A stretch of 37,586 bases of DNA from Folioceros fuciformis (GCA_049999805.1 JBNGIO010006035.1:1-37586), one strand, 5' to 3'; shown: positions 1-37,586, counted from the stretch's first letter. Numbers and translations: made by a program. The notes: generated by a model not told the origin, from the sequence alone.

Positions 1-233
1 TCTCGTCCCCTCTCGTCCCTTGTCTTGGCTTCTCCTCTTCTGCATTCCACGTCCGACGTGATAGAATCCTCGTTTCGAACGCCATTAAAGCGGCAGGTTC
101 TAGAACGTGGCGAATCGCGCGCACCAGAGCTGTCGACTCCACCCTCTTCTTCCACCCCCAAAAGTATCAATAAAAAACCCCTCCTGCAAACAGCTCTCGG
201 GGCCGGACAGGCTCCTTCCCCGAGGCGATCATT

Positions 234-480
234 CCGGTCTCCGGTCTCCGGTCTCCAGTCCCCGGTCCCCGGTCACCAGTCTCCGGTCTCCCGCCTCCTT
301 CACGGCCATCCGTGACGCATCCATGCTGGGTCAGGGGAGCGTGAATCCACGGCGTCGAGGAGGAGAATCGACGGACGGAGACCCACGAGCGCAAGAGAGA
401 TGAGAGCGATAGGAAGATAAGACGCATGGGGTCCATGCTGCGGGAACCGGGAACTTGGAAACCGGCGACCGGCGACCGGG
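234..480. repeat. Heptamer arrays (CCRGTCN)x8 at 234-289 with opposite-orientation copies at 461-480; probable DNA-transposon subterminal region
   Basis: Seen: ccggtct x3, ccagtcc, ccggtcc, ccggtca, ccagtct, ccggtct; accggcgaccggcgaccggg at 461-480 is the reverse complement of the same unit type. The GC-rich block ends abruptly near 737. TE interpretation is inference. Confidence 0.55.
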
Positions 481-1797
481 GAGCGGGTGGCCTTCCTCCT
501 CGGGGGCAGCGCCGGCCTCGCTGCTTTTTTAAAAGCCTCCAGGCCTGCCAGGTGACTCCACTGATCGGCCGGCGCGAATCGCGATTCCAGTGGGAACGCG
601 CACCGATGCGGGAATAGGCTTTTCCGGCGCCGGCGAGCAGTTGGTGTTCCGACAGGGATCCCGGCCTGGGCCCGCCCGACTGCCACACGGGGACAGGACT
701 GGCCCGGCCCCTTTCTGCCCCGGATCTCAGCCTCCCCAACGTAACTTTATCACTTACCGCGCTCGGGTGACCTTGGCACGTAACTTACTCCACACACCAT
801 TTTCTCACAGGCACAAACTGGATTTAGATAACATACATATACGAAACCGTCATGTCATCCCGTTACATACTCAAACAAACAATTTGTTCGGATAACAGTG
901 ACGATGCTCATGTTTCTTCAGTCCATCCATCCATCCATCCACTCGTCCCTCAAGCTTAACGTGCAGGTCATCGTTCATGTAAAGGGTTTATGTGAAGGAG
1001 ATATAGATAACATATCCCGTAGTGGTACTCTTCCTCCTATAGTTGGTTGGTTGGTTCGCACATTTGCAACTTAATTAAATAACGGTAACAACAGTACCTA
1101 CAATTGTTGGTCCGTCCGTCCGCACTGCACTACCTTAACGTAACAGTTACGAAGCAAGTTGCACAGCGTTAAGGTCTTCGGTACTAGAAACCTTACGAGC
1201 AAAGAGATTGCTTCACCCAACAAGATCAATGGTACATGGAAACTTGTGATCGATGCAATGAGATCGCACTGCATGGTACTAGCAAAGCTTGAGAGCAACG
1301 GGATGGCACCGTGGCCGGCTGTTTGCTGTCAGTCAAGTCACAAGTACCCAGAAGGTTGTGAGCAAAGAAATCACATCTCCTAGCCCACGTCACAAGATTT
1401 TGTTTTATATATCCATGGCGCGGTAGCATGAACTTTTGGCGCCCACACCAACCTACCTCCATGTTACGCTGTCAGATGCGTCTTTGCTTTTGCAGAAGGT
1501 GGGCAGATCAGATTGGCTCAATCGTGGCCACATGATAGGTGCGTCATGGTGTCAGGCATCTCTATCCGGAACAGTATAGAAGTGGGTGCCTCACGATATC
1601 ACCTCACCTTATCGCTTTCCTTTCCCTTTCCTTTCCACACTTGTGTCATCACTCAATCTTTATTGATGCTACGTTGCGGGCATTATAAGGTTACTCTGCT
1701 TGTGGTGTAGCAAAGTGTAGTACATTGTACATTGTACATTGCACTGTGTTATGCTGCACTCTCGGGTGTCATATTTCAAACCTCACACGCGCTAAGC

Positions 1798-1931
1798 CTT
1801 AATCACTCTAGGTCCAGCTCACCGGCCCTTGATCACTCTGGGTCCAGCTCACTGCCCATTTACGCACTGCACATGTGCAAGATCATGCAATCAGATTCCT
1901 TCGTGTAGGATGGATTCCTTCGTGTAGGATG
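1798..1931. repeat. Two short tandem duplications (~30 bp and 19 bp units)
   Basis: cttaatcactctaggtccagctcac / cttgatcactctgggtccagctcac; gattccttcgtgtaggatg x2. Confidence 0.75.
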
Positions 1932-4755
1932 TTAGCATCCGCCTCACACCCATTACTGCTCTGAGAAAGGGAGCTAAGAGAGAGAGAGAGATCCGAGTGC
2001 AAGTGGAGTGTGGAATGAACCTCAAAGGGAGAGAGAGTTGTAAGTGTTGTATGGAATGAACTATTGCGTAGAAGAAGTAGCAGGTTGCATAGACTGTTCT
2101 TGACAAGTTAGCAAATCAAAGTAGGTGAGGAGGATGTTTAGTTGGGGGCAACATTGGGGGGCGCAGGTGCTGGTGCTGGCGGTGCTAATGCGTAACCGCC
2201 TGCCTGCAGAAAGCGGAGCCAGAAGACAGGCCTATCCAAGACTTGTGGAGTTTTATAATCGCTGGTCGGAGAAGCGAACCGGAAGAGAGTGAATTGAGCG
2301 TGGAGTCATGACCTCCTCCCTGCTCCCGCTCTTCGTAACCGCCAGCCCCAAATCGGTTAGGTGGCCGCTTGATTCTCTTCTCCCACGCACATTCCTTTTT
2401 CCTTCCCTTTTGCTTTGACTGCAGTCAAGCGGAGCCCGGGTATGGTGTGCATGGGCATGACGAGGGCATGCCATGACCACACATCCGCATGGCTCACATG
2501 CCTCATGCTGTGCGATGGCTTCTTGCATTTGACTCCGGCTTTGACCTGTTTGACTGGGTCACGCTTGTTTCTTCACTGATCCAATAAACAAAGGGGGAGG
2601 AGCCTAGGGGTGGTCCGGGTTCGGGCCCAGGTCCAGGGAGCTCTGGGACCCCCGGAGTCCGGGACTCTCAGACCTCACGCTCGCCCGCCTTTCTGGCCTG
2701 TACTTTCACTCAACTGGCTTTCGTATTAAACTATACAACTTGACTAGGCCAACGCAAGACACGGAGAATCAGCTCATACGAAAACAGACTCCTCCATCCC
2801 TCGCACGAGTTCATCATCGTTCCTTCTCCGCGAATGGGAGGCCATGCCAGGGAACAAACGGAAGCAGCTCACAAAGATCTGGTTTCACATTCGGGAAGGC
2901 TGTCGAAAACCCATCAGGATGGAGCAGAGCCCATGAAAATTCCCACCCAGAGTGGCTTCGGAACCGGCAGGTGGGGCAGCCCTTTCCTTCTGCAGAAGCC
3001 CATGGGGGCCTGGGGTCCGGCCAGGACCCCAGGTGTTACGCAAATGATAGAAGGCAGGCTTATTGCAGAGCAAAATGATGATGGATTATCGGAGAATTAT
3101 GATTGTGCTGGCGCCATTATGCAACTGATTATTCCCCGCGGGACTGGCTTGCTTTCGTCTTTGACTGTACTTGGCGGCCCAAGGCTATGATGGGGATGAG
3201 GATGGCATGGAGATGGATCTTTGATCTTGAGAGTTTGAACCTTCCTTGGCGAGAGTTAAATCTGGCGCAAAGTAACTGTTGCACGCAGCAGGTCCCACCA
3301 CCTGCCATCCCCCCCCTCCTCCGTTCCGTTCCACTGGCTTGCTTGCTTTGTGTGCTCCATCATCTGGATGGCCGGATCCTCGTTGGGAGGGGAGCTGGAA
3401 GGCGTGTAGATGTGGTGGTGGCTGTGTGCACCACCTCCTTTCGATGCTTGAGCAGATCGAGAGAGGAGGAGAAGAGCCCAACAAGAAACAAAAAAAGAGA
3501 AGACGAAGGAACGTTTGAACGTGATGCACATAGGAAGGAGATCCATGTAAGAAGGTGAAGGAGGAGGAAGAGGAGGAAGGAAGGGTTATGGTGTTCCAAG
3601 GGTGAGACATGTCTGGATATCCAATATGTTATGTACACACCGTTGTTTGGTTGGAGGAGGAGGAGGAGATATGGATTCCACCTAGCATTTTATGTATGTA
3701 TGTAGGCCCACATGTGTTGCCGCTTGTACGTTTGTTTCCACGCTGTACCAGCAGCAGCACCAAGAGCAACAACTTTATGGGTTATGAAGCTATGAAATTG
3801 GCCAACACCATCCAACACCCCAGTTGAGATTGGAGTTCCCACTCGAATGCAGTCCTTGCTGTCGGCAGCTTTGTTGATGGCATCCATCCATTCAAAGCCT
3901 TTGTTCTCAGGTTACAGGAGCTTGGGATGAGGAAGACGAAGAAAGGACGGGAATGAATGGTGACGACTGGAAGAGGGGGAGAACGGACGGAAAGAGTCGA
4001 GAGCGAATGGCAAAGCAAGTAATGCGAGTCTGCGAGGGAATCATGGGCGCGGCACTGAGAGCAGTGCGCACTGGAGGAGGGGGGGCGAGGGGGGGAGCGG
4101 GGTGGCGCGCGTGCCAGGGGGGAGTGATGCGTCGCCATCGCGAGGGGAGCACTGGCGGAGCTGCTTGAATGATGCTTGCAGGGCAGGCCCAGAGGGCCAG
4201 GCCTGGCTGGGCGGGGCAGCGGGAGTTGGTGAGAGTCCACACCGGGGCCCAGTGGCCCATGCCAGATCAAGTACCTGCTGCTGCCCTGCTGTCGCTCATG
4301 TGCTGCGCCTTGTAAGGAACAGGGCTGGGAATCAAACAGTACTTTAGCCCAGCTCGAACTTCTACTGGCCAGGCAAAGGTTAGATAAGTGTGGCGACCGC
4401 GCATGTTGGAGAAGAGGCTCCGGGCCGGGGCTGGAGCTGGGGCTGGGGCCCGGGCTTGGTCTCTGCCCCGGCATAACGACCTCAAATTTGGGGCGGACTA
4501 GGGAAAAAAAAACCACGAGTAGGCGACGGGAGGGTGGGACAGAGCCTGGTAGGGTAGGAAGCAAAGGAAACCCGGGTTGCTGCTGTACTTTGCTTGAAGC
4601 AGCATGGGGGTGTGTGACTGTGCGTATGTATGTACTTGGCAGGTTGGCAGTGCACACCGCCCAATCGTCAACCAGGGCTGCCTGGCCTCGCCCCATTTGA
4701 TACGCTAGTCGCATCCACACATAAGCCAGCTGCACTGCATTGCTGTGGATGTGAT

Positions 4756-5059
4756 CAGCATCAAAAGCCACTAGGATTCTCCACCGCCCACAACGAGAAT
4801 AGACCAGACCTTTGCTGCACGCATCACCATCGGCGATGCATGCAGCAAGGTGAAGTGAAATGTGGAACCCACAAACCTCAGCACCGGCGCTGGCGTGTTA
4901 TGGATGCACTCTGGAATTAGCATTCAAAACTCACTAAGATTGTCCACCGCCCACAACCAGAATCGAGGGCTGAGCCCGCCGAGGATGTGACCAGGTGAGA
5001 TGTGGACAATTTGTGTACCTCTTGGACAGGCCGGTGATCATGCTGCATGCATCACCATC
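4756..5059. repeat. Degenerate direct repeat
   Basis: agcatcaaaagccactaggattctccaccgcccacaacgagaat (~4758) vs agcattcaaaactcactaagattgtccaccgcccacaaccagaat (~4919); tgctgcaYgcatcaccatc at ~4813 and ~5041. Confidence 0.6.
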
Positions 5060-6346
5060 TGTGATGTTGAGGCATCTATCTATATTGGGTATCGGCCACA
5101 AGCTTCCGCTGAAGCCTGCTGCTCCTGCTTCTGCTTGTGCTTCTCCTGCTGCGGCTGGGATGCATGTGGTCGGAGGGGGAGCAGTCAGAAAGAAGTGGGT
5201 CGTACCCCGTCGTCCTGAAGGGAGCGTGGCTCCACCCCCCAACTCCTGGACGCGATTCCAGCTGCAGGGTCCCGGGGATCCAGATTTCAGATCCCCGCCT
5301 CTCACGACCCACAGCAGGCTGCGGAGGAAAGTAGGGGGAAAACCCTATTGGTGGGCGATAGGGCTGCCCCCCCACTGGGACTGGGCCCTTTTCCGGTGGG
5401 CCGCCGATAGCGTTCCAACAGAAGTAGAAGCAGAAGGAGAAGCCACAGCCTGCCTCCCTGACTGCTCCAGACATTACTTCATATAATATACTGTGCATGG
5501 ATGGATATTCGGTGCGAAGGCGAATGCGAATGCGAGGGCAAGGGGAGGGAGTTCAAAATACTTGTGCTTGCAGAAGCAACAGCAGCAGCATCAGCTGCAG
5601 CACAGGGTGGGGATGTGGATGTGCATGGCTGGTGGATGATGATTGGCGCGTCTTAATAATGGGTGGATTTAAGAAGGCGCATTGATGGCCATGTTACCCA
5701 GCTCCAACCCCATATCAGAGGAATCTGTCCCATTTATGGGCCATGCAACAGCCTTCCATGAACGTGAAGCAGATGAATCGAAAGAGCGAACGTCGCCTTA
5801 ACCTACTTTATTCCCTTCTCCTCCCTTCCACCCCTCGCTTTTCCTTTTAGCCGCTCCACGTGCTAGTTGCGTATGCGCCACACTTTTTGTGGGCGGTTCA
5901 AGGGTTTTCGTGGGCAGTTGGAATTTTTATCCCTTCTGCCCCTTTTAGGTTTCCAGACCTTGCCACGAGTAATATATGAAAAGGATTTCAAAATTACCAG
6001 TGTCTGACTGCAGTCTCACAGACAAGACACGAGAAAAGAAAGCAAGGTCTGGGTGACGCTTGCGATACTAGTGAGTTGAGGCAATGATCCGGGTGCCGCG
6101 CTGTGCTATGCTATGCTGTGCGAGAGCCTCACATGAGGCGGTCGCAAAATCCCAACTGCAACTCGCCATGAGTAGACAGGAGGAGGACACAAGGCCATCA
6201 ATGGCCGACCTCGTCCTCCCTCCGCCGAAAGCAGCGTCCTCCCCCAAAAACACTCCCAACCGAAAGACATAACATGGCGTACAGTGAACACGACTGCAGG
6301 GAGACAGGCGCTGCTGGGCGCCTCCCAGCACATCTGTGACTGCCAA

Positions 6347-9236
6347 TCACATGTAGTGGTCGGAGATCGTCCTTTCGGAAAAGTCCCCGAAGTTGAGCAC
6401 ATTAGACGCTTGTTCTGGAGCCTGAACAGGGAGAGACTTGAGTCAGTGCAGAGCTGTGGGATCCGAGATGGGGAAGGTGCGAGAAGGAGGGAAGCTGGCT
6501 GTGAGCTAACCCAGGATTTGATGTTAGAAACGTACTTGGTCTTGTCCTCGGAGATGTGGGGGTTGCATTGGTTCGTCCCTGCTCGGTGCCATCGTCTCGG
6601 GTTACTTGGACGCTGCCAACACCCCCCCAAAAAAAAAAAAACAAAACTGTTGGGCACAAAACGCAAGGGCACGGAGAGCCTTATACCATTGAGGCTGCAA
6701 GAAAAGGGCAAACGTGTTTCGAGATACTCCAGCAGCCAGCTCCCCGTGAGCAGCCTGTGTTCAGTAAAATGGCTGTCATCAACGACCCACGTAATCTCTG
6801 AATGATCGCAGAAGAGCAAGACTGTGGAACACATGCTAACCTTGACACAATGTGGAGTTGCATGATACAGGCCGCCAGACAGGACCTCTGTCGCTTCACC
6901 CATCTGGAACGCTATGTCATTCTTCCCGTACTCAGCCTGCATTGAACGCTTACAAGATGCTTCAGAGAGAGATCAAGACGCAGTGGCGACCAACACGCCG
7001 ACTCGAGGTTGTTACCAGGCTTTTGCACGCAGCATCTTAAGCAAACATAGTATGCCGGCACGCTTGCATCTTGGCACAGCAAGAGAGGCTGCCGACACAC
7101 ACTGTCAGCTGTAAACATCACCTACAGCTACTCACAATGAGGTGCAATCCTTCTCAAATTCTAAGATGGCCAACAAGTAAAAGCATGTCAACCTTCACAA
7201 TGTTTCCAGCTGCGTTCTTTACGTAAAGACCAGCTTCTGCATCTGGACAAGGTACTTCCAGCCCCTCCTTTGTGTAAAGTGCACAGGTAAGGCCTGCATG
7301 TAATTACCCGGCTTCATGATCAAACACAAAGTTGTCGCATTTTTGACACAACTTATCCAGCGCAGGCTAAGGCATACATGGCTACATTGAAGAAAACACC
7401 AACGAAACAGCTTTCTGCTGAGGTTTTAACCCCACATTTCCTGACACACCAAGGGCAAGCTCTCAATAAGTTTAACGCAAATTAGACTCCTAGAGATCAC
7501 AAAGAGCACTCCATCACAAGGCATACATGAACACCTGTAAGAGAACCATGATCGACATGCCATCCACACCAGGAAGAGATTCGCTCAAGGCTTCGTGCAC
7601 CCGCACTATACAGATTATACAAGCAAAGTGAGTCCACATATCAAAGAAGAAAGAAAGATCTTTTCACAGCAAAAAGTGTTGTACTTGAGACGAGTACACA
7701 CAATTCACACAATTGCATAATGCAGGATATTGTGTGATACCTAGAAGGAGCTGGGAAATAATGCAGCAGCCTGCCTTTGTGACACCGAGACTGTTGTAAA
7801 GACCTTTGAAGGTACCAATGCTGCTCACGTGGGTTCCTTTGTGAAACTGCAAGTCATAAAATGAAATGACTTACTTCAGTGCTGCTCACAAAGATGGTCT
7901 CAACTAAGATTTCATCAAAGAGATGCTTACAATACTTGTCACAATGATACGCCAGCTGCAGCCCCACATCAAAGATGAGCCTCCCAGCTTGCTTAAATGC
8001 TGCAATCATGGAGATTGGTGTAAACCGCAAGCAAATGTACGACAGCCAAAGCGATAGCAGTACTGTAGAGTTTATACTTGACTCAAGTTCAGGAAGTCGA
8101 GACTTTGGCCACAGATTTGGTCTGCAGTACGAAGGATATCTGCACAGGGAAAGGGCTGTCAGTCGGGGGGTTTAAAGTCAAGCTACCTGTAAACGCTACA
8201 TTCATTCCTCACATCTCACAAACGTGATGCAAGACACAGCACACCTGGATGACGCAGTTATCAAGCCAAAATTGTACCACCACAGAGGAAACACCTCAAC
8301 AAAACGAGCCACGGAAACCGCAAAACATACTTCACCTCTTCTTAAGATGTTCATCTTTGGTAGGTTCGTCTAGAAGTGGATTTGCATAGAATGATCCTTT
8401 CAAAATATCTGTGGGCAAAATGCACAACACCTTGACATCCAACACATCTGATCACAAGCTCCTAAGCTGATACAGTGGAATGAAGCGGCAGTTCAACCGG
8501 TCTTGAGAGGAATCAAGAACACTGCACATACCAGGTCGGCCAGACTCCAAGATCTCCTTGCCATGACTCCATCCAAAAGAGTACCTGCAAAAACCACGTG
8601 TTACGCCGAGCCCGAACAGCCGAGAAACTGTCGAACAGGTCTATTGGACACCGTTGTCTCCTTCCTGAGTTTCCGATGAGATTTTCTTTCCGTAGGGCAA
8701 GAGTCCACACACCTGCTGTCCGGGTCTTCTAGCTGCCTTTTCTCCTCCTCTGGAAGGGAAGCGACACTGCCACGATTCCAAACAGCTATACCATCGATTC
8801 AACAGAAATAACAGGAATGGCAAAGAAGAAAAAGTGCAGTTACCTACCGTTCGGCCAGTAATAGCAACCTGCTTCGCAATTCAGGGTATCCGGGGACCTG
8901 CAAGCGGACGCATCTCGTACTGTCAACCCCAAGGCTCCGTCCCCTCCTTCAAGTAAGACCTCCGGAGTGTGGAGTTACTTCTGAGACAGCGATGATGCCC
9001 AAACCACTCCGGCCAAATCCCTGCTCCAGCTTCTCTGAAAGATCGATTTCTTTGCTCTGCAATAGGAACCCTAGTCAAGTTGCAAGCTAGCATGTGTGCC
9101 TAAGTCGAGCCGGCTATCGAACCAGGCAATTTGAATAATATTCTTGCATTTCGCTGCCTCACAGCCAGGAAGAAGTACACACCAACAGACGGCTGTAGTT
9201 GATGGTCACAACAGGCCCCGCTCCAAAGGATGCCAT
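6347..9236 (-). CDS. 2-oxoglutarate/Fe(II)-dependent dioxygenase (At4g13400-like), ~350 aa, 15 exons
   Basis: GT-AG exons join in frame: 9236-9183, 9056-8979, 8897-8848, 8766-8713, 8584-8532, 8408-8336, 8139-8078, 7999-7931, 7846-7741, 7605-7535, 7293-7193, 6936-6841, 6754-6687, 6578-6536, 6421-6347. Motifs YSFGWSHGKE, KGSFYANP, RCHKGRLLHYFP, WCGWHVDHGSLTG (HxD), ATPHCV (distal His), RNTFALFLQP. Confidence 0.93.
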
Positions 9237-9355
9237 CGAACACGGTATCCGCACGACAAATACAGACAAAAGTGAGGAACGAAATTTAATGGTCCATACG
9301 CGTGAGGCCACAATAACTTGCAGCTGAACCCCGAGAAACCTGAGTCGGCGGAGGG
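9237..9355. promoter_or_regulatory. Very short bidirectional promoter/5'UTR region between the dioxygenase and RRP45
   Basis: Divergent ATGs at 9236 (-) and 9356 (+), 119 bp apart. Confidence 0.65.
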
Positions 9356-11416
9356 ATGGGGACCATCTCTCTCAACGAGAAGAGCTTCATCCAGGCAGCA
9401 CTGCTTGCAGAGCAGCGTATTGATGGCCGTGGCCTCTTTGATTTGCGGCCTCCTGTCATCGGATTTGCCAGGTACTTAACTGATCTATTTCAGTGCAGAG
9501 ATTCCACCAGCAGGTTTGCTCATCCACTGACGGCTTGGTTCTTTCAGAGAGGATGGTGCAGTGGAAGTTCAGCAAGGTGAAACGAGGATTGTGGCAGTGG
9601 CAAGTGGGCAGCTAGAAGCACCCTATCCCGACCGGCCAAATGAAGGTTCACTGGCTATCTTCACGGAATTTTCACCCATGGCTGATCCTTCGTTTGAGCC
9701 TGGACGACCAGGGGAACTAGCAGTGGAGCTTGGCCGAATCGTGGACCGAGGTCTACGGTAACCAAGCTCGTACTCTGTGTGAAAACAGCAGGGATTCCAT
9801 CCTCCAATAGCTGAGATGTTAGTGTGGTTTTTATGCAGGGAGAGCAAGGCGGTGGATACAGAGGCTTTGTGTGTTGTGGCAGGCAAAGCAGTCTGGGCAA
9901 TTCGGTTGGATTTGCATATTCTGGATAATGGGGGGTACGTATTTTACTGACCATCTTGTTGTGGTCTTTTGCAGAATTGAGTCGTTGCAGCTCTTTGTTG
10001 GTCTACATGAACAACCTTGCTCTTTCCTTGTTGTGTTGTCAGGAATCTGGTGGATGTTGCCAACGTTGCAGCTTTAGCTGCCCTTCTTTCCTTCCGCCGG
10101 CCTGAATGTGGCCTTGGTGGCCCTGATGGCCAGGAAGTTGTTGTCTATCCACCGGAGGTTCAATTCCTGTATTTCCTGCTGTTGACTTGGTCCTTGAATT
10201 TTATACATCTTCCTCACACGGGTGTCCTTGGCAGGTGCGAGAACCTATTCCCTTGAGCATTCATCATCTTCCAATTGCTGTTACTTTTGCCTTCTTTGGA
10301 GATGGCGAGCTCTTGGTGAGTGATTATGTGTCTCCTTTCATCGAATGTAACTTCTCTGAAAATCGCAAGGGGTGTGTGCATACATTTATGGTGTTAAATT
10401 CTGTTGGCAGGTCGTGGATCCTGGCTTGAAAGAGGAAGCAATTATGAGAGGACGGTTAACTGTTACGGCTAATGCACATGGGGAGATTTGTGCAATTCAG
10501 AAAGGTGGAGGTGTGGGAGTGAGCACCAGTGAAGTCATGCGTTGCGTACGGATCGCCTCAGCTAAAGCAGTTGAGGTTACAGATATTTTGCGAAAAGCGG
10601 TACGTGGTTTAGTGCCGTCCTTGAGCATGCATGCATTTGCGAAAGGCTCTTTGCAGAGAAGGAAAGCTCATGGCTTCCATGATGTATGTGATGCAGGTTG
10701 ACGCGCACGAGATTGAAAGGACTCAAAGGAAACTTCGAAGGCATAGGAAAGTCGAGGTGCAAACAGACTCCCTAGTTCTGAATCAGTCGTCTATGAAAGA
10801 CGTGGAAATGCTGGACGGAGCCGGGAGTGCCGTTTCACAAGAGCAGAAACTGGTGTTGACTTGCAAGGAGATAATCAAGTCTAGGGGAGGGGATGAATCT
10901 ATCGCTGAATTGGACGATGAGCTTGGCACTAGTGACAGCGAGGAAGAAGACGTAGAAGTGAAAAAAGCTGTTATTGGGAGGCCAAAGAAGAAGACGAAGC
11001 TTGAAAGCAGCAAGCAGGGGTCTAAGAGGGAGAGCCTCGCCATGTCTCAAGAAGCTCGGCCATTGGGTACACAACCAAGTCTCTGGAATGCCCCAGCTTT
11101 GGATGCTGCAGATGCAAAGGCAGCCAGTGAGGTAGACGAGCTGCTCAAAAGCATCAGTGCCAAGACTCCAGCTACAAGAGTTTCCTCCAGTTTGTCAGGT
11201 GTTTCTGTGGGAAGGGGCGTAGAGGCAGCTGCTGCTGTGTATGCTGACATTGACCTCGAGCAGAGAGCTCATCAACACTCTCGGCCCTTGGGTCCGGTCT
11301 TTCCAATTTTAGGGTCTGCACCAGAAGGGAAGGAGTTGACATCCAATGTAGCTGCCACAGATGTTGGCAAGAAGGACAATAAGAGGAAGAAACCTCGGGG
11401 ATCCCATAATTCGTGA
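9356..11416 (+). CDS. RRP45: Exosome complex RNase PH-like subunit RRP45 with long C-terminal extension, ~508 aa, 7 exons
   Basis: Exons 9356-9471, 9548-9757, 9839-9934, 10043-10157, 10235-10315, 10411-10599, 10697-11416. Motifs RIDGRG, PYPDRPNEGSLAIFTEFSPMADPSFEPGRPG, LHILDNGGNLVD, HHLPIAVTF, ICAIQKGGG. Confidence 0.96.
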
Positions 11417-11839
11417 AACTGTAATACTTTTATTTGCTGACCTTTCCTTGTCTTCTGAAAAGGAGTTGGATATCCTCCTCTGGTCGAAGCAAACGTGTGC
11501 ATGAATGAAGACGGAGGAGTGTACTGCCAGGGACACCTGCTTGCATCTCAAGTCACGCTTGCTTTTTCCTGGTAAGGTGACATGCTTGTGCTGTAAGTAA
11601 GTGCTCACTGTTGTTGTTGTATTTCTTAACATTGCAGCTCGCACGTTAAGTCATAAGTTGAGTGTGCATAGCTATGGTGTACTTTCTCAACTCTGCAACT
11701 GTTGACCTTCTGTTGTCAAGGCAGACGAAATGCATGCCACAACGCGACATGAAGGTAGGAAATGGTCCTCCTTAGATTGTCCTTGGATTGTGTACTAAGC
11801 CATGAAGGCTAAGGTGACTGGCCAACTTGCAAAGGACGC

Positions 11840-12600
11840 AGCGCCATTGGCTGCGGCTAGCAACGAGTTCGAGTTGGTGTGCTGCCCTCGAGCTAGCAAG
11901 TCCTGCGCAGTTGTGTGAAAGCACTTGAAAGTTAAGAACCCTCCTCCACCACCTGATGTGCTGAGATGTGCATCAAGCCGGGCATCATTCAGGCAGTGCG
12001 GCTACAGTTGGGCATCTCTGGCCCTAGTCTTTGACGAGTCTTCAGCATCTTTCAAGGACTATCAGCGCGTACTGGCTTGTCAGCCAATGTCAGGTAGCGC
12101 TGACGAGTTCATCATCCCATCAGTCTTCTCCAGCCTGTTACAGGTCTCTTATGAAATTCCAAGCTTCCATGAGCGTTGAACCTCGTTTACCCCACCTCGG
12201 ATGTCAGTTTATAGCAGGACCGATAATGTTGTGAATAGATTCCTATGGACAGATCTCCAACCATATCGAAAGCCACAAGCAACCCATCCTGAACGCTGTA
12301 CACCCTCAAATAAAGCCGCTAGTCTCGGTTTCCTGTTCCAAGAAATGCCGTCGCTGTAGTCGACTAGAACTTGTGGCTGGCAAATGTCACGAGCCTTGGG
12401 CTGCGGGTTCTTGAGCAGGTCAAGTGGCCACATGGAACATTGCTGGAATACCAAAGCCTCGAAGTTTGCTGTCGGTCGGGATAAAATTCTGACGTGATCG
12501 GATTCAAGACCCGCTCGGCATCAATCAGTCAGGACAGGGTCCTACAGTGAAAAGTGCATGGCTTCAAATGGCCACGACTCCCTCATTCGAAACACCATTG
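11840..12600 (+). pseudogene. Possible decayed F-box-associated domain fragment
   Basis: Broken frames give LAAASNEFELVCC, KNPPPPP, LALVFDESSASFK and SAWLQMATTP, loosely resembling plant F-box C-terminal segments. No F-box motif seen. Confidence 0.25.
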
Positions 12601-12739
12601 TTCCATCCGATAGAAGTAGTCGTGCGGGCGAGCTTACAAGAACGGCGTAGAAATGCGTCTTAGTGTACCATCACAAATCATGTGAGTGCCCCAGTCCAAG
12701 ACGACATTCATCGACAGTGATCCCCGGAAATTTTTCATC

Positions 12740-14978
12740 ATGGTTGGTTTCTGAGATCGAATATCATCTCCAGCTTTCATTGCTTTGTGGAATTTTCTTG
12801 TTCCTTCCCAGGACAGAATAGGTGTACGTGCCTGTCAAGCAGTGTACGCTGCATGTCCACAGGACCCGGCTCCAAGCAGCCAGATTGTTGAGGACCAGGA
12901 ATTGGGGAGCGTGAACGATGACAAGATGTCAGTTTACCGCACGACGGACAATTCTGTGGATATCTGGGGACGGCCCTCCAACAAACTCAAAACCGGGCGT
13001 TGGAGATCTGCATGGGTCGTCTGTGGTGAGGGGGACGAAACCTTTGCAATGCACAGAATTTGCCTTGCATTTGGTCCTGCTGAAATGCTGGTTGACTGAA
13101 TTCAATGTTCTGGTTGACTGAATTCAATGCTTGCATTGCAGCATTGAATGTGGCGGACACCATGGCTGTCATCGGCATTGGTGGCAACCTGGTGACGTAC
13201 CTTATGTTCACATTCCACATGACAGGCCCGGAAGCGGGCAACCTGACAACAAATTTCATAGGCGTCAACTACTTGCTTCCAATGCTGTGGGGCTTCTTGG
13301 CCGACGCCTACCTAGGCCGATTCCTCACCATATCCGTGGCATGTGTTATGGCGATCATGGTGACTACTTTCCCCTGCCTCTCTATCGTCGTCATCTTCCT
13401 TCATGCACCAAACTCTTCGTGCAAGCATTCTATCGGATTCAACAACGAGTGCAGTCTACAACAGCTGATGCAACCGACATGTGCTTCAGGGCCTCGTCAT
13501 TCTCACTGTGCAAGCTGCCACACCGTCTCTGCTCCCTCCAGCCTGCACGACATACCCGAAATGCCCGAACCCCAGCTCCAACGTAATGAACCTCTTCTAC
13601 GGGGGCCTGTTCCTGCTGGCGGTGGGATCCGCGGGGATCAAGCCCTGCATCTCCTCCCTGGGGCAGGAGCAGTTCGACGAAGGCGATCCCGCGGAGAAGA
13701 ATCAGCAAACGCACTTCTTCACTGTCTTCTTCAGCTCCATCGACATGGGCAACCTCATCAGCTTCTCGATACTGGTATGGGTCCAAGATCACGTAGGATG
13801 GGGCCAGGCGTTAGGCATCAACCTGGGCTCCTTGGCCCTCGCCTCCCTTGCCTTCTGGCTCGCCACACCCTGGTTCAGGTACGTCTGGCACGTCACCCAA
13901 CTCTCCAAGTCACCCGCACTGGCCCTCTTCCCCCCTTTCACCAAAGCGTTACTCTTCCAGGCACCAAAAGCCGAGAGGCAGCCCGTTCACCCGCATGGCT
14001 CAAGTATTCGTCGCCGCCATCTCCAATGCCAAGCTCACCGTCCCGCCCAACACCCGCGACCTCCACGAGCTCAGCGACAAGGAATGCCAGCACCGAGGCC
14101 TCCGGAAGGTGGAGCACACCAACGGTTTCCGCTGGCTCGACAAGGCAGCCATCAGGCCAACGGTCCAACGAGCCGAAACCGAGGCCTACTCTGATTCCAA
14201 TCCGTGGAAGCTCTGCACCGTGACGCAGGTGGAGGACACCAAGAGCGTGATCCAGATCCTCCCCATCTGGCTCACAAACATCACGGTATGGACGCTCTTC
14301 GCACAGCATCTCTCCTTCAGCATCGGGCAGATCGGCAGCGTCGATCGGCGGCTGATCGGCAACTTCGAAATCCCGCCGGCCTCAGCCACGATCTTCTTGA
14401 TCCTGGCAGCCCTCTCCGTCATCCCCGTTTGGCACTACGTGGTGACTCCCCTCAGTCGGTCCAGAGGTGGCGTCACTCAGCTGCAGCGCATGGGGATCGG
14501 GATGGTGCTGTCCTCGGTGGCCATGGTGACGGCTGCCTTGGTGGAGAGAAAGCGGGTGGGCATCATCCGAACCCATGGGCTAGACTACCAGGATCTCCTG
14601 GCCGGAGCTGTGCCCATGACCGTCTGGTGGTTCGTGCCGCAGTACGTGATTCTGGGCTTCACTGAGATCATCCTGGGCGTCGCCCATCTGCAATTTTTCT
14701 TCGTGGAAGTCCCCGACGGGATGAAGAGCGTGGGGACTGCTCTCTTCTTCGGTAACGTCTCCCTGGGGTACTTCCTCTCCACAGTGCTCGTCACCGTCGT
14801 CAACTCCTACACCACCAAGCACGGCTATGGCTGGCTCGATGGGGATGGCATCGTGCATGGCGGGCTGGAGAATTTCTATTGGCTCTTGACCGGCATGGTG
14901 GTTGTCAGTATTTTCCTCTTCCTCCTCCTCGCTCGGGTGTATCGCTACAAGCAGCTTCATTCCGTTTCTACTTCATAG
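12740..14978 (+). CDS. NRT1/PTR family (NPF) transporter, ~596 aa
   Basis: Exons 12863-13025, 13142-13359, 13490-13878, 13961-14978, plus a putative ATG-only exon 12740-12742 (start uncertain; alternative Met at 12926). Motifs KTGRW, GFLADAYLGRFLT, GSAGIKPC, QEQFD, PRGSPFTRMAQVFVAA, RWLDKAA, LCTVTQVEDTK, LQRMGIG, VPQY. Confidence 0.93.
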
Positions 14979-15277
14979 AGATTTTACTCTGTACATGAAT
15001 CATAGTCAGGAAATGGAGACTCCAATACGAAAGAATCGATGGGACAAAACCGTCTACCCTTCTGGGTCATAGCCCCTTTCTTTACCTCTTATGCTCTTTC
15101 AAACAATTAGAATTTGAGGATCAAATGGAACAGTATTACACACAACTCACGCAAAGGCTTTACTCGAACACAGAATAGACCGCTGTACAGAAGCTTGAGC
15201 TGCTATACCACTTCCGGTATCCAGCATGCAGCATCATGCAATATGTGATCGCGCACACACTAGGGAAGGGAATCTAG

Positions 15278-16161
15278 CTAGCTCTTGTTGGCTGGGGTGA
15301 ACGTGAGGGAAATGCTGTTGACACAGTGTCTGGCATCGGTAGGAGTCTTAAATCCCTCGCCTCTGAAAACATGCCCTAAATGACCTCCACAGGAGGTGCA
15401 AGTGATCTCTACCCTTCGACCATCTGCATCACGCTGCACAGCACACAGCAGGTTCAGATCGTCAACACCGCAAGCTCAGTGCAAACCATGGGAAGTGCAG
15501 CGAGGGTTGCAAAACTGGATACTGCACTCACTGTCTCGGTGATGGCACCAGGCACGCCCTCGAAGAAAGCTGGCCATCCACATCCCGAGTCGAACTTAGT
15601 GGTAGACTTGTAAAGCGGAGTCCCGCATCCGGCGCATTCGTAGACACCATCTTCCTTGTGCTTGTCGTACTTGCCAGTCCCAGGATACCTGCACAGCATG
15701 GAACAGTGGGAATAACAGATGAGCACATCCTCCACCTGAGCATGTTCCGGATGCACAGAAGATCCCTCGTCAGCAGTCCATCATCCTTGCATGTGAGTGA
15801 CGCAAATTGCACACGCATACGACAGGGCAGAAGGGCAGGGCAAACGGCAAACGATGGACACTCACTCGGTGCCCTTCTGCCTCAAGATCCTAAACTGCTC
15901 GGGGCTGAGGACAGTGCGCCACTCCTCTTCGGTCTTCTGCACAGGTGACACCCCGGTGCTGCTGCCGGAAGCCATGGTAGCCACGCGACGCCGGGTGGAA
16001 ACCCTGGGGGCTGGAGCCGAGACTAGCAACAGCTGTAGAGAAGAATTGGCAGGGCACGCGGCCACCGAGGCCACAGTCCTGGCAGCGGGCGCAGCAGGGT
16101 GTTGCAAGCTGAGCGCGCGGGCAAAGGTGAGCTTGGAAGTCGGCAAGACGAGAGCTGCCAT
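15278..16161 (-). CDS. MSRB: Peptide methionine-R-sulfoxide reductase MsrB (2-Cys, Zn-binding) with N-terminal transit peptide, ~202 aa
   Basis: Exons 16161-15866, 15688-15532, 15433-15278. [48 protein letters not shown]; Ala/Ser/Arg-rich N-terminus. Confidence 0.96.
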
Positions 16162-16449
16162 CGTTAGGACGTGGTGGAGGAGATAAAGGCCGGGTCCGCC
16201 GAGCCGGCAGTAGCCGAGCATCTTCTCCGGAAATAGCCACGAAGGTAAGCTGCTACGTCCCCCGCCCGCATATTATGACCTTGAAAGCGCGTTCTGTGTT
16301 GAGTGTAATGCGACTGCTGCACGATCAACTGTGCTACAAGCTTGCTCGATGCTGTTGTGGCCACTTGCTCTCCGGATCCATCAGGCCTGGAGGAGGCAGA
16401 CAGAGCTGCGGAGGCCGACCCGCAAGCCCCTGAAGCTCTGCCGTGGCAA

Positions 16450-16458
16450 TTAGGGTTT
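16450..16458 (-). promoter_or_regulatory. Telo-box (AAACCCTAA) upstream of MsrB
   Basis: ttagggttt at 16450-16458, ~290 bp upstream of the ATG. Confidence 0.35.
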
Positions 16459-16992
16459 TCTGTTGGCTACAAGGACATCCTGGCAGTGCTGCAGATGACT
16501 TTGTCGTGCTGTTCATCCGATTCTCAAGAGACGGTGCCACCTCGCTTGCCATTAGATTCTTATGTGCGACCAGAGAACTTCACCTGGACTGAAGACTGGC
16601 GATGACCTTGCATGTGAAGAGCGTGTCAAGAGCCTATACAACGGATGTCAAGGAGCTTTCACAGGACGTTGGAGATAGCCAGATGGGTAGAGGATGGGTG
16701 GAGAAAGTCAAGAGTGAAAACCATAGCCAGTGGGCCAAAGCTAACCAACCTTTTGTCTTTGCTCGAGACCCACGTTGCCTTTTTGATACAGTTGCTGCTG
16801 ATGCTTGAATTACTTGCCGGAACCTTGAGACGTGGAATGGAGAAGTTCTTGGTAGGTGCAAACGCGCGAACTTTCCCATGCTTGACCAAGTTTGACGACA
16901 AATGCCACAATCTGAGAGGCATTCCGAAAGTTATCTGTCCGAACTTTGTCGATTAGCGGCTCGGCTTTTTGCATCTCCGTTCACCAGGCGGG

Positions 16993-17318
16993 TATGGCAT
17001 ACCAAAGGGGACACGCCCCCTCTCTCTAGGTTTTTTTACAAAACCACGGGTTATGCGTCCGCTTTGGCGCGTACGCGAGTTTGAGGGCCAAAACCAAACC
17101 GGCGCGCCCCCACCTATGGTTACAGGGGGGTGTTTGGGCTTTCTGCCCTTAGGCCGCCCGGCATCCAGACCAAAACGGGCTGTAACGGTTGAGCCATGTC
17201 CCCTGTGGTGCGGACGACAGGAAAAATATAGGCAGCAAAAGGGAATATTCGTCTGGATACCCCACGGGAAACCATTAAAAAATGTACAGTGAGAGAGTGT
17301 CCTCTTTGGCATGCCATA
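16993..17318. mobile_element. MITE (326 bp) with 22-bp terminal inverted repeats
   Basis: Left tatggcataccaaaggggacac (16993-17014), right gtgtcctctttggcatgccata (17297-17318): 20/22 match as an inverted repeat. The terminal TA may be the TSD; alternatively flanks ggcggg/ggcgag are an imperfect 6-bp TSD. Confidence 0.75.
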
Positions 17319-17898
17319 GGCGAGGGTATCTTGAGAGGTCTTTTACTCTTGTGCTGCAAGTCTAGCAATGGAACTGTGCTGGTTTGGGGAGCGGAGCTTA
17401 AAAATAACGCCCGAGAGACTTGGCCACCTTTGGCAGATTCGAACGGAGGATGTCATGAATGTGGAGATGCGCATCGGCCTGACAAACGGCCGATGCGACA
17501 CGCTTCAACTAAATGGATCCCCATACAATCTACATGGTAGACGGTAATGCTCTCCGAAGTTTCCTCCTTACCTCGTCCCTCCCAAAATACAAGCACACTA
17601 TGAAGTGGGATTTATTCGGCTTCTGCGTCTGTGTCGCATCCCGCCAGCGCTCTCCCCCATCCTCCTGGGTCTCTGGCGCGGCATCAGGCAGCTCATTGCG
17701 AATCGTGTGCAGGAATCTCGAAGCTCGACACTCTTCATAAGGCAGATTGAGGTGACTTCCTGCTGTAGGATCTGCCATTCCACCTCCAGCTCCTTTGTGA
17801 ATTGCACTGTGCGCCTGCTCCTAAAATCCGACCTCACGACTGCCCCCAGGTACCAGCTCCGCCGACTCGCGCAGGTCTGCATCCGGACAAGATTCAAC

Positions 17899-19145
17899 AT
17901 GTCAACCAATTGCGTCCATGAGCCCGGCCAGGGTGACCTAACGCGCACCTTCTCCTCCGCACCACAGGTGCCGAGGGCCAGGTATCATATGCATCCACTT
18001 ACCCTGATAGCGTGCATCGACATTACTGTTCGTTGAATCCGGTGGTGAGGCAAGCTGAAGGGAGAAGAAGCTTGTGTGGAATTGTGGGAGAAGGTATGAG
18101 ATTGTGTGGGATTGTGAGAAGGTATGAGGCTATGTGCGATTCCGATGGAGTACAACATTGTGTGGAATCGTGAGAAAGTACGGGACTGTGTGATATTCTG
18201 GAGTGGGGCATTGGCATGTGGATTCTGGATCGACATCGCGCGCTGTAAGGTCTGACATTTTCGGGAACTAGTGCGCCCGATGGCAGGTTCCAGGGGCAGG
18301 TGGCGGTGGTGACGGGCGGGGCGAGCGGAATAGGCGAGGCGACGGTGAGGAGGTTTGTGAGCGAGGGGGCGAGGGTGGTGATCGCGGACATTTTGGATGA
18401 GCCGGGGAAGAAGCTGGCGGAGGAGCTCGGCTCGGCAGCGCATTTCGTGCACACCGATGTGACCAAAGAAGAGGACGTGGCGGGCGCGGTGGATGCGGCG
18501 CTGGCACTTGGGGGCCGGCTGGACGTAATGTTCTGCAATGCAGGAATCCTCGGCGCGGCTGGCGCCATAGACGAGCTGGATATGAAAGAGTACGACTTCA
18601 CCTTGGCGGTGATGCTCAAGGGTCCGGTCCTCGGGCTGAAGTACGCGGCGAAGGTGATGAAGCCGGCGCAGCGAGGCTCCATCATCTTCACCTCCAGCAC
18701 TGCATCCATCCAGGGCGGGCTCGGTCCGCACTGCTACACAATCGCCAAAACCGGCCTTATCGGCCTGACCAGGAGCGCGGCCTTCGAGCTCAAGAGCTTT
18801 GGGATCCGGGTGAACGCGGTGGCCCCGGACGCGGTGGCCACACCCCTGCTCCAGCACGCGTTCAAGACCCTCCCCGGCGTCCCGAAAGACCTAACCCTGG
18901 AGGGGACCAAGGCGATTGTGAAGAGCCAGTCCTTCGTCAAGGGCCAGGAGCTTACGCTGGAGCAGGTGGCCGCCACTGTTGCCTTCCTGGCCAGCGATGA
19001 TGCCGGCTACATCACTGGGCAATGCATTGTGCTGGATGGAGGACGCACCTCTTTGCACCTCTCCATGACCGACAATTGGTTTCGAGGCCGCCTCCCTCTT
19101 CTCAGAGAAGCAGGCATCACAGGCGTTGAGAACAAGGAAACCTGA
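17899..19145 (+). CDS. Classical NAD-dependent short-chain dehydrogenase/reductase (SDR110C; ABA2/Tasselseed2-like), ~313 aa
   Basis: Exons 17899-17981 (start inferred) and 18287-19145; a phase-2 intron splits the Arg codon before FQGQVAVVTGGASGIG. ADI (NAD preference), DVT, CNAG, YTIAK, GIRVNAVAP, FLASDDAGYITGQ..LDGG. Confidence 0.92.
18072..18200. repeat. Degenerate ~27-nt tandem repeat in SDR intron
   Basis: ttgtgtggaattgtgggagaaggtatgag / ttgtgtgggattgtgagaaggtatgag / ttgtgtggaatcgtgagaaagtacg. Confidence 0.6.
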
Positions 19146-19559
19146 GGCTGGCTGGCTGGCTGCGGCCACCAACCACCAAGCTGGAGCATCAGCTTCCAAT
19201 GGTGACCAACGTGCACAAGCAGAAGCAGACGAAGACTCTGGTTGGTACGCTGCTCAACTACGGCCAAATCAGTTGGTGGAAGTCTGGTTGCGGCATCCGA
19301 ATGAAATTTGCGTGCAATAGACTTGTGGGGACATTCTACCATCTCTAGACACGCTAATTCTCAGCACGATCACTGTTTCGGGTTGTGCTCCATCCAAGTG
19401 GGACTCTGTCGTATGCTCCATCGGGAGTGGCAGGAATACTCGGAGACACGATGACTCGACACCTTAAATGTATTTGCAACAATGCTTTTTATTTAAAAAA
19501 TAATTCATAAGGATGATCATATTAGTTACCTTTGGACAGACCACCTCATGACACCCTCA

Positions 19560-19755
19560 CCGAGATGGGATGAGACACTGGTCGTCGTCTCTCGTAGCCC
19601 GGGCTTCTTTGGATGACATCCACTGGCACAGTTGAGATGAGCCACCGGCCCCCATCTCTCCCGGCTCGGGCTTCTGTAGATGACAGCGACACCCCTTCAC
19701 AGAGTTGAGATGAGCCAGCGATCTCCATGTCTCCCAGCTCGGGATTCTTTGAATC
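19560..19755. repeat. Three degenerate ~65-72 bp tandem units
   Basis: Recurring (g)agatgagccac...tctcccRgctcgggMttctKt.gatgaca at ~19566, ~19632, ~19705. Confidence 0.7.
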
Positions 19756-19794
19756 CCTGGTTGACGGGACGCCAGATCCACAGCAGCCTGGGTG

Positions 19795-20450
19795 GATGCC
19801 ATGGCCTCCCGGCTCCATTTTCTTCCTTCCCCTTCCTCGATGTGCTTCTCCTCTTCCCTTCCCAATTCCATGGCCTTTCTTCTCCTCCTCCTTGCCCTCC
19901 CTCCTTCTCCCCCTTCCCCTCGCTTCNNNNNNNNNNNNNNNNNNNNNNNNNNNNNNNNNNNNNNNNNNNNNNNNNNNNNNNNNNNNNNNNNNNNNNNNNN
20001 NNNNNNNNNNNNNNNNNNNNNNNNNNCGCTACTCCTCTTCTTCTTTCCTTCCACTTCGGTTTTTTCGGTTTAGAGCTCAAGCGATCAGCTTTCAAAGCCA
20101 TGGCCTCTTGCCTCCGCATTCTTCCTTTCCCCTTCCTCTTTCAGAACCTCTCTTCCTCTCCCCCCTTCCCCTCGCCTCGTCCCCTGTTCTTCTTCCCTTC
20201 CTCTTTGGAAACCATGGCCTCTCTTCTTCTCCCAAAGAGGCCATGACCTCTCTCCTTCTCCCCCTTTCGCCATTCTTCGTCCCTTCCCTCCACCCCTCTT
20301 CTTCTTCACTTTCTCTTTCGAAGCCATGGCCACTTGCGTTTGCATTCTTCCCCTTCCTCTCTTCTTCGCCCCTTCTGACTTCCAAAGCCATGGGCTTCTC
20401 GCCTCCGCATTCTCCCCTTCCCCACTTTCCCCTTTCCCGCTTCCCACAAA
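19795..20450. repeat. Pyrimidine-rich low-complexity repeat with recurring aaagCCATGGcct core, spanning an N gap
   Basis: ccatgg/ccatga cores at ~19799, 19868, 20098, 20212, 20241, 20324, 20388; three are followed by a gcattct-containing motif. Confidence 0.7.
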
Positions 20451-20849
20451 AAGAGAATGGCTGCGCACATCAAAATATACATAAAGTTTGCAAAATAACA
20501 CACACAAATAAATACAGAGCCAGACACCATTTTTTTAATCCGGAGCGCAGTTGTTTCGTCCTAGGCTTCCCAGATTCTGTTGTGTAAGAAACATCTTCTA
20601 ACTTATCATTTAATAAAGTCTTCTTTCCTTCCTACTTTCTCGACCTACATATGGGTAGATACAATGTTGTATGTACACTCAAGATTTCAGAGAGATCCGC
20701 GCGGGAAGATGATACACAGGTGGCTTGACAAAAACCAACGGAAACACGTGGACAATGAACCGGTCCCAGCTTCAAAACCTCCATGCTTGTTCTCGGAACT
20801 CGAATTTACACTTTTCAAGGTCCCATAATTAACGCAGTGGAGTACACGC

Positions 20850-23205
20850 CTACCGTTCCTCCCTCACGTGTTTATTCGGATCGGATAGCATCTCCATCAT
20901 CACCTTCTCCACTCCGAAGTCCTTCAAATCAACCTGGAACGCACGACATCGCTTGAACACAGAGTAAAATAAGAGTACAAACGGAGAAAGAAAGCACTAC
21001 TACCTTTCGACGTTGTTCAACAAAGAGGTTCTCCCTTCGAAGAAATGCAGCCTGCTTTTCTAGGGCCGCCTGCCCACCAAGTCCCCATACTTCCACTGCC
21101 GAGACTCCACCCTTTACGGATCCGTAGCCCTGTTTGCAGGTACGGATAGTGTTATGAATGGTCTCATGAAGAGCATCAACTTGAGAAGGGTATCCGAGAT
21201 GGAAGAAGGCTCACCTGCTCTGGGACAAGAGGTCCAGAACTGTATGTCTTATCGACGGAGTGGTGCCTCAACGTAACACATTCAAAGTCTTCATCCAGCC
21301 ACACCCTCTCATTTCCGAGCTCCCCACCAAAACCCACGCCCTCAGGCGCCGGGTGCGCCCTGTATCCTGTGCCTGGAACGTGACGGTGGCTGTAGACGAA
21401 GAATTTGTCTCTACCTAAATCCATTGGTCAGATATGATGTACAGCATCTTAACAGAGGTCGTCTGTTCAGGATGGCATGATATGCAACACTATTCTGGAC
21501 AAGTTCTGTTTGTGTGGCACACGGGAAGACTGCTGTACATACCAGTTGGACGATGCGCAAGGAAAACCGGCTTCGCACCAAACAGGCAGCAAGAACTGCC
21601 ACCGTAGTAAGTGTCCTTGTTTAAGAATCCGCCAGGTACGAGCGCCCCGATGACCCACCTTTCCTGTGTGGATGTCTGTGTTTGTGACTGTAGGGAGTCT
21701 ACCACCGACTTCGCAGCAATAAGCAACAAAATGGGACCTTCATAACCCTGAACCTGGGTCCAAAACCTGTTCAGACTCTTGCCGTCAATGGAAGACCTGC
21801 AAAAACCTCGACAGCGTAAGCCGGGACTCCAAACCTCTGGTCAGCAACTTCAGGAATCCTTCTAGACTGGAAGATTAAAAGACGCACCTATAGAGTAGGT
21901 CCAGCTGGGAACGAGAGCAAACTCCAATTAGCGTACTTGCTTTGACAAGCTCCCGCGAAATGGCTCTCTCTCCATGAGAGAGGCCTACCGCCCAAGCAGT
22001 GCCTGCAGTCAGTAGACCTGGTTTTACGGATTCAGCCAACTCCTCAGAAGGCAGATTTTCGCTAAATTCCTTCTTCTTCAGTGACTGGCTACTCTTCTCA
22101 GCAGTCTGAGACACATGTAACAGAGTCAAAAGTCGCCGAAACAGCACTACCTAAACAGAAGCAGCTGTACGAATCAATGTCCCACCTCCGCAACACGTTC
22201 CAGCTGTGTCAAAACATACTGAGAAAGGCAATCAGTGAGTCCTGGAATTGCCGACAGGATCCAAGCATGAAGGGCCTTGAGTGGGAGTCTTCCAGCGTTT
22301 TCAGGGCCTACAAGGCCAAGATCACTCTCAGGCAGCATCCTGACGATATTGATGCTCATGGGACAGATGATCACCGACAAAAAGGTCCTCAACACTCAGA
22401 TTTCACTCTACCTGATTTCACAGCCAATCGAGCTGCCGTAGATAGGAGCTCAACATCTGGTGCTTCTATACGAAGAAGCTCTGCGTAATTAGACCCATAC
22501 AAACCCTTGAGCTCTACAAAACATGTCATAAGCCAACAAACCTTCAAGAACTCTCCAAAGTCATCCACACTGACGTCTCCATCACCAATTTCCTCTGGAT
22601 CCTCGCGACTCACACGACTGGTCGTGGAAAAATCAGCAGCTTCTCCCTCGCCTTTGCTAATGCGAGGCAACAACGAGAGGAGCAAATTCAACCTAATTGC
22701 CCCTAGATCCTGTTTGCAACAACGGTTAAACCCCTTCAAAAACCCCTCCCACTCCAACGCCGAATCTCCAGTCACGCCGAACACCTTCTCCGCAACAACA
22801 GCTCCTAGCTTCTCCCTCGCAAACTTTTCTGCGTCACGAGCTTTCCCTTCCGCTGCACCAGGCGCTTCCTTGAACGCCAAAGTGCGGATGTTGAAACAAT
22901 TCTGCTTCACAGGACAGAGGGGGCTCGTCAGCTCCAAAACCAACCATCCTGTGCTCACGTGCAGAATTGCTCCGAAGTTGCTACCACTACGAAATGGTTG
23001 CCAACTGCTGCACAACGGTCAGATTCAGAGCAGGCCAAAATCAGGTTTGATGCCTCGCCTGCAGATCGTGAGCGGCAATACTAGGAGCTCTCGTTCCAGC
23101 GCCGATTCCAACCAGATCCTCGAAAGCTGTCTGCAAGAGGATCTGGTCCCTGCTCAGGCTCTCGGGCTCAGACACATGAGCCCCGGTAGACGAAGACGCA
23201 CCCAT
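20850..23205 (-). CDS. N-myristoylated TLDc-domain protein (At5g39590-like), ~546 aa, 8 exons, first intron GC-AG
   Basis: Exons 23205-23059, 22901-22412, 22307-22186, 22105-21888, 21796-21543, 21414-21215, 21129-21004, 20933-20850. MGASSS start; LLYRSSIDGKSLNRFW..GYEGPILLLI, WVIGAL, GVGFGG, RVWLDEDF, VEVWGLGG. Confidence 0.9.
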
Positions 23206-23535
23206 GGCGAAAGTTTTCTCGTCCACCTTCGCCTCCGTCAGCAAAAGTGGGTGTTTGAGGTAACATTTATTTTTTCCCCAAGCAACGTGGCTTTACCATG
23301 TAGCGCAAGAAACGTTAACAAAGCATGGCAAGGAAAGAAGAATAATTTTACTTAGTCCACAAAGAACTTTGTCGTACAACTGAAGTATACTATAAGATAA
23401 TCGAACAGATTTTGAAACTCAAACAGGACTTCAAAATAATCAATCACCAAATGCGTTTACGAGGCACCACCAATGGAACTGCCTCGTAAACGTACGAGGC
23501 ACCACCAGTTGATCTACAGCCGAGAATGAGGGTGG

Positions 23536-24012
23536 GTAACTTCACACTCAAGGCAAACAAGACGACAGCAAACACCCGGACCAGCAACACTGGATAGGCG
23601 GCCAAGAATACTACTCCCCCACATCGTCGGAGAAACATCAGTGTCTGGGGAGATCAATGGCTCGGGAACGACAACAGCAGCAACAATAATAATAACCAGC
23701 ATCTTAATGAACACCCAAAGACTTGGCGACTCAAGTCACTACAGAATTCGGACATTAGAAACAAGAAACCGTAAGTCCCCGACAAGGCAAAGGGGGGAGG
23801 GGGAGCATCAAAGACCCGAACCAGGAACACGAGATAGGAGGGGACTACATTTCTTGATCGCCAAGAAAAGCTACTCCCCCGCATCTTCGGAGGAACATTA
23901 GTGTCTGGGGGAGATTAGTGGCTCGGGAATCATAATGATAATAATAGTGAACAGCCAGAGAAGTTGGGGACACAAGTCATTACAGAATTCGAGTCTTTGA
24001 TAAACAAGAAGC
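23536..24012. repeat. Diverged tandem duplication (~235-240 bp unit) between SYP61 and the TLDc gene
   Basis: Copies ~23536-23770 and ~23771-24012 share caaggcaaa, gatagg, ctactccccc, tcggag.aacat.agtgtctgggg, tggctcgggaa, caagtca.tacagaattcg, aaacaagaa. Confidence 0.8.
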
Positions 24013-24126
24013 CTAAAAGTGGGAACCTGAAAAATGAAGAGAACGAAGAGAATAGACTCTTAAGGAAACCCTTCCGTTTCACTATCTGGCACTCCGATTT
24101 CACCTACATTACGAGGGGTTTGCTAC

Positions 24127-25551
24127 TCAATTAAACACCAGCCATATCAAAATGAGAAGGAGAGCAATCAGGAATCCGATCATTCCTATCTGGCCCTTCA
24201 CCCCTACCCTCTTCAATAGCACCTCCAGCTTTTTCTGCAAAACCAATTTTTTTGTTATGGTCACGTAGTCAGAAAGTCACGACATCTGAAGCCGGTGTTC
24301 AATGTGCAACAATGGAGAAATTACCTGCACGAAGTCCAAACGATTGGCTGTGCTTTCCACATCATGGCCCAGTTCGTCTATAAGTCGTTCCTGACATTCC
24401 ACAAAAACTTACTCCAGTTTCCGCAAGAAGAGCCGAGCAGCTTGAACGCGAAATCGGAAAATAAGGCATGACAGACGTGACATCTGACACTACCTGGCCA
24501 GAAAGCTCTTCGTGTATCGTCAAGCCAATTCCACCAATACGCTCGACGCTGGCACTCAAGTCATCCAAATCCTCGTCCTGTTCCCTGAAACATTAGGCAC
24601 GTATACTTCCATCACAGGAAGGAGAGCAGCAGCCGACTCATCGCTTTGGGACTGATTCAAGAGCTTACTTCAGGATGAGAGCCTGTCTGTCACTTTCATT
24701 GGCAACAAAATTTTCGTTGTCCCGCACCACTGCCTCGTTCGCCTTGGGCGCAACACGGGCATCCCCAATCCTCATGAGCTCCCGTCTGTTGGTGGCGGCG
24801 GCACTTGATTTTCTCGGGATAGCGGCTTGCACAGCCTTCCTCACCGTTGACACCTATTCAAACAACGAACCAAGTGCATATGCAACGGCAATCATACCAC
24901 TCACTAACAATGCGAGACTTTAATCAGCTAAAACTCACCTGAGCACGAGTGGAGCTGGTCCATTTTCTTCTGCGACCAATCTCAGCAGCATCCACACTGA
25001 ATTTTGCTGGATCTCTCTCTGCCACGGTAATAGCCCTATCAAGTTCATCCACCTTCCCACCCCAAAACCCCGCTCCTCAACAACCGGGAAGGGCAGGCTC
25101 TGCCTTGGAGAAATCTGCAATTGGCCCAACTCATTTCAAAAGCTGGACTACCAGGAAGACATCCATCCGGACCCCCTCATCACCCCCTGCTCCGTAAACC
25201 TACCAAGGTATCCCCTCAATTCACCACCGCCAGGCAGCAGGCTGACTAGACTATACCAGCCACAACCTAGACAAAGAGGAGGCAAAATGTCGCACCTGCC
25301 ACTCAATGCTTTCACATCCTGAAAGAAGCTGCTTTGCCAGCTGCACAGTCTCTGGCAGACCAGGATGCATCTGCTGCCATTGCTCGAACTGTTTCTGCAG
25401 CTTCCTGGCCTGCGGTACACGGGAAAGAACTGCCAAGCGTTAGCCACTAACAAAACTTCACCAGCATCCCTTCGACACTGAAGACAGACGTACGTACCGA
25501 ATCCTGTATCTCCTCTTTCACAAGATAGAAGGGATCGAGGGCAGAAGACAT
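24127..25551 (-). CDS. SYP61: Qc-SNARE syntaxin of plants 61, ~243 aa, 7 exons
   Basis: Exons 25551-25498, 25409-25296, 25052-24939, 24853-24669, 24584-24494, 24390-24325, 24234-24127. MSSALDPFYLVKEEIQDS, CESIEWQVDELDRAI, EQDEDLDDLSASVERIGGIGLTIHEEL, C-terminal TM IGFLIALLLILIWLVFN. Confidence 0.96.
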
Positions 25552-25619
25552 TGCTCCCCCTGATGCCTGTGCGTGCCCGATCGGAGACTTCCGACTCTGC
25601 ACCGAATGAGACGTGAAAA

Positions 25620-25628
25620 AAACCCTAA
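25620..25628 (+). promoter_or_regulatory. Telo-box AAACCCTAA ~70 bp upstream of the SYP61 ATG
   Basis: aaaccctaa at 25620-25628. Confidence 0.4.
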
Positions 25629-26217
25629 TGAACGGGAGTAGAACACGGCTGCTTTTTATCGAGAAACGTGCTAACTAACAAGTCTCGCCTTGTCGGACGA
25701 GACTTCAGCTTGGTTCTCTCCGCCTCTCCTCGCACGAGATGCGTGGGCACAGTCATCAGCATGGCGACGAGCGGACATGCCAGTGACTTGATCGGACACG
25801 CTTCATGTTTCGATCAGAAGGTCGGGGACTTGGAGATGTAGTTCACGAGGCTGCCCACAACGGTTAGAAGGGCGGATGTTGTCCTCTTCTCAACATTTAG
25901 ACATGCACGACAGCAGGAAACCTTTAAACGTCAAGCAAGTCCACACACGGTGCGGCACTTGAATCTTTCTAACCTTTCTAAGCTTACAAGGGAACATTTC
26001 TTGTGCAGGAAAGGTACGAACCCGTTTAAGCCACCTCATCAGATGAGCGCTTGCGAGGACGTCGTCTTGAACAGAAGTGCAAATCTGTGCCCGGCAACAT
26101 TTTTGAAGCCAAGCAGTGCCCATCCTTTCAAACCAACTTTTCCTCCCTCCGTATGCACCAGCTATGTGCTTACCGTGTTCCTCCGAACCTGTCTTCAAAC
26201 GTTTCATTAGCATTCTC

Positions 26218-26680
26218 TTAAAGAGTGGCTGGACGTAGTCTGGAATTGATGAACGTCGCCCACTGCTGGAAATCTGGAGGAAATCGCAGCCACTCCATTA
26301 CTTCGTCCGAAATGTCATCGAATTCGCTGGACGAAGTATGTAGCAGAGAGTCTGCAAGACTTCATGCACTGGGACGGAACACTGTCCCGGTAACTAGGTT
26401 TCAAAGCGAGTACGTGAGTGTATCTTGCCACACGGCCGTCTCTATGTTGTCTGTACTGGTGCCCAAGTCAAGAAAACGTGCGAGTGCTTCAATCCCACTT
26501 CCCAGCTCTTATCTCCACTGTAGTCTGATCTGCTGCCCCGGGCTGGTTTTCCCTTGTCCCAGATTGTGCCATCCTTTTCCTCTCGCGCATGAGTGGCTTC
26601 AAAGCGACTTGCATATCGCCTTGAAGGAACAGAGTTGAAGCCACTTGCATGTTAGTCAAACGAAAGCTTTGCCGCGATAA
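26218..26680 (-). pseudogene. Decayed copy of an unidentified multi-exon gene family
   Basis: Translates MQVASTLFLQGDMQVALKPLMRE, WR*ELGSGIEALARFLDLG, SEFDDISDEVMEWLRFPPDFQQWATFINSRLRPAT with stops and frameshifts; the GT donor present in the 36.5 kb copy is mutated here. DNA similar to 36477-36830 (direct) and 28980-29075 (inverted). Confidence 0.65.
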
Positions 26681-26749
26681 TTAATCTCCCCTAATCGTAA
26701 GCCTCATAATCAAAGTTCCTAAAATGACCACATTAGGCCTTACGAATCC

Positions 26750-27125
26750 GGCCTGGTGTTCCCAAGTAAAGGTGAACTAAGCCTAAAATGACTCACATCA
26801 GGCCTTACGAAAACCAAGTGGGATTTTAAAGGTATCCAATGGATCAAGCTTGGTACACAGATGAGGTAAAGAGTGTAGGTTGTACCAGTCTAAAACAAAC
26901 AAAATCATTTCCACCAGTGTGCATCTTCAGCAGAGATGTGCAATCTTGCATCGCAAAGTGCTTAAGAATATTTTCAAGGAAATGAAATTGGAGTATTGTT
27001 TGACACAAGATATGCTAAAAGCCTGAGTCTAGACAAGACTACTACACAAGATATGCTAGCAGATATCTTGACTAAAAGCCTGAGTCTAGACAAGCGTACT
27101 AGGTATAGGAAGATGCTTGGCTTCA
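26750..27125 (+). mobile_element. Degenerate Ty1/copia RT-RNaseH remnant
   Basis: Fragments GLVFPSKGELSLK, SSAE, EMKLEYCLTQDML and QDMLADILTKSL match copia RNaseH (KLEYCPTEDMLADILTK); internal short duplications (aaaagcctgagtctagacaag x2). Confidence 0.8.
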
Positions 27126-27699
27126 GGGATTCATTTCGATATGTCGTCAACATATCGAAACAAATCCACAGCTCTGGTGGTTATCGGGATTTGAGCAACC
27201 TCTATTTACATTGACACCAAACAAACGGCTGGCAGCTTCCTTTCCTGGCGCACTTGAAGAAACTTGAAAGAAAATCGAAGTGTGGAAGCAGACCGCTGTA
27301 TGACCATATTGGATGACCGGACATGAAACCGGGGAAAGGAGAGAGTGCCTCTCTTCGCACGTTCAGTGTTGAGCACAATTCCTCTGGCCTTTCAGCTCGG
27401 TGAATCAGACCGTCAGTGAAAGTTTGAAATCGGAACACGCCCACCAGGGAGTTCGAATTTCTTGGAAATCCGAATGCTTCTTTGAATTTTCGTCTGCCGT
27501 TGGATCGCTCAAGAAGTGTACTTGACAGCTTCCATGGAAACATCACCAAGATGAACATGAAAAAATCGCAATCGTGAAACAAATCAGTCGCCTGTTAGCT
27601 TGGTTCAATTTCAAATGCATTCGGGAATGTTGCAAAACTCAGGCTTTGTTGCTCTTCCTTCGCGCTCTCTTCTTCGGTTTGCTTCAGGCTCTGTTCTCT

Positions 27700-27880
27700 T
27701 CTGCGTGCTGAAAACGAGTAACTGTGATCTCCTTGAGACTTGCAGCAGTGCGCAACATTTCACATCCACTCGTTGCTGGACGTAGACTGGAATTGAAGAA
27801 TATGACCCACTGCTGAAAGTCTCCAGAAAATCGCAGCCACTCAGGTCCTCCGTCCGAAATCTCAACGAATTCGCTGGGTG
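27700..27880 (-). pseudogene. Additional exon copy of the unidentified family
   Basis: SEFVEISDGGPEWLRFSGDFQQWVIFFNSSLRPAT, homologous to 26230-26330. Confidence 0.6.
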
Positions 27881-27981
27881 CGCGCTGGTCGTGTCCTTGT
27901 CACTGCGCATAGGTGGGACAGATGACTTTGCTTCTCCTGAAACTTGAGGAGTGGGCTAGCTTTTCCCACAACCAGCAAGCC

Positions 27982-29075
27982 GGTTTGTGAAATTGTGAGC
28001 CCACTTCTTAAAGTCTCAGGAAAACCAAAGCCACAGGAAAGTCGAATCCACCATTCTGAACGACTTGCTCTGCTTGAATTCTGTCAGTTCCTCATACCAA
28101 CGCTTCAAAAGTTCTAGTGTTGAGCTCCCCCTCCTAGCCTCCTTGGTATGCGCTTGTCCAGAACAACAACAACAGAAAGTCCAATCCATCACAAGAACAA
28201 GCAATCTTGCTGCACAATCGTCACTGCAACAGCTAGTATTGCGCAGAAGCTTACAATCTGTATGCATCACTGAAAACACTGTCGAGCTTGCAAGCGCTGC
28301 ATGTCACACGACCGTCTGTCTCTAGGGAGGAAACTTGGTACTGCAATGCGGAGGGAGACGCTGATTGTGCTGTGGGAAAAGCTCATGGAGCTGCACAGAC
28401 TATATACCCCGGGCAGAGTTCGCATCTAGCACGTCAATCTCAACCCAGACAAGACGTTGAAGCTTCAATTTCAACTCAGACAAGACNNNNNNNNNNAGCT
28501 AGTATTGCGTAGAAGTTTACAATCTCTATGCATCAATGAAAACGCTGTCAAATTGATTTTGGCAGTCGAGGTTGCAAGCTCTGCGTGTCACATCACCATC
28601 TATCTATAGGAAGGAAACTTGCAAATGCAATGCGGAGGGAGAAGCTGATTGTGCTGTGGAGAAGCTGATGGAGCTGCACAGAATATATATCCAGGGCAGA
28701 CTGCGCGTCAACCGCGTCAATTTCAACTCGGGCACGAAGTTGAAGTCCAAGGGATCCCTGGACGTTTACGCGACCAACAAGTCAACCGTGTACAGGTTCG
28801 GACAAATGTCAGATTGCTTCCTTTTCCCTGATTGGTCCAGCCCGGTAGGGTTTAGCGGACAGGCATGGCCCAGTCCAGAACTTTTGTGCAAGTGGCTGTT
28901 GGCCTTTTGCTTGCTAAGCAGCAGGTTACCATTCTTCAAGAGGAAGCGGGAGAAAATGAACTAACAAAAATATGTAGAATATTGTGGCAAAGCTTTCCCT
29001 TGACTAACATGCGGAGTGGCTTCAATTCTGTTCCCTTAAGGCAAGTTGCTTTGAAGTTACTCATGCACGAGCAGG
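27982..29075. repeat. Left arm of a large inverted duplication (partner 36740-37586), with internal tandem duplication 28231-28486 / 28497-28750
   Basis: ggtttgtgaaattgtgagcccact...ccaccattctgaacgact is the reverse complement of the window end; homology continues through gagaagctgatggagctgcacaga and gtggcttcaattctgttcc. Confidence 0.85.
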
Positions 29076-29509
29076 CAAGAAGGTTAGTTAAGGAGATCTT
29101 CATTATGGATTGTTCATTCCCTATCATCTTTATATGGAGACAAGGGAGCCAGGAGCAAGCATTAAGGAATGGAAAAAGTGGAGTTAGTCTTCTATTTCCT
29201 CCTTATAATAGAATTTTCTTTTAAAACATTTAAATTATTGATTAGATTATTTTAAATCTATTTATTTTATATTTTAACAATATTTAACAGTCATATATTT
29301 TAAATATTTATTCTGAATCTTAAAAATATTTAATAAAATTTAACTTGAATATTTAAAATTTTTGCTATCCTTGTGTTCAAGTTCACTCTAAATCGTATGT
29401 AATTTTTAAATGAGGGAATAATTTGAGATAACAAATTCACTCTACTTCTTACTGGCAACTCGAAGGTTGGTTCTACATCCAAGCACATTTTTTTTTGTGG
29501 AGAAAAGAT

Positions 29510-31085
29510 CATATTATGACAACTTGTAAGAGGCAAAGGGCAATGAGGAAGTGTGGAAATTCATGGATGAGATTTTCAAGTAGTGGAAGCCAAAAAACTA
29601 CAAGAACAAGTGGAGGCAGTGAGGACTTTAGTCACACAATAGTCCAAGGCAAATGGCCATCACAAAACACAATCAGTGTCCTCGATTCAAGCAAACATGG
29701 TGGTTGATATGAAGAAGGCTAATATTCCGGTGAGGGTCTAGCGCTGCTTCCAAGGGCATAGAGCATTCTACCGCTAGGAATAACAACATGAAGACAACTT
29801 GTATGAAAATGTTGGTAGGGAAGATAACACTGAAGAAGATGGCGCAATGGGTGGAGAGTGACAAGAAGCTAACTCTAATTCAAGTGACCCTAGCAAGACA
29901 CCTGAACTATAGAACGATTAAGGAAGTGAGGCAACACTACCCAGAGTTTACAACGCTCCAATAAATCAATAACTTCCAGCTAGCATTTTGACACATGGTG
30001 AGTATGCTATTTGTGTGGCACCGAGCCCTAAATACCACCAGACATCTAGTGTAGCTATAATGCACAAGCTCCATTGTCTTAGGGAACCCGGCACATTGTT
30101 AAGTCAACTTATTTCCCCACTAAGTTTGTTCATGGTGCTACGCCTCTATGAATGGTTGTTAAGATGTATCTAACTTGTATGCTGGCAATGCTTTGTAAGC
30201 CATGGCCCCTCACCCTGCGTGGTTCTAGAATTGCAAAGAACAAACACTTGCCTCATTTGGGAAATGGCTAGCACCAAGTTTTGTGGAACACATGTACAAA
30301 GCAAAGNNNNNNNNNNGGAAATGGCTAGCACCAAGTTTTGTGGAACACATGTACAAAGCAAAGGTGTGGAAACTCATTGTAGATGAGCAGGCAAAGCTAC
30401 AAGCAGCCACCTCAGAAAGGTCAGTGATATACAAACATCCTACAGATTTAGAAAAACCTTAAAGGTAGGCATAATATGTGGCCTTAAAGGTAGGCATAAT
30501 ATGTGGCTGTATTTTAAATATCGCAAAGTTGTTTGAGCTGCGACTGTACTCATTACTGTTATTGGATTTGTTGAGAGGGCTGAATCTAGGTCCTCACTCC
30601 AGAAAATTTGACACTCAGTTGTCTCATAAGGAGTTTGAACATGCGATGATGCAGGATGATGCAGTTCAAGGCTATAACGAGAGAGCGGATGTGTTTCGTA
30701 TTGTTTTTTTCCATTCGTTGAACGACATGAGCACAATCAAGGAAGTGTTGCAGATGTCATTTTTAGGAGGAGTGAATTCATGTTTTTGGTACAAGTCAAA
30801 TATCAGGGGTAAGTGCTTGGAAAAGGTATATGATGCTGATGATTTCTTAACTGTGGCAACTGGTTCTTCCATCAAGAATTGTGTGCCGCCACAATATTTG
30901 TTGCCGGCTAAAACAACTATCCTCAAAGATGGGAGAGGCATGACCAACATGTTTTTCAGAAAGGGTAGTGGAGCACAAGTTGCGCTATACCATTGTGGAT
31001 GATCGAGTGGTCTTGCCATATCAGAAACTAGTGTGATTGTAAAAGAAGTTGATAGAGTTGTACATGGTGGAAGGGTTGTTTGCAT
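29510..31085 (+). pseudogene. Intron-containing pseudogene of a beta-class N4-cytosine/N6-adenine DNA methyltransferase fused to an upstream helical domain; probably TE-borne
   Basis: YSLLLLD(LL)RGLN (motif IV position, 30547-30585), FRIVFFHS...SCFWYKSN (WYKSN at 30787), DDFLTVA, TNMF, then after a +1 frameshift VVLPYQK(L)V*L*KKLIELY(M)VEG (31007-31075, motif X HPxQKP...LI...EG). Donors gtgagt at 29998 and gtcagt at 30420. Motif I is truncated. Confidence 0.65.
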
Positions 31086-34000
31086 CATACAATAAGTGTT
31101 TGCTCCTCGTTATGAACTAAAGGCCCCCTCACAAAGTTGCTGCTGTTGGATTGTGGCCTTGTATAGTTGAAATTCTCCTGCACCATGTTGTGCTCCACAC
31201 CATATTTTGAGCGAATTCTTCTTAGATGTCCAAATTTGCGCTCTACCTCCAAATATGCATTGAAAATTGTATTCGCTTGTTTGTTGTTGTCCAACACTGC
31301 CCAAGTTATTTAGTGCATTATTCCATCAATGGTAGAATGCACCTTGGAGTGGAACATATACACTGTCATAATTTGCACTAATCCCCACCAACAATCCCAC
31401 CTTGCAAAGGTCAACACTAGGCTCCCACCCAAGGTGCCAACACAAGGTCATATTTAGTATGCCCTACTTGCCTCACACCCAAATGCATGCGTAGGGAGCA
31501 CAACTCACAATCCATATGCCACATGTATATAGGTTGTCTATTGCTATATTGTACTTGTATCATGCACCCTAGCGCATAGTGCCATAGACGTTGGCTAGAG
31601 CTCTTGCAACATAGTTGCCACCTACCTACTAAGGACAAGATACCCCTTGTCTCGTAATGCTACTTCCACAATCCTCATCCCCTAATTCTCTCCTATTGGG
31701 TGATACGCATTTTCTATCTCACACTTCACAAATAGTCTTTGATAGCCTAGAGTATGCTCCTCTTCAAGTTGGATATGGGCAGCCCATCTCTAGAATGTTC
31801 TTATGTAACCTTCAAATTTTGGGAGAGGGATTTTTTTTGTTAAAAAAGAGTAAGATATGGCTTAGTAAGGTTTTTTTTTTCCCTCTCTTTTCCTTTATTT
31901 TCTGGTCATTTTTCCTATTTTAGTTTTTTTAATTAGGTTAATTGACCAGTAAGTAGTTAGCGTGATTAGTGGAGTAGTTATAGATTTAGTACGAGCTCTG
32001 AGGAAACTTAGCCTTGGTACTGGACCATAGATTCAGATATAGGTTTGGTTTCCGGGTTGGTAATATTAATAATATATAATTATTTTAGATAATAATTAAA
32101 TAATACTTCGAACAAGGTGGCTATCTCAGAGAGGGAATTTGTGCAGATGGGGTTGTCTCCTACTAATGGATAGACTAGAGGCCAGTTATGTCGACTACTA
32201 GGGCACAATAGATTGAGCAATGGGAAGACCAGTAGGGAGCTGGCAGTGGCCCTAGGTTGAGGAGCCCAACCTATGGCACGTGAGGCTATTGTGAGCTATG
32301 GGATTGAGACGTGGGGTGACTAAGTTGTGAGGGGGCTAGAATGTGTGAGCACAATCCCAAGTGGCACTAGTTATGGTCAATAGGAGGAGGACACTGGTGA
32401 CTATGAGATTTGGCAGGAGGGGTTGCGAGTTGTTGATCTAGACCATGACAAAGCTAGTTCGGTGCAAGTCGGGACCCATTGTATGAAATCGGGCTTGAAC
32501 CAATTGGAAGGGCGCTCATGAGCAAGAGGGACCAGGTGCCTGATCCTGTGGGCGCAGTGAGTGAAATTGCAGGAATTGGGGATGCTGTGATCGGTGGCCA
32601 CTGGATTTGCAAGCAGCAAGCTATTGGATTGAAGTCAAAAGTTGGTGGAAGTGGGGCTCGCCTTTGGCACGTTGCCAATTGGCACAAGGGAGATTGGGGT
32701 TGGATTTCAGCTCGGATTGGAGTGCATGAAGGGGCACGCTCCTCACCTTGTGCTTCTCTTCTTTTTCCCTTGCGATTCCTCCCCATATTCCTACTGATTT
32801 CCACCTCCACCTTGTGCACCCGTCTACCCTTCCTCTCCTCTCCCATTCCCTCCCCTCCACGAGTTGGTCTCTGGCCCATGCCTGCTCACCCCCTATTCCC
32901 TTCCCACCTCTCTTCGTGCTAGTTCCTTTAACTCACTTTGATGGGGGCTTAGCTCATGCAAAATCCATAGTAACTCTTATGCTGTATTCTTCCTACTACT
33001 AACACATCTCAGATAGGTCTGGTCCACCGTCCATGGGCCCATAGAGCATATTTTTAGGACTAATTGATGGACTGAAAGATCCTCCTTCCGTGAGAGTTGC
33101 ACCCCAGCTGCCATAGGAGTTGTTAAGGGAGATGCTGTAGGAGTGAAGATAGTTGGTCAGGAGGCAAACTCGATGACCATGTGGACAACTGCAAAGGTAG
33201 ACCAAGAAGGCAGCCATCTAGCGATAAAGAGGTGGCACCCACCAAGTCTTATAGATCAGTCAACAGCCAATGGTCTACAAAAGTTAAGTAAGCTAGTGGT
33301 GGGGTCAGTAAGGGGACTGGCAGCTCATTAAGTCGACGGCAGGGTAGAGAATTCTAGATCAACAACTTGGGATAACCTACTTGTATAGTGACGTGTCGTA
33401 GTAACCACCTTGCTGAGAGAGAAAGTGGGGCTAGACTTAAGAGACTCCTATAAGAGGCTACGAGTCTTTAGAACCCATTTTGTTACTTGATGTTCACTCT
33501 CTCGGGCTGTTCCTCCATGGCTGTGTGTGCTGCACAACATCTCGTAAAGCCTTGAAGAGCGTGGCTATGGTTAAGGGCTGGGCCCTTTATTTTTTATTGT
33601 GCTATTTGTGTTGTGCTTCCGTGGTCTATCCCTCTTGACTCTTTGCTGAATAGGAGTTGTGTGTTGGCCATGCTCTCGTGGTGATTGGTAGGATCGTGGG
33701 AAGTGGCATCTTTCTCTCTGGAGTTAGCTTAGGGGAGTGGCTCTTGCTGAGTAGGGGAGTGAACACGAATGTGTAGACGGTAGTCTTGTTGCTATTGGTG
33801 CAGGAGTGAGTGAGCAAGTGAGTGACGAAGGAGAATTGTAGGCCTGAGACTTGTATGTCGTTGTAGCGGTAGATGTGAGCGTGTTGGCACCAGGGGAGGT
33901 ACAGGAGATCACTTGACAATGAGGTCTATCCTATGCCCAACCAAAGCTAAAGGGAAGCTCTCGAATCCGTCATCGAATTGATGTGTGTCTCATGTGTGAG

Positions 34001-36476
34001 GACTGTCCAGCCATAGGAATATAGTTGTTGGCATATGTTCCTAAGGGCTAGCAAAATATGGTGAGTTGTGTGAGTAGAAGGGCTGACCCTTTATAGCAGT
34101 GAGAAACTCTATCACTCCTTCATGGGAATGAAACCGAACATCTCAACAACAATTTGATAAATATGGACACTAGAAACCGAAGCCTAGGTTGTTAGGTATC
34201 TAGTATTTTGCCACCAGAGCACCCATCCTCTTCTACTAAGGCACTAAGCAACCTCTCTACCTTGCATTCCACTTGTGCAAATTTCGCAGTGTGTCTACAA
34301 GCACTATGGCTAGGCAACCACTATAGACCATTATCAAAAGTTGGGAGTAATGTACAATAGATAAAACTTACACCCTAAACCATAGATTTTCTTCAATTAA
34401 AAAATATTATTATATTATATACTACTATATTAAAAAAATCAGTTGATATAAAGCTCATAAAATTCTATAAAGAATCATAATATTATATTTATTAAATAAT
34501 TTTATAAATTATTATTAAAAGTTTAGATCAATCTTTGATTAGGGTTAAGAAAATTAGGTCATCAACAATTTAATTGTTTCAAAAGACAAGCTATATTACA
34601 AGAAACAAAGAGGAAAAGTAACTCTTTTTGAGTGTGGTATTTCTTATGAACTTGAAGAGAATCCGAGCCATGGTTGCATGTGTCTCCCATTACAATGACA
34701 AGGGGATAAAAGCAATCCATCTTAGACATGATTGAGATATCCTCAATCAATTTTTTTAACCAATACAAGAACCAAAATATTATTTTGGATGTTGAATAAA
34801 ATCTAGTCTAAGCATACTTGTAAATGGAATATTGATACGGATACCACCACATAGTATACAGTCCTATATTTTGACGCTAATTGGCATGACTGTAACTATA
34901 GTGGGCAGTTTTGAGGGTGTCCCGTTCCAGCCATCCCCATTCGGCTATCATCCGATAGACAAGACTTTCCTTTCCTCCGATAGACAAGACTTTCCTTTCC
35001 TCNNNNNNNNNNTAGACAAGACTTTCCTTTCCTCCGATAGACAAGACTTTCCTTTCCTCTCACCACTGCACACAACATTACAATGATTTCACACGATCGC
35101 ATAATTAATTTCAGGGCATCAAGACTCAAGGCAATATGTTCTCCTTTTTTCACAGTTCAAGAGCATCATGTACCGCTCCATTGCACTTCTTATGTTACTA
35201 TGTAAGGTAGGTACAAAGGGTGCACCCTCACCCTAAACCATCAATCCCTCTTGTATGGATTAAAAGAATACTTGGGCAAAGTATAGGTGCTGCCCTTCTC
35301 CCGCTAAGGTATAGGGTGAAGTGTGGAAGAATGGCGGTTTGATGAAGTGTGTTTGTAATGTGATGAAGTGTGCAAGAATGGGGGTTTGATGAAGTGTGTT
35401 TGTAATGTAAAAAAGTGTGCAAGAATGGGGGTTTGATGAAGTGTGTTTGTAATGTGATGAAGTGTGGAAGAATGGCGGTTTGATAAAGTGTGTTTGTAAT
35501 TTGAGGAAGTGTGGAAGAATGGCGGTTTGTTGAAGTGTGTTTGTAATCTGATGAAGTGTGGCAGAATGGCGGTTTGATGAAGTGTGTTTGTAATCTGATG
35601 AAGTGTGGAAGAATGACGGTTTGATGAAGTGTGTTTGTAGCATGATGAATTTTGGAAGAACCATCAATCCCTTTTGTATGGATTGAAAGAATACTTGGGC
35701 AAAGCATGTAGGTGCTGCCCTTCACCCACTAGGCTATAGGGTGAAGTGTGGAAGAATGGCGGTCCGATGAAGTGTGTTTGTAATCTGATGAAGTGTGGAA
35801 GAATGGTGGTTTGATGAAGTGTGGAAGAATGGCGGTATGATGAAGTATTGAAGAATGGTGATCTTGAATGGGTAGAAAAGACAGAGGTGATCTGAAGGGG
35901 TAGAAAAGATAGAGGACAAAGCTTGTGCGAGTAGAAAGATTGTGAATCTTGTGCATGTAGAAAGATTGTGAATAGAAAAGAAAGAAAGTACAAACCCAAA
36001 GAAGATTCTTTTGAGTTCTTCATCAGTCCACTAAAGTGACAATGATAGCAGACAAAAAAACTTCTTACCATATATGGCACCTTGTAATAATATGACATGG
36101 GGCCCTAAAATCCATATGTACATGAAAGATGCTGTGGAATATTCTCATAACACATGAATGAAAATTAAAAATTAAATGTAAAACTCAATGGAGGATGGTA
36201 TGTCTGTATCCATATTCCATACTTGTGCAATTCCAAGTAATTGGGCTCAGGCAGTTTGACTGATTAGAATGCCTATATTGCCCAATTATAGTCAGGAAGT
36301 ATGGAAAGCCAGTTTGATGTTTGATTTTGGCCTCCGACCATAACAAGTGGATGAAATTTTAAAAATGTTTTTTTTTCACTTTATATATTAATTAAAAAAT
36401 AAATAAATATTTTTTAACTATAGATTGGAAAGCAACCTCAACCTGATTTTAGGCAATATAGTGGTTGTATGAATAT
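31086..36476. mobile_element. AT-rich, CpG-poor nest of decayed transposon-like sequence (possible LTR-like segment ~33350-34140)
   Basis: AT-rich spacers (31820-32110, 34390-34600, 36360-36420), only short stop-riddled ORFs, TATA-like ctataagagg at ~33448. No diagnostic domain or termini identified. Confidence 0.4.
35237..35860. repeat. 47-bp minisatellite with higher-order structure
   Basis: Unit aagtgtggaagaatggcggtttgatgaagtgtgtttgtaatNtgatg x7 from 35319 (period 47). An ~83-bp header (35237-35318) recurs at ~35659-35743, followed by ~2.5 more units. Confidence 0.92.
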
Positions 36477-37586
36477 GATGAAGTATGTAGCAGAATCTGC
36501 AAGACTTCAAGAACTGTTCTAGAAAAATGTCCCTGTGGATAGGTTTCAAAGCGAGCAGCTGTGCGTTGTACCTTGCCACTCTGCGGCCGCCATGTTCTCT
36601 ACATTATTGCCCAAGTCAAGAAAACGTGCCATTGCTTTGAACCCACTTCCAAGCTCCCATCGCCACTGCACTAATCTAATCTCTGAGCTGATCTGCTGCC
36701 CCGGGCTGGTTTTCACTAGTCCATGGCTGTGCCATCCTGTGCAGCCCGCGCATGCGTGGCTTCAAAGCGACTTGCATATTACCATGAAGGAACAGAATTG
36801 AAGCCACTTGCATGCTATTCAAACAAAAGTTTTGACAAACTTTTCTACATTTTCCTCAGTTGCGCGTCCCTAATGAAGAATGCTGATCTGCTGCTTAGCA
36901 AACACGAGCCTGTGCAACTTGCACGACAAGTTTGGACCAGGCCCTGTCTGTCCCCTAAAAACTGGTGGACAGGACGAATCAGGGGAAAAAGGAACCAATC
37001 CCACATCAATGTCCAAACCGGTGCACTGTTGACTTTGTCACTCGGTGTACACGACCCAGGAGACTGTAGACTTCAACGTCTTGTCTGGGTTGACACTGAC
37101 AAGCTTCATGCGCACTCTGCCCTGCGTATATAGTCTGTGCAGCTCCATCAGCTTCTCCCTCACCACAACCAGCTGCTCCCTCCGCATTGCATTTGCAAGT
37201 TTCCTCCCAGGTCCTATAGACTGACAGCGGTTATGTGACCTGCAGAGCTTGCAAGTTCGGTTTTCAAATTCAATGTGGTAGTGTTTTCATTGATGCATAG
37301 CGATTGCAAACTTCTTCGCAATACTATCTGTTACAGTGATGTGTGCAGCAAGATTGCTCGTTTTTGTGATGGATTGGACGTTGTGTTCTTATTCTGGACA
37401 AGCATACCAACTTGAAGGAGTGACTGTCTAGGAGGGGGAGTCTATCACTACTAGAACTTTTGAACCGTTGGTACCAGGAATTGACAAAATGCATGCAGAG
37501 CCAGTCGTTCAGAATGGTGGATTTGACTTTCCCGTGGCCTTGATTTTCCTGAGACTTTCAGCAGTGGGCTCACAATTTCACAAACC
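36477..37586. pseudogene. Right arm of the inverted duplication: decayed copies of the unidentified family
   Basis: Minus strand: RKLANAMRREQLVVVREKLMELHRLYTQGRV, QWRWELGSGFKAMARFLDLG. Plus strand: LLELLNRWYQELTKCMQSQSFRMVDLTFPWP*FS*DFQQW. In-frame stops. Confidence 0.65.

Follow-up and report, generated by a model that had tools for sequence, protein, structure and literature searches.

A decayed N6_N4-type methyltransferase-like gene in Folioceros fuciformis and the invariant DLPRG motif of its relatives

Introduction

To our knowledge, eukaryotes very rarely have N6_N4 amino-methyltransferases of the bacterial type. Two eukaryotic cases have been characterised, N4CMT of bdelloid rotifers and DN4MT1 of Marchantia, and each reportedly revealed 4mC as a eukaryotic mark. 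Among other amino-methyltransferases, METTL14 and MTA9 have a degenerate motif IV and serve as non-catalytic partners of METTL3 and MTA1. Among the matches listed by a full-text literature search under the PF01555 family name, no publication deals with plant copies. For N4CMT, the published account reports that replacing the Ser and Tyr of its SPPY motif abolishes 4mC addition (PMC8885841), and the Marchantia enzymes are described as carrying TSPPY (bioRxiv 10.1101/2021.02.12.428880).

Here, we describe a relic in the genome of Folioceros fuciformis that suggests an additional eukaryotic branch of N6_N4-type amino-methyltransferases, one that bears an intron. The window, by which we mean the whole stretch of 37,586 nt that was analysed, has on the + strand, at 29530-31075, a decayed gene. 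By phmmer and tblastn, six relative proteins match its reading frames. We consider it about 85% probable that this DNA is a pseudogene fragment without function, from a small eukaryotic family of N6_N4-type methyltransferase-like genes that is unannotated. An initial annotation of the same DNA had proposed a spliced, probably transposon-borne relic of a prokaryote-type 4mC/6mA methyltransferase in a plant genome. Much of that proposal holds; its reconstruction of the catalytic motif and its second intron do not, and carriage by a transposon is less likely than not.

The relic and its relatives

All the peptide strings listed in the initial annotation are present on the + strand at the positions it gave them. 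A 175-codon open frame (30475-31002) contains GAT TTG TTG AGA GGG in frame at 30565-30579, and also IVFFHS, KEVLQ, FWYKSN, DFLTVA and TNMF. Upstream of it are EEVWKFMDEIF, ITLKKMAQ, TIKEVRQHYPEF and PSFVEHMYKAK, and at 31016-31075, one frame away, is PYQKLV-stop-L-stop-KKLIELYMVEG.

When the 175-residue frame was compared by phmmer with 1,835,955,588 representative proteins, there were seven matches at E<=1e-3, the best with E-values of 3.9e-24, 2.0e-21 and 8.5e-15. Six of the seven (P0001-P0005 and P0007) are colinear relatives, and a cluster look-up added two more (P0008 and P0009). The remaining match, P0006, is a repetitive protein of 2,468 residues that aligned in five stretches at E 5e-5; it is probably a chance match and was excluded from all alignments. 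By tblastn, the relatives are colinear on the + strand of the window from 29574 to 31075 (E 1.4e-36 to 7.5e-13), in segments at 29574-29756 (frame 3), 29752-29988 (frame 1), 30325-30954 (frame 1) and 30953-31075 (frame 2). The rest of the 37.6 kb, including the other strand, has no comparable match to them. At 3.9e-24 by phmmer and 1.4e-36 by tblastn, the homology is far beyond chance. Word-indexed protein searches found no homologue of the + frame, and the relatives surfaced only with the full HMMER scan. A read-through of the - strand likewise matched nothing in a word-indexed protein search, and Rfam has no family in the window.

The relatives derive from public sequencing-run assemblies. 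Not one of the seven phmmer matches, out of 1.84 billion representative proteins, carries a name from any protein source. The relatives are less than 50-57% identical to one another, and their 90% clusters are small (1, 1, 3, 1, 1 and 1 sequences), each on a single contig. Contigs that carry relatives measure 16.2, 9.1, 8.3, 4.6 and 3.4 kb.

What kind of gene was it? In six-frame translations of 29050-36503, with X in place of stops, the one Pfam match at E<=10 is on the minus strand, outside the relic. The methyltransferase assignment is therefore transitive, via the relatives. The initial annotation had looked to a direct match between the repaired relic and PF01555 (N6_N4_Mtase); instead, it is three of the seven relatives scanned that pass the gathering threshold of 26.7 bits (P0001 at 50.1, P0005 at 47.3 and P0002 at 30.0 bits). 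The other four (P0003, P0004, P0007 and P0009) are incomplete, stopping short of the AdoMet half, and have no PF01555 match. The relatives scanned have no MT-A70 Pfam match. A profile of the six relatives matched PDB entries for M.RsrI (5.2e-8), TTHA0409, M1.HpyAVI, M.MboIIA, CcrM and N4CMT. Among PHROGs, DNA methyltransferase families matched at 1.7e-18 and 2.1e-14, the second of these matches covering P0001 residues 69-312. NCBIfam gave sub-threshold CcrM-like matches only, and an ESM Atlas search with P0009 gave scores of 0.87 or below, which we treat as a lead only.

A structural model of P0001 agrees with this assignment. Although AF2 gave it low confidence overall (mean pLDDT 50.9, pTM 0.56), its strands and helices follow one another as in beta-class enzymes. 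In a VIA search, the 20 top matches of this model are N6_N4-type enzymes throughout, comprising beta-class enzymes and type III Mod subunits, with Z-scores of 15.4-12.5 over 182-232 residues. CcrM is aligned at Z 15.4 (rmsd 3.8 Å, 207 residues), M1.HpyAVI and M.MboIIA at 14.7, rotifer N4CMT at 13.1 (rmsd 3.8 Å, 197 residues) and M.PvuII at 12.5; METTL3-type chains are weaker, at 10.1 or below. A Foldseek search with the same model is concordant (96 matches at E<=1e-3). A second model, of P0009, was aimed at the N-terminal domain of the family, a region of ~210 residues encoded by exon 1 that has no recognisable family; its mean pLDDT is 41.8. Together, the matches of the relatives to PF01555, to PDB beta-class profiles and folds and to phage PHROGs bear out the view that the relic is of a prokaryote- or phage-type beta-class amino-methyltransferase-like gene.

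The two halves of the methyltransferase domain differ in how closely they resemble known enzymes. The motifs follow the permuted order, with the motif IV region first, followed by a variable region and by motifs X, I and II, as seen in the MAFFT alignment, in the P0001 model and in the fold alignment of residues 50-316. The window relic retains this order as far as motif X. In the full-length relatives, motifs X, I and II are intact, and the alignment places motif I as DGCSGSGS or DMCSGSGT in all three of them. A tblastn search of 50,697 phage records with P0001 matched 470, each of them covering at most 26% of its length; not one of the 50,697 resembles the catalytic half at the level of BLAST. 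Aligned with a phage DPPY enzyme by hhalign, the family profile covered only 66 C-terminal columns. A search of viral contigs returned one ordinary phage DPPY methylase, matching the AdoMet half only. Pattern searches returned 163 and 77 matches in two passes over metagenome contigs and 27 among prokaryote genomes, none of them confirmed. In these comparisons, sequence-level likeness to prokaryotic and phage enzymes is confined to the AdoMet half.

Exon structure and decay of the window copy

The features of the relic and its immediate neighbours are listed in Table 1.

Table 1. Features of the relic and adjoining DNA, in window coordinates
Feature	Position	Strand	Description
Dispersed old repeat, left copy	27982..29072	.	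Inverted relative to 36744-37586, 75-79% identity (repeat search, blastn)
Start of detectable homology	29530..29577	+	Frame 1; EEVWKFMDEIF resembles PGVWKYVDEIF, P0009 residues 51-61
N-terminal-domain remnant	29574..29756	+	Frame 3; P0009 residues 62-122, 34% identity over 61 residues
N-terminal-domain remnant	29752..29997	+	Frame 1; P0009 residues 121-199, 46% identity (tblastn)
Intron relic	29998..30228	+	231 nt; GT at 29998-29999, pyrimidine run, AG at 30227-30228
Main exon	30229..30954	+	Frame 1; linker helix LAPSFVEHMYKAKVW, then catalytic half of the methyltransferase domain
Relic end, motif X region (YQKP..L...L)	30953..31075	+	Frame 2, frameshift near 30950; FSERVVEHKLRYTIVDDRVVLPYQKLV-stop-L-stop-KKLIELYMVEG
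DDE integrase catalytic core relic	31103..31360	-	PF24764 (rva_4); hmmscan E 1.4e-7, 31.9 bits

The copy is incomplete at both ends. The first detectable segment lies below the tblastn reporting length and was recognised by direct reading: it is identical to P0009 at 7 of 11 residues and colinear with the next segment. Upstream of 29530, there is no counterpart to roughly the first 50 codons of the relative, and the DNA there is AT-rich (29180-29480). At the other end, homology stops at 31075, ahead of motif I (DxCSGSG in the relatives), and the C-terminal parts of the relatives have no tblastn match anywhere in the window. The earlier statement that motif I is missing from the relic is thus correct.

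Between these ends, lesions are frequent. The two N-terminal-domain remnants, which share a joint tblastn E-value of 3e-23, have two in-frame stops each, and the first has a frameshift at each side; the second ends at the exon boundary. The main exon, which is 36% identical to P0002 residues 24-223 (tblastn E 1.4e-36), has DLLRG as its motif IV equivalent, followed by RIVFFHSLND, CFWYKSN, DADDFLTVATGS and TNMF. It has three in-frame stops at 30460-30474 and two tandem duplications. One, of 25 nt, was found by repeat search at 30457-30506; the other, of ~97 nt, is partly masked by an N gap at 30307-30316 and is based on a 72-nt contig, present in both of two runs from one sample, in which 30401 is followed directly by 30260. 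The final segment is 49% identical to P0002 residues 223-263 and 59% identical to P0001 residues 231-271 by tblastn, and is interrupted by TGA at 31034 and TAA at 31040. With nine in-frame stops and three frameshifts in all, besides the two duplications, the window copy is dead and without function. Contigs assembled from the DNA of two runs of the source sample are identical to the window over 29731-30289 and 30372-31346, so the lesions are not errors of this assembly, the runs being from the same sample and hence not independent of it.

The base composition fits this picture. The CpG observed/expected ratio is 0.34 in the relic region vs. 0.79-0.87 in nearby host ORFs, and the relic has an excess of TpG and CpA, a combination consistent with C>T decay. 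Two of the reversions proposed in the initial annotation, Leu to Pro in YQKP and TGA to Arg, agree with the relatives in the alignment.

The relatives also clarify the gene structure. The window intron has a donor in which CATG is followed by GTGAGT, a pyrimidine run and an AG acceptor. On a 16,193-nt contig, P0008 and P0003 are separate ORFs: P0008 reads through SFGGL into V and beyond, and P0003 starts before VLQ followed by RVRSVG. P0009, from a contig of 4,011 nt, is the exact join of the two (SFGGL directly followed by RVRSVG), and P0002 opens in the same way, with CQ before RVRSVG. By tblastn, P0008 extends into the region equivalent to the window intron (29752-30099). Judging from the protein sequences alone, P0009 is what a spliced transcript would give, and a single spliceosomal-type intron at a position common to the relatives appears well supported. 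Of the two introns claimed initially, the first (29998-30228) matches the join in the relatives. The second is not an intron, since homology is unbroken there in one frame (30325-30954).

Genomic setting and the mobile-element question

As the initial annotation had supposed, the setting is plant-like. The contig carries plant-type genes, including a short-chain dehydrogenase ORF whose best solved relatives are plant borneol and secoisolariciresinol dehydrogenases (2e-59), an ORF for a PTR2/POT transporter and, on the minus strand, Syntaxin-6-N and TLDc exons.

The closest neighbour of the relic is another relic. The integrase-core remnant scores above the curated cut-off of PF24764 (26 bits), covers profile positions 20-104 of 194, has in-frame stops and lacks its 3' half. 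The integrase and methyltransferase relics stand tail to tail, with 28 nt between them. Two inverted copies of a dispersed repeat bracket a CpG-poor block (~39-42% GC) that holds both relics, 26330-26679 is a third, partial copy, and the copy at 36744-37586 is cut off by the end of the window; these copies define no element. There is no second copy of the methyltransferase relic in the window by tblastn. A literature search for PF24764 or rva_4 gave nothing related. Contigs from the sequencing runs were seen to end at 31346-31354. A single RNA run with the same species label gave no match to the stretch, a result that has no bearing on expression.

Was the gene the cargo of a mobile element? 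It may have been carried by a DNA transposon with an rva_4-type DDE integrase, or by an integrated eukaryotic virus, the window then being a gutted copy in which one deletion took the 3' ends of two convergent genes. The two relics are indeed convergent, 28 nt separate the integrase core from the end of the methyltransferase homology, and both are missing their 3' parts within a single CpG-poor block between diverged inverted repeat copies. The absence of the family from named protein sources, and its presence only in run assemblies, is typical of masked repeats, and viruses of eukaryotes are reported to carry N6_N4 methylases. However, within the window no bounding terminal repeats or target-site duplication are recognisable: the flanking copies belong to a dispersed repeat that has another copy close by, and copy 2 just stops at 29072. 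No further transposon domain turned up when 20027-36503 was scanned with Pfam in all six frames, and relatives whose clusters have 1-3 sequences on one contig each are unlike a prolific element. We therefore regard carriage by a mobile element as possible but less likely than not.

The catalytic loop

The canonical form of motif IV, (D/S/N)-P-P-(Y/F/W), occurs neither in the relatives, which have DLPRG, nor in the window, which has DLLRG. In the relatives, D89 L90 P91 R92 G93 L94 (DLPRGL) is invariant in six of six. In a MAFFT alignment with a canonical phage enzyme, DLPRG falls beneath DPPYG, and VW.K, QKP and GSG line up as well; in the P0001 model strand 83-89 ends at D89; the residue-by-residue equivalence of DLPR and DPPY is that of one MAFFT alignment and of secondary structure predicted in a low-confidence model. 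Since DLPRG is invariant among relatives that are so diverged in sequence (<50-57% identical), the variant is ancestral to the family rather than a product of decay.

The initial annotation had suggested that reverting TTG TTG to CCG CCG would restore DPP, but this does not hold, as all six relatives have D-L-P-R-G at this position. Compared with theirs, the window DLLRG has lost the Pro alone, and of its two Leu residues just the second was formerly Pro. By the alignment, the whole family appears to lack both the aromatic residue and the first Pro of canonical motif IV, with Arg at the aromatic position. Paralogues lacking both motif IV and motif I had been named beforehand as evidence against an amino-methyltransferase; the relatives lack the former and the full-length ones have the latter, which weakens the inference of a 4mC/6mA writer.

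Could intact members nevertheless be ordinary DNA 4mC/6mA writers, with the window copy having once had a DPPY-type motif? The whole domain resembles DNA amino-methyltransferases, rotifer N4CMT included, in both fold and profile; the full-length relatives have motifs X, I and II undamaged; and the Asp and second Pro of motif IV are kept. Set against this are the ancestral, invariant DLPRG, the need for the Ser and Tyr of SPPY in N4CMT as published (PMC8885841), the TSPPY described for the Marchantia enzymes (bioRxiv 10.1101/2021.02.12.428880) and a catalytic half with no BLAST-level similarity among 50,697 phage records. We therefore consider it unlikely that the intact members are conventional writers.

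What, then, might the intact proteins do? They most likely bind AdoMet, given the profile and fold matches. With DLPRG in place of (D/S/N)-P-P-(Y/F/W), canonical amino-methylation of a flipped adenine or cytosine is doubtful, and so, to judge from the motif, is a role for intact family members in methylating DNA as 4mC/6mA writers. Arg can stack on bases, so the DLPRG proteins may still be catalytic. They may act on another substrate, or they may be non-catalytic partners.

Functional implications

Intact members of the family would consist of an N-terminal domain of ~210 residues, encoded by exon 1, and a circularly permuted, beta-class N6_N4-type methyltransferase domain, encoded by exon 2. 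The second would run from the IV-like loop through the catalytic core strands and a variable region to motifs X (YQKP), I (DxCSGSG) and II (AVDVDP), combining a canonical, presumably AdoMet-binding half with a predicted catalytic loop of invariant D-L-P-R-G. The window copy is an inert remnant in CpG-depleted, repeat-flanked DNA, and abuts an opposite-strand integrase-core relic that is also truncated. What makes this inert locus of value is that it points to the DLPRG family.

What are the implications of such a family? First, an invariant DLPRG is a natural experiment on what DPPY is needed for. Second, if intact members are active, they would represent a new catalytic variant or a new substrate. 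Third, if they are inactive, a DNA methyltransferase fold has been recruited for another role. A more specific scenario brings several of these elements together: a spliced family of the plant lineage, of phage-type beta-class origin, that functions with DLPRG, either with a new substrate or mode of base recognition in which Arg replaces the stacking aromatic residue or as an AdoMet-binding regulatory partner, and that was spread or duplicated by an element with an rva_4-type DDE integrase, a kind that has been little studied. This combination is speculative and we think it quite improbable as a whole. If it were true, it would be a third independent and mechanistically different eukaryotic domestication of bacterial amino-methyltransferases, after N4CMT and Marchantia DN4MT1.

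That the + frames are open by chance, or represent the antisense strand of the adjacent integrase gene, is so improbable that it can be set aside: the + strand has no Pfam or word-indexed match, the adjoining - strand has a genuine Pfam match and a 145-codon open frame runs along the - strand at 30672-31109, but the phmmer and tblastn homology of the + frames (E-values of 1e-24 to 1e-36, to relatives that are themselves PF01555 members) refutes the antisense reading, and the match to the integrase profile stops at 31103, short of the relic.

Comparison with known systems

How does the family behind this decayed gene compare with described enzymes? The bacterial and phage beta-class (type II subtype beta) PF01555 enzymes, such as M.RsrI, CcrM, M1.HpyAVI, M.MboIIA, M.PvuII and those of phrog_67 and phrog_498, share with it the permuted halves, as well as YQKP (motif X), GSG (motif I) and an acidic motif II. 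The family differs from them in having DLPRG rather than (D/S)PPY, in a catalytic half that is too diverged for BLAST or hhalign, and in its extra N-terminal domain of ~210 residues, its spliceosomal-type intron and its eukaryotic setting.

The MT-A70 clade, in which METTL14 stands beside METTL3 and MTA9 beside MTA1, has the permuted amino-methyltransferase fold in common with the family. It is set apart by weaker fold matches (Z 10.1 or below) and by the lack of an MT-A70 Pfam match in the relatives. The parallel may nonetheless extend to function, in that by analogy the DLPRG relatives may be non-catalytic partners in the manner of METTL14 and MTA9.

The two characterised eukaryotic cases offer further parallels. 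Bdelloid rotifer N4CMT is, like the family, eukaryotic, intron-bearing and of bacterial or phage beta-class descent, and the P0001 model matches it at Z 13.1. This horizontally acquired enzyme is described as keeping SPPY and a C-terminal chromodomain (PMC8885841), whereas the family has DLPRG and an N-terminal domain of no recognisable family. MpDN4MT1a/b of Marchantia polymorpha resemble the family in belonging to the plant lineage and, in the published account, in grouping with prokaryotic beta-class N4C methyltransferases (bioRxiv 10.1101/2021.02.12.428880). The reported MpDN4MT1 motif is TSPPY and that of the family DLPRG, a distinction drawn from the published motif rather than from a comparison with the MpDN4MT1 sequence. 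By its sequence features, the DLPRG family would thus be a new variant of beta-class N6_N4-type proteins, as distinct from a demonstrated 4mC/6mA writer.

The relics and their surroundings

The block of CpG-poor DNA that holds the methyltransferase relic and the integrase-core relic sits between two inverted arms of a dispersed repeat. These arms, ~1.1 kb long and 7.7 kb apart, are formed by two of the three copies of the repeat. Inside the left arm, 28231-28462 is duplicated in tandem at 28497-28745, and the right arm continues past the end of the window.

The integrase-core relic scores 31.9 bits with its Pfam profile, where the cut-off is 26, and covers profile positions 20-104 of 194. It is interrupted by in-frame stops and lacks the C-terminal half, and Pfam returned no standard rve match for it.

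Features of the window
Feature	Position	Strand	Details
PTR2/POT transporter ORF	13815-14978	+	1.7e-48
SDR ORF	18249-19145	+	GC-rich, without introns
Low-complexity open frames after 100-N gap	19927-20587	both
TLDc-domain exon	21529-21795	-	3.4e-7
Syntaxin 6/10/61 N-terminal exon	24933-25052	-	1e-11
Dispersed repeat, three diverged copies	26330-26679; 27982-29072; 36744-37586		75-82% identity
10-N gap	30307-30316		within 30247-30401
DDE integrase catalytic core relic (PF24764 rva_4)	31103-31360	-	Pfam profile match
Tandem array, 47-nt unit	35271-35897		nine 155-nt copies that overlap in register; identity 61-100%

Assembly of the block

An exact 47-nt duplicate lies on both sides of the 10-N gap. 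Two runs of the source sample gave contigs in which position 30401 is joined back to 30260 via 12 letters, which indicates that a tandem duplication of ~97 nt within 30247-30401 is real and is only half-resolved in the assembly. Contigs from the sample's runs also end at 31346-31354, where 28-29 letters to each side do not match; these stops may represent another arrangement or copy, or they may be a contig-end artefact. One further loose contig end, at 30640, looks like adapter sequence.

Other repeats and host genes

The minus strand of the 47-nt array has long open frames with many HTS/HFIKPPFFHTSS repeats. The open frames after the 100-N gap are rich in proline, serine and leucine, with no Pfam family found on either strand. 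The transporter, SDR, syntaxin and TLDc features are host genes, and the SDR ORF is nearest to plant borneol and secoisolariciresinol dehydrogenases.
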